Part shown: piece after piece, positions 1 to 64,000 of the stretch
How positions within the stretch are numbered: the stretch's first letter is position 1
Layout of the letters: the number at the start of each line of letters is the position of its first letter
Source of the DNA: Ginglymostoma cirratum
Taxonomy: Eukaryota
DNA length: 64,000 nucleotides
NCBI GenBank assembly: GCA_024137785.1
Contig: JAHRHZ010000073.1
Span: 5,132,250 to 5,196,249, forward strand
Reading direction: 5' to 3'
Translations under genes and position numbers: made by a program
Notes under the pieces: generated by a model
What the model saw: the letters and a program-made list of their open reading frames with translations, nothing else
The model's database searches: none
What the model was told of the DNA's origin: nothing

Positions 1-1033
1 ATATTGTATCTGCCGTTCCCGATGTGGCCTCCTCCACATTGAGGAAACCAAGCGGAGGCCTGGAGACCGCTTTGTGGAACACCTATGCTTGGTTTATGAC
101 AAACGACTACACCTCCCAGTTGCGAATCACTTCAACTCCCCCTCCCACTCCTTGGACAACGTGTCCATCCTGGGCCTCCTCCAGTGCCACAACGATGCCA
201 CCCGAAGACTGGAGGAACAGCACCTCATTCCACCTGGGAACCCTGCAGCCCAATGGTCTCAATGTGGACTTTACAAGCTTCAAAATCTGCCCACTCCCAA
301 CCTCATCCCAAGACCGGCCCAGCTCGTCCCTGCCTCCTTGACAAGGGGAATTCTGTCTTTGTTGTTATTGTTATTCTGTCTTTGTTGAGGGCTGAGGTGT
401 GGGAAACACGAGAGATGCGGTCGAGAGTGTTTTCGATCACTCTGGAGGGGAAATTGCGGTCTTTGAAAAACGAGGACATCTGATTTCGGGTCCAGACCCG
501 AAACGTCAGCTTTCCTGCTCCTCTGATGCTGACTGGCCTGCTGTGTTCATCCAGCTCCACACCTTGTTATCTCAGACTCCAGCATCGGCAGTTCCTACTA
601 TCCCATCATGAAACCCAAAATGCATGCAGAATTTTGAGATTGCTGAAGTGTTTCATGTCCGTCTTTTCTCCCACCTATCCGCTCCTCCCACCTCACTGAT
701 CAACCCCACCCCCACTTCCTACCTACTAACCTCATCCTCGCCTCCTTGACCTATCTGTCTTCCCTCCCACCTACTTACCCACCTTCCCTCCTCACTGACC
801 AACCCCATCCTAACTCCCTACCTACATTCACCTGTACTGGCTTCATCTCTGCCTCCTTGACCTGTCTGTCCTCTCTCCACCTATCTGCTCCTCTATCCAC
901 CTTCTACATCACCTTCTACATCACCTCACACTCTCTCTATTTATTTCAGAACCTCCTTCCCCTCTCCCATTTCTGAAAAGGAGTCCAGACCCAAAACGTC
1001 AGCTTTCCTACTCCTCTGATGCTGCTTGGCCTG
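1..1033 (+). mobile_element. Penelope-like (GIY-YIG) retroelement remnant with an internal inverted segment (~344-480, minus) and duplicated 3' UTR/pLTR pieces
   Basis: 1-341 encodes a decayed C-x2-C..EETKRR..EHL..LPVANHFNSPSH, the same family as the ORF at 35539. The minus-strand ORF 303-560 (SSFFKDRNFPSRVIENTLDRIS) resembles the PLE RT C-terminus. The tail ccgaaacgtcagctttcct..ctctgatgct recurs at ~498 and ~991. Confidence 0.8.
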
Positions 1034-1576
1034 TACTTAAGCACATAAAGGACTTGTATATTCCTTTTACAATTAGCAACAGAGGTAATGGGGAAGGAAG
1101 CTAATCAGATTCAAAAGAAACAGCACTTTCAAAATACTTGAATCAAATATAGAAGAACATATTATATATCATTAGCTTTGAAAAATAGCACAATATCATT
1201 AACATTAGAATACCCTATTTGAATTGCTAATAAAATAATAAAACTACTAAATAAAGTAGGAATTCCAATTAGATGGGAGCATGTTAGTGCATAGATTATC
1301 ATGATAGCTTTAACCTGTGTTGAAACAGATGAAGTAGTGTGGTACGTTCAAAATATCTGCAGCATGTTGCTCTCCAGAGCCACATAGCATATATGCCTGC
1401 ACCATTTTAACAATGCTTCAGATAAGGAATAAACCCTTAATAAGATTCAAAAGCTGCTTTGGCCACTCAAACCCCACCATATTTAGATGGTCAGTAGCAA
1501 GGCCAATGATAAGTGCAGGTGTCCCCAAAGAAAGGTAGTGCCAAAAATCACCAATACAAAAGGATGAAAATGGTTA

Positions 1577-1819
1577 CAAAAAGCAGAAGTTGCTGGAAAA
1601 GCTCAGCAGGTCTGGCAGCATCTGCGGAGAAAAAAAATCAGAGTTAACGTTTCGGATCCAGTGACCCTTTCTAAGAACTGAGGAACTGTTCCAAGGAAGG
1701 ATCACCAGTCCGGAAACATTAAGTCTGATTTTTTTCTTCACAGATGCTGCCAGGCCTGCTTCCAGCAACTTCCGTTTTTATTCCTGATTTATAGCATCCA
1801 CAGTTCTTTCGGTTTTTAT
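1577..1819. mobile_element. Fold-back Penelope-derived mini-element with 14-bp TSD
   Basis: Inverted arms (gttgctggaaaagctcagcaggtctggcagcatctg... / ...cagatgctgccaggcctgcttccagcaac) flanked by GATGAAAATGGTTA at 1563-1576 and 1820-1833. Confidence 0.8.
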
Positions 1820-4800
1820 GATGAAAATGGTTAATTATTTAAATTTACTTAAGCTTTTTGGGGTCCCAGGAAAAGTTAGGATGCTCCAGTGAATCCTACA
1901 AAGTGTATCTTTAAGTCTCTCCATCTTGAACTTCCTGTTTCCCTTACCTTGCCTGGAGTCAGGGTGCGGCATGGCCCCATTCTCACCTAACTCCTGTCTC
2001 TTCATTAATACCAAGCCAGAACTATTACAGCTAAACAGCACAGCCCCAGTTACTCACTTTCTCCAGGAGTTAAAAACAGCAGACAATAAATACAAGAAAT
2101 AAAGACAGAGGCTTGAACTCACCCTTCTGACTCAGAGGACAAAGTGCAACATCTGAACCACAATGAACATCTAACATGCCTTGGGAACTCAACTATGCGC
2201 ACTAAACTGGCTTTAAGGAAGCAAAATTAGGGAGATCAATGACTTAATTAAAGCCCTAAACTATTCTGTCTTAACTAACCTGTTTTAGAGATTTATTCCT
2301 GTTCACCTGCTAAGGATCTTTTTTTAATCACTCTGCTATATTTGGGGTGGGCATAATACGGGTTCTATAACTGCAAGTTAGCCAACTCAACTGTTAACTA
2401 AATGCCAATCCCATGATTCGAGCAATACAAATAAACATACTTGAACATAAAGACCTTAAGAGTTAACAAGATGAACTACAATTGCTCTACACTTGGATAA
2501 ATTGGAATTAATCAGGACCTATGAGAGATAAATAGATAAAGACAATGCTGTTGGATTGGCGAAAGATCTGAGTTTTAAGTAGGGAAGCAGGTGAAGGGAA
2601 AGTGGTTTGGTGAGATGATATAGTGTGTGGACAAAGGCAACTGAATTTCTGATCTTCAACGGTGGGGTGGATGGACAAAGGAGTTGTGCAGCAATCAATA
2701 TGCTGAAGGTGGAGGGGCTGGAGGGGCTACAGATGAATGAGCAGGAAATAGCTTAGGGAAGAATGCAGTCGACAGAATTGTAGATAAGGTCAAATGTACA
2801 GAACAGCATTGAAGTGGTCAAGTCAGAGAGTGATGAAGGCACACCTAAGAGCTTCCAGGAGCAGACAAATTGGGTTGGGAAATATTCCAGGTGGAAGTAG
2901 ACAAGCTTTACTATTAAGAGGATGAGTTTAGAAACTCATCTCAAAACTGCATGGAACACTGGAGTTGTGAAACCTCATTCAGCTCAAACCAATGGGAGGG
3001 GGATAGAATCTGTTTCAACAAATGGGGTTAAAGAGCATTTTAAAGAACAGAAATAATGGCAACTGTTCAATTTGAAGGCACAGTTTCCAGGTTTTGTAGG
3101 CTTAGAAAATCATACGTAACACAGCTAACATAAATTTCCGCAGTTATTTTCTCAACACCCTAGAGTAGAAATCAATCATATTCTGGAAATGTGTCCATCT
3201 GAAGCTCTATTAGTTTCTCTATTATACCTTGACTTTTTTTCCTTAAACTGAATTCAAAAAAGCTACTCGAGTCAACTTACTTTTAGGTTCTCTTGAACTG
3301 CTGGCAATCATTTTTCTCTTTCTTTACAGTGAAAGTATTTGTTTAAGAAGCCTGTTATATCCCTTGTGTCAAATACAGTGTAAATTGCAAGTGCTTTTAC
3401 TAAGTGTATTTAAAACATATAAAACTTTTAATATTAATTTTGCTACCATTGATTTTTATTTTTCTACTTTCTACCTACCTCTTACTGCTTTCCTCAAATT
3501 TTTATGTCTTTAGATAGCTGGGCAGGTGCCTAGGAGGGGTTTGGCATGGTAGACAAGCAGTAATGGATATGATAACATGAGGAAAAGGGAAAAAACAGAA
3601 GTATCCATCGGATGGCGGCCTAAAATGTGTTTATCAGATTAAATCTACCAGCCTGTATGAAAAGTTTGTTGAACTAGAAAAGACTTAGAAGTGCTGTGTT
3701 ACTGGAGTTCAAGGCCAAAGCTTTTGCTCATTACATATGGATGACTTAGATTTGGGAAAGCATACAACACTACCGTACTGAAACCTGATGTCAGTTTTAT
3801 ACACAGTGAAGATGTTTAGAACAGGTTTTAATAAAAGCAGTCAGGATATCGAAATAAAGTGACAAGTGAAAGAGCATTTTAATGGAGGTGGGTGGGAGGT
3901 GATAAATTTTATGCATAAATCACAAAGGAGAGCATACATTCCACGAAATGATCCTAATATATGCAGATAACACTAAGATCTATTGGTTCAAATATACCAT
4001 TTCAGAAAGTATGAGCAAGTAGATAAATGCATAATATTGTTACTAATTTGGATTTCATAAAAGGGGCAAGAAAAATAAGCTGGTACAAAACTGTGATTAC
4101 ACTACATTTGGCATAATAGTGCAACTTTACATTTCCCAGAAAATACAAAACATTAGTGTGATATTATCTAAGTGTAAAATCATTAGGACATTGCCAGGAA
4201 TGAAATGAAGTCCAAGGATCTGATGAGAGACTTCTAATACCATGGGTTAGATCTGCAGGGCATCTGTTCCTGCTTACCTGTCCCCCAATCCCCACTCTCT
4301 CCAACTAAAATGATGTTCACGATCTCACTCACAAATATTTATGTTCAACCAGGTGTAGAAAGGGGAAAGCCCCGTCTTGGACAATCAGCAAATCCATACT
4401 TCCAGCAGCGTCAGGTTCAAGCTGTAGATATTGCTAAAGCTCCAGTCAAAACCCAAACAAGAGCTGGTTATGCAAGGCAGACTAAGCCGTAGGTATCACT
4501 GGGTTCAGCTGGGCAGATTCCAGGGAAAATATGAGGACAGGTAGAGGCCAGGTTCCAGAAGTCAAGGAGGTAAAATTAGAAGGGAGCAAGTGTGGCTGAG
4601 AGGGGTTAGAGGATGCAACCGATGGGCACAAGGGGTCTCCTCAAAGAAAACACCCACTCCCATCCCCACTACTGCCAGACATCAGCTCACCAAGTAATGC
4701 CTACCATGCTACCCACCTTGACCTAGACCTCCAACTGTCATAAGGGAGATAGTGGCTGGGTGGAATATGGCATTTAAAGTTGCTGTTAATTGGCCGCTTA

Positions 4801-5077
4801 AAGCCGTCAAAAGGCCCCAGTGCAGGTAGAGACCTGACATCACTACTGCCTGATGTGAAATGGGAGACATTGGATGCAAAGGCAACATACACACCTCAGA
4901 GTGCATTTTATAAGCCCATCAAACATGTTAGTGGACATGTTAAATATAACGTGGATAACAATATAACATATAAATATGGACCTATAAAATCTAGCCCGAG
5001 TAGTATTTTTAATGAAGCAAAGAATGCACAAAAGATATAAACAGAAGATTTCAAAAACATGAAAAGGCCCACTGTGA

Positions 5078-6040
5078 TTAGAAAGTCATTGAGTCCTACA
5101 GCACGGAGACAGGCTTTGGCCCAAACTGGTCCATGCCAACCAAAATGTCCACCCATGCTAACCCCATTTCCCTGCACTTGGCCTACATCCCTCTAAACCT
5201 TTCCTATCCATGTATTCGGCTAAATGCCTTTTAAATGTTGTTAATGTACCCACCTCAACCACTTCCGCTGGCAGCTCATTCCATACGTGCGCCACCCACT
5301 GTATAAAAAAAGTTGCCCTTCAGTCTCCCATGTATTCTTTCCCCTCTTACCTTAAACTGATGCCCGCTCATCCTCGATCCCCCAACCCTGGGTAAAAGAC
5401 TGAATGCATTCACCCTATTCATGCCTCTCATGATCTTACACACTTCTGTAAGATTCCCCTCTCAGTGTCCTATGCTCTAAAGAAAACAGTCCTAGCTCGC
5501 CCAACCCTCTCCCTGTAACTCAATCTCGAGTCTCGGCAACATGCTTGTAAATTTCTTCTGCACTTCTTCCCGTTTAAAAACATCCTTCCTGTAGCAAGGT
5601 GACCAAAACTGAACACAATACTCCAAGTGTGGCCTCACCAACATCCTGTACAACTGCAACATAACTTCCCAACTTCTGTACTCAATGCCCTGACTGAAGA
5701 AGGCCAGTGGGCCAAAAGCCACCTTCACTGCCCTGTATACCTGTGACTCCACTTTCAGAGAACCATGCACCTGAACTCCAAGGTCCCTCTGTTCCACTAC
5801 ATTCTTTAAGGCCCTACCATTCACATGAAACTCCTACCTTGATTTGACTTTGCAAAATGCAACACCTCACACTCATCTATATTAAACTCCATTTGGCATT
5901 TGTCAGCCCACTTCCCCAGCTGATCAAGATCTTGCTGCAATTTCTGATAACCCTCCTCACTGTCCAGGATACCATCTATTTTAGTGTCATCCGCAAACTT
6001 ACTAATCATGCCATGTACATTCTCATCCAAATCATTGATA
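5078..6040 (-). mobile_element. CR1-clade LINE ORF2 3' part (RT C-terminus and 3' UTR), decayed
   Basis: Minus ORFs 5821-6030 (ISKFADDTKI) and 5492-5824 (RDLGVQVH..LYRMLVRPHLEYCVQFWSP) are CR1 RT hallmarks. Confidence 0.92.
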
Positions 6041-6279
6041 TAAGGGCCCAGGCTGACAGCACAACCCCAAGAACGTCACCATCCCCTTACTTCTTAGCTC
6101 CAACCACAAACCCTCACTGGACGATCCTTCAGTTATTTCATCTCTGACTACTGCTGTGACACTCCCCTTAATCAAAAACACAATTCCCCCTCCCCTCTTT
6201 CATCCACCTCTGTCCCGCCCAAAGCACCTGCACCCTGCCAGTCCTGTTTCTCCCTTAGCCATGTCTCTGTAATGGCTTT

Positions 6280-6930
6280 AATATCCCAGCCCCATGTAGC
6301 TATCCATGACCTGAGTTCATCGGCCTTACCTCTCAGCTCTCTTGCATTGAAATAGGTGCAATTTAATCCAAAAGGTATTCCTCGCTTCCTGTCCTGTTCC
6401 AGCCTGACATGTCTCTTGAACTTGCTGTTTCTGATTATGTATCTCCTTCAGCCTCACAATTGCCTCCTTCACAATTGTTGAGGATCCCACTCCCGTCAAC
6501 TTCCTCTTGCAGTACTAGCAAATCTGCCCATCAGGTTATCTGTCCCCCACCAGTTCAAGTGCAACCCGACCTTCTTGAACAGGTCACCTCTGCCCCCAGA
6601 AAAGACTCCAATAATCCAGAAATCTGAATCCCTGCCCCCACACCAATTCTTTAGCCACGCATTCATCTGCTGCATCCTTCTGTTCTTATCCTCACTGGCC
6701 CATGGCAGTGGAAGTGATCTGGAGATTATTACCATTGAGGCCCTAGTTTTTAACTTCTTTCCTAGCTCTCTACAATCACTCCGCAGGACCTCATTTCTAT
6801 CTCCACCTATATCATTTGTGCAAATGTGCACAACGACTTCTAGCTGCTCACCCTCCCCCTTGACAGCATTCTGCAGTCGCTCCCAAGATATCCTGGACCT
6901 TGCACTCCTTGATACTAGGCCCACGACAAT
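6280..6930 (-). mobile_element. CR1 LINE ORF1 SGNH-esterase fragment
   Basis: ORF 6496-6924 has VVVHICTNDIG (family motif VVVHIGTNDIG), NAWLKNWC and GLHLN. Same strand as and upstream of the ORF2 piece, suggesting one internally deleted copy. Confidence 0.8.
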
Positions 6931-9599
6931 CCCCTCTTGAGAGCAGGTGAGTGCTTCCAGGCTCTAATGTATGCACCGGTGATGCCTCCCCCTCTCAGTT
7001 GCCCTCTGCTGGACACACTTCTTCCTGCTGATCACGGGGGCTGTTGCCAGATGATCTGCTCCTCAGTGCGGGTGACTGCTTCCAGGGACTAATGTATGTG
7101 TCGATCTGATGCCTCTCCCTCTCTGTGGTCCTCTGCTCGGCATTAGGGAAACTCAATTTCCTCTGGCTGGAGAATGTGTGACAAAGGACCAACCATTGTA
7201 GACATTTTTAAGAAAAGAACGAGCGTAACATAGGGAATATCAAGATGCAAAGAGTATCCACCTCATGGAGTATATAAACCATTGAGAGCTGCTGAGGAAG
7301 AGATCATCGCATCTATCAAAATTATGTTGGATAAACCCTAACAGCCGGTTTGTCACCTAACGGTCTGGTGGAATAGTGAGCGTATTGAGGACTCATGCAC
7401 CATGAAAGAATCATGACTACATGCCAGGAAACCATACACAGACCAGCATGACTCGCTTTGCTTGTGGTCACAAACAAGTTGCATATTGAGTGACTGGAAG
7501 ACATTCTTGTTGCAAAACTGCCAATTTAAAATGGGAAACTTGTAAGACTGCTAGAATTGTAAAAACAGCCCATTATGAGTTGAAGAAATCATAAGCAGTT
7601 ACTACTTCTACCCATCCCAAATTTTCTCTTACACCCTAATTGTAGTTAGCAGCATATTTTATTTATGTTTTGCCTCTGTCAGCTTGCTTAACATTGAAGC
7701 ATTTTTTGAGGTGTAGGTTAAACACTGGCCAGACTGATGGCATGCACGGTTTTACTTTGCTCACTCTTACAGCTTGTTGTGAAATTCCGTTAAGCCACGT
7801 TAATCCAGCTCCAACACTAAACTGTCTATCATTCCAAAATATTTGGTAATATCACCCAGAAAAGCCACAGCTTGCCTGGTTTGGAAAATGGAAATAATTC
7901 ATACTGATGAAGTGCGAGATGCTCTGCTGAGAAAAAGACAGAAAGCAGAAGTCGCCTTATACTACATCTGATAATGCAGTGTTTGACCAGTTACGAAAGG
8001 AAGGTGATCCACCTGAAAGCACTAATATCCCCTATTTTAAGGTGGACGAGCACCAGAAGAAAAAATTAAAAGGAGCTAAATCATTTATGAATCAATTAGA
8101 AGGAATGGTCACTTGGGTCAAATGGCCTTCTTCCTAGCCCTAATATTTCTGCACACAGAGAAAATTATTGCTGTCAGATGTTGAGGTCACAGATTGCCAA
8201 TGGGAACATATCGAAGGTTATTTGTACAAAAGTTAATTTTTTTTATAAAGCTGACATAAGCTGTACAAACCCTTTGCTGAGAACTTCAAATGAAGCCTGC
8301 AATTGAGGAGATAATGCACTGATAATTAAATGAATTTATTTGATTGGCTAAATAGCCTTACTTATTGCATGCTTTTATGATGTTGAAATCTGGGAAAGAT
8401 TCCTTGTAACCTGTGCTCTTGATTTTAAGTTACCAAGTTTATATTTACATGCTTGTATACTCTATTCAGAATAAGTTAAAAAATACTTGTATGCTTCCTA
8501 TTGGTGCATTTCTGTACTGGCTTAGACTGGTGCTTCCAAATTTTCTTCAATTATTTCAAGTTCAGCATGATTATCCTAGTCATACAGTTAACAATTTTGA
8601 ATATCAGAACTGTCTTGTCACTGTTCGCAAAGCTTTTTTCAATGCATTATTAAGTTTTTGTTTCTACAGTAAAGTAGACAAAATTGTACAAACTATTTCT
8701 GTTTAGTTTAACTAATTCCTTATAAACATTTAAACTGTTTATGTCTGTTAAATATATGGCTTTAAATTGTTCCAGCAATATAGTCTGATGCATGTAAAAC
8801 AAGATGATATTGCTTGAATGTTTTCAGTGGGCATTTGATAATCACGCCCAAAGATCATTTTTTGCCTATTTTCGCTAATAAACACCCATCTTTCATCCTG
8901 CCTCCTCCAACAAAGCATATCCATAAATTTCTTACAATGGAAAGTAAACTTCCTTAATAAAAAAAAATTCTTCAGAACATTCAAATGAAATCTACCCAAA
9001 CATCCTAATCAGACCAATTCATACTAACCCCATAGGGAAAAATACAATAAACACAACAAGTAATTTGAAAACTGAATTCCTGAATGATTCACGAGATCTT
9101 TTAACATGAATGTGTTTCTGGAGTTGAATTCATGAGCATCATTTTAAAATCTATCACAGATTAAATCCTGTTCATTCAGATTATCTGACTTCACTGACCC
9201 ACAGTGAATTCTTGAACCCATCTCAACATATCGCTACAATCTTTTCCATTCCAGAGCCCACTTCTGTACACTGCAGCCCTCCTCCAGTCATCTCTTATTA
9301 ATGGAAGTCTTCAGCAGAATCTCAGCACATTCTTTACATCTTCACTGCACTGTTTTTTTAAAATCTCAAACCATTTTCTTTAGTGAACTTTCAGTAAATA
9401 TTCTTGGTTTGGTATTTGATATTTGTACTTGGTATTAATAGGCACTATATAAGTACCACTTATTATTGTGATAAACATATTAACCATATTGTTGGCATCC
9501 CACTAAAAGTTGCCAACCGATACTTTCTTCCCTGATAAAATATTCACATTTCAAAGCCTGATGTATGAAGGAATTTTACTTTCCTTATCGACCAGTCAA

Positions 9600-10170
9600 T
9601 AAACACAAGCAAATGGGATAATGGCCTTAATTGCCAAGGGGTTTGAGTACAGGAGCAGGGATGCCTTACTGCAGCTGTACAGGGTCTGGGGGAGACCACA
9701 CCTGGAGTTTGTGTGCAGTTCAAAACAACAGAAACATAGGAGTAAGACTAGGCCATGTGGCCCATCAAGCCCATTCCACCATTTGTCATGATCATGACTG
9801 ATCATCTACCTCAACACCACATATTAATGTCCTCACCTAAGAAAAAATGTAGTCTCTACACAGGGAATACAGCAAAGGTTCACCAGATGGTGGTCATGTT
9901 ATACACAGAGAGTCTGGGCTTGTATTTACTTGGGATCTCATTTAAACATGTAAACATCTGACAGGCCTGTAGAGGCTGGTTTCATAGACTATGTTTTCCC
10001 TGGGGAGGTGCAGAACAAGGAGATGCTGTCTCAGGACATTTTGGAACGAGAATACATAAAAATGTCTTTATTATGTGGGTGGTGAACCTCTGTCACAAAA
10101 GGCTGTGGAGGCCAGTCATTGAAAATACTTAAGAAATAGATACATATTTGCAGATGCTGAAGATGTTAAG
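9600..10170 (+). mobile_element. Decayed CR1 fragment with an inverted 3'-end piece inside
   Basis: gcaaatggg..ggccttaattgccaaggggtttgagtacaggagcagggatg..ctgcagctgtacagg..agaccacacctggagt is the LYRxLVRPHLEY region. Confidence 0.65.
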
Positions 10171-10956
10171 GGACACCTTCTTTGTCCAGGACAAAAAACA
10201 GCTCGCCATGCTGGCACAAGGATAAGACTATCAGAAATAGAAACAGGAGTAGGCCATTCAGATCTTTTAGCATGCTCCACCTTTCAATATGATCATGGCT
10301 GATCCTACATTCCTCTTGTCGACTTTCCTGCGTTTTACATATAACCCAACTTCATTCCCCAACCAAGCAAAAATCTATCTATCTCAGTCTTAAATATGCA
10401 CAATGGCACTGCTGCTGTTCATAATTTCCATTGACACTACAGACTTTAGAATTAATAGCATAATCAACATAAGTTGTGACACAAATAAATACGGCCGTTA
10501 AAAACAAATCATTTATTTCTAGAGAGACTGAATTGAAAAATCAATAAGTTATATTCAACTCGCATCGAACTTTGGTTAGACTGCAATTGGAGACAAGCTG
10601 ATCTGATCACTTGACAAGAAAAATGAAAGAAAGGAATAGTGCAAAATTATTTTTAAAAAGCATCACACCTAGGAGGATATGCACATTCAGAAAGAATGAA
10701 TGAACTTAATCCCTTTGCTAGAATATTAAGCAGCTCTAGTACACAGTAAGATCTGACCATATCCTTGTACTATCCTCTTTGCTGGGGAGGTGTGAATGAG
10801 GTTAGTTCAATAATACATTCCAAAACTGCAGACAATGATTAGTCTTACCAAGTGCAATTCACTACAACAGAGAGAGGAGGCTCGGATCAAACTTTCTTTT
10901 AGTTCTTCATTTCTCAAATGAAAAGTAAAAAACATGATGACACATTTTTGATTTCC

Positions 10957-11090
10957 TAAATTAGCTATGGGAAATGCAGGGTTACAGGAAAAGGATAAGA
11001 GGGTGGGTCTGGGTGGTATGCCCTTTGGAGAGTCAGTGTGGACTCAATGAGCTGAATGGCTTCCTTCCAAACTGCAGGGATTCTATAATT
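10957..11090 (+). mobile_element. Elasmobranch HE1-like SINE 3' half
   Basis: gggtgggtctgggtggtatgccctttggagagtcagtgtggactcaatgagctgaatggc..gggattctat; family recognised from memory, ends in a CR1-type tail. Confidence 0.5.
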
Positions 11091-11679
11091 CAACTTGCTT
11101 TGTCAGTATCAATCACTTCTGCTTTGATTGTGATTACATTCAAAAGGAACCCAATCTGTTAAGCTTTCAAGAATCGTTGATGTTGAATTAAATATATTGT
11201 AATTCTGAGAAGTTGTCTACCACCGATGTTGAAATGTAAAGCAACTTATGAAGCTCCAAAAAAATCCCTCCAAAAACAGGCGCTAACATTTTTGCAGAGC
11301 ACAAAGTGAACCACTCACATAAGTGGTTGTCCTCTTTGTTATTTGCCATGCAGACTTTGTGTAGATATGCCTTAAACTTCTGTGCATCTTCACAAAGCAG
11401 CCCAAATCATGGTTGCTCCCTTGCACATCAGGGTCGAGTACACCGGGTCAACATGTGCCATCTTACATTTAATGAATAAGATTTTTTTGCTAAGTAGAGA
11501 AGGGAGTCTTGCATATTGCAAGACCTGATCATTTTGTTATACTGCCCTCTTTGTTGGACAGGTGTAAATGTAAAATAATGGCTACCCACAATTGAGCATG
11601 TGTTTGTCTTAATCAGGGCAATATACAACAACATTAGAACATCCCACAATTCTTAAAATTCAAGGAAATACAATACAAT

Positions 11680-12299
11680 AAGCCCAACAAGCCCGTGCCA
11701 ATTCCTAATCTTTATTTGGGCAAGCTAATTATTGCCTATGCATGGTTTCCATCCCTCTGTTCGCTTCACATTCATATGTCTATCAAGATGCGCCTCAAAC
11801 GTAGCTATCATGCCCGCTTCCATGATCTCCACTGGCAATGAATTCCAGGCACCCACCACCGTCTGTGTGAAAAACTTTCCCCCTCTCACCTTGAACCTGT
11901 GCCCTCATGCAGTTGATCTTTCCATCCTGGGGAAAAAACCTCTGACAATCCACCCTATCTACGTCTCTCATCATTTTGTAGACCTCTATTAGGTTGCCCC
12001 TCAGCCTCTGTCCTTCCAGTGAAGACAGCCTGAGTTTAAATAACCTGTCCTCGTAACTACAACCTTGCAGACCAGGAAACAGCCTGGTAAACCTTCTCTG
12101 CATCTTCTCCAAAACATCCACGTCCTTCTGGTAGTGTGGCAACCAGAACTGCATGCAATGTTCTAAATGTAGCCTAAGTAAAGTTTGATATAGCTGCAAT
12201 GTATCTTGCCAATTTTGATATTCAATGCCCGGCTGATGAAGGCAAGTGTGCAGTATGCCTTCTTGCCCACCTTATCCATCTCTGTTGACACTTTCAGGG
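11680..12299 (-). mobile_element. CR1 LINE 3' fragment
   Basis: ORF 11795-12199 QLYQTLLRLHLEHCMQFW..QRRFTRLFPGL..RLRGNLIEVYKMM. Confidence 0.9.
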
Positions 12300-13829
12300 A
12301 TAGAAGGCCAATTTAAGAGAACTTGATCGATATTGCAGCTCTTTACACAGCAGTGTCATTCTGTGCTTTTCAAGGCCGAAATACCTCATCACAGGTTTGG
12401 TGCCCAAAACTAATCATATTACTCCAGATGACATCTGATCAAAGCTCTTTACAATTAAAACATCACTTCCACACTTTTATGCTCTTCTTTTGATTAATAT
12501 TTGCACTTTACCCTTAAAGTGAATGCCCAACACCCTGCCACCCAAACTGATTGGAAGATTTCATGGTGTGATGTAGTCTCATCCAGAAGCTCGACTGAAG
12601 CTTTGGAGGCCTTGTCTTCAACTGCCTCAGTCCAAAGTCTGGAATTCGCTCTGCAAATTTCTTATTCCACCTCCTGTGTTTTAGGAGATTTCTTAGCATA
12701 TTCCCTGTCGACCCAAGTCTGTGATAATATTTATTCACTTCGCTCAATATCATACTCTATTAGATTATATCTTTAGTAAAATGCCTTAGGGACCTTAGAA
12801 TATCTCAAGCAAGAGGAGGAGCAGTTGGCCATTCAGTCCCTTCACCCAACACTAGCACTCAATGCACTGTCTGACCTAAAATGTCACCGCTTCTTTACAC
12901 TGATAGAACCTTTAGTTCTCTCAAGGCAGTGACTTGAAAGAAATTCAGGGATTTACATATACATATTAATCAATTAAAGTCTTCTAACTGATTAAAGATT
13001 TAACAGCACTTTACGTTTGTTTAATACATCCTCATCAGTTGTTTGGCCCTTTGATCCACTACTTATAAATGCATTGTTCTGTGTGATTCTTTCTCACTTC
13101 ACCCTGACATAGGGACTACGCTCCGAAAGCTTGTGTTTTCAAATAAATCCGTTGGACTATAACCTGGTATCATGTGATTTCAGACCTTGGCACTCAATAA
13201 GATCACGGTGGATTGATCGTGACCGGACTTCCATAATTCTGCCTGATGCCAAAACTCCTTTCTAGATCAAAAACATAACTTAGTTTCGAAGAGATTCAAT
13301 TACCCAGCATCCATTACTCTCTGATTAAGTAATTTCAACATTAAGGACCCTGAGAGAAGAAATGCTTCTCCTCTCCATCTTAAAGGGGAGCTTCTGAATT
13401 TTTGAACTGCGCCCCATTTCTAGATTCCCCAACGAGGCAATACATCACCTCAGCATCTATCCTGTGCTTTTATACTTTTCTATTTCTGTGAAGCTGGATT
13501 TATTTTATTTTTCTAATCTTTTTTCCCAAGAATTTGTACTCAAGAATCTGTACCTAGGATCCTATGTACCTAAGGTACCATAATTCACAACTTGTAAACT
13601 TTTCATTGTACTCATGAGTACATGTGACAATAAAGTCAATTAAATTCGGTCAAGTCATTGAGGGTCTCATTTGTTTCAGTAGGGTCTGACGCAAAGATTC
13701 TTTCTCATTCCTCTAAACACCATTTAGTACTGGCCCAACCTGTTAATTGAAACTGCCTCCAAAGCAATAAAATCCCTGGCTAATACAGAGACTGGTGAGA
13801 CAGACGTACCGAAGCGAATCAGTATTTAT

Positions 13830-15380
13830 AGGGAAATAGCACCGGGGAAATTGATGGGATTAAAATTGATCAATCCACAGGACCGGATAATTTACATCTC
13901 AGAATACTTAAGGAAGTGGCTCTAGAAATAGTGGATGTAATAGTGATCATCTTTTAAGGTTGTATGGACTCTAGAACAATTTCTGTGCATGTTAGGGTAG
14001 CTAATGTAGCCACACTATTTAAAAAGGAGGCAGACAGAAACAGGGATTTATGGACAGGTTTACCTGACATCAATAACAGGGAGAAAGCTAGAGTCCATTA
14101 CACAAAATTTCATAGCACGGCACTTAGAAAGCAGTGACAGAATCAGACAGTCATCATGAACTTACAAAAAGAAAATCACGTTTGAAAATCTATTGGCATT
14201 TTTGAGATATAAGTGGTACAATTGACAAGTGAAGTCAATGGATGGAGTTTACTTGGACTTTCGGAAGACTTTCAATAGGATCTCACATCAGACAGTAGCA
14301 TGTAAAATTAAAACACATGGGAATAAGGGAAACGGAACTGGTAGGCAAACAGAAAACAAGGAGCTGGAATAAGGTGGCTGTTTTCTTCGACCAGCAGGCA
14401 GTGACTCGTGAGGAGTACGGGGAACAATGCACGGACTCATTTCACACAATGTATATTATTGATTAAGATGAGGGAGCTAAGTGTAATGTCTCCAAGTTTT
14501 AGGCGACACAAAGCTCGGTTGGAGGGTCAACTGACAGGAGCATGGAGAGATGCTTCAGGTATAATGTCCACAAGTTAAAAGAATGGAGAAAATGTGTGGT
14601 CGACATAGCATATGCGGTTAAATTGCAGGTATTCACTTTGGTAGCAAGAATAGGAAGGCAGATTATTACATGAATGGTGATAGATGAGGAAAGTGGGTGG
14701 TACAACAACAGCTTGGTGTCCTTGTGCACCAGTCGCGGAAAGTAAGTGATGCAAGTGCAGCAGGCAGTGAAGAAGGCAAATGGCATGTTGGCTTTTCTCG
14801 CAAGGGGATTCAAGTATAGGAACAGGGATGTCTCACTGCAATTGTGCACAGCCTTGGTGAGTCCACATCTGGAGAACTGTTTGCAATTTTGGTTCCCTTA
14901 TCTAAGGATAGCTGTTCCAGCTATGAAAGGAATATAACAAAGGTTTACCAGACTGATTCCTAGGATAGCAGGACTGATGTGTGAGAGAAACTAAATTGGT
15001 TAGGACCATATTCACTGGAGTTTTAGAAGAATGAGGAAGAATCAATAATAGAAGCCTGTAAAACTCTAACATGACAAGACAGGGTAAATGCAGGAAGGAA
15101 GAACCCAATGATCTGGGGGGAGGAGTGGGGGTGAGAAAGAGGTGTGTCCACAGCAAAGGGTCACAGATTATGGGTGTGGGGTAGGTCATTTAGGACTGAG
15201 ATGAGGAGAAATTTCTTCAGCCAGAGAATGGTCAGCCTGTAGAATTATCTACCCAGAAAGCAGCTGAGACCAACACATTGAATATTTTCAAGAAGGAAAT
15301 GTGCGACCATGATTATAATGAAACTCAGAGCACTCTCAAAGGACGGAATGGCCTATTCCTGCTGCTATTTTCTCTGTTTG
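13830..15380 (+). mobile_element. CR1 LINE ORF2 RT fragment (~1.5 kb), decayed
   Basis: The ANV.PLFKKG region (~14000-14030), the YLDFRK.F region (~14250) and ORF 14746-14937 (VKKANGMLAF..LVSPHLENCLQFW). Confidence 0.88.
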
Positions 15381-15402
15381 TGAAGTAACAAGACCCAAAC
15401 AG

Positions 15403-15836
15403 TATCAATGTGGATTTCACAAGCTTCAAAATCTCCCCTCCCCCAACCGCATCCCAAAACCAGCCCAGCTCATCTCCACCTCCCTAACCTGTTTTTCCTC
15501 TCACCCCAAGCCACACCCCCATCTCCTATCTACTAACATCATCCCGCCCCCTTGACCTGTCCGTCCTCCCTGGACTGACCTATCTCCTCCCTACCCCCCC
15601 ACCTACACTCACCTTTACTAGCTCCATCCCCGCCTCTTCGACTTGTCTGCCTCCTCTCCACCTATCCTCTCCTCTATCCATCCTCTATCTACCTCCCCCT
15701 CTCTCCCTATTTATTTCAGAACCGTCTTCCCCTCCCCCATTTCTGATGAAGGGTTTAGGCCCGAAACGTCAAGTTTTCCTGCTCCTATGATGCTGCTTGG
15801 CCTGCTGTGCTCATCCAGCCCCACGCCTTGTTATCT
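15403..15836 (+). mobile_element. Penelope-like element 3' end/pLTR
   Basis: The first ~160 nt are near-identical to 35804-35964, the 3' end of the GIY-YIG copy; contains a hammerhead-like core. Confidence 0.8.
15739..15774 (+). ncRNA. Putative minimal type I hammerhead ribozyme (PLE-associated)
   Basis: attt-CTGATGA-A-GGGT-ttag-GCCC-GAAAC-GTC-aagt: both catalytic boxes intact, 4-bp stem II, palindromic ACGT stem III, short stem I. Confidence 0.55.
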
Positions 15837-16489
15837 AGAATACGGTGTATAATGTTAATGGTGTTATAGATTCACAAATTATGGAAGGCATTGTCTACAT
15901 GACCATGGCAGCTAACCCTGGTGACTGGATTTGCTGCTAGTCCAACCTCATACACTTCTTGAGCACCTCACTTTCCTCATATATGTCCTCAGTTCTTGGC
16001 CATGCAATCCTCTATTTCAAACTCTTGGTCACACTCAATTTTGTTCCACTCATGTCTGTGAGCAGTGATGGGAGATAGCAAAACGATGAGCATTAAAATT
16101 TCCCTAATTATGGGACTACATGGTGATTGATATGACTCCTTCTATGCAAGGGATAGACTGGTTTAACAGAATTGAAGTTGGAAATTGAGAGTAAGAGGCA
16201 CTTTGCCCACATGATTCAACGCAAGTGGATAAAGGTTCATGTAAAGGAAACTTTGCTCCACGGTGAAACAACTTCCATTACCCCAACTTCAAAACTGCAC
16301 CACCCACTGCATCTATGTGGCAATTTCATTTGCCACACTAGACATATTTGTGGTGTCTCTGAGCGATACTGCTAATTCAGGACCAAATTATCAGTAATTT
16401 GGAATCTACTCATGCACATAAATCTAACTGAAAGCAACCAAAACCGATTTACTTTGAACTCCTGCATTATTAGAGAGAAGATATTTTCA

Positions 16490-16910
16490 TCACGCTGGCA
16501 AAAAGAAAAAGACTTGCATTTCCATAGCGCTATGGCAAGACCACAGAACATTCCAAAGTATGTTACAACCAATGAAACATTTTTGAAAATGTTGTCACTG
16601 TTATAATCTAGGTATACTGGGAATCATCTTTACATAGCATGCTCCCACAAACCGCAATGTGATAATGATGAGATAAACTACTTTGGTCACATTGATTGAG
16701 GTCTCAACATTGGCCGATTTACTGAGGATATCTCCCCTATGATTTTTTTCAAAGTAGTTCCAAGTGATATTTCATGTCTACTTGATAGAACAGTCAAGGC
16801 CTTGATTTAGTGACACAGTTAAAGGACTACATACCCAACACTGGAATATTGTGTCAGCTTCAGTTCATGTGCTCAAATCTCTGGAGTAGGAAATTAACAC
16901 ATTCTGCCAC
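16490..16910 (-). mobile_element. Deu-domain SINE (SacSINE1/AmnSINE1-like), decayed
   Basis: The reverse complement resembles the + strand copies at ~53780 and ~57610 (ttgattgagg..caacattggcc). Confidence 0.5.
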
Positions 16911-18680
16911 CGAACAAGATACAACCGACATATGACACCAAGTCTTAAGAATCGAAATCCCAGATGGGTAAGGTTTATTATTTGATATCCCTGAACCAGA
17001 CTGTTTATTCAAAAACTAGAACAATTCCCTGAAACTTTTACTAATAGTATTTTTAAATCACATGAAGCTCTATGTTCGGATCACAATTGTACGTAACTGG
17101 GGAACACACATATAATTACCAGGTTCTATTTTTGGAATAAACTTAATCCTGTATGTTAGAAATTGAGGAAGTCTTTACAGCATTATTTTTAATATTGACA
17201 GAGCACTTCAGTTGAGAGTATCTGAAAATATGCAAGCCTCACTGTTGTAATGGAGCTCAAATTTACTCCAGTAAAGGTCATGAAATCAATATGGTCAACT
17301 CGTCATTTCCTCAAACTTCAAAACATTATTCTTACTGCTCTTCTTCCTCCCTACAGCTTCATCTTATATCACTGGATTGAAATCAAGATCGTTCATAACA
17401 ATTCTCGGCCTGTCTCGGCTTTCCTCAGGGCTTAACAATTCTTCACTTAGTTTTCCTACCCACGACAATCTTCATACTGTAATGGTCCAAAATTAGTATT
17501 GCAACTGTTAATCTGTTTGTAGCTCTACCTTTTGCAACTTTAGTGATGTCCTCGGCCTCTGAATAAACCAAGTAAAAATGCAACATAGTAACGTTGATGC
17601 ATGAGATCTTCCTCTAGAATTTAATCGTACAAGATATTTTTCCTGGTATAACTGTGATGGTCTGCCATGGAGGAAGACAAAGTATGCAAAGTTGAAGTTC
17701 ATGAAAGCTGTGAAACTGTAAGCGGGACACTATATATATATACACACACATTTCAGTTCTAACATCAACTGCAATCCATTTGCAGTTATCGTGGTTTTGC
17801 AATTATAGATCATAAATAATTGGGGACAAAACAAAATTATTAAAATATAGTTGCTGGAACAAACTGCTACTAAGCATTAGTCTCCATTAGTTATATTTGT
17901 TATAATAACATGACAGATAATGTGGGAGTGTTTAAAGCTGAACACAATAATATAATTGACAACTCTAGAAACTACATGAGGTCAATTCACAGTGCTGGAT
18001 CCACAACTACTATCTGAATTACCTTAACAGAATTTGAATGACATGTTGCAGGGTCTAGACAATCAGTTATCTGTTTTTGTCAGCCAAATCTCTTGGGAGA
18101 TAAAGCCTAGCATAATGCGTCACCTCAGTATGCGGCTGACTAACATGGATCACGTTCTATTTAAAATAATACAACTTTGCCAATCCAAAACAGATTAAAT
18201 TGGATGTAGTATTTATGTTGTACTCAATTCATTCTGTACATCTGCAAATGCTTGATCATACATGAAAGGTTCTAATGTGGACATTTTGATTAGTTAATTT
18301 TGTTATTTTCCTTTAAGGTACACAGTCCAACCTTTCTATACATCATGCCATTATTATTATTATTTGCTTCAACTGCTCATTTATGTAAGTTTAGCTGCTC
18401 TCAGGCAAAAAAAAAACCCACTGAAAATCCAAATGAAGGTAATTGAGTTTGAAGTTTTCGAACAGAATGTGAATATACTGAAGTTGTTAAGCTTTCATAA
18501 AACACTTTTGTGGAGAAGAAAATGATTAATAAAAAAACTTTAGAATGTGATGACATTAGTATTAAACCAAAATATTGAATTGTTCCTTTATAATCCTTCA
18601 GAATTTTGAACTTGAGCGAAATGGAAAGGTTCTTAAGAATTCTTCTAAATATGATGGGAATTTGTTTTAGAAGTATTATC

Positions 18681-18873
18681 GCACATTTGGTTTTGAAAAC
18701 TGTCTGCATGGTCATGTTGAACACCAATCTGCAAGGAGACAACTAACCACAACAAAACCACAATCTACTACATTTTGAAAAGTTAAAAGAAATCAGCATA
18801 GCTATTACTTCCATTTAAAGGGAGGAGTTTTAAAATGTACAGCTGTCTAGTAGGAGTCTCTCATATATAAATA
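18681..18873 (+). promoter_or_regulatory. Proximal promoter of col10a1 paralog A
   Basis: CCAAT 18724-18728; two RUNX sites AACCACA at 18745-18751 and 18756-18762; TTTAAAGGGAGGAGTT 18814-18829; TATATAAATA 18864-18873. All are colinear with the B promoter. Confidence 0.8.
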
Positions 18874-18894
18874 CCAGCATCTATCTTTTTGAAA

Positions 18895-18984
18895 GCACTA
18901 CTACATCAGAACTTCCATGATTTCAAGGGGATAATCTATTGGGGATGTTAAACTGAAACACAGTCCAAGAGGCAAGATATGCAG
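18895..18984 (+). other. col10a1: col10a1-A exon 1 (5' UTR; TSS approximate)
   Basis: About 30 nt downstream of the TATA box; donor CAG|GTATGT at 18985; similar to B exon 1 (ggataatc.att.gg..gaggcaa..tatgc.g|gta.gt). Confidence 0.7.
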
Positions 18985-19346
18985 GTATGTTGTACTTCAA
19001 TTTTTAATCATGTTAACATGCAAAAGGATAAGGAGGCACGGTGCTAGATTAGAACTAGTTTTGGCTGCATTGGCAAATTAAGTTTGTATTATTCTCTTCA
19101 TGCAGTTCTCTGTCTTGGTTTGTTTATGTTGGTCTGAAACATGGGCATTAAGAATGGGGCCTACTCAAGATTTGTCAGTTTTTGCGTCCCCCCCCACCCC
19201 GCGTTCACTGCCAGACAGGTTGTTTGACAGAAGGAACCATTTTCAATGTCTCATGCGCGGTTTTATCAAGATGGTCTGCATCATTCTTCCTGTTAAAGAA
19301 TATAAACAAATATCTATTAAAATTCTTATAGATTCTATCCACAAGC

Positions 19347-19455
19347 ATGATTTCAGTGGAAACTGGTGCATTTCTGGTGTTCGTATCTGTTTCTCTGGTG
19401 AATGGAATAGGATACGTGGGATACAACCAATCACCATATAATACGAAAAGTCAGG
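19347..19455 (+). CDS. col10a1: col10a1-A coding exon (exon 2: signal peptide + NC2), MISVETGAFLVFVSVSLVNGIGYVGYNQSPYNTKSQ
   Basis: Acceptor cttatag|19332, then 15 nt of UTR before the ATG as in mammalian COL10A1 exon 2. Signal peptide ends SLVNG (human NLVHG). Phase-1 donor G|GTAAGT at 19456. Confidence 0.88.
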
Positions 19456-19740
19456 GTAAGTTTTCATCTCATTTGGAAACAATTATTTAAGATTGCTGTG
19501 CTTTGCACCAATTATATGATGAACAAAGTTATACAATCGTGCTCTGTAGTAAAGTGAAGACTGAAGTTGCTGGTTTACCTTTAGTCTGAGTAATATTTAT
19601 CTTATATCTTTTATCTTATAGATATCCCAAATTAGTAACAATTAGTTCTGTCTGTGCTCAAATAAACCAACCGTCAGGGTGTGCACAAGCGCTATGTTCA
19701 TGCAGTCAACTTTTAAATTTCCAATTGTCACAAGAAACAT

Positions 19741-19950
19741 AATAAAAACCGAAAGAACTGCAGATGCTGTAAATCAGGAACAAAAGCAAAGTTGCTGGAA
19801 AAGCTCTACAGGTCTGGCAGCATCTGTGAAGGAAAAAACAGAGTTAACGTTTCAGGTTCGGTCAGTGGACCTGAAACGTTAACTCTGTTTTTTTCCTTCA
19901 CAGACGCTGCCAGACCTGTAGAGCTTTTCCAGCAGCTTTGCTTTTGTTCC
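19741..19950. mobile_element. Fold-back Penelope-derived mini-element (~85-bp stem, 7-nt loop) with 15-bp TSD
   Basis: Arms 19775-19859 and 19867-19952 are near-perfect reverse complements; TSD TGTCACAAGAAACAT (19726-19740) / TGTCACAAAAAACAT (19951-19965). Confidence 0.85.
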
Positions 19951-21454
19951 TGTCACAAAAAACATCCCTTGCTTCCTATGACAAAAATTTCACAAGCTGA
20001 GGATTTCTCAGAGTAAATTACAGAATATTACACGTGTGTTGATAAAGCTGAATAATTTAATATCAAACATAATAAATATGTTCTATTTATTTCTCAGTCA
20101 TGTGATCAACACACAATGCTTATTGAAAGGAGCTTTCCTAATTTTTCAACTAGCTTCCCCTCATTGGCCTGACCAGAGGTGAAGAAAGGTTGCTGATCAT
20201 CATGTGAGACCTTTAACATTCCCATGCTTGTGAATGCTGGGTGGTGAAGTCTGAGAGAAACTGGCTGCAATCTGCTGCAAGTCAGCTGCTTGTAAGTAGT
20301 GAGGGTGAATGTGCAGATGTGCTCACAACCTAAGACAGGTCAGCAGTTCCTGTGCCCAATGTCACCATTTCCACTCCCACGATAATACAGTCCATCACTT
20401 ACTCTGATCTACAGGAGAGTAGAATACAGAAGGTGACTGACTCCCTCAAAGAATCTAATTATTTGATCCACCAATACCTTCACTGTGGAGCCTCGAAATT
20501 GTATGGCAGACATCTAAGCCTTGCCACACTGCTGTGCAAGCTCCACAATGGCATACCTGAAGGTGGTGACACTAGTCTGGATGGACAAGAGTGATGATGG
20601 ATGTAATCATCCACGTTCTGTTTTTCTCTTAACCTGTCTTATTACGCCAACCTATCCTTGCCAACGTGGCTAGAATGTCTTCAATGAATTTGAGCAGCGA
20701 ACTTGAAAATCTAATATTCTCGTTCACATTTCTTCAGACAATTTCAAACAGGTACACATGAGACATTACAACAATGCTGTAGAGGCTAGATCTCACACTT
20801 AGCTGTGGTGGTAGGATTCTATTGTACTCGAATATCTTGTACAACTATTTGTCTGATGTTTCCATTTCACACAAAATCCTCATCTCTGTCCCCTACAGCA
20901 GCACTGCGAGAGGCCTCACCCTCTGAAGAGGTCTATATTGGGCAGTCTCTGGATTTTCTGAGGGTGGCAGGTATTCCATTATGTGCAGAGCTTTCTGGCA
21001 TTACTATCCCCTTCAGGGACAGCACTGGATTTGGTGCCTGGAAGAGTGTGAAACTTGACACTTCATCCTTAGAGACCGATCTTCCCCATGACTTTCCCTG
21101 AACAAAAGACTGGTCATATTTCTTTGAAACAAGGAAAATAACCAAACATGATTGCACAAAAAGTAATCTTCGGGAGTTTATGAAACTGTATTCTTTTTTA
21201 TTTCATTTTCTACAGACTAAATCCTACAAAATGATTTCTCAATGGTTCAGTAGGTTTCCCAATGGAGTAGATAAACCAGGCAGAGAGAAGGTCTTTGACA
21301 AACTTGTTGATCTCAGAACAGCAGCAAACTGATCGATAAGCTTGCCAGCAAGGAAAAGAAAATTAGTGACACACTTCATATGTTTAAGATGCACAGAAAA
21401 ATGCAATGAGAATTCGCTTATTATTTCTACATTGTGGGCAATGAAATGGGGAGA

Positions 21455-21830
21455 TGGTGGCAAAACATGAATGTCACTGGGCTAATAATTCAGAAACCCA
21501 GGATAGTACTCTTGGGACATGAGGTAAAGTCTCACCACAGCAGTTGGTGGAAGCTGAGTATGATGAATAAAATTTGATACATAACGTGAGTCTCAATGGG
21601 AATGACTATGAAACTTTCATGCATTGTCATCAAAAACTCATCTGGTTCACTTGTGTCTGTTAGGGAGGGTACTCTGCAGTCCTTACCTTGTCTGACCTGC
21701 ATGTGATTCCAGAACTACAGCATTGTGGCCACAGTAATGGCCTAGAAAACCAAACAGCTCAAAGTCAAATATAGATGGACAGCAAAATTTGGCCTTGCCA
21801 ATAATGGCAACATCCCATGAAAGAACAATG
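21455..21830 (+). mobile_element. Shark SINE-like repeat (other copies ~37010-37290 -, 40430-40985 -, 48724-48907 +)
   Basis: Shared body catctggttcac..tagggagg..gtccttacc..tgtgattccaga..ggccttgcca..catcccatgaa recurs in the window. Confidence 0.65.
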
Positions 21831-21964
21831 GGAAAAAGTCCAGTTTGTTCAGTGCAGATCCTACAGTCGTGATTTTTAACTTAAAAAAAAGAGAAAGATG
21901 ACCCAACAACAAAATATTGCCTGCATGTCAGAGCCTGGGATGAGCCCCTTTCCCTTCCTCATCT

Positions 21965-22317
21965 TTTCAGATGTGTACCCTGTATTTAATCTCACACAGC
22001 TCCTTGCACACTTTCAGGAAAGCAGCTCAAGAACTGCACAGGCAATTTTTTGTGAGATTCTAAATTATCCAGTATGTTAACTAGAAAATGTTAAGTACTA
22101 TAGATGGAAGAGACTAAAAGGAAAAAGTATCATGATTCCAAAATAATGTCAACAGTTTGAGTGCATAACACATAAAAGTCATCTTTCAACTCAGCACTGT
22201 TGGTCTGAGATAGATTTTAACAATTGTTAATATTAACTAATCCGTACGTAATATGCACAAGTGCATTGATCGATGGAAAAATTTCCAAAATGGGAGGAGA
22301 AATTACAATTTAGCTGT
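21965..22317 (+). repeat. Direct duplication copy 1 (353 bp)
   Basis: >95% identical by eye to 23609-23960. Confidence 0.95.
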
Positions 22318-22391
22318 ATGTTCAAGTCAAATTTAATTTAGTTTGGTTATGTTATTTTTCTTGTAACTCACAACCTGTTTTAATAAAACAG

Positions 22392-22451
22392 GTTATGAAT
22401 TGAAAGGTGTTCCTTATCAGAGTCTTGAGGAAAATCCAAAGGGCATCACAG
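22392..22451 (+). CDS. col10a1: col10a1-A extra NC2 exon (60 nt, phase 1-1): (G)YELKGVPYQSLEENPKGIT
   Basis: aaaacag| acceptor, ACAG|GTAAGA donor, open in the required phase. Splicing to the last exon yields KGITVRGDPG (human KGIAVRGEQG). Resembles B exon 59169-59240. Confidence 0.8.
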
Positions 22452-23608
22452 GTAAGAAATAACTAGTATTTATATGTTTAACATAAGCCTTTTGTGATAT
22501 CAGATAGGTTATAATGTAAGTTAAATAAGTGTTTGTCCTATTTGACAAGAAAATTGTGAGAAATAAATGCTCATTCCAAGCTTTTTCTATCACCAACTTC
22601 ATGGCATAATTCATATCTAATTGATAAGAAAAAGAAATGGATCTCCGTAACAGCAGATTTCTACCCTGATAGTCTTATCACACGCAATACCAGTAGGAAG
22701 TTGATGGGGTGCTTGCTGTATTTCAAATCAATAATGTACCTTACATCATCATTTAGACATGCTCAAAATTTCTTTAGGAATTATGCAGTGAAAACTTCAC
22801 TGAAATAACAGTGTTTAAGATGTTGTGCATGGTTTTAAAATGTTACTGCACTGTTTAATTTGCACGCGGGGTGGGTAGAAATTTTTAGTTACCATTCTCA
22901 TTGATGTTTGGACCAATGTGCACTTCCCATCTTGCTCCAATTTGTCTATCCACCCACATTAAAGTAGCATCCTGGATTGCTGAGGACTAGATACATACAT
23001 TTAAAAAATGCAAAGAACGATGCAAGAAATTTTACTTACAACTTAAATAAATTTATTACTCATTTAAACAGTTTTGCGCCTGTCATTTATATATTTGTGG
23101 CAGTTATGTAAAACAATATTTTCTGAACAAATGCAACCATACCAAGGTGTTCGGGAAACTTGCGATATCTGTATTTTTTTGAAAGGAAAAGAAGAATGAT
23201 CAGCAAAGAGATCAAGGAAGGTGGAACTGGACCAAAGATGGTCTGCACCCACCCTCATATGCATCTTTACAACCTGAGGTGGATCTAACTAAAACTGCCA
23301 CAAGCCATCGATCCTAAAGAAAGCTGAGACTGATTTATGTCAATGTTGCAACATGGATCTGAGCCGCGCCTTGTCCACAGGCATATCTCTAAATCTTCCA
23401 AAGGACCCACCCACCAGCAACTTCAATTGTAACTGGCAATCCATAGCACACATATGTAAAGTGTGGGGCCTGTACCCTGTTTATTCAAGGGGCAATTTCA
23501 CCTTACCTGTAAGCAACCATCAGAGAACTTTGCAGTTTTAACAAAAAACAACTGGATATCCAAAGGCCCAAGGATAATGGCTATGGATTAAACTCAAGAT
23601 CTTATTTG

Positions 23609-23960
23609 TTTCAGATGTTTACCCTGTATTTAATCTCACACAGCTACCTTGCACACTTTCAGGAAAGCAGCTCAAGAACTGCACAGGCAATTTTCTGAGA
23701 TTCTAAATTATCCGGTATGTTAACTAGAAAATGTTAAGTACTATAGATGGAAGAGACTAAAAGGAAAAAGTATCATGATTCCAAAATAATGTCAACAGTT
23801 TGAGTGCCAAACACATAAAAGTCATCATTCAACTCAGCACTGTTGGTCTGAGATAGATTTTAACAATTGTTAATATTAACTAATCCGTATGTAATATGCA
23901 CAAATGCATTGATCAATGGAAAAATTTCCAAAATGGGAGGAGAAATTACAATTTAGCTGT
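23609..23960 (+). repeat. Direct duplication copy 2 (352 bp)
   Basis: >95% identical by eye to 21965-22317. Confidence 0.95.
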
Positions 23961-26329
23961 CAGCTACGTGGCTCAGAAAGTATTGTCACGCTTAATGTTC
24001 AGCTTGTTTACTGGAGTCTGAAGAAAGGCAGTTTTCATGCTACAGACAGCTACCAAATTCTTTTTACTTTAAGGCATTCTAAGGTACTACTACAAAGACA
24101 AATGCCAATATGACCCTTAGGTTAAAAAAAGTTATCCTCTGGGACTGCAATTCATGACGCCTTCAGAGTTTCCCAGGGTACCAGTTGAAAATGAAATCTG
24201 CCCTAGCTAAAATCATAAGTGACATTCTTCATAACTGTGGTTCATTATTTTGTGTTGTCCTCCCCAGATCTTTACTGAATTGCAAAAATTTAACAGCACC
24301 AAAAGAGGCCACTTGGTTCTTGATGTACATGCTAGCGCCCCAAATGAACAGCTCACTTACAGCCATTCTCCTGCCTTCTCCCTGTATACCACACATTGTT
24401 CCTTAAACAAGTAACCATCCAATTTAACTGCCTCCACTCCACTCTTTGGCAGTGGTTTCCAGGCTCTAATCACTCTTTGCATGAAATTTATTTTCCTCAT
24501 CTTACTTCTGTTTGTTTCTGTTCCCTCTTGATTTTGATCATTTCCTGATTAGGAACATTTTCTTTCTTTTACTCTGAACAGACCTCTCACGATTTTGAAT
24601 ACTTCAATCTGATTTCTTCTCAGCCTTCCTGTCTTCAAGGAAAACGTGATCATTGACATAGTCGAATGTGCTATCGTCCTCCATTGCCTATCATCTGTTT
24701 CCAATGCTATGTGATTGCTCCTGTGCTATTTCATTTCCATCTGTTTCAGACACAACCATCTCATTTTCAGGAGCATCTCTCTTGCTACCATACCTGACCT
24801 AGGATTCCCCAAGAATGTCACACACTGGCTCCTTTCCCATCCACTTACATCCATGTATATGCAACTCCAGGACATTATTCACAGGGATGGACGTCATCAG
24901 CTTCTATGTGAATGTGGACAACATATTTAATAATCTGCCCACCACTTGTCTGAACCACATCATTATGTTTATGCTGTTAAGACCACTTGTTTGACATCAA
25001 ATTGTGGAAAGGTCAAAATATCCATTAATTGAACACTGAGACTACTGAGGACATCGACTGTTCAGCCACTGCTATAAAACTAGTCTCTGTTACTACAAAT
25101 TCCATAACCCACTGGCCAGACTCTGAGGCGGAACCAGACAGTTTAATAACCTTGGCATCCTGTTTGACCCAGAGCTGAGTTTCAAACTCTGCACCATAAT
25201 CCATTATCCTGACCACTCACTTCCACCTCTACAACATCACCTTCTCTTGCACCTTACCTCAGCTCTGATGTTACTGAAATGTTCATCAATGTTTTTGTCA
25301 CCTCTGAATTCAAAGTGGGGGGTGAGGAATGTTTAAACGTTTGTGGGAGAATCTCAGACTGTCCTTCGATCCTCTGGCATTGGTGAATCCATACACTCTG
25401 TGGTGTGCTGCAGCACTGAATAAACATCCTGCCAAGCTGTGTACTTATGGCTAGCTGACTCACCAGTAATTTGCTTACTGACACATCTGTTCAGGTTCTG
25501 CCAGAACTGCTTGGCACCAGATATCATCACAGCCTTGAGTCAGATATGGAAACAAAAGCAACATCAGAGGAGACATAAGAATAGCTGCCCCCCAAAGTAA
25601 GAAAGCAGCTGGCAACATAAGGCACTGAACACCCCAAAGAAAGACTGATGCAAATTGAGGTTAATGAAAAGAAAATCACCAGAGACTGGAATCTCATACA
25701 ACTGAAAGAAATATGCTTGTGTTGTCAGCAACTAACCGTCACAATTTTGGGAAATCACTGCAGGAGTTTGTCGCGGTAACATCCTTAACTCAACCAACTA
25801 CAGCTACTTAAAATGATCTTATGTCTGCCACAGTCAAGGCGTTCAGTTGTTTGCTGACATTTCTACAGAAATCAGTTCCATTACATGTCCTTCAACATGG
25901 AAGCAACTCAAGCAGTGAAAAACAGCAAATGGACACCATCCAACCGCAGGACAGATTACTGCAGGTAACATTCATGTCAAAAGCAAAATGCTACAAATGC
26001 TGGAAATATCTGGTAGATGTGGTGAGAGAAACAGAGTTTAATGCTTCACATCTGTGATCTTCCATGAGCTGCTGAATTTATCCAGCATTTATTGCTTTCA
26101 CGTCACTTAAGTGCCTGGCATTGACAGTCTCCTGTGATTAAAAACAAACTGAACAATAATCTCCCTGACTTTGAATGGCACCATCATCACAACTTCTCAA
26201 AATCTACAAAGAGTTATGAATTGTCTTTCCCATGCCTAGAACTTGTACTCTGTCATTATAAGTGCTCGAGAAACTGTGGCCGAGAACAAGATATTGAATC
26301 TCCAGCCCTGTTCGCAATAAATAACACCC

Positions 26330-26900
26330 CATTGTAAGCAGTTATGAAATTCTGGGACCTTGGGGTTATGGTGACATACAATCTGTTTCTTGATGTAGAC
26401 CTCAAAATATGCATAATGAGAACAATGAGTAGCTTCGGCCAACTCGCAAGATGCAAATTGGGTAACTGCAACTTGAACTTGAGGACCAAGTCATTGGTTT
26501 ATAAGGTCTTTTTGCTCTCAGCAGCTAACTGTATGGCATGAGTAACTTACAGTTGCCAGGACAAGAAGCCCAATCATTTCCACCTTCTGTCTGCAGTGTA
26601 TCACGGTTAATATCCGGCAGAACAAAATTGTGAATAAAGTGGATTTCTTAAAGGCACGACTCCCTAATGCTTTGGCAGTAATTAAACAGAGGCAGCATTT
26701 TTTTTCTGGGGTGCGGAATTGGACACTGCACAAGGATATAAGACAATCACAAACCCAAAGACTCTGTGTGTGTTGATGTGACTGGGGCCAGATAACCAGC
26801 AAGACAACCAAAGCTCTGCTTCAAGGATACTTGCAAGTGTGACATGAAGGCTCTAAATATTGCGCTTCACACCCAGAAGTCAGTAGCGGGCAAAAAAATC
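26330..26900 (+). mobile_element. RTE-clade LINE RT C-terminal remnant
   Basis: ORF 26344-26541 DLG..SSFGQLA..LNLRTKSLVYKVFLLS followed by ctgtatggc (LYG), typical of RTE/BovB-type RT. Confidence 0.55.
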
Positions 26901-29900
26901 ATGTCAACCTCTTGCAGACTCAAGTGAACCACCACAACCAACAATGATTGCAGTTGCAATGCTGAAAACAAGAACACAAAACATGCCTTGCCAATTTTTT
27001 TTTTAATCTAGTCTGCCTCTCAAAGATTAGTTTCTTCAGCCATCTGCCAAGGTACACCAAATGAAGACATACCACCTAAATCGAGTGTTTGCCAGATAGC
27101 CATCATTTCTCGTAGATGGAAGGATATCAAGACTTAATCAAAGCTCTTGAGTTACCAGTAACCAGACACATAACCGAACCAGGCGTACCAACAAAGTAAC
27201 GATAAGAATGGCTCACTTTCTGCACCCTCAAAGTCTCTTCAGCAGCTACGTGACACAAGCCAAGGGTGTGATGAAATTGTTAAAAAAAACACTGAATTCC
27301 ATTCACTTGACTGGAACCTCATCACTGCAGGTGAACATTGGCCACAGTATGTATGATCTGTAAGGCAGTCTCACTGATTTTGTCCATTAATTCCAGAACA
27401 AGCAAAGTCATAGCAATACCTTTGATTGGAGGACTGCTTTGGCTGGAATGCATTCCAAGGTGCACTTGAAGGAAAACTTACAAAAGGAAGCTGCTGGTGT
27501 TAAGTTTGCCCTGTACATAATGGACATCCACAGCACAGTTAAAAACAGTGTTAAAAGGATATAAATTTCAATTGGTATAGATGCTTTGAACACATGAAAT
27601 TAACAAATGGAAGCATGTTTCTTTCCTTTGGCTGACCTTGTAAAAAGTCACCAACCTTGTTGCCACATTGCCTCCAGGTATGTGGTATGTAGTTATGACA
27701 TTCACATTGGTTGGCAGCTCGCCTCTGGGACCTACAACAAACTATCGCAAATAGAGTCCTCCAGTGTCTCACTTCACTCACCAAATTTCCTAAGGACTAA
27801 CTGAAGAAACAGGGTGTTCTATGTGCTCTTGAAGTAGCAGTAGACATGTTTCTAAACAATAGTGTTGCCTTCCAAACCACAAAGCTGCAGGCTGTAAATG
27901 CTAAATTGTGGGCATTTTTCACATTGGATGCTTACTTCCATTATAAAATTATGCTGATCTTAGAAAAACATGTGAATATGTGAAGAGTGGATCAGAAGGG
28001 TATTCTTCCCACATTGCTTAACATTTCATCAAATTTGAGTTTTAATAGAGAATATATTTAATACAAAACGAAAATGAGCAAAAATGGATTTATTGAAATA
28101 ATTCTTAAATACATAAAAAAACCATGTTAATTTTAAACAGAAAGTTATTATAGCTGCAATTCCATGCTTTCCCGACGGTAGAATCAATTCAATATTATCT
28201 GAATTTTTGAACTGAATTGGACATTATCAATGATTCAATACTCTTAATGTTGAAATTGTTTCCACCAGTATTGATGGCCAATATATTTGATTTTCCATTT
28301 AACGAAGAATATTAGGATTCATTAAACCATGAATATCCCATTGAAACCATTAACATCAGAAATGTTGTTATTTTGAAATGACAGCATGCATTATATGACT
28401 GTGTGATAAATGCAAGAACTTTCACAATTTATAAATGGCCAGATCATTCTACAGCTATCAATCCATAGAAACATAAATGCTAAAAGTCGCTCTTGAACAA
28501 ATAGTTTTCCAGATTCAAATGTAGATTTGTCAACTGAAGGGTAATATATATTATTTAGTCATTTCATGGTATAAATATTAATAAGTACATTTTTAAAACG
28601 AACATTTTTCATGATAATCTTCAATCAGAGCCTAAATTGGTTAAGCATTCTAAATGTGCTCAGCCAAGGCTTTCAACATAAACGTAACACAGGGTCAAAC
28701 TCACTTGCAAACTAACTTTAATTAGTTTTGAGGTATGCAGTTTGTTTAAGTTTCCTGTTAAACTAATTTGCATATAATTAGTTTTTTTTTTAAATCTTGC
28801 AATAGCCAGCTAAACGTTTCAGAATGAACTTTTGTTTAAATCGTTTGTATAAAAAATGTCTTGACAAAAGTAAGTGTGTAATATGATACAAATTTTCATA
28901 CAACTGAAAATAGCTTTGTTACAAAAAAGCATTGAAATCAAAATGCCTCATCATCTGTCATTAATCTGAAGTTTGCAATTGGAAAAATTATTTTAAATAA
29001 ATATACAAATTAACAATACATAGAACAATTCACTGGATACACTGGTGGTAGTGAATCTCTTAGTTCTAAAAAAAATGTAAAAGCATTCGAAATATGCCAA
29101 TTGAGTCTTACTGATAAAATAATGCTTAATTTGACAGCCTCTTTGAATGTCCACATACAATCACAACTAGCAGAAACTCAATGATCTGATCTGGTTTCAG
29201 AATCGGTTTCTGGAGTGATGTTTTTTGCAACAATCCCAAATGGTTGTGGAAAATCCATTTCTGCCAAATGTAGTTGCAATTGAATTTCCCCAACCTTTCG
29301 GGCTGGTTTTGCCTTGCTCCATTCTTATCTGGTGCCTTACTTCTCGCATCACCACACTAATGTAATGTCGGGGGGAAAAAGTAACATTGGAGCCCTTCAG
29401 TATCCTAACTATCACCAAATGCTGTTCATTATGACCACTAACATCACACCTTTGCTCAATGACCTACATTACCTGTACTTCCATCCTCTACTGCCAAACC
29501 GCAACCCCCCCCAAACACCTGCCCACCACCACACTCCCTCCTACCCACCCACCCTCGTGCCAGTGGGTGAGCATCAAATCAACTTTAACATTCTCATCTT
29601 TGTTTTCAAATAATTCACTGGCCTTCCTACGTTCTTAATCTCCCTCAGCCCTATATTTTAAGATGCCCGCACTTCTAACTTTAATTTACTCCAGGACTAG
29701 TACTTGTCCTTTCATCTGTGTTGATCCAAGGTGTGGAATTCCCTCCATAAATCACACTGTCTCTATCTCACTTTCCTCCTTTAAGAACTCCTTAAAACCT
29801 ACCACTTTGAGTTTTTGCTCCTCTGCGCTAATATCTCCATATATAGCTCAGGTTGTATTTTGCTTAGAGTACCTATCTGAAGTACCTTTTAATATTTTAG

Positions 29901-30236
29901 TGTTATGGGCACAATATCATCACTATATGATTACTATGCTCAGTCACTTTTCGGCAAAAGGTATTGAAAAACCCACTGCAACATATCTGCACTCTTAAAA
30001 ATGATGATTCTAATACCTGTACATCAAATTTCTCTCGTCAAGCTAGTAGAATGGAAGTATTTTTAATTTACAACAATGGCCAAGACCATCTTACCCATTT
30101 AAGTACAAAACTTCTTTTAATTATTGTTGTTCATTGATTATTATTCTCACTTCAATACAATATGTCAATCAAAATTACCCTGTATTTAACGTATCAGTAC
30201 TTCTGGAATCTAAGATATATATTTCTACTTTCACAG

Positions 30237-32068
30237 TGAGAGGAGATCCAGGAATGCCTGGACCACCAGGACCTCCAGGACCCCCCGGACCCCCAGGGCA
30301 AGCTGGGTATCCAGGAAAGCCAGGTGTTGGGTTGATGGGACCCCCTGGCAGTCCAGGACAACCAGGGCCACAAGGACTAACTGTAAAGGGAACTCCAGGC
30401 ATTCCAGGAGTACCAGGGCCTGCAGGGAGAATAGGGTATCCTGGACAAAAAGGCGATAAAGGAATTCAAGGGATACAAGGGCAAAGAGGTAGTCCAGGCC
30501 CTCCAGGAAATCCCGGACCAGCTGGATTGTCTGTTGTTGGTAAACCAGGCCCACAAGGGGCAGTAGGACCTCCAGGAGTACCAGGATTACCCGGAGCAAA
30601 GGGACACCCAGGTTATCCAGGCCTCCCTGGTCAAAAGGGGGATAAAGGAATTGGAATTCCAGGGACTTCAGGTGAAAGAGGGCTGCCTGGGCCACGAGGG
30701 GCACCAGGAACTCCAGGACCAGCAGGATTAACTACATCAGGTGCACCTGGACTTCCTGGTGAACCAGGTAAAAAAGGTGAAATGGGACCACCAGGTCCAT
30801 CGGGTTTTACTGGAGCACCAGGTCATAAAGGGCCACCAGGACCACCTGGACCAACAGGAATAGGAAAGCCTGGAGCTGCAGGTGTACCAGGATTGCAAGG
30901 GCCCCCTGGTTTGAAAGGTCATCCTGGCATACAAGGTTTGCCAGGGGCACCAGGACTGCCAGGTATTGGAAAACCAGGCATGCCAGGGCTGAAAGGAGAA
31001 CCTGGCCCGGTAGGTTATCCTGGATATCCTGGAAAGAAAGGAGAGATGGGACCCATCGGCAAGTCAGGAGACCCTGGTTTGATGGGACCAGCTGGTCTTC
31101 CAGGAGCACAAGGCCCTCGAGGTCTACAAGGAATTCCTGGTGCACCAGGAGAAAAAGGTGCACCAGGACACATGGGTGCACAAGGATATCCTGGATCAAA
31201 GGGTGAGAGAGGTGCAACTGGTGTTCCAGGAATATCAGGGTCTCCTGGGAAATCAGGCTCACCAGGACTACCAGGAACAGTTGGACCAGCCGGTCAAAAA
31301 GGGGATATTGGTCTCACTGGCCCAGCTGGGAAACCTGGAAATCCTGGTCCTCCTGGTCCTCAAGGTCCATTAGGTTTTCCAGGCGCAGTTGGATTACGAG
31401 GAGCACCCGGAATACCTGGTCATAAAGGCTTGCCTGGGTTGCCAGGCCCACAAGGGCCTCCTGGACTAAATGGTGCTCCAGGAAAACCAGGATTACCAGG
31501 TCCTCCGGGTCTCATTAGCAGAGAAATAACAAAGGGGCCACCAGGCGCACCAGGACGAACTGGTGCAGAAGGTGCTCCAGGTCCACCAGGCCTTCCTGGT
31601 CCACCAGGTTTACCTGGTGAAATCTTTGTACAACCAGAGAAATCGGTACAGCCACCACCTGGATTGCTGAGCCCTATTCCAGCTTTTACAGCCATTCTTT
31701 CTAGGCCATATCCACCAGTAGGCCAACCAATAATATTTGACATTCTAGTGACCAATTCAAATAATAATTATGATCCATCATCTGGTGTTTTTACATGTGA
31801 AGTACCAGGGCTTTATCAATTTAGTTACCATGTACAAATCAAGGGGGGGAATGTTTGGGTTTCATTATATAAAAACGGAAAATCCATACTGCAAACATAT
31901 GATGATTATACGAAAGGATATGTAGATCAGGCCTCAGGAAGTGCTATAGTACACCTACATGAAAATGACCAAGTCTACATACTATTACCTTCAGAGGAAG
32001 CTAATGGGTTATATTCATCTGATGAGAAACAGTCATCCTTCTCAGGGTTTTTAATCAGCCCTTCATGA
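30237..32068 (+). CDS. col10a1: col10a1-A last coding exon: ~459-aa Gly-X-Y domain with 8 imperfections + C1q/NC1 domain
   Basis: Acceptor ctttcacag|TG (phase 1, G|TG = Val). NC1 [42 protein letters not shown] matches COL10A1 (YDEYTKGYLDQASG) better than COL8A1; NC2 is short. Full protein about 666 aa. Confidence 0.95.
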
Positions 32069-32317
32069 TTTACACTAATTGAGAAAAAAAATCAACTCAG
32101 AGTAATGAATCAAACCAAGTTTTCTTAAAATGTTTCTTAACTGACAAATGATGCACCTTCATTAAGAAATGATTTGGTACTAAAATTCACACAAGTACAG
32201 TAGTGCCATCGATGTTTATCATCCTACAGTTAACATGTGTCCTTGAATCGCCACCATTACCATATAAATATGGTTTATACAGCACCACACAGGTGTGATG
32301 ACACATATTGTATCTGA

Positions 32318-32739
32318 AATAAATGCAGCATTTTTGTAACTTTTTAAGCTCATGAAAACAAAACGTGTTATCTATTTTTCATCAGCAAAGAAGCTATTCA
32401 ATCCATGTGACACAGTTATGCTCTTTTCTCTATGAACATCTTTGTAGAAAATATGACAAAGCAAGAAGTATATTTTGATAACATGGGATCATTCTTTAAC
32501 CATGTTCACTATTTTCCACCTATTTACAGACTGCAATCTTCCACATATTCAAACCAACGCTTGAAATTACAATAATTGTCTATTCCTTTGTTTCTAGATT
32601 TCATAATAGTACCACTCTTACTTCCATTTCATCACCGGCATATGCTGCTTTATTATCCACATATTTTGCTTATTTAGTTTATAATATATAGCTGCTTGTT
32701 CAGAGTGAAAGTATTTTAATGTATTTATTCAAAAATAAA
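32318..32739 (+). terminator. Candidate polyadenylation signals of col10a1-A
   Basis: AATAAA at 32318-32323 and 32734-32739, the second followed by T/GT-rich sequence. Confidence 0.5.
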
Positions 32740-34084
32740 TGTAAATATTTTTTTCTAATGATTAACATTTTTTCAATGTATAGAAATGCTTTTTCTGTTG
32801 TATGTTAATGAATCTCACAGACCTGGAATGTCCAAAGTTTGATCCACGATCCTCATCATTCGCCAGTTTGCAGTGAAAACACCATTACTGACCTCAGGGA
32901 TAGAACTGAAGGGGGTTGGGGAGCACTGTGATGAACGTGGGTGGTAGTGTTGGCGTTTGGTGGAGTTTAATGTAGCAGGTTTCCTAATGTAAAGCAGTTT
33001 AGTGAACACTCCAGGATCATGTGCTGAGTTAACAGCACCAACACAGTAAAACAGCCAAACTATACACTCAAGAAGCACAGAGAAGAAGAATGATCAACTG
33101 ATTTATGTATCAGAGGACTCCTGGCATCCATGAGACCAAATTTTGGATGAATGATCATTTTCAGAAGGGGAAGGAAAATTGGGAATAGAAGGATTGTAGC
33201 AATATTTTCAAAAAGAGCAACTTTTACATAGTGAAATATAACACGCTAAATATCAGATCTTACTGCACTCCTACTGTATAAACTATTAATGTGAGCTGTC
33301 AAATAATTTTGTGGAACTAGAATTAAACAGATTTATTTATCTGACACAAACTTCCAAATTTCTTTTTTTGCAATAAAACTGGCAAATTGTAACATTATGA
33401 ACAAAACTGTTCTGTGTTAAACTCAATACATTTTAGTTATAATTAAGCTGATGGACCTGAAAATCAACAGAGGTTCTACATGTTTCCCATTGTTACTCTA
33501 CACAAGTGCAATGGCACCACAGTGGAATTTCAGGGTCATGTTTGATAAAAGGAGGTTAACAAAGCGAAATTACATTAGATTTGGATAACAAATATCAAAT
33601 GTGAACTGAACTGTGTTCAGCAATAATGCCTCTGGGACAAACAGACTGCCAGCATTCAGAGTTTAGGCTCATGGAGAATGGACAATTGGGCTGATATTTA
33701 TTTATGACTCCAGCAGTATTTTACCCCCTCCAAGAGAAATAAAGGAGGAAAAAAATACATGCTCTCATTTAAGAAAATCAGTGCTTTAATCTATGTTACA
33801 ACATTACCACCTGCTTCTGTTTTCTCACGTATAGAAACCAAAATCTTTCACCTTACCAATTTTAGAAGTAATTGCCTTCAATAGAGCAGACCAGCTCGAG
33901 TCCAACTGTGGATTTGAGCATTATAATCCACAAAATTCCTCAAAGCAAAGATACCCAGGTTTTCAAATCAGCTGAAAGCATTTGGCCTACAAGTCACATC
34001 TGGGACAACAGTGCCATACAGAATGAGGATCATACTCAATCCAACTAAAAATGTGTGACATACATCTCTGTTACGGTTAAGTAC

Positions 34085-34717
34085 ATGCTATAATGCACAT
34101 CTTCTGTTTCTCTCTTCAAACAAACTATTCAAATTAAAATGTCCGGTCCTGAAACAAACAGAACTACCTATATGATAACACAGTGTGGAGCTGGAGGAAC
34201 GCAGCAGGCCAGGCAGCATCAGAAGAATTCCTCTGCTGCTGGCCTGCTGTGCTTCTCCAACTCCATAATGTGTTACCTCCGACTCCAGATCTGCAGTTCT
34301 TGCTATCACTACCTATAGGAACTGGAATGATACACCATTAATAAAAATTTCAAAGTTTTCAATATCATGAGCACACTGGGTAAAGTAGATAGGGAGAAAC
34401 CATTTCTGCTTATAAAAGGAAGCACAAATGAGCTTAGGTTTAAAGTGATCTACAAAAGAAGCAAGGGCAAAGGGAGGAAAAACCTTTTCAAACAGCGAGT
34501 AGTTAGGGCCTGGAATGCACTGCCTGGAAGTCTGGAGGAGGCAGGTTCAATTGATGCATTCAAGAAGGCATTAAATAATTATTTGGACAAAAATAATGGA
34601 TAAGAGTGCAGAGGAAAAGCAAGAGACTGGCATTGGGTAGTGATGCTTATTTAACCAGCTGGTGCAGGCAAAATGGGTCGAACGGCTTCCTGTGCAGTAA
34701 CTCTTCTGTGATTCTCT
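34085..34717 (+). repeat. Left arm of a composite inverted repeat (unrecognised 5' part + CR1 3' end)
   Basis: Reverse complement matches 35271-35465 and 35965-36150; ORF 34367-34603 QRVVRAWNALP..FKKALNNYL is a CR1 C-terminus. Confidence 0.85.
34173..34307. mobile_element. Fold-back Penelope-tail mini-element with 10-bp TSD
   Basis: Inverted arms related to the tails at ~520-600 and ~15780-15836; ACTACCTATA at 34163-34172 and 34308-34317; absent from the right arm. Confidence 0.8.
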
Positions 34718-35270
34718 AATAATACATATAGTATCTATCTGGTCTGAATTAAATCGATCTGATCACTTTTGGGGAATATATATGTCATGCAAAGTAATAT
34801 TTATTAACTCCTCACTTCTTAAAAAATAAAGATCATGGGGTCATTATTCCTAGATGGTGACAACAGTCCAAGCCTGAAAAAGGGGCCTATGGACAGTTGA
34901 AGCTTGTGGGAAAGCAACTGGGCAGGTGGTTAAATCAACTGACCATAGTATAACCAAGCTATACTGGGATTTTTATTTAACTTTAATTAAGATGCTCATT
35001 GAAGTTCATGAGTTCATTAATTCATGCAAGTGGAAGCTATTTTCGTGAAAAACACCAAAGTTCAATCATTTGATAATAAGTAAGAGTAGCTAAATCAAAT
35101 GACACAATGAATAGTTAGTTAACAGGCCATAAAAACCGCCTTCAACAGAAGTAATGTATGACTGTGGAATAAGCACAATAATCAAACTTTTGGAAACCCC
35201 TTCCTTGCCCACAAAGCTAAGTTATCCTTCTTCTGATTCCATGATCTTTGCAGCTCTTGTTGCATCCTCC

Positions 35271-36150
35271 AGAGAATCACAGAACAGTTAATGCGCAGGC
35301 GGCCATTCGACCCATTTTGCCTGCACCAGCTAGCACCAGCATCACTACCCAGTGCCAATCTCCTGCTCTTTTTCTGCACTCTTATCCATTATTTTTGTCA
35401 AAGTAAGTATTCAATGCCTTCTCGAATGCTTCAATTGAACCTGCCTCCTCCACGCTTCAAGGCAGTCTCCTCACCCCAATCCCAGGCCCCAAGAAGACTT
35501 TCCACATCAGGCAGAGGTTCACCTGCACATCTGCCAATGTGGTATACTGCATCCGCTGTACCCGTTGTGGCTTCCTCTACATCGGGGAAACCAAGCGGAG
35601 GCTTGGGGACCGCTTTGCAGAACACCTGCGCTCAGTTCGTAACAAACAACTGCACCTCCCAGTCGCGAACCATTTCAACTCCCCCTCCCAGTCCTCAGAT
35701 GACATGTCCATCCTTGGCCTCCTGCAATGCCACAGTGATGCCACCCGAAGGCTGCAGGAACAGCAAATCATATTCAGCCTGGGAACCCTGCAGCCCAATG
35801 GCATCAATGTGGATTTCACAAGCTTCAAAATCTCCCCTCCCCCAACCGCATCCCAAAACCAGCCCAGCTCATCTCCACCTCCCTAACCTGTTTTCCCTCT
35901 CACCTCAAGCCACACCCCCATCTCCTATCTACTAACATCATCCCGCCCCCTTGACCTGTCCGTCCTATCTACTTTATCAAGTGTGTTCATGATATTGAAA
36001 ATTCTAAAATTTATGTTAATTAATATTATGTCCAGTCTATTCATTCTTTCATGTGTATCATATAGGTGATGCTCTGTTTGTTTCAGGGCAAGACATTTAA
36101 ATTTGAATAGTTTGTTTGAAGAGAGAAACAGAAGACGTGCATTATAGCAT
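35271..36150 (-). repeat. Right arm of the composite inverted repeat, interrupted by a Penelope fragment
   Basis: 35271-35465 is the reverse complement of ~34519-34717; 35965-36150 is the reverse complement of ~34085-34392 without the 34173 insertion. Confidence 0.85.
35466..35964 (+). mobile_element. Penelope-like element GIY-YIG endonuclease fragment
   Basis: ORF 35539-35886 VYCIRCTRCGFLYIGETKRRLGDRFAEH..HF..QPNGIN is a canonical PLE GIY-YIG domain. Confidence 0.92.
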
Positions 36151-37324
36151 TGACGATTGCAGCTTGGTCTCAAGCTGTGGAATTCCCTCTCTAAACTTCT
36201 GTGCCTCCTTGCTGCTCTCCTCTTTTAAATGCCTGAATAAAAGTCACATTTTTAATGAAGTTTTTGTCCTATCTATCCCAACATGCTCTTTGGTTAGTAT
36301 CTGCATTTCTTTAGTGTATTTGCAATGCTCTTTGGAATATTACGTATCCTGTACATGCTGTATAAATTTGTTGTGTTTGACAACTAGTCTGAATGTTGCT
36401 GAGGCTAACACAGATCAGGAGGCAGTTTGAGATGGGATAAAGAAAAAAATGACGTACAACCGATTACACATGCCTTCTGGCTCTGATCAAAGGCAGAAGA
36501 AGCTAATGGCAAATAAATGTCATTCAAGTCAGGCTATTGAAGATAAGGTTTAGACAAAGAATGCAAAATTTTATGGGACACTTTGTTCAAAGTACATCAT
36601 ACAGCAAGGTGACCTGATCAATACTCTACCCAGATATCCATTTTGGAAGAGTTTAAAGAAAGAAATGTTCGTAGACCCTAGCGCAGCAGACAGTGGAAAA
36701 AAACTCTGCAGGAAATCTCTGGTCCAACACTCTCAAGTGTTGAGAGAAATTGAGAAGTCATAGGGCACCAAGAGGAGAAGTGGTAAAAGAGAAAAAGGTT
36801 GTTCATACAGGCAGACACCTTATCCAACCTAGACTGTAACTTACTATTTGTCAGTCACATGCTTTGTTTTCTCTGTTAACAGGTGTGATATATTCCAGAC
36901 GAAGCCTCTGATTGAACTCAATCTCTTTCCATATTTCTCTCAGCCAAATCTGATCAGTTGCTCAGACAGTGATATCTCTCAAAGAAAGATAAAAGTTAGA
37001 GTACATTTTTTATTTGTTCGTGGGACTTGGCAGTCAATGACTAGGCTAGTATTTATTGCCCATCCTTAAATGACCAGAGTGCTTTTAAGAGGCAACCGCA
37101 GGCCAGACCAAGATAAGGATGGTAGATTTTCTTCCCTAAAGGACATTAGTCAACTCGATGGGTTTTTACGACAGTTAGCAGCAGTCACCTTTGGATTCTT
37201 CTCCCCGATATGTATTGAATTCAAACTTCACATCTGCTATCGTGGAATTCAAACCTATGTGCCCAGAAATTTAAGTTCCAAATATTAGGTCCTGTACAGT
37301 CCGTGCCTTGTTGGCTATGTACTA

Positions 37325-38475
37325 GCTAAAGGCTTTTGACAAGGTCCCTCATGGTAGGCTCATCTAGAAGATTAAGACCCAAGAGAGCCACGTGGATTCA
37401 GAACTGGCTTGCCAATAGAAGACAGAGGGTAGTGGTGGAAGGGTGTTTTTCAGGCTGGAGGTCCATGACCAGTGGTGTTCTGCGGGGTTCCATACTGGTA
37501 CCCCTGCCGTTTATGATATATAAATGACTTAGAAGAAATATAGATGGGTGGGTTAGTAAGTTTGCAGATGATACAAAAATTGGTAGAGTTGTGGGTAGTG
37601 TAGAATGTTGTCAAAGGACATAACGGGATACAGGTCAGTTGCAGATATGGGCAGAGAAATGGCAGATGGAGTTTAATCCAGGTAAGTGTTAGGTGCTGCA
37701 CTTTGGGAGATCAAATATTAAGGAAAAGTATACAGTTAATGGCAGTACTCTGAACAACATTGAGGTACAGAGGGATCTTGGGGTTCAAGTCCATAGCTCC
37801 CCAAAAGTAGCCACAAAATTAGATAGTGTGATTAAGGCAGTGAATGGCATGCTTGCCTTTATTGGTCGGGGAACTGAGTACAAGGGTCAGGATGTCATGC
37901 TGCAGCTTTATAAGACTTTGGTTAAGTCACATTTAGAGCATTGCTTTCAATTCTGGTCGCCACATTACAGAAGGATGTGGAGGCTTCGGAGAGGGTGCAG
38001 AAGAGGTTTACCAGAACGCTGCCTGCATGAGAAGGTATGAGCTACAAGGAGAGGCAAGAAAAACTCCGGTTGTTTTCTTTGGACTGGCACAGGCTGGGGG
38101 GAGACTTGATAGAAGTTTATAAAATTATGAGGTGCATAGATAGGGCTGGTCAGAATCTTTTCCCCAGAGCTGAAATGTCTAATACTAGGGGGCATGCATT
38201 TAATACGGTTAGCGGGGGAAATTCAAAGGAGAAGTGAGGGGCAAGTTTTTTTTATTACACAGTGGTAGGAGTCTGGAACACACTGCCAGGGGGTGCCATA
38301 GACACAATAAGGGCGTTTAAGGGGCTGTTAGATAAGCTCAAGAATATGCAAGGAATGGAGGGATATGGACAATGGCAGGCAGAAGGCATTAGTTTCAATT
38401 GGTGTCATGTTCAGCACAACACTGTGGGCCGAAGGACCCATTCCCCTGCTGTACAGGTCGAGGTCCAATGTTCTA
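37325..38475 (+). mobile_element. 5'-truncated CR1 LINE (RT to 3' end), decayed
   Basis: KAFDKVPH, WIQNWL..RRQRVVVEG, SKFADDTKI, LYKTLVKSHLEHCFQFWSP and RLGGDLIEVYKIM across frameshifted ORFs. Confidence 0.93.
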
Positions 38476-40429
38476 AAAAACGTTATCCTGAATGCAATTT
38501 TAAAAATTTTGCTCCCTTCCTACCTTGCACAGTACAACTACCCCAGATGCTGTTTGGTTAAGTAAAATCCCTATTATTGCCTTATAGTTCTTATGTTCTT
38601 CTGAAATTTGATAACATATTTAATCCTCTGTTGTTCCCTGATTGTTTGAAGCTCTATACCACACATTGAGCAGCATTTTGTTGTGTTTTGTGTTTTTTTT
38701 TACTTCCAGCCATATTCGAATATTCCACAATTTTGAAGGCCTGCTTCTCAATTTCTAACCTGCCCACCTAAAGTCTGCCTCAGGACCTCATTTCTCTTTC
38801 TTCCTATATCATTGGTCCTGACATGGAGCAGGACCTCTGGTTGATCACCCTCCCCCTTAAAAATGCCCTGAATTCTGTGACATCCTTGACCCTGCCACTT
38901 GGGAGACAACATAGCATCCTTGAGTCATGCCAATGGCCACAAAAGCCCCTGTCTACTCCCCTCATTTACAAATCCAATATCACTCTTGACCCTCCACATC
39001 TCTTCCTCCTGCAGCTGGTGCTTATTACCTTAGCTGTGTCTGTTCTTCACAGAGGAGCCATCATTCTCACTGTTCTACAACACTGAAAAATAATGCAGTT
39101 GGGGGATGCAACAACCTCCCATCCCCTCTCTGTCTGCACTTCTTGAAACCACAGGGAGACCACGTGCTGAACCATGCTGTCCATGAACCTCTCAGCCTCA
39201 TGAATGCACTGTAATGCTCCCAGCTACTGCTGAAGCTCCAAAACCCAGAGATTGCATTGCTCCAACAGGAGGCACCTCCTCACATATGGTCATCCAGACT
39301 GCCTGGAGCGTTGAGGAGATTCTTGATGTCATAAGGGGGGAAAAAATGCTTTTTTGCAACCAGGGGTTTGAACAGTCAGATGTGAATTTCATTCAAACAT
39401 CAAGAGCCCTGTTGGCATGCATTTATATCCAAGTACTAGCTAAGCTTGTTTCATTTATACATATTTTCCTATCCTCTCATGTGGCTGAGAGAAACAGGAT
39501 GGCAACAATTCCCAATATGGAGGTCAGAGCTGATAACTAGTGGCTCCAGCCACTTCCTCCTCTGTGCCTCCACCTTGGACACAGTTCCCAACACTTCTGG
39601 GCATGATCCATGTGCAGCATCTGCCTGCACCCTCAACCCACAGAGGCTGGTGTCAGACACGCACCAACCTCACCACATCCTTGTGGTATACCTCCAAACC
39701 ACTTAGAATACACTTCTCCATTTACGTGCTGTACTTTGGAGTGCACGAACTGTTTTCACTGCCATGAGGCTGCCAGGAAATTTTGCGCACAGGGACAGGC
39801 AACCATCTCATGCATTGCTGCTGGTTGCACCTCAAGGATTTTCGCTTGTTCTGAGTGTTCACAGCACCTTGGCTTTACATTGCCTTTTGCATTTGACACC
39901 CTCAGCCAAAGCCTAAAAGTTCACAGTCTAATTGTCGACCTGCCATTTTTAGTGGAAACGCAAAACTAGGCCTCTTACGACAGTTGTCAGCAATGATCAA
40001 TTAAAAGGGCAGACATGATGCTATACTGGACCATGCCATATGAACGTCACACCCACAGACTAAATGGGTCGATAGGGACAGCCAAGGAACAGGCTAACAT
40101 GGAGGCTCAGTGGAGGGCAGGCTAGACTACCAGGCTCATCCTGCATTGCACACCGCCAAATGCAACTTTTACTGCCTTCCTTCCTCATCTGAATCTCAAA
40201 TGTGCAATGGAAATGGAAAATGGCTGAATCTACATATGCAGTGAGTGGAGTTAAGTGATTTATTTCTGTTTGTGCATGTGGGAGTGAAGAGAGGGCCTTT
40301 AAGGGGCATTGGCCCACACACAGTACACATTGAAGACAGATTAAACATAGTACCCAGCATGTGAAACGGATGCAGTACCCAACTGTGGTCACAAGTAATA
40401 CTGACCACATCACTGGCCATTGCAGTTTT

Positions 40430-40985
40430 TTTTTGACTCGTGAGGCGTGTGTGTTGCTGACTGGGCCAGCATATACTGTCCATCCCTAGTTGCACTTGAA
40501 AGTGTGGTAGTGAGCTGCTTTCTTAAACTGTTGCAGTACTTGTGCCGTCCATGCTGTTGAGACTAAGAGAACTCACTGGCTTGCTAGGCCATTTCAGAAA
40601 GCAGTTCAGACTCAATTTCTGAGGAAGGGTCACCAGACCCAAAACGTTAACTCTGATTTTTTCTTCACAGACGCTGCCAGATCTGCTGAGCTTTTCCAGC
40701 AATTCCTGTTTTTGTTTCAGACTCAACCACATTGCTGTGGCTCTGGAGTCACAGGTAGGCCAGACCAGGTCAGATGGCAGGGTTCTTCCCCTAAAGTGAA
40801 CCAGATGGGCTTTTCCAAAAATTGACAGTGGTTTCATGATCATCATTAGACTCTTAATTCCTGACATTTATCAAATTCAAACTCCACTATCTGCCATGGG
40901 GGATTCAAACCTGTGTCTGCAGAGGATTAACTGAGGTTTTGGATTAATAGTCGAGCAATAATACTATTATGTCAGTATCTCTCCA
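40430..40985 (-). mobile_element. Shark SINE-like repeat carrying a nested mini-element
   Basis: Reverse complement of the 21455-21830 / 48724-48907 family. Confidence 0.65.
40616..40715 (+). mobile_element. Single-arm Penelope-derived mini-element with 11-bp TSD and decayed hammerhead-like core
   Basis: CTGAGGA-A-GGGTC-acca-GACCC-(a)AAACGTT; TSD TTCAGACTCAA at 40605-40615 and 40716-40726. Confidence 0.75.
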
Positions 40986-41644
40986 GTCAGGTCTGTGAAG
41001 CAGAAGTCATCACAAGTGACTTAAAAAGTATTACACACGAGACACAATTTACAAAAAAATCAAAAATCTTACAAGCTGCACAAGGACATGGAGCTGATTT
41101 TACTGTGAACTAGAAGTATTTGACAACATGCTCTCATACATAATGCTGGCTTTTTTGGGTTATATCAGCTGGCAGGGGTACATGTGTATGTGGCATTGGC
41201 AGTGGGCATGTGCATGCATGCACACAAGGTTTCAGTAATCATATGGCACTTACATTCTCCTAACTAGATCTGAATGACCTAGTTTGTGTCGCATACATCA
41301 GAATATTCCATGGTTCCCCCTTTTTTGTAGTTAAATGATGGGAATACTGACTACACACTTCATGAAGGATCTGTTGTGTTTCTGACAGTCCCCACACAGG
41401 CTCAATGGAACCATGACCAGTGGGTTAGTGTCACTGTGGTACAGCAAATGCACAGATGAATTGAGGCAGAACAAATATGTTAGCAAGCCCAAGACTACCA
41501 GCAACGTCCAGCAGCTGTTTGCACAGGCTACACTTAAAGAAGTCACAGCACTAAGTCCTCTCAGGATGTGTGGGAGGTACAAGATTCCAGAGTCTCTTGT
41601 CCTTGATATTATTTCCTCCGGATGTGAAACGCTCATTGCTGCTA

Positions 41645-41945
41645 CAGACTGAGGATGTCCAAGTCTATCAGCACAGAACTATGCCAACTGTTGGAGCAGG
41701 GCTTGCAAACCTAAGGGGTGGGTAGCCATCCTATCCTGATGGCAGTCAAGGGAGCAGTTGCTCTGAAACTTCATGCAAGACTGCTTCCTAAGATCTTCAA
41801 TGCCATGGATGTATCAAGGTTGTCACTAATATAACTTGCGCCAGATCAGACTGCTTCATCTCATCTTCCTGTGGCACAGTCAGTGCTACAGCCCTGGCAG
41901 TAGGCTTTGCAACATAGCTAGTTTCCCCAAGTTGCAGGGCAATAT
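41645..41945 (+). mobile_element. Decayed PIF/Harbinger transposase fragment
   Basis: Manual translation RLRMSKSISTELCQLLEQGLQT*GVGSHPILMAVKGAVALKLHA..CIKVVTN..AVGFAT/ASFPKLQG resembles the HARBI1-family N-terminus (..PVAVKVTVALNFYASG..GFPxVQG). Confidence 0.6.
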
Positions 41946-44139
41946 GCCTCTCACACCTGGAAGGCATGGTATCAAGGATGATAGGGAGGTTCATGAGGCC
42001 CAGGGTCTAAGTCGTGAAGGGACCTTCTGCTGTGACTGACAAATGAAACAGCCCTTTGAAGGGCCTCACATTGCCCACAAACATAGCTCACTTGATGAGG
42101 TTGACAAAAAAAGTATTCCACCAGTCCAGACTGCTGGCAGACATTTTTCTTTGTTTCCACAATGTATTTATGATTTGGATAGGGATAGAATGCAACATAT
42201 ATACTGTTTCCTTGCACTCCTTCTTGATCCCATCAGTTCTGAGCTTCCTCATACTCCCAAGCAATTCTTTCACTTAAGTCTTTGTCTCCCCACATTAGCC
42301 CGAACTCCTGGCCTGCAACGTAGCCGTGTCAACTATCTGATTACACACTGTCCCCCTGTTTAAGCCAGGATTGGTGGTGCCTGTAACCCATGTACTCTAA
42401 TACAGAAAGGAGTTGCCCCCTTCAGAATTATTGTTCCACTTGCTTTCTACCATACTGCCCCTAAGCTCTACAGCTGACTTCCCCAACTTGCCTGCGACAT
42501 CAGTGTGCCTTGATAAGGCCCCTTTCAGTGAACAGATCCCTTGGATTGGTCATGGCCAATCCAACTGACTAACTTGCAACAACAGCCCCAAATGATGGTT
42601 GATCAAACTCCTGACTGATCTTTGTCTCGTTCCCAGATTGAATTACTGCTAATCTCTGGACTGACCGTGGCCACACCTCAAGACTGTAGCGATAGAGAAC
42701 CCCTGACACTGATTGTCCCTAAGCCACTGGACTTATTTCAGACAATGATCCTGACTCATGTCAGTCGCCCTTGACCTGACGGAGGATGACCCTCCTTAGA
42801 CTTTGAGACATTGCCATTTGATAGATGCACAGTGCGTTTGCTGCATAAGCTGCTGACACATATTATAGGTGTAATATTGACACATCATGGTGCCATGTAG
42901 CAACATATCCAGCCCCTTGTCTGGTAAATGCTGGCAAACATGGTACATTTTCTGACCTTGCGTCTGCTAAAAGGCAAGGCAAGACAGAGGTACTAGGGGC
43001 TAAAAGTCTGAAAGGTGCAACAATGTGCAATAACACAAGGCAAGGCAGAGATGCTAAGAGCATCCAAGTAAGTGCAAAGTGAGAAAGTGCTATAAGGACA
43101 AGCTAAAAGCCCTGACATGCACCCTGCTCCAATGCATTTAATGTGTGCCTGTTCTGCACAGAAGTGGTCTAGCAGCATCATTACAATGGAAGATGTTGGT
43201 ATGCTTTAATGTGCAGTTTTGTAGTGATGAATTGTAATAAATAAGAGGTGGAGATATGGCACGATGATGTAGTGAGGCTGCTGTGCGTCTGATGCTACCC
43301 TTAGAGGAGGTGGTGAGATGGTGGGGAACGCAGGACAAGATGGAGGCCCTGACAGATTGGAAAGCTGGAGTTGACAGATAACTGCTCAGATGTCCATTAT
43401 GGGAACTGGCAGCATCTCATTTCTTTCGCGTACCTGATAAATTAGCAAACTGCTTATAAACGAGATGTGATTCGGTAACAAAAACAGGCCTACTGCCACT
43501 TACTGGGAAGATTTACATGTCACTGTTGAAGTCTTCGGTGGAAAACTGGGACTTCTTTCCTTGCAATTGGGAATCTCAATCTTTCCATTTTTGCTATTCT
43601 TCATCAACTGACATGTCATTTGCGCACCTTGATTAGAGGCTAAGATTCCATTCTATGTCACCAAAGTGGAGAAATTAGCAAATTCAGGCACAAATATTGC
43701 AAAGAAAGGTTACAGGCTTTTTTGCAGAATGTTACTTGGCATGAAGCAAACCTCATAACAAACTGTGTTAAATAGGCAGCTGAATAGGTTCTGCAGTGAG
43801 GATAAAAGAAAGGATGGAACATACAGTGATGGGGCCAAGATTAACTAGAGGGGAGTACATTTTAGGCCAAATGTGCTGTTCATGTCCCTAACTTTGCTAT
43901 GTTCTAACCACCAATTCAAACAACTTGGTTTAAAAATATGTGGCAGCTATAAAAAGTTAAAAATATAGTGAGCACACTTTAGGAAAACATTTTTATGTAC
44001 AGGTTGCTAGGGCACTTCAGCTGTAATAGTTTTCATGCCAAATAGCTAACATTCTAAATAAGTGAAATATCAAATTTATTTCCACTGATCTCAAAAGGCA
44101 GTTCTGTGCATAAGAAAACAACAGAATCAGTGGATCACA

Positions 44140-44430
44140 TTATCTCCTTTGACTCAGAAGGTTGTCGGTTTAAGCTGCACTGCAGGACAATACAGTACTG
44201 AAGAACTGTTGGCTTTTGGTGGGATGTTAAACGATGACGCCCTCTACTTGTTCACCATGTAATGACATGAAAAAATGGGAAGCTCGCCCTGTTTTTTGGC
44301 TGCCATCTATCTCTTAATAAAAATCAGCAAAAATAGATGAAGCTGCAGGAGCTTGACCTAAGCAAGTTAACAACCATGACTATCCACAATGATTTAACTG
44401 GGTGTTAAGTACTTTGGGATAAGATGTGGG
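44140..44430 (+). mobile_element. Deu-domain SINE remnant
   Basis: gactcagaaggttgtcggtttaag..gatgttaaacga.. resembles other Deu-SINE copies in the window. Confidence 0.45.
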
Positions 44431-46899
44431 ACTAACTACCATGAATTTACACAGGGCTCCCTAATCTCCCACCACAATGACGATGGAGATCATCACCACC
44501 ACTGCACCCAAAACCCACACAAAAACAGCATCAATCTGCATATTCTGTTTTTCCGGAGTTTCTGTTAATCTCCCACTGGAGAAACATCTCCCAACAGAAA
44601 TACCAGGCATGGGTAAAAGCAAATTCCATCTTCCAGCTAACAATTCTGCAGAAAATAGTTACAAAATCACGTCTGCCACACTCCAGAAAATGCAAGCTGT
44701 TTCTTATTTTATTTTTTCTCCCTTAGTGATTTTCCTTATATTTTTGTAAAGGCTTATGCATCTACAAGCAAATACAGGTAGATTCATTCCAGCTAACAGT
44801 TATCTTCAGCCAAAAAAAAAAAAAATTTGAATATACACACCAGTAAAATTTATGCGTTTTAGTCAAAAAAGGTCTAAGTTATTGAAGATTCTTCCTCTTC
44901 AGTTGTTACTATAATCGCCACTCATTCAGCAAACATATAGGATGATAAACTTTCTATAACCTACAAACTAGAAAACGTCATTAAAAGTTACTACAGAACT
45001 ATTCAACAATCTCTTCCCAAATCTGAGGCAGCCAGAACGCTGAAAAATTTGCTAAGATCTGAAAACACATACAGCACGGGAATTATGGTGCACAATTAAA
45101 CTAGCACTGTTGCTTCTGATACAGGCTGCAGGTAGATTCTGAAAGGATAGCACCAATTAAAGCTTTTTTTTTAAAAAATTAACCTGCAGTAGTTAGAAAA
45201 GAAATTAGTTTTGGCTGGAGCAGGTGCTGAAACTGGTCACCATAAAGGAGGAAGCTTGAAAAACATGGAAGGCTAAAGATGACAGAAACGTTAGTCCAAG
45301 AATTTACAACACCATGTTGAAGACAACAGTGCAGATCTCGGAGAAGAGGAGAGTTATCATCTATTTAAAAGATACCAAGTAGCCCTGCATGCAAACTTTG
45401 CAAACGCAGTAGGACTAGGTGACTATGCCAGTCCATGCCAGGAGTCTAGCCCAAGAACTTTGATGCATACATTAGAAAAATTCACATTTGCAGGCGCAAT
45501 CAAGGTCAGTAAATGGATCATTAAGTGCCATATCCAACCAAACTTCATACCCTGCCTGACGTATCACATCTCTATCACTCAATTACTAAGGAGCATGGTT
45601 AGTCTGCGGACTGCAGCAGTGTGGGATCTCAGCAGAGGGATGAAGGCCTAGTGAGTTCTGACTGACTGTTGTTGGAAGTTAGTTCAAAGTGGAAACTCAA
45701 CTGGTACATCGCTTCTAAGGTCAGTTTGTGGAGGCAAGATCAGATTAGGCAAGTAGTTTGCTTAATTAAAAGGAAGTAGCTGCCTGATTTTGGCTGTTTG
45801 TCTAAATTAGTTGTTGGTTATAGTGTTGTCCATTAGTCAGCTAACCAAGATTGCTGTCAACCAAGTTAAGGTAGCAAAGTCTGAAGCAAGAGGATCTCAA
45901 GGTCAACCAAGAAGACCATCTGCAGTTTCCTCCACTGAAATACTGCAGCCTTTTGACTAGCCATGGGGTAGGAACACTTGGAGAGTTAAAGACACATAGA
46001 AGACAGTCACTCAGGGAATTTTTTAATGGAAATCGGTAGATTAAAGCAGAATAGCATTTGAATTGTGCAATAAAATTTCACTTTTAATGTTTACTGTGTG
46101 GACTTCAGCGCTATTGTGAAGATTACACCATGATGGTCAGCAATAGAAAGTGGTTAGGTGTCAAACTATCAGGAAATGGAGAAATAAAGTTGTATAATCA
46201 TAGGCACTATAGTCAGATGTGCCAGTCAGCCAAAGATACTGGATGTATTTGCTACCTTTTCCCCTTCTTCCTCTTCCTAAGCTGATCAGCACATACATGG
46301 TTACAAGGGCTGGATCTTCATAATGGTGAGGTTCTGCAGAATGAAACCACAACGAATTTTAAAACATTCTCTGGTGAATACTACACAAATCATCCAGAGA
46401 TATCCAGTCAGCAGTGCAAGCTACTAAAATGCTTCTACAACCTCTACAGTAGGCGTCAATTTGCAACTAACCTTAAAAGTAGTTGGTGATGAGGTTAAAT
46501 CATGCTGATGGGGGCTCTTCCCTGCTGCTGAATGCATGCTCAGCTGCGCATGGTTAAAGAGAGCACTTAGATTCGAGCATTCAGGTTGAGGCCAGCACTG
46601 CTGATGTCAAGACAGTATTACATGCTGACTGATGTCGCAATTTTATACACTACACACCTCTGGTGCATGCTAGCCATGACCAGGTGAATACTCCTACAAA
46701 AACTGCATCCAGCACGGTCACGATTGGAAATGTGACAGGGATGCCATTTTGGACCCGAACAGTTGCCAACAGCATCAGATGTGTGCGTTCTAAGAAGCTG
46801 AACTTTCTAACCAAAGGTGTTCTCATCATGAATTGAGGTAATTACTGACTAAAGTCAGTAAGTTAAATTTAAGATTCTCTTTCCTCCATGACAAAGACA

Positions 46900-47370
46900 A
46901 TACAGATTCTAAAGAGGATTGTGGAGATCTGCTTACAAGGACAGGTCCGACAATGTGACCTTTCAGATAGGAGGAAACGTTGGAGAAGTTAGGACTATTT
47001 TCCATGGAATTGAGAAGGTTACAAGGAGACGTGACGTAAGTTTTCAAAATTATGAGGAGTTTAGACAGCATGGATTGGGAGAAACTGATCCCACTTACGA
47101 AAAGATCGAGAACCAGAGCGCACCATTCAGCAAAAGCAGCAAAATGTTAGAAAGAAAAGTTTTGTTGCGCAGCAAGTATTTGGGTATTGAATGCACATTC
47201 TGGAATTGTGGCATAGGCAGGTTCAATTAGGCATTTGAAAAGGCATCAGATGATTTTACAGGGTTACAAGAAAAGGGCAGGAAATTGGCACTGTTAAAAT
47301 GCTGAGAGAACTGTAACACACATGCTGGTTGAATGGCCTTGTGCATCTTAATTTTGTGGTTACGTAATTC
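46900..47370 (+). mobile_element. Old CR1 3' end
   Basis: gagaaggttacaaggagac..ttttcaaaattatgagg..ggcaggttcaatt, similar to 34380-34717. Confidence 0.6.
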
Positions 47371-48723
47371 TCTCCCCAAAATAATGCTGCATTAATTGAA
47401 ATTGTGAAGACTAAGATCAATGTGTTTTTTTTTTCTTTCGGCCAGTTTATGGAGGAAATGGATCAGAGGCAAATAAATGGAACTAAGGTACAAAACAGAC
47501 CGTGACAAAAGAGGCTCATAGAGCTAATTATTCTGTTCGCTATGAATCAACTCAATTCTTTCTTTAGGGTCAAGTTCTTGAATAACATGGTGAATCCAGT
47601 ATAGAGACAAACAGTTATGTGACAGAATTGGATCAGAGAGAAAATACATTGCAATAGTCAGCATCAGAATAAATACTGCTTCAATTTTAGTTTAAAAAGC
47701 TGAACTAATTTAAGATTGTCCAATGAGGAACAATGCCCCTAGAAACACAGAAACATTCTCTAAGTTTTAGGCGTAAAATGTTCATTTTTATAAGTTTCAC
47801 TTATTTTAAACAAGGGCACCACCAAGTGTTATCCTTCTTATATTACAGGAGTTAAATTCAGCAACCTTCATTTTTGGAATATTCAGTCACAAAGTCTGGA
47901 ACATAATAATTGTAGGGTAGTGAAATATTCTGAACATAAGATGTCATGAAATCAAATGACCATAAAAACAGCCACAAAATATTAATAGAAAAAATACAAA
48001 CATTTCTTTATTTAAAACATGAACAAGAATACCAACAATTACATGTTTAATTAAATAATATACACATACACATGAACTTGAGAGGTTTTGAACTAAATTA
48101 CATCTGCAAAATGTGACTGAGTGAAGAAATTACATTCTGAATGAGATGCACAGTATAATTTTTGCAAACACTACATTGTGTTTGTTTGATGAACAAGTAC
48201 ATCAATTATTTGTTTTTATCCTTTTTTATGTATTTACTGACTCAGAATTACCCTTAGGCACCATTTTAGCATCAAGTTAAATTACATTTCATAAATACTT
48301 CACTAATTCCCTAAAATGCTGCTCATACATAAGGCAACACTGAAAATCCAATCAATTTGTCTCATTATTCTCTTACTCCTTCCTCTTAAGATTTGGTGTT
48401 ATTACTTGAAGTACTTCCAACAAAAACAATTTCACCCCTCTTCCTGTACTGAAATAGAAACACGGTGCATTCAAAAGGTATAATGTTAGTCAACCTATAA
48501 AAAGCAAGAGGAGGAATGACTTGCATTTAATGTAGTGATTTTCTTGACAATCAGATCTCAAAGTGCTTTACATCCAAGGAAGTATGTTCAACTGTAGCCA
48601 CATTTGTGTAGGAATTGAAATATGTGAATAAAGGATGATGCAACACATTAGTACAATACAAAGTGTAGCAATATTATCCACTCACAAATAATTATACTAC
48701 AGCCATATACCATAACAGCCACA

Positions 48724-48907
48724 ATGTCCTCTAGGGAAGGAAATCTGCTATCCTTACCTAGTCTAGCCTTCATGTGACTCCAGATCTGCAGCAACATTTT
48801 TAACTCTTAACTGCCCTCTGAACTGATCCTAGCAAGCCAGTCAGTTCAAGTGCAGTTAGGGATGGGCAAAAAATGCTGGCCTTGTCGTGATGCCCACATC
48901 CCATGAA
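48724..48907 (+). mobile_element. Shark SINE-like 3' fragment
   Basis: Same family as 21455-21830. Confidence 0.65.
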
Positions 48908-49402
48908 AAAAATACAATTTCAATATAAAAATATACCACAAATGATGAGAGAGAGAGAGATCCAGGAATTAATTTTCTGATTAGTATATTTGTGGGTTTT
49001 GTCAACTATATTGAAATAAACGTTACGTACTCCAAATTTCATGTTTCAAATATGTCATACTCATTCAGCCAATCTAGAATTGCACAGTCCATTATATTGT
49101 GTTTACAATTCAAGTTTGTTTCCATATTGGCTAAAATACAAGTAATATAGATATGAAAATCAAAATAATTGCAGCATTATTGCAGTGGGTAGCTTTCTTG
49201 TAAATCTAACCTAAAGAAACATCAAATGTGAAAAACATTCCTACGTTTAAGGTTTAAAGAACCTTCAGAGTTATTTTTCATCCATTTACTAACTGCAGTT
49301 ACTTCATATTTATACTGAAAAAGCAAACCAAAAGTTCAAAAATAATGTTTTGTATTCCTAATCAGAAAAGAAGATTTCAACTTTTGCCTCCTTTGTTCTT
49401 TC

Positions 49403-49630
49403 ATAGAATCATATAGCATGCAAATAGACCCTTTGGACCAACTCATCCACACCTACCAAACATCCCAATCTGACCTAGTACCATTTGCAAGCATTTGGTC
49501 CATACCCCTTTAAAACCTTCCTATTCATGTACCCATCCAGTTGCCTTTTAAATGTTGCATTTGTTCCAGCCTCCACTAATTCCTCTGGCAGGTCATTCCA
49601 TACACACAGTCCCCTCTGCATGAATAAGTT
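49403..49630 (-). mobile_element. CR1 3' end
   Basis: Similar to 5080-5310 (aaaccttcctattcatgt..tgccttttaaatgttg). Confidence 0.75.
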
Positions 49631-51250
49631 TTAGATTTTTAAGATTATTGGTTCTGTTTTCACAACACTTCTTGTAGCTTTAAAGTTATAGTAGAAATCA
49701 ATTATTCAGCGTGTTTATTCAGTATAGATATGAAAAGGGAAAAAGGAACAATAAAGGTCCTTATCAGACTTTGTTAGCAAAACTCAAGTTAAATTTGTAC
49801 TGGTGTATCACAGTGATGCAATTGGTATCTGCTTACTTGAGACAAGGGGAAAACACATTCGAGTTACCCCTCTGGTTTGCATCTAGAAAAGCTTGCGCTT
49901 GTTGGAGTGTACAAGTCTAGGTGTGGAGATCAAGTGTTATAAACATATCACATTGTCCACAGCTTTACTGAAACTCGAGGGTCAAACTTTTCAGGTGTTA
50001 TTTGCATTGTGATATTTTGTTGAACAATGCACATTCAAGAAGGTGGGCCTTTCATTTTCAAGGGCAATTAGGCAAGCTATTAGAGGCATTCAACACTGGG
50101 GAAGCAAGTGCCCACTTAAGCAAAATAGATGCATGTGGATTGTAGGGTGGGAAGAACTAACTGGGGAAAGGGAAGCTTTTCATTGTTTATAATTGGTCAA
50201 AAGTGTTAAAGAAAGCATAAGTGGTTGCTGGATAATTCATTAGTGAGTTCCTCCAAGAAGAGAGCATGAGGAATACTGAACATACTTTCTGCATGTCACA
50301 TGAATTACACAGAATTACACCAGAAAACTCAGTGACTATGCTTCAATCAATCTTCTTCATCAAATTCCATTAAATATCTTCATGCAGCCCCTTCCGAATA
50401 TCTTTCTTTTCCTTTCTCCTTAATCTGCTTTATCCAGCTTCAGCTTAAATGGATCTATCTTATTTGCCTCAAATATACACTGTGGTAGCAAGTCCCACAT
50501 TCTAACCACTCTATGTAAAGAAGTTTCCCCCAATTTCCTGTTCTATTTCTTAGTGGTTGTCTTATACTTTTGGCTCTTCTTCCTTGTCTCTCCTTTAAGT
50601 TGAAACATTTTACATTGACCTATTACCTAATTGAATAATCTTAAAAATCTCTCAGTTCTGATACCATCCTTGTCAATCTTTTTGCCACCTTCTCCAGTGC
50701 CTCCATATTTCTTTAATAAATGGGGCAGAGCTGTCCAATAGTTGTATGAGATGATAATTTTATCTGTTTTAGAAGATAAATTAATTTTGTTACTTTTCAA
50801 TTCTATCCCTCCAGAAATGAAGCAGAGATATTTATTTGCATTATTTATGGTCTTATTAAATTACTCAACTTCTTTAAGTATCCTCTGTAGAAACTGTATC
50901 CCTTGATCCCGTAGCTCCTCTACCTCATTTTGACTTCATTTCCAAAGCAATATGTAGTTTCCAAAACACACACACACAGTTATTCATATTGAAATTATTT
51001 TCACCAACATAAAGCAATTTATCTGAAAATCATTATAAATGTTTAAGCTGGTAGAAAATAAACAACCTTTACTTCCTACATATATAAAACTGAAGAAATA
51101 AAGTGCTGTTTGAAAATCTTAATAGCTTTATCACATCATCTGTGATTTGAATTAAATACATTTTTGCAACTTTAGTTTATGGTAGCATTGAAGAAAAACA
51201 TTGTTTTTTAATAAAAAAATCAATCAGGATTTGCTTTGGAAGCTCCGTTC

Positions 51251-51450
51251 CACATTTGGTTTTGCAACTGTCTGCATGAGGTGGAGACCAATGCCAAAGA
51301 AGGCAAAACAGCTCAAACCACAAGAAATCCACTAACCTGATTTAACTTTTCCATGTTAAAAAAAATATATTCCATAATTAGCACTTTCACTTTTAAAGGG
51401 AGGAGTTGTCAAATTCAGCGATATGTCAAGAACTGTCTACTATATAAATA
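51251..51450 (+). promoter_or_regulatory. Proximal promoter of col10a1 paralog B
   Basis: cacatttggttttg..aactgtctgcatg block; CCAAT 51288-51292; RUNX AACCACA 51316-51322 (second site degenerate, AATCCAC 51326-51332); TTTAAAGGGAGGAGTT 51392-51407; TATATAAATA 51441-51450. Confidence 0.8.
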
Positions 51451-51469
51451 GAGCAACATGCATCGTTTT

Positions 51470-51554
51470 GGAATCATTGCTCCAGTTGACACTCCACAAA
51501 TTCAGAGGATAATCCATTTGGGTACTACATTGACTGTGGAGGCAAATTATGCTG
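51470..51554 (+). other. col10a1: col10a1-B exon 1 (5' UTR; TSS approximate)
   Basis: Donor CTG|GTAGGT at 51555; homologous to A exon 1. Confidence 0.7.
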
Positions 51555-51950
51555 GTAGGTTTGAGCTTCTATTTATAATCAATTTCTTAACGTACTTCCA
51601 AGATTCACAAGCAGTGAGGATTCATTCTGTTCATGCTGTATGCTGTCTACTCTATTTTAACTATTTTCTAGCAAATTTTGTCATCTGTTTTAGCTTCATA
51701 ATCTGCAAACTTTATAAAATGATTTGTTACAATATTAAGGAAAAATTTGGTGTCTAAATTTAATTATCATTAATTATGAAAGCTTCTCTGGTAACATCTG
51801 TTACCAGAAAGTGAAGAAACAATTTAAAATTTACAATAATCTTAATTTGATAATATTTACAAATAGTTCTATTGACTTCAAAAGAATATCTTCCTACCAA
51901 TGTTTCTACTAGTTCCTATTGATCCTTTTTTATAGATTTGAACATCAAAG

Positions 51951-52062
51951 ATGGATTCCAAACAAATCTGTGCTGTTCTGCTGTTACTATCTGTGACTCT
52001 GGTCCATGGAACAGGATATAATAGATATGCCTTCGTAAGGAAAAATGTAAAAAGCCACGGAG
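51951..52062 (+). CDS. col10a1: col10a1-B coding exon (exon 2: signal peptide + NC2), MDSKQICAVLLLLSVTLVHGTGYNRYAFVRKNVKSHG
   Basis: Acceptor ttttttatag|51936, 15 nt UTR, ATG in strong context (aagATGg); LLLLSVTLVHG vs human LLLVSLNLVHG; phase-1 donor G|GTAAAT at 52063. Confidence 0.9.
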
Positions 52063-53779
52063 GTAAATTTAAAGATTTCACTTTTTTCAGCACTTAATAC
52101 CAAAATATATGAAATTCTAGAAAGCTTAACGTAAAGCTTAAATGGTTCTCTTTGAAAATGGTTATCTCCCACAACCCACAATGAGATTTACTTTATTGTG
52201 ATTTACTTGAAATTACAATGTTGTTCCTCTGTCAAATGTGGAAAGAAAGAAATTTAGTCTGTGCGCACACTAGTGTATGTGTGTGTTAATGTTTTGGAGG
52301 TGGGGAGAGATGGGGATCATTTATTTTTCCTGCAGGTTGTCTCAGGCACATCCTATGACAGATAATGACATCAAGAACTGAAACAATGCAGAGTAGCAGT
52401 TGGAGCCTATGCTGCCAGCTTTGTCATACTGACTGATAGCACATGAAAGCAGTCCCACACATTGCCTAAGTCTCGATCATAACATACTTTAAGTCCATGC
52501 CACATTGAACTTAATGTCTGTAAGTACTTTGTCTTCTTAAAAAACTTTAAAAAAACCTACCATATTATGAAGCAGATGTATTGAAATATAAACAGATGCA
52601 TGAAAAGTCATTATGAGGTGCTTGGATATGTTATATAAAAAGATTGATTACATCTTTAAAAATTAAGCATTTAATTAATTTGGCAAATTTTCAGATTACA
52701 TTTCTATCCATTTAAAAATATACAAAGAACCTGATCAATTCCTGTCAAGGTGGTTAAAGAAAATTTTAAAAAAAACAGTAAAAATGCCATTCTGGACCAC
52801 AGATTAATCTTTCAATAGAGAGACAAGACTGGCAGTGGTTTAACCTGAGGGTTACCACACCTTAGGCGAGGGAGAAGGTTGAGAAACAGGGATCTTCATG
52901 GTAACCTCAGCTGGTGTGGGAATTGAACCTCATCATAAACCAGCCACCTGAGCTAACCAAGACCTTAAAGAAAATATCAAAAGCTTTCCCTTGTAAAACT
53001 TTTAAAGAAAGTACCAAAAGCTGTACGAAAAAGAGTGGTTGAGAAAACCTAAAGACTCAGCTTTTGTAGCACACAAAATGTTAATAGCGGAGTTGGAAAA
53101 CTTCTATAAAATGTGCAAAACTTAAATCCTTTACATCACGTAGACATTCCAAGAGCACTAATTATGTACATTTACCATCAAAATAGCTATACCACTAGTA
53201 CAGGTTAATTAAGAGCTTAGTTTGCAATTATCACGTTTATCAATACCGCAACAATGGTTATTACTTTTAGTGCAAACAATAATCTAGAGCCTGAAACGAG
53301 GCAGGTTTCTTCTGCAAAAGTAGTCAGCATAATCCTGCAGCTGTTGTTTACTTGGCAACATGTAGAGGGCAGAACTATCACACAGGAAGTACTAATAAAG
53401 ATATTCACTTAAAGGACTCCTTTACAAACTTTTCAAGGAAAGTAAATTTCTGGTGATGATCACTTTTAACCTTTTGAGAAATCTCCGTCAAATCCTTTAA
53501 AGGAAGTCACCTGTTTTCATTTACGCTCTGAAAAAGTTGTGAAGAATCAAAATGACAGCAAAGAATTATGGACATTTAGTGAAGTTTACCTTTGTGGAGT
53601 AAGTGCAATGTGCTTAGCTTCCAATGCATTTATCCTCAATGGCCAATAAACACATCTAAATAACTTCAAATGCAGCTATATTTTATGTGAAATGATTTGA
53701 ACCATATTTAATATGCCACAGTAATACAAGTTATTTGACTACAAATTGGTACTGCCATATATCACCAAACAGCCATGAT

Positions 53780-54170
53780 TCAGTGATAACAATCTAGCTT
53801 CTAAGTCAGAAGCCTCACTCTAGAGTTTGCGACCATTATTTCGACATGTGCTTTATTGCAGTGCTGAGCAACTGGTGAGTGGTTAAGAGTGCTTACCTTT
53901 AGATAAGGGATTTACCTGTCTACCCTCTAAAATTAGTAGGAAATTTGTTTGCAGTATTTGAAGAGCATTAAGATCTCTTGTGCTTTAACCAATATTTATC
54001 ACTCAACCAGCATCGCTAAAACAAGTTATCTGATCATTTTTCTCACTGCTACTTATGGTAGTTTGCTGTGAGAAAATTGGTCACAGTATATTCTTACAAG
54101 TGAGTATGAATGTGAACCATTTTAGGCTACTCTGGCATCATTGAAGGCATTTTGCGAATACAAGTTTATT
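53780..54170 (+). mobile_element. Deu-domain SINE (SacSINE1/AmnSINE1-like)
   Basis: ccaatatttatcactcaaccagcatc..aaaacaagttatctgatcatt is the Deu-domain motif. Confidence 0.6.
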
Positions 54171-54251
54171 ATTCTCTCTTTCTAATGGGTTTGCATGCCA
54201 ATGACCTCCCTATTTATTCTATTTTAAAGAACGTTTGAATCAATGTACAAT

Positions 54252-54390
54252 TGTTCTGAGGAAGGGTCACTTAGCCCAAAACGTTAACCCTGATTTCTCG
54301 CCACAGATGCTGCCAGCTCTTTTCAGCTTTTCCAGCAATTTATGATTTTGTTTTGCATTTACAGCATCTGCAGTTCTTGTGTTCTTTTTA
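54252..54390 (+). mobile_element. Single-arm Penelope-derived mini-element
   Basis: ttctgaggaagggtcacttagcccaaaacgttaac..cagatgctgccag..cagcatctgcagttct, same family as 1577, 19741 and 40616. Confidence 0.75.
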
Positions 54391-55739
54391 ACCATAGTTT
54401 TTATTCTGTTACTCAAAGAATTGATTTTAATGTTAATAATGTCAGAGTGCAACTAGGATAAAATTGAATTTCTAGAATTTAAAGCTAAATGTTGAGACAT
54501 AAATGGAATTAACCCATGCGCAAATAAATAGATTGTTGACTTTAGTTAGTCAAGATTAAAATATTTTAATACAAACAACTGCAGTTAGATGTTGCCTATA
54601 CATATTTAAGCGGCTCTGCTAAATGCACTATTCTACAGGCAAAGGAATAATACAAATGTTTTGAGTCAAGTAACCTCCTGCTTCTTCTACGTTCCCTGGT
54701 AAGTATTATCATAACAAATGAACTGCTGAAATGTGCTCTGAGAATAAAACTCAACATCACTTAAATGGGAGACTCCTTATTTTTAAGCTGCATCCCCAGT
54801 TGTCACCTACACTATGAGGGAAATATCCTCTTGTCACCCACCCTATCAAATGCCCTAAGGATATTTTATATTTCAAGTTTCACTGTCTTTTGTATGTACC
54901 TGTTCTTCTCAAAATATATTACTCTATACTTCTTCAACAGTTATCTATCTAATTTACTATAACCTACGTCTTCAAGTTAAGTCCGCACAGTTAATTACAG
55001 ACAGTAGGTAGAATTTAATACCAGTGACAGGAGTCCTGCCTGCCAGCTGAAGAATTTGCAGAATCCCTACATTTCCTGGACTGGGGAATCCCGACCAGAA
55101 TTAAGCGCCCATCAGTTACTTGACTGGACGTCAGGGCTTTCCCAGGAATTAGACTAATCAGTGACGAAGGGTGCTCCATTGTATGTGAGTACGAGTGAAA
55201 GTGACAGCTGCTGCCAGTAATGCTCCCAACCAGAAGCACATCACAGATACGATACCAGCGGTGGTGGGTTAAAGCCATTATGTGGGCAGTAATTACTCAA
55301 TTACATCATCCATAAGCTTTCCCACTCTAATTTAATTGAACAGAGTTGTCTAGCCACACCCTCACACCTGATTATAACCCTTCCCCCTTCGAACTTTCCA
55401 CCAGAAAAGGCATGAAATTCTGCCCATTATTTCCATGTTGACTACAGCAATACAGATGTTCACTGTCGGCAAATCCAGATCTTGATATAACAAGCTATAT
55501 CTTATATAGCTTGTAAAGCATCACCCTTTACTGCAACATTCGTTCTCTAATACATGGATTTCACTGATACTGAATTTCCTATGCCCTAGTTCAGTAAGCC
55601 TTCAACTCGCGTTGACAAGCAACTTGCCAACTGTATTCTGATAAAGACCAAAATTGAAAATGGTTGAGGACTTGAGCTAAGTGCCAGGGATCTACCACTC
55701 GCTTCACCAAAAATTTAGACTTATTCCTTGAACAGAAAT

Positions 55740-56760
55740 ATGTAAATTAGAAGCAGGTGAGGGTCACTTAGATCCTCAAGCCTGTTCCATAATGGCTGAC
55801 CTGATTACTCCATATTCCCACCTACCCCCAATATATCAAGACTCTACCTTAAAAATATTCAAAGATTTTGCTTCTACAGCCTTTTCAGGAAGAGTGTTCC
55901 AAAGAATTACAGCCCTCTGAGTGAAAACATTTCTCCACATTCTGTCTTAAATGGACAACAGGAAACATCCTCTCCACATCCATCCTATCAGGACCCCTCA
56001 GGAAATTGGGCATTTCAATTGAGTTGCTTCTTAATCTTCTAAACTTCAGCAAATGCAAACTTAGCCTGTTCAACCTTTTCTCAGAAGACAACTTGTCCAT
56101 CCAAGACATGAAGTCTTGGGAACCTTCCCTGAACTGCTTCCAATGAATTTATATATTTCCCGAGATAAGAAAATCAATAGTACTCCAGATATAGTCACAA
56201 CAATGCCCTGTAAAACTCACGTACAACCAGCTTACTTTTGCTGTCAATTCCCCTTGCAGTAAAATTAGTTGCTGTACGTACATGCTAAACATTTGCGATT
56301 CATAAATGATGACTCCCAAGTCACTGCGAAGCTCTGAGTTGCAAGTTATCATTTAGTTAATGTTTCTTTTCTTTTTAAATTCTTCCTGCCAAAACAGATA
56401 TTTGCATATTTCCAATGTCATGCACCATTTGTCAAATCTTTGGCCACTCACTTAACCTATCTTAATCCTTTCCTAGCGTCCTATATCCTTTTCAAAACTT
56501 ACTGTCTTGTCTCTTTTGCTATCAATGCTTTCAGTCCCTGTATTGGATCCAAGTCATTAATATAAATTGGAAAAGCTGAGGTACCAGGCATTTACTCTTA
56601 TGGCACACAACTCACTACATCTTGTTAAACTCAAAATGATCCATTGATGTCCACTCTTTTTCCTGTTAGCAAACCAATCATCTATTCATGACAATATCTT
56701 TCCATAAATAAATAAGCTGTCATTTTCTGCAGTTAACTTGTGATACTTTATCAAATGTCT
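55740..56760 (-). mobile_element. Old CR1 LINE 3' fragment
   Basis: Minus ORF 55885-56109 RLNRLSL..FRRLRSNSIE..DRMDVERMFP. Confidence 0.75.
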
Positions 56761-57609
56761 TCTAAAAAGTATCAAATATTTTCTAAGATGCTTTAAGTGC
56801 AAAGGTGAACTTTACTGAAGTTGTAGTAAATTTTGAATAATAAATAAGTTATTAAAACACATGAAGATTATCAAATAGTGTTAAAAAAAGCATAACAGCT
56901 ACCTATATCTTTTAGCAGCTAATGGTCATTCAAATTAAAAATGTAAACACGTCTTTCATTTCCCAGGATAATTTGATTTGATTTGTTTTTGTCACACATA
57001 CCGAGATTCAGTGAAAAGTACCGTATTGAGTGCTAACCAGACAAACCATACCTTACATTAGTACATCAGGGCAACAGAACCGAATGCAGAATATAGCTTT
57101 ACAGCTACAGAAAAAGTGCAGGGCAATTTAGCTGAAAATAGGGTGTGACTAAAATATCAGATGGAGAGTCAATTTTCTTGTTCAGCATGGACAAATTGGA
57201 CTCAAGGGACTGCTTCTACGCTGTACAACTCACTTTAAACTTTGACAATACTGACAGCGAAGTGACAGTCAAAACTTTGAAATAACTTTCACACAACTGT
57301 GTTGAAAACATAGTTGCAGAACTTGATAACCAATTGCTGCACTTGCAGCCTGCCAAGTTCTTCCATTTGTAACATATTTTGGATTAATTCCTTTTATACT
57401 TAAATGGGAAGTTTTTATTGAACATAAGCCAACATGTCTGAAAACTCTAAAGGGGCTGTAAATGTTCTATCTACCTTTAAGCTATCCAACAAAGCAGAAC
57501 TCTCAGATTTATTTTTCCTTTGCGTTTCTGTCAAGGATAACGCACAGGAGATGTCTACTTCACCGCACACCACAAAATCTAGGTCATTAACTTGGTTTAC
57601 AATTAAGCA

Positions 57610-57900
57610 CTGAGAGTACTCCGAATTGTCAGAGTTACTGGGTTTCAGGCCAGGTCTGCTCTCTCAGGTGGGTGTTAATAATATTTAGTGGGAACTATTT
57701 GAATGATAGCTTTGAATTCTTTTTGCTGTCCTGGCCAATATTTATTCCTCAACCAACGTAGCTCCATCAAAAACAGTTTAATTGGTCATTTACTCTTGTG
57801 CAAAGTGATCACCATATTTCCTAACATAATACCAGCAATTGTACTTCAAAATTAACCAATGGTTTTGAAGCATTTCAGACACTAAGAGATTTAGAAAGAT
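57610..57900 (+). mobile_element. Deu-domain SINE
   Basis: gtctgctctctcaggtgg..tgtcctggccaatatttattcctcaaccaac is the Deu core. Confidence 0.65.
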
Positions 57901-59168
57901 CTAAGTTCTTTTTATCATGCATTTATGGCTAATAATATGTAGCATTTGCCATTAGGTGATTGACTTGGGGAGGTGAACACAAGTTAGAAGATTATTCAAA
58001 ATTACCATCTGGTAAGAATGCCAATGTAACAGTTGATGACTATGCTTCCAGAATAGAACTTCGATACAACTGATACACAAATGAATGAAGTCAGACGTAC
58101 AGGTCAACATGGGCTACCAATAATCACTCCTGCATAAAGCTCTGTGCCCATGTGAAGAATTACAATATTCATGTTACATTCTAATCTTATACCCTCAGGT
58201 TATGCTATCCCTAATAGCAGGTTTTTTTTTCCAGTTTTTCCAGGGCTGAGCAATTGGAAATAGGAAACCTGCGCCACTTTTCTCTAACTTAGGAACAGTT
58301 ATCTTGCAGTGCATTCAACATTACACAGCCCATTGTTAGCTAATTCAGCATAAATAGTAAATCAAGCATGAGATCTTTGCTATGTGTATGACCAGATTCG
58401 GTGCTGAATTAGACAGACTGTTTTTGTCAATGGTGAATGTTAAGTGCTTTGCGAGGCTAGAAGACTAATGCAGTTAAGGCCACAGTCAGATCAGCCATAA
58501 TCTTCACAAATTGCAGAGTAGGCTCGATGAACCTAGTGGCCTGCACCTGTTCCGAGTCATACATCACACAATCTTAATTCATTGTATACAATTACTGAAT
58601 TATCACAAAAGTCTTGTTAGCTTTTTTTCAGGTTTTACTTTCTTACCTGAACATAGTTTATGCAACACGTATTTCACAAACTAAATCAGTTGAGCTTGCA
58701 CTTATTATTTTGCTGGATATATTTTGCCCGGGCAACTGGCGATTCAATTTTGCATAGAACTTGGGTACACACCTAAGTGGTCACTTTGCCATAATACCGA
58801 GGGGCTGCCACACCAGCTTTCATAAGACATCAAACTAATCTCCTGTATACCTGTCAGGCAGGTATGACCGATCGCATAGCATTTTGCAAAGTGAAGCAAG
58901 GAGTTTTTCTAAAGTCATGGCTAACATTAATAATCAAGCAAGAACAGATTCACTGATCAGCACTGCACTCATTAGCTGCTACATTTCCCTACAATACAAT
59001 AAAAATTAAAGATTTTTCTCCTTTAAAGGTAATTCACGTCACTGTGAAACACTTTGTGATATCCTAGGATACCATACATGTGCAGGGTCCTTCTTTAAAA
59101 ACAAGTGAAGCTTTTCAAAATGCTGCATTTATTCATCACTTACTTTTATTGTCTTTCTTAAACAACAG

Positions 59169-59240
59169 ATTACAATGTAAAAGCATATGAATCTCAGAAC
59201 TCTGAAGATGAGGGATATGAAGACAATGATGAAAGCAGAG
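59169..59240 (+). CDS. col10a1: col10a1-B extra NC2 exon (72 nt, phase 1-1): (D)YNVKAYESQNSEDEGYEDNDESR
   Basis: Polypyrimidine tract + aacag| acceptor, strong GAG|GTGAGC donor, open in phase 1, purine/GAA-rich; its N-half resembles the extra exon of A. Confidence 0.82.
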
Positions 59241-59526
59241 GTGAGCAACATGCAGACTTTGCACATATTAACAGGTTGGACATCTGAAACCTCCTCAGCA
59301 ACAAAACAAATGTGAAAGTTAAATTCAAAGTTGTCAATGATTTGGTATCATTGAACTGGGGTTGATTTTCAAGCTACCACATGCATAAAATTACAGTTGC
59401 CTAATTTTCGTTACGATTTCTAAAGTAACATTACTTAAAAATGATCAGCGAATACTACGAGATTTTTAAAAAGAAACTCAATTCAAAATGGCAGAATCTA
59501 AACTATGCTTCATTTTTAAACTGTAG

Positions 59527-61367
59527 ATGTAGGAGGAGAACGCGGCCCACCAGGTCCTCCTGGGCCACGGGGCCCACCAGGACCTCCTGGGAAAACAGGC
59601 ATTGGAATGCCAGGCGCCCCTGGCAAGCCTGGAATGCCAGGAGCACCAGGAATACCAGGAATGGGAAAACCAGGAATGCCAGGAGCACCAGGAAAGTCAG
59701 GTGAAAGAGGAGCTCCAGGACCAAAAGGCGATAGAGGATCACAAGGGATGCCTGGACCTAAAGGCAATCCGGGAGCACCAGGATATCCTGGGCCAGCAGG
59801 ACTGGCTACTGTTGGCAAACCAGGTCCACAAGGGCCACCAGGTGCTACAGGAGCACCAGGTCAACCTGGAGAAAAAGGAATACCAGGGCATATGGGTCTT
59901 CCTGGACCAAAAGGGGAAAAGGGAATAGGACTTCCAGGGCGTCCTGGTGGCAGAGGGGCAACAGGACCACAAGGGCCTGCAGGACCGCCTGGACCAGCAG
60001 GATTAGGAAGTGCTGGAGCCCCTGGCCGTCCGGGTCCACCTGGTGAGAAAGGTGCAATGGGCGCTCCAGGTGAACCAGGATATTCAGGTGCTCCAGGCCA
60101 AAAAGGACCGCCAGGAAGTCCCGGTCTTCCAGGACGTGGAAAACCAGGAGCACAAGGTGAACCAGGGTCACCTGGGGCTCCCGGAAGCAAGGGTAATCCT
60201 GGTCCACAGGGTTTACCAGGTGCACCTGGACTGCCAGGTTTTGGAAAACCAGGTGTACCCGGACTCAAAGGAGAACCTGGTCCTGTGGGCCCTGTTGGTT
60301 ACCCAGGAGAGAAAGGAGAGGCAGGAGCAACTGGGGCACCTGGAGAACGTGGGCCTGTCGGGCCAATAGGTTCACCTGGACAACAGGGTGCCAGGGGCTC
60401 ACCAGGTGCTAATGGTGCACCAGGAGAGAAAGGGCAGCCAGGTCCAGCTGGCGCTCGTGGATACCCAGGGCCAAAGGGCGAAGCAGGCCCTGGCGGTGCC
60501 CCAGGTAAATCAGGAGCTCCAGGAATACCAGGTAGACCAGGTCAAGCAGGACCACAAGGACCAATTGGTGCAAAAGGTAGTATGGGAGCTCCTGGCTCAC
60601 CAGGTAAAGAAGGAAGTCCTGGTCCCCCAGGTCGTCATGGACCACCGGGCTATCCTGGTGAAGCCGGATCAAGAGGAAGTGCAGGACCACCTGGTCCAAG
60701 AGGTCCACCTGGCCCTCAAGGTTCTCAAGGGTTTTCAGGGGAAAAGGGAGATCCAGGCCCTCCTGGTCCACCAGGTCCTCCTGGAAATTATTACGGGAAA
60801 ATGGCAAGTGGGTCACCGGGTGCACCAGGGCTGAAAGGGCCACCTGGACCTCCAGGCCAACCAGGCCTTCCTGGACCACCAGGCCCACCAGCAGAAGTGA
60901 TCATGTCCCCAGGCAAATATGATTATAGCGGCTACATCAAGTCAGGAGAACCTTCAGCTGGGTTACTCAGTCCATATCCAGCTTTTACAGCCATTCTGTC
61001 CCATTCGTATTACCCAGCTGGACAATCAATAGCATTTGATAAAATACTGACCAATTCAAATAATAACTACGATCCATCAACCGGTATTTTCACATGCGAA
61101 ATATCCGGCATCTATCAATTTAATTATCAAATACAAGTTAAGGGAGCAAATGTTTGGGTTGGATTATACAAAAATGACGAGGCAGTGATGTACTCATACG
61201 ATGATTATACAGAAGGTTATGTTGATCAGATCTCAGGTAGTGTCACATTATACCTACATGAGAATGACCAGATCTATGTACAGTTACCCACAGAAGAATC
61301 TAATGGCTTGTATTCTTCTGACCTCATGTATTCATCATTCTCAGGGTTTCTAATTGTCCATTCATGA
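59527..61367 (+). CDS. col10a1: col10a1-B last coding exon: ~452-aa Gly-X-Y domain with 8 imperfection sites + C1q/NC1
   Basis: Acceptor ctgtag|AT (G|AT = Asp; an in-frame alternative AG lies 6 nt downstream). Reads [10 protein letters not shown].. into ORF 59607-61367. NC1 [31 protein letters not shown]. Full protein about 674 aa. Confidence 0.95.
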
Positions 61368-61813
61368 TATGCACCAGCTTGAAACATGGACTTGACTAGA
61401 TGATCCATGTTCTATTCCAAGTGACGTTAACAAAATTTAGTTAATGGCGCAAATTAAAAGAAAGGACAACAGGTGAATAGAAGGGTAGCTATTGTTACAT
61501 TAAGAAACATACAGTTCTGCCCAGTCAACTGCTGTATTGTCATCATCTGCAAAATGTCATTTACTTGAAACAAGGTGCTTTAGGTTTATGACATGTACCC
61601 AGGCAACAGAGATGAAATTAGTCTTCTCATGAAATGTTTCAAAAAGTTACCTTATTATTCTATTTTTAAAGAAACTCTGTTGTCATAATATCAACTCAAA
61701 ATTTCGCTGTCCTTCTATGTGCAGAAAATATTGGTGCAAAAATATATTTGTACTTGACATTTACAGTTTCACAGGTGCTCAGCATTAGCAACTAATCATC
61801 TTATTCTGATTTA

Positions 61814-62177
61814 ATTAAAGTCAGTCTGGAATTCCAATCATGTCCAATTACAAGTTTCTTTAAATTCAACTCCAATGTTTAATAACATCCCTTTGTGTCA
61901 AGATCAGTTTAATCCCATTGTTCTTTGTGTTTTAATAGTAAATTACAATACTTACTTTGCTTTTCCATTTGTAAAAAGCACCTTATTAATGCTAAATCAA
62001 TCTAAGTGACATTGATAATGTATGTATTCTCCAAAAAATGTGTCTAAAGTACAGTCACATAAATTATATTATCACAAATCACAAAATACTTCAATACGAA
62101 ATTGATCTTTGACGTGGTGGGTTTTTCAAGTAATGCAGTATCACAAGTGCATTTTTGTTCCTGTGCAGTTAAATAAA
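61814..62177 (+). terminator. Candidate polyadenylation signals of col10a1-B
   Basis: ATTAAA 61814-61819 and AATAAA 62172-62177. Confidence 0.4.
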
Positions 62178-62362
62178 TGGTGATTGTTACAAATTTCAAG
62201 TCTACACTGAGTATTCTTACCAGTCGAGCATCCGTGGTTAAATTCATAAGGTGACCTCATGTCCACTTTGATCAGGAAGATAGCTCTATTGCCAAATATG
62301 TTCTTCACAGCTGACATGACCTAGTTGGGGACGGCGGTATGGGGGGGGGGGGGGGGGGGGGG

Positions 62363-62462
62363 NNNNNNNNNNNNNNNNNNNNNNNNNNNNNNNNNNNNNN
62401 NNNNNNNNNNNNNNNNNNNNNNNNNNNNNNNNNNNNNNNNNNNNNNNNNNNNNNNNNNNNNN
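62363..62462. other. Assembly gap (100 N) after a poly-G run
   Basis: N run preceded by G22 (62341-62362). Confidence 0.99.
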
Positions 62463-62919
62463 GAGGGGGTGATCAGTGCCACTACTTATTGTCTGCAGTG
62501 GGTCCTGAGACCTTGCAATGCTAATTCTGATTGATTAAACGTGAAATACATGAATGAAAAGAATACTGCTTCACATCAAATATTATTTACTATTTAACTC
62601 ATAACATCAAAATTACAAGGCTTTTGTTCTTCAAATAGACCGACATCAATTCATATTTCTTTATTCCAGAAATGACTGCCTATAATTTAATAAGAGTGAT
62701 TCCTCTGTCTCTGCTCCAGCCCCACTAATACTTTGAACCAAAGTAGAAATCAAAAGGTAAATCTGTGACCCGACTACAGCCTTATGTATTGACAAAATGA
62801 GATTTCAGTCAAAACTATAACATCATAACTAACAAATACTCTCTGCCTCCAACTCTGTTGCAAGAACTAATGAAACTGGCATTGTCAATTTAGCTGGAGC
62901 TCTAAATGTGCTCATAGTA

Positions 62920-63990
62920 ACAACAGCTTACATTTAGATAGCACACTTAAAACAAAAAACAATTTTTTCAAGATGCTTCATAGAAAAAAATATTAGGCAC
63001 AGTTGACACCAGTTTGCAAACAATTGGGTATTACTGTGGGTGTGCAAATGCTGACCAAAAAAGTAGATCTTTGGAGAAACTTAACAGAAGAGTTTGAAGC
63101 AGTGAGGTGGAGAGATATGGAAGGGAACTCCAGAGTTTAAAGCCTGGACCAATGAAGATTTAGCTGCAATGATGCAAGAATACAGTGATCCAGAAGCAGC
63201 AGAAATTGAAAGAGTAAAGATCTCATAGAGGGGTTGTAGAGCTGGAGGCTACAGAGATGGGGGTGAGGCAGCAACTGGAAATTTGAAAGTAGGATGAGTA
63301 TTTTAAAATTTATGTTTGGAAGCCAATATAGATTATGAACCACAAGAAACAGAATTCAAGGGATTAGAACAGGAGAAGCAGAGTTTTGGATGAGTTCAAG
63401 TTGCTGGCACACGAAAGGTGCAAGGCAGAACACTGTTGACAGTCTAACGCTAAACAACTCATAGATCAGGGTTTCTGAATCTGAGCTCAGATAGATATTA
63501 AATAAGTTAAAGTAAGTAATAATGGTGTTAGAGAAGATGTGTGGTCAGAAGATCAAAGTCCAGTTTCAATACAGACTGTCACAAGACAGAGCCAGATTGA
63601 GTCAATGGCTGGGGACGGGATTTGTGGCGGGAACAAAAGGTAACAGTGAATCTTTCTGAAATGTGCTATTCTAAATCAGAAGACATGCATTCAAGTTACA
63701 CTTCAGAAACAATGGCAGCAGACATGGCCTCAATTTTACATCTGATTCAAAAGATATACATCTGCAAGTGCATCCATCATGCAACACCGAACTGGAGTTT
63801 TAACCTAGACTTTTGTCTCAAGCTTCTGAAGAAGGACTTAGCTGTATAGCTGGGTAAGGCAAATGAACTTATTATGAACACAGCCCAAGCAAGGTTCACT
63901 AATTAATGTTCCAGATGGGATACACCACACTGTTAAGTTCCTGGGGGAGGATGGATGAACTGACACTGTTCTTCATTCAGCAGGTTTCAA
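62920..63990 (-). mobile_element. Old L2-like LINE remnant (similar remnants ~2500-3080 -, 25020-25310 +, 29400-29900 +)
   Basis: Minus ORF 63137-63343 HNLYWLP..INFKILIL matches the L2 C-terminal LHWLP..I.FKI motif. Confidence 0.5.
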
Positions 63991-64000
63991 CAAGGCTAAT

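Follow-up and report, generated by a model that had tools for sequence, protein, structure and literature searches.

The locus examined here raises the question of whether a 60-nt stretch in a shark collagen X gene, with the signal-peptide exon on one side and the helix exon on the other, is a genuine exon and, if so, where it came from and what it may add to the protein. The window is the whole stretch of 64,000 nucleotides that was analysed, namely positions 5132250-5196249 of contig C73 (JAHRHZ010000073.1) of Ginglymostoma cirratum; window positions are used for genes A and B, and contig coordinates for the other copies.

Genes A and B and the splicing of the 60-nt exon

Judging by sequence, genes A and B are shark Col10a1.3 and Col10a1.4, respectively, which places both among the chondrichthyan tandem duplicates Col10a1.1-.8 described by Debiais-Thibaud et al. 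2019 (PMC6759074). Contig C73 carries six col10a1-type C1q domains; gene A holds the third place in this tandem cluster, groups apart from col8 in the tree, and is nearly identical, as judged by eye, to whale-shark Rt_Col10a1.3 from the supplement of PMC6759074, where the alignments are trimmed at the N-terminus (the published catshark.3 cDNA probe also stops short of it). Its protein has the make-up of a collagen X chain, with a signal peptide, a short NC2, a Gly-X-Y helix of about 460 aa and a C1q NC1 domain, and it matches the structure of collagen X itself (1GR3, E 4e-53). As for gene B, its small exon (59169-59240) carries the Col10a1.4 motif published in PMC6759074. The exons of gene A, all on the + strand, are as follows:

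18864..18984, +, TATA box (18864-18873) and predicted non-coding exon 1 (about 18895-18984, donor after 18984), conserved in five paralog promoters
19332..19455, +, exon 2: 15 nt of UTR, then ATG at 19347; encodes the signal peptide and the first part of NC2, with a phase-1 donor; joined to exon 3 in the X9 contig
22392..22451, +, exon 3: 60 nt, phase 1-1, with one S-x-E(-E-N)
30237..32068, +, exon 4, coding part: last part of NC2, then the Gly-X-Y helix and the C1q/NC1 domain

Exon 22392-22451 reads G-YELKGVPYQSLEENPKGIT and is flanked by AG and GTAAGA; its acceptor is weak, and its peptide contains S-L-E. Joined to its neighbours (19347-19455 + 22392-22451 + 30237-32068), it gives a single open frame of 666 aa. 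The transcript evidence comes from run X9, in which a contig of 1574 nt (depth 11.3) shows a GT..AG joint at 22445>30231 that becomes 22451^30237 once the cut is moved by +6, together with a 31-letter loose end before 22391 that is identical to the end of exon 19347-19455. As the joint and the loose end lie on one contig, both junctions proposed in the preliminary description of this DNA, 19455^22392 and 22451^30237, are demonstrated, and the phase 1-1 exon that it had read from the letters is a real spliced exon of Col10a1.3. The library type of X9 is off record, and contigs drop rare isoforms. X9 is the only one of seven public runs with a spliced contig: X10, X13, X1 and X2 are without one, and X15 and X16 (raw RNA reads, of which 24% and 57% were read) give zero cover of the helix exon and are thus uninformative on inclusion or skipping. 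The symmetric phase had also been said to permit in-frame skipping; the frame of A does stay open when 22392-22451 is omitted, but neither a skipping joint nor a skipping loose end is listed for A in these seven runs, just one of which has a spliced contig.

Two observations concern the same transcripts. A processed retrocopy is an unlikely source of the X9 contig, no seventh col10a1-like C1q being found among the at least 33 matches listed. Over 22283-30476, runs X1 and X2 yield unspliced contigs, some of which have poly-T at the left end and, presumably, adapter-like sequence at the right. They are consistent with minus-strand nuclear RNA, for example from a host-gene intron; the Col10a1 cluster has been placed in intron 6 of Nt5dc1, on the opposite strand (PMC6759074).

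Gene B has the same layout:

51443..51554, +, TATA box, followed by a non-coding exon 1 predicted from promoter conservation
51936..52062, +, exon 2: ATG at 51951, signal peptide, phase-1 donor
59169..59240, +, exon 3: 72 nt, phase 1-1, acidic, published Col10a1.4 motif, no S-x-E; an orthologous exon is found in the catshark.4 cDNA probe (PMC6759074)
59527..61367, +, exon 4, coding part: helix and C1q domain

The four-exon layout of A is well supported, with the junction of exon 1 deduced from conservation, and the four-exon architecture that had been claimed for both genes holds with the same qualification. The conserved promoter spans 18690-18984 in A and has counterparts in.2,.4,.5 and.6 that lie some 0.5-0.85 kb ahead of the ATG. 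GGAGGAG is invariant there and the TATA box is also conserved in the five copies; ACCACA, which we take to be a Runx-type site, is found in four of the five, and twice in A (18746-18751 and 18757-18762). Elsewhere in the window, retroelement-like ORF remnants and two very high-copy repeats occur at 6496-6963, 11795-12271 and 35407-35886 (all three on the minus strand), 15000-16200 and 19741-19921; we take the remnants to be LINE ORF1-like, a CR1-type RT tail and GIY-YIG-like. The window also contains 100 N.

A probable small-exon family in five copies

In five of the six copies, the signal exon and the helix exon have small phase 1-1 exons between them, one each in.2,.3,.4 and.6 and seven in.5. 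Apart from those of A and B, the single exons are:

C73:5115272-5115343, small exon of.2, carrying DSDSSEE
C73:5260448-5260486, small exon of.6

Their acceptors are similar and A-rich in all five copies, and the exons of.5 spell the DMP1-like SE domain already described. Read by eye, the catshark cDNA probes of PMC6759074 include the exons of.2,.4 and.6, and the.1 probe joins its signal exon straight to the helix exon. The Heterodontus RefSeq model XP_067876004.1 has the repeats of.5 as well as a.6 peptide that is identical. The filter with which introns were scanned for such exons was tuned on the known ones and picked after they had been seen; it recovers 9 of the 11, with 3 other matches in 61 kb.

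Several peculiarities of these genes deserve mention. One small exon of.5 (C73:5230245-5230319) is without GT at the homologous donor, with only a weak GT 3 nt earlier, and is missing from the published whale-shark model (PMC6759074); the helix exons of.5 and.6 have tandem AG acceptors 3 nt apart (C73:5233912 and 5263596). Col10a1.1 (C73:5344976-5346845) combines a very short NC2 and a long branch with a C-terminus that runs about 20 residues beyond the usual end. When shark.3 orthologues and full-length bony-vertebrate Col10a1 were sought at the protein level, only fragments and one fused Heterodontus model were returned; XP_067876004.1 is named "collagen alpha-2(IV) chain-like" and consists of a reverse-transcriptase fragment fused with Col10a1.5 and.6.

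Is the exon of A homologous to that of B and to the others? The preliminary description had aligned the two exons; they do share a Y-x-[LV]-K start, but their alignment, taken alone, is not above chance against shuffles (p 0.088 for protein and 0.75 for DNA), and a tblastn search with A's small exon missed B's. Pairwise against the 10 other small exons, A reaches p<0.05, uncorrected, with 3 in protein and 4 in DNA, all of them exons of.5; the best pair is A with.5c (p 0.006 for protein, 0.001 for DNA), and the pair with.6 gives p 0.97. When A is scored against a profile built, leave-one-out, from the remaining 10 exons, its score is equalled in 3 of 1000 shuffles and in 2 of 2000 pseudo-exons; for B the profile fit is equalled in 659 of 1000 shuffles and for.6 in 574 of 1000, so that these reflect composition only. 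The homology of A's exon thus depends on its position, its phase and a chain of likeness running through.5, and not on the alignment of A with B.

A separate origin of the small exons in several copies, or a lack of homology between the exons of A and B, would agree with the poor direct matches of A to B and to.6. We nevertheless hold it to be very improbable: the exons occupy the same intron in the same phase, with similar acceptors, in five copies; A is tied significantly to the.5 exons; and the start common to A and B, a motif chosen post hoc, is found in just 9 of 4923 pseudo-exons.

A further likeness fared less well. The end of A's exon had been matched, as KGIT, to human KGIA; K-G-I ends the exon in one of five copies, and the match is likely due to chance. 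The human COL10A1 intron, as we take it, falls inside the Gly codon of KGI, a few residues before the start of the helix, and the match therefore does not respect the exon boundary. The human collagen X helix starts at residue 57 (PMC8172203).

Origin and possible role of the small exon

The presence of the small exon in.2-.6 makes it older than the split of.3 and.4. To that extent the earlier claim that it predates the tandem duplication stands, but.1 is without the exon, and an age greater than that of the whole series does not follow. Outside.2-.6, the exon filter gave 0 candidates in the intron of Col10a1.1 (16.9 kb), 0 in the coding intron of col8a1 (C61:5313345-5333842, 20.5 kb) and 2 in that of col8a2 (C26:16337349-16386017, 48.7 kb, including 400 N), neither with family motifs; the comparison with col8a1 and col8a2 that had been suggested thus finds no family exon in either, and across the signal/helix exon junction shark col8a2 aligns collinearly with that of a tortoise. 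Mouse and human COL10A1 and medaka col10a1 resemble the shark genes in having a non-coding exon 1, a signal-peptide exon and one large exon for helix and NC1. Unlike shark A and B, they pass from exon 2 to exon 3 with no further coding exon in between: in mouse, Col10a1 consists of three exons, of which two are coding (PMC2172833, PMC2134813), and the C-terminal domain of medaka col10a1 lies in exon 3 (PMC10952040).

Loss in bony vertebrates and gain in chondrichthyans had been offered as equal options. They are not equal: the exon is missing from col8a1, col8a2, mouse, medaka and.1, which speaks for a gain within chondrichthyans, and a gain in early cartilaginous fishes is the likelier course. 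With a col8 root,.1 branches first (88/92), as in PMC6759074; a C1q-only tree leaves its position unsettled. One gain on the line to.2-.6 would account for all states, and we infer a single origin of the small exons, at about the time of the first duplication or later. As elephant-shark.5 has an SE domain (PMC6759074), the gain would fall before the shark-chimaera split. An intron ancestral to jawed-vertebrate Col10a1, with one loss in bony vertebrates and another in Col10a1.1, strikes us as decidedly improbable, as it takes one gain and two losses to explain the same absences. It draws some strength from the length of NC2, about 38 residues in total in A and thus near the 38 of human, and from the narrow span of the bony-vertebrate exon data, which are those of mouse and medaka; moreover,.1 may have lost the small exon, given its long branch and near lack of NC2. 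As for the birth of the exon, it may have involved an intron insertion plus an acidic extension, which a likeness to the end of the col8a2 NC2 would suggest (second half against.5f, p 0.003, one 4-residue word among 30 tests), or a partial duplication, suggested by a likeness of signal-exon tails to small exons (best p 0.002 among 50 tests); both are marginal after so many tests.

Our main reading, to which we give a probability of about 0.6, is that the 60-nt exon is spliced exon 3 of Col10a1.3 and a member of a family likely gained once in stem cartilaginous fishes, with a predicted Fam20C-phosphorylated or acidic patch. The small phase 1-1 exons of Col10a1.2-.6 would then form one family, and their module, placed at the N-terminal tip of the collagen trimer, is predicted to form a serine/acidic patch that Fam20C phosphorylates. 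Being symmetric, the small exon could be copied without frame shift, which makes its multiplication in.5 possible; it would have reached seven copies there and given rise to the published SE domain. By analogy, the module may supply phosphoserine or acidic patches for calcium or apatite, a role proposed for the S-x-E clusters of shark Scpp and Spp2 (PMC9122587, PMC13188829). Catshark.3 is expressed in ameloblasts and odontoblasts (PMC6759074), and fam20C is expressed in catshark ameloblasts (PMC9122587).

This functional step is weakest for Col10a1.3 itself, where the gain looks small. Its exon is the least acidic of the family (3 D/E, 2 K/R, 1 Ser), and so minimal a peptide would act chiefly as an NC2 spacer with a single predicted phosphosite. 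The S-L-E that had been read as the FAM20C consensus is present, in a secreted protein, but S-x-E by itself is a weak sign, since it occurs in 343 of 4923 pseudo-exons (7%) and is absent from B. One may go further and suppose that the exon, although homologous, is a neutral spacer in Col10a1.3, its S-x-E a product of chance or a vestige and the acidic role limited to.2,.4,.5 and.6. The near-neutral charge and the frequency of S-x-E among pseudo-exons speak for this, as does PMC6759074, which gives acidic motifs for.2,.4 and.5 and not for.3 in the parts consulted; the rarer S-x-E-E-N, common to A,.2 and three.5 exons, speaks against it (the pattern S-x-E-[ED]-N, chosen post hoc, is found in 8 of 4923 pseudo-exons), and we regard this reading as unlikely. 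Going beyond the main reading in the opposite direction, we suggest tentatively, as something short of probable, that one phase-1 S-x-E module was invented in cartilaginous-fish collagen X and spread by gene duplication and exon multiplication as a "dose dial" of phosphate and acid on tooth and scale collagens, all the published acidic domains descending from it.

Relation to published shark domains and to SCPP genes

The Col10a1 duplicates have been described before, and so have the acidic peptides of.2,.4 and.5: PMC6759074 reports short motifs for.2 and.4 and an SE domain for.5. The genes are the same as ours and the peptides sit at the same place in the protein, the.4 motif, the DSDSSEE of.2 and the SE domain of.5 coinciding with small exons; the difference is that PMC6759074 treats them as separate domains, whereas here all map to one exon family. 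NC2 and FAM20 give 0 matches in its main text, and in the parts consulted no Col10a1 exon structure is described and no domain is named for.3 or.6. A literature search, covering few subscription journals and theses, returned no exon structure of cartilaginous-fish Col10a1 and no.3 or.6 motif; public gene models may include the exon. We have thus not found the shared exon origin or the.3 and.6 members in print, although further content of the PMC6759074 supplement may bear on this. What is added here is the junction proof for.3 and the mapping of the acidic domains to one exon family that is absent from.1. Acidic domains described separately on shark collagen X copies would thereby get one origin, at the stem of cartilaginous fishes, a date that would coincide with the diversification of their hard tissues. 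Gene models are also corrected, as the small exon is easily missed and public models fuse or misname these genes. The known role of collagen X is unchanged.

One has to ask, lastly, whether such genes belong with the SCPP genes of osteichthyans and elasmobranchs (PMC9122587), which, like Col10a1, are secreted, have a signal-peptide exon followed by small acidic S-x-E exons and are active in tooth and scale cells. The two differ in their introns, mostly phase 0 in SCPP genes (PMC9122587) and all phase 1 here, and in their descent: SCPP genes derive from sparc-L/sparcl1 (PMC9122587), whereas gene A has a collagen X body with a C1q domain. As to an S-x-E within a D/E-rich region, A has one S-x-E and is not D/E-rich, and B is D/E-rich without S-x-E. 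Its phase 1 introns and its collagen host thus set gene A outside the SCPP genes, and the likeness of the Col10a1 small exons to them is convergence, not membership; if the dose-dial suggestion is true, the module would represent an independent arrival at an SCPP-like solution, built on a collagen.

Follow-up and report, generated by a model that had tools for sequence, protein, structure and literature searches.

The window, by which we mean the whole 64,000-nucleotide stretch of DNA analysed here, carries on its plus strand a gene with the architecture of a type X collagen: signal peptide (recognised by eye), NC2 region, Gly-X-Y helix and C1q-type NC1 domain are all present. A TATA-like box (51441..51448), a promoter predicted from sequence, lies upstream of a non-coding exon 1 (51485..51554, with an approximate 5' end) that is followed by a donor GT at 51555; exon 2 (51936..52062) starts translation at ATG 51951 and encodes a predicted signal peptide followed by the first half of NC2, which is basic; the coding part of the last exon (59527..61367) is an open reading frame for the helix and NC1, matching the Pfam families Collagen and C1q. 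The stop lies at 61367, and the 3' untranslated region runs on to AATAAA at ~62172. Between exon 2 and the last exon lies a mini-exon of 72 nt (59169..59240). Exon 1 was located with a contig of sequencing run X4, which comes from a related species and whose RNA nature is a guess; the part of this contig that precedes 51935, a loose end of 70 nt, aligns to the window near 51524. The 5' end of the contig falls in a non-coding exon with its end at 51554, which brings the gene to four exons. By Pfam, the helix and the C1q domain are ordinary; among single domains of solved structure, NC1 was best matched by collagen X (1gr3, E 1.3e-50), compared with E 2.5e-44 for collagen VIII (1o91). Elsewhere in the window, open reading frames of at least 150 aa at 6482-6963, 11795-12271 and 35237-35935 resemble retrotransposon fragments.

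For a survey of the gene cluster, 200 kb around the window were added and the signal-peptide exon of each copy was located. Six collagen X-like NC1 domains lie in tandem on one strand of the contig (C73), within ~225 kb, and two further long-ORF NC1 matches, collagen VIII-like, lie on other contigs of the same genome. The copies follow one another in the order.2,.3,.4,.5,.6,.1, with the gene described above in third place; the published Col10a1.2 motif occurs in the first copy and a non-acidic insert in the second, the fourth matches the published SE domain of whale shark Col10a1.5, and the fifth has the Col10a1.6 insert (PMC6759074). Cluster position, the helix (~9 differences in ~360 residues from whale shark Col10a1.4, counted by eye), the N-terminus encoded by exon 2 (in agreement with the catshark and ray Col10a1.4 given in the supplement of PMC6759074) and the published acidic motif identify the gene, at the level of sequence comparison, as elasmobranch Col10a1.4; the assignment was made by eye against the Rt, Sc and Rc Col10a1.4 sequences of that supplement and is not tree-based. 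Judged in the same way, its source is a shark close to the whale shark.

Splicing and conservation of the Col10a1.4 mini-exon

The mini-exon, plus-strand and bounded by phase 1 on both sides, encodes the acidic NC2 insert DYNVKAYESQNSEDEGYEDNDESR, with nine Asp/Glu, three Tyr and three Ser in 24 codons. It is preceded by AG at 59167-59168, the end of an acceptor region (59130..59168) in which a pyrimidine tract is followed by an A-rich stretch and then by CAG, and the donor GTGAGC (59241..59246) stands directly 3' of it. From the end of exon 2 at 52062 to the start of the last exon at 59527, the frame is kept with or without the mini-exon. The initial annotation had given these exon coordinates, this phase and this peptide composition, and all agreed when recomputed; of the splice sites that it had called strong, the donor merits the description (score 6.4), whereas the acceptor, A-rich right before CAG, is only moderate (2.1). 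In a ranking by a crude position-weight score from our own script, applied to in-frame candidates of 24-300 nt within the Col10a1.4 intron, the mini-exon came first of 197 open AG..GT candidates, scoring 8.6 with the next at 4.2, and it was the sole candidate of at least 20 aa with at least 33% Asp/Glu; a rescan that admitted 21-nt candidates added one more at 8.4 (55736-55756). The stretch 59100-59300 had one match in its own genome, namely itself, and a Pfam search with the mini-exon peptide matched no family.

To sequence and frame can be added the evidence of transcripts. Fifteen sequencing runs with matches were listed, none of them on record as RNA, and four were compared over 51800-62200. 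In one of the four, X4, a single contig (depth 797.6) joins 52062 to 59169 and 59240 to 59527 at GT..AG, the two junctions that had been proposed as a check on the exon. Runs X1 and X2 gave unspliced, near-identical cover of the exon, and X6 gave lower-identity, genomic-like cover with none over the exon; these three runs are uninformative on splicing, and neither mini-exon joint was among their rows listed. Direct splicing from 52062 to 59527, named beforehand as the outcome that would speak against the exon, was not seen among the 15 joints listed of 40, in contigs that drop rare variants. The catshark Col10a1.4 riboprobe (supplement of PMC6759074, translated by eye) likewise crosses both junctions with the exon included; inclusion is thus seen in transcripts from two other species, the relative sampled in X4 and the catshark. 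The mini-exon is a real, spliced extra exon; a chance open frame is ruled out as an account of it, because the splice joints are exact. Short interspersed repeats in the same intron (52800-52950, 54240-54390 and 55960-56160) drew many contigs in all four runs.

Compared with the window, the contig of run X4 has one difference in the 72 mini-exon positions, six in 126 positions of exon 2 and 66 in 684 of the helix. By Fisher tests the mini-exon differs from the helix (p=0.015), a contrast that rests on one relative and overstates constraint because the helix has many tolerant positions, and it does not differ significantly from exon 2 (p=0.43). The catshark mini-exon has 27 codons, owing to a 9-nt in-frame duplication (3 residues) that Ginglymostoma lacks; the frame and the acidic run are kept, as are the first two tyrosines, and the catshark cDNA reads E-G-N where the nurse shark genome has E-G-Y (PMC6759074). 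In protein searches for a chondrichthyan Col10a1.4, a helix plus NC1 query returned nine matches and none of this kind (a teleost collagen-kinase fusion and eight proteins that were otolin-like or bore generic collagen-C1q names), and queries with the NC1 region (90 candidates at 1e-45) and with exon 2 (two candidates) returned none either. A representative protein search gave one useful entry among 150 listed, the horn shark model XP_067876004.1. This model, of 2324 aa, fuses a reverse-transcriptase fragment with Col10a1.5 and Col10a1.6, and its name, 'collagen alpha-2(IV) chain-like', is a mis-annotation of the Col10a1 cluster. Annotated shark genomes may well model the mini-exon; the searches made here did not reach such models.

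Mini-exons of the neighbouring Col10a1 copies

The initial annotation had described the extra exon for one paralog. It is not unique to this copy, because.2,.3,.5 and.6 have such exons as well: phase-1 mini-exons occupy the same intron in all of them, one each in.2,.3,.4 and.6 and six in.5, ten in total, and the Col10a1.1 intron held no convincing mini-exon. In Col10a1.3, the coding part of exon 2 (19347..19455, plus strand) encodes a predicted signal peptide and the last coding exon (30237..32068, plus strand) the helix and NC1. The mini-exon predicted from sequence between them (22392..22451, plus strand; 60 nt, phase 1-1) is weakly acidic, with one S-x-E site, an A-rich acceptor and a strong donor; an insert in this copy is not mentioned among the inserts in the accessible parts of PMC6759074. 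A direct duplication of ~350 nt (~21965-22330 and ~23610-23960), seen by eye, flanks it. The SE domain of Col10a1.5 consists of six phase-1 mini-exons of 63-96 nt (C73:5215972-5232282), several of them clear mutual duplicates. The Ser/Asp mini-exon of Col10a1.6 (C73:5260448-5260486, 39 nt) is identical in translation to horn shark in all 12 of its whole codons and is present in the catshark probe; the main text of PMC6759074 gives acidic inserts for.2,.4 and.5 only and does not list.6. XP_067876004.1 contains recognisable counterparts of all seven.5 and.6 mini-exons, with identities from 12/12 to 14/20. In the catshark probes of PMC6759074, inserts are present for.2 and.6, and.1 is spliced directly.

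The acceptors of these exons have a composition of their own. Three or four of the positions -7 to -4 are A in 10/10 mini-exon acceptors, as against 0/6 last-exon acceptors. A DNA-only acceptor rule retained 13 of 100 open candidates in the introns of.2 to.6, which collapse to the ten mini-exon acceptors, with control rates of 0/26 in.1, 2/72 in a collagen VIII-like intron and 1/96 on the antisense strand; only the control rates are independent, because the rule was set after the acceptors had been seen. Among the exon bodies, several pairs from.2,.3,.5 and.6 are similar at a nominal p<0.05, with strong similarity within.5. For the.4 exon body, comparison with the nine other mini-exons, as protein and as DNA and against shuffles, gave nothing significant (best p=0.07), and a leave-one-out profile ranked it below 1434 of 2000 shuffles. 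With its flanks it reached p=0.015-0.03 against intronic controls in three of nine pairs, values that would not survive correction; without flanks, none of the nine pairs was similar.

Position, phase and acceptor suggest a single ancestral mini-exon for.2 to.6, a descent that is not proven for.4. A single phase-1 mini-exon would have been gained after Col10a1.1 split off, would then have diverged in.2 to.6, and would have multiplied to six copies in.5; it may have originated by insertion, or by the split of a longer ancestral exon 2. A collagen VIII alpha-2-like signal-peptide exon elsewhere in the genome (C26 ~16337200-16337350) ends in K-G-Q-Y, the same four residues that open two Col10a1.5 mini-exons, which could be chance. 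It is conceivable, if on balance doubtful, that the cluster represents a mineral-tuning collagen X toolkit of cartilaginous fishes, in which one symmetric mini-exon, gained after.1 had split off, diversified into a carboxylate-rich form in.4 (vertebral), phosphoserine-type forms in.2,.5 and.6 (tooth and scale) and, in.3, a form close to neutral; each copy would set the mineral type of its tissue.

Expression and candidate roles of the acidic insert

In catshark vertebrae, Col10a1.4 reached 194 TPM, as against <=7 for the other five copies, and it was the only copy detected in mineralizing vertebrae (PMC6759074); its vertebral expression has been confirmed (PMC13188829). It was also found in odontoblasts but not in ameloblasts, where Col10a1.1 is expressed, and in Meckel's cartilage, at the stage that was examined, none of the Col10a1 copies was detected (PMC6759074). 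Of the tissues previously proposed for the insert, mineralizing vertebrae and odontoblasts are supported by the expression of this copy; enameloid and tesserae are unsupported, because Col10a1.4 was not reported in ameloblasts and no copy was detected in Meckel's cartilage at that stage. Within the cluster, it is Col10a1.4 that is linked with mineralization of the shark endoskeleton.

Inclusion of the mini-exon changes the character of NC2. With it, the region has ~44 residues, with 10 Asp/Glu and 6 Lys/Arg, and without it ~20, with 1 and 4; the net charge goes from ~+3 without to ~-4 with the exon, the basic first half of NC2 partly offsetting the short acidic tail. The phosphoserine context once suggested for this region is not there: the Col10a1.4 NC2 contains no S-x-E site and one S-x-D, inside the mini-exon, while S-x-E sites number 10 in Col10a1.5 and two in Col10a1.2. 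Among the NC2 tyrosines, Tyr 54 is the only one in an acidic context, with seven Asp/Glu within five residues compared with 0-1 for the other four, and tyrosine sulfation follows no universal consensus (PMC7310474). The E-G-Y-E-D tyrosine, put forward in the initial annotation as a sulfation site, is Asn in the catshark cDNA (PMC6759074), which speaks against sulfation there as a shared elasmobranch feature. A conserved sulfation site was disfavoured on this ground, and any sulfation of Tyr 54 would, going by the two sequences, be lineage-limited. The two tyrosines conserved in catshark have one acidic neighbour each.

The reading that we tentatively favour, at a little under even confidence, is that the acidic stretch equips collagen X at mineralization fronts with tails that would bind calcium or apatite. 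The 24-residue acidic insert lies after the predicted signal peptide and ahead of the triple helix; trimers in vertebrae would carry three such tails, since.4 is the sole copy detected there (PMC6759074). The tails would act mainly through carboxylates, and not through a conserved sulfotyrosine or canonical S-x-E phosphoserine, and, together with the conserved NC1, would raise Ca2+ locally or tether the collagen X network to young apatite; human collagen X NC1 holds four calcium ions (PMC8172203), and the Col10a1.4 NC1 aligns to it. In favour of mineral binding,.2,.5 and.6 have inserts at this place that are likewise acidic or else rich in Ser; against it stands Col10a1.1, which is without such an exon and yet is expressed in ameloblasts (PMC6759074). 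The insert is in any case a small, cleanly removable unit for probing the interaction between collagen X and mineral.

A mostly structural role, which we consider possible though unlikely, would make the mini-exon a spacer that keeps the length of NC2 close to the usual and adjusts solubility, charge or network assembly, with any calcium handling resting on NC1 and on matrix-vesicle contacts. The NC2 lengths of ~42, 38, 44 and 34 aa in.2,.3,.4 and.6 are indeed near the mammalian 38, and.4 without its exon would have ~20; there is little acidity in the.3 exon, NC1 is conserved relative to the calcium-holding human domain (PMC8172203), and a 3-residue duplication is tolerated in catshark (PMC6759074). 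Yet a pure spacer does not predict an acidic or Ser-rich composition in four copies, nor the conservation of the.6 exon (12/12 with horn shark) and of the.4 exon (1/72 differences in X4), and Col10a1.1 works with ~4 NC2 residues.

It is improbable that the acidic tail serves instead as a heparin-like or sulfotyrosine-based binding site for basic partners, for instance growth factors or other matrix proteins, with no direct binding of mineral. Such a site would have precedent in the acidic, sulfotyrosine-rich N-termini of small leucine-rich proteoglycans, which are described as heparin mimics (PMC7310474), and would draw on the favourable sulfation context of Tyr 54 in nurse shark and on the first two exon tyrosines kept in catshark; but the best sulfation candidate is Asn in catshark (PMC6759074), and the conserved tyrosines have their single acidic neighbours only. 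Regulation of the exon as a cassette, such that mineralizing cells would include it and make an acidic collagen X and cells elsewhere would skip it and make a basic form, appears quite unlikely. The moderate acceptor would suit such a cassette, and the symmetric phase permits in-frame skipping, but this symmetry is unavoidable for all such mini-exons because they are located in a phase-1 intron; moreover, both transcript sources include the exon, and no skipping joint occurred among the 15 of 40 listed. That the mini-exon was shuffled in from an SCPP or SPARC-L gene is barely credible and was rejected, its acidic composition and the DMP1-like annotation of the.5 domain (PMC6759074) being outweighed by its phase 1-1, as against phase 0 for the first three coding introns of elasmobranch scpp (PMC9122587), and by its lack of S-x-E, of a second DNA match in the genome and of a Pfam match.

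Published inserts and other mineralization-associated proteins

The acidic motif of Col10a1.4 and the general hypothesis are already known and have been in print since 2019. Debiais-Thibaud 2019 (PMC6759074) described the motif SE E/D XXXEXX E/D E/D XX E/D in Col10a1.4, a Ser/Glu-rich, DMP1-like SE domain in Col10a1.5 and a DSSEE motif in Col10a1.2, all three inserts sitting between signal peptide and helix, and proposed convergence on acidic SCPPs for Col10a1.5. Searched before the helix as SE[ED]xxxExx[ED][ED]xx[ED], the published motif occurs in one of the six modelled copies, Col10a1.4, where it matches exactly, running from residue 12 of the mini-exon to the opening residue of the exon that follows; in 264 kb read in all six frames, a shortened form was found a single time. 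The earlier proposal of an acidic NC2 insert with an SCPP-like role thus holds as regards the inclusion of an acidic exon, and is anticipated by PMC6759074 as regards the motif (.4) and the idea of convergence (.5). That paper gives one sentence to the.4 motif; a separate exon, the tyrosines and a function for.4 are absent from its results and discussion, and 'NC2' and 'splic' have no occurrence in its main text. In the literature searched, no exon-level description of the Col10a1 inserts, as small phase-1 exons in the same intron of.2 to.6, was found. The present analysis adds the exon-level anatomy, the confirmation of splicing in another species, the loss of the proposed sulfation tyrosine in catshark and a hint of common descent, from one mini-exon, for the inserts of five copies.

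The NC2 of mammalian COL10A1 is non-acidic. Mammalian COL10A1 and Col10a1.4 share a signal peptide, a short NC2, a Gly-X-Y helix and a C1q NC1, with helix and NC1 in the last exon. The three-exon structure previously cited for mammals holds for the mouse, which has a 38-aa NC2 (PMC2134813), whereas shark Col10a1.4 has four exons.

Comparison with the SCPP proteins has to begin from a correction, in that this family had been described in the initial annotation as largely missing in cartilaginous fishes. SCPP-like proteins are not missing in sharks, because an elasmobranch scpp gene (PMC9122587) and expanded SxE-rich spp2 duplicates (PMC13188829) exist. Acidic SCPP/SIBLING proteins, elasmobranch Scpp/Spp2 and Col10a1.4 are all secreted, Asp/Glu-rich and expressed in mineralizing tissue, and the mini-exon, with 9 acidic residues in 24, has the Asp/Glu-rich region of SCPP/SIBLING proteins. 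The Col10a1.4 insert is unlike them in being a phase-1 exon without S-x-E, whose 24 residues are attached to a collagen. Derivation from the 5' exons of sparc-L and a place in the sparc-L cluster do not fit an exon that is part of a Col10a1 gene, with no other DNA match in the genome. Phase 0 is the commonest intron phase in bony-fish scpp genes and is that of the first three coding introns of elasmobranch scpp, the fourth being phase 1 (PMC9122587), whereas the mini-exon has phase 1 on both sides; the S-x-E (Fam20C) sites of SCPP/SIBLING proteins are likewise lacking from the Col10a1.4 NC2.

The SE domain of Col10a1.5 and the DSSEE insert of Col10a1.2 share with the.4 insert the position after the signal peptide, the phase-1 mini-exons and the A-rich acceptor; they are Ser-rich with S-x-E, whereas the.4 insert is Glu/Asp-rich without it. 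If the possible collagen X mini-exon toolkit outlined above should prove true, it would parallel the exon-duplicating SCPP genes of bony fish.
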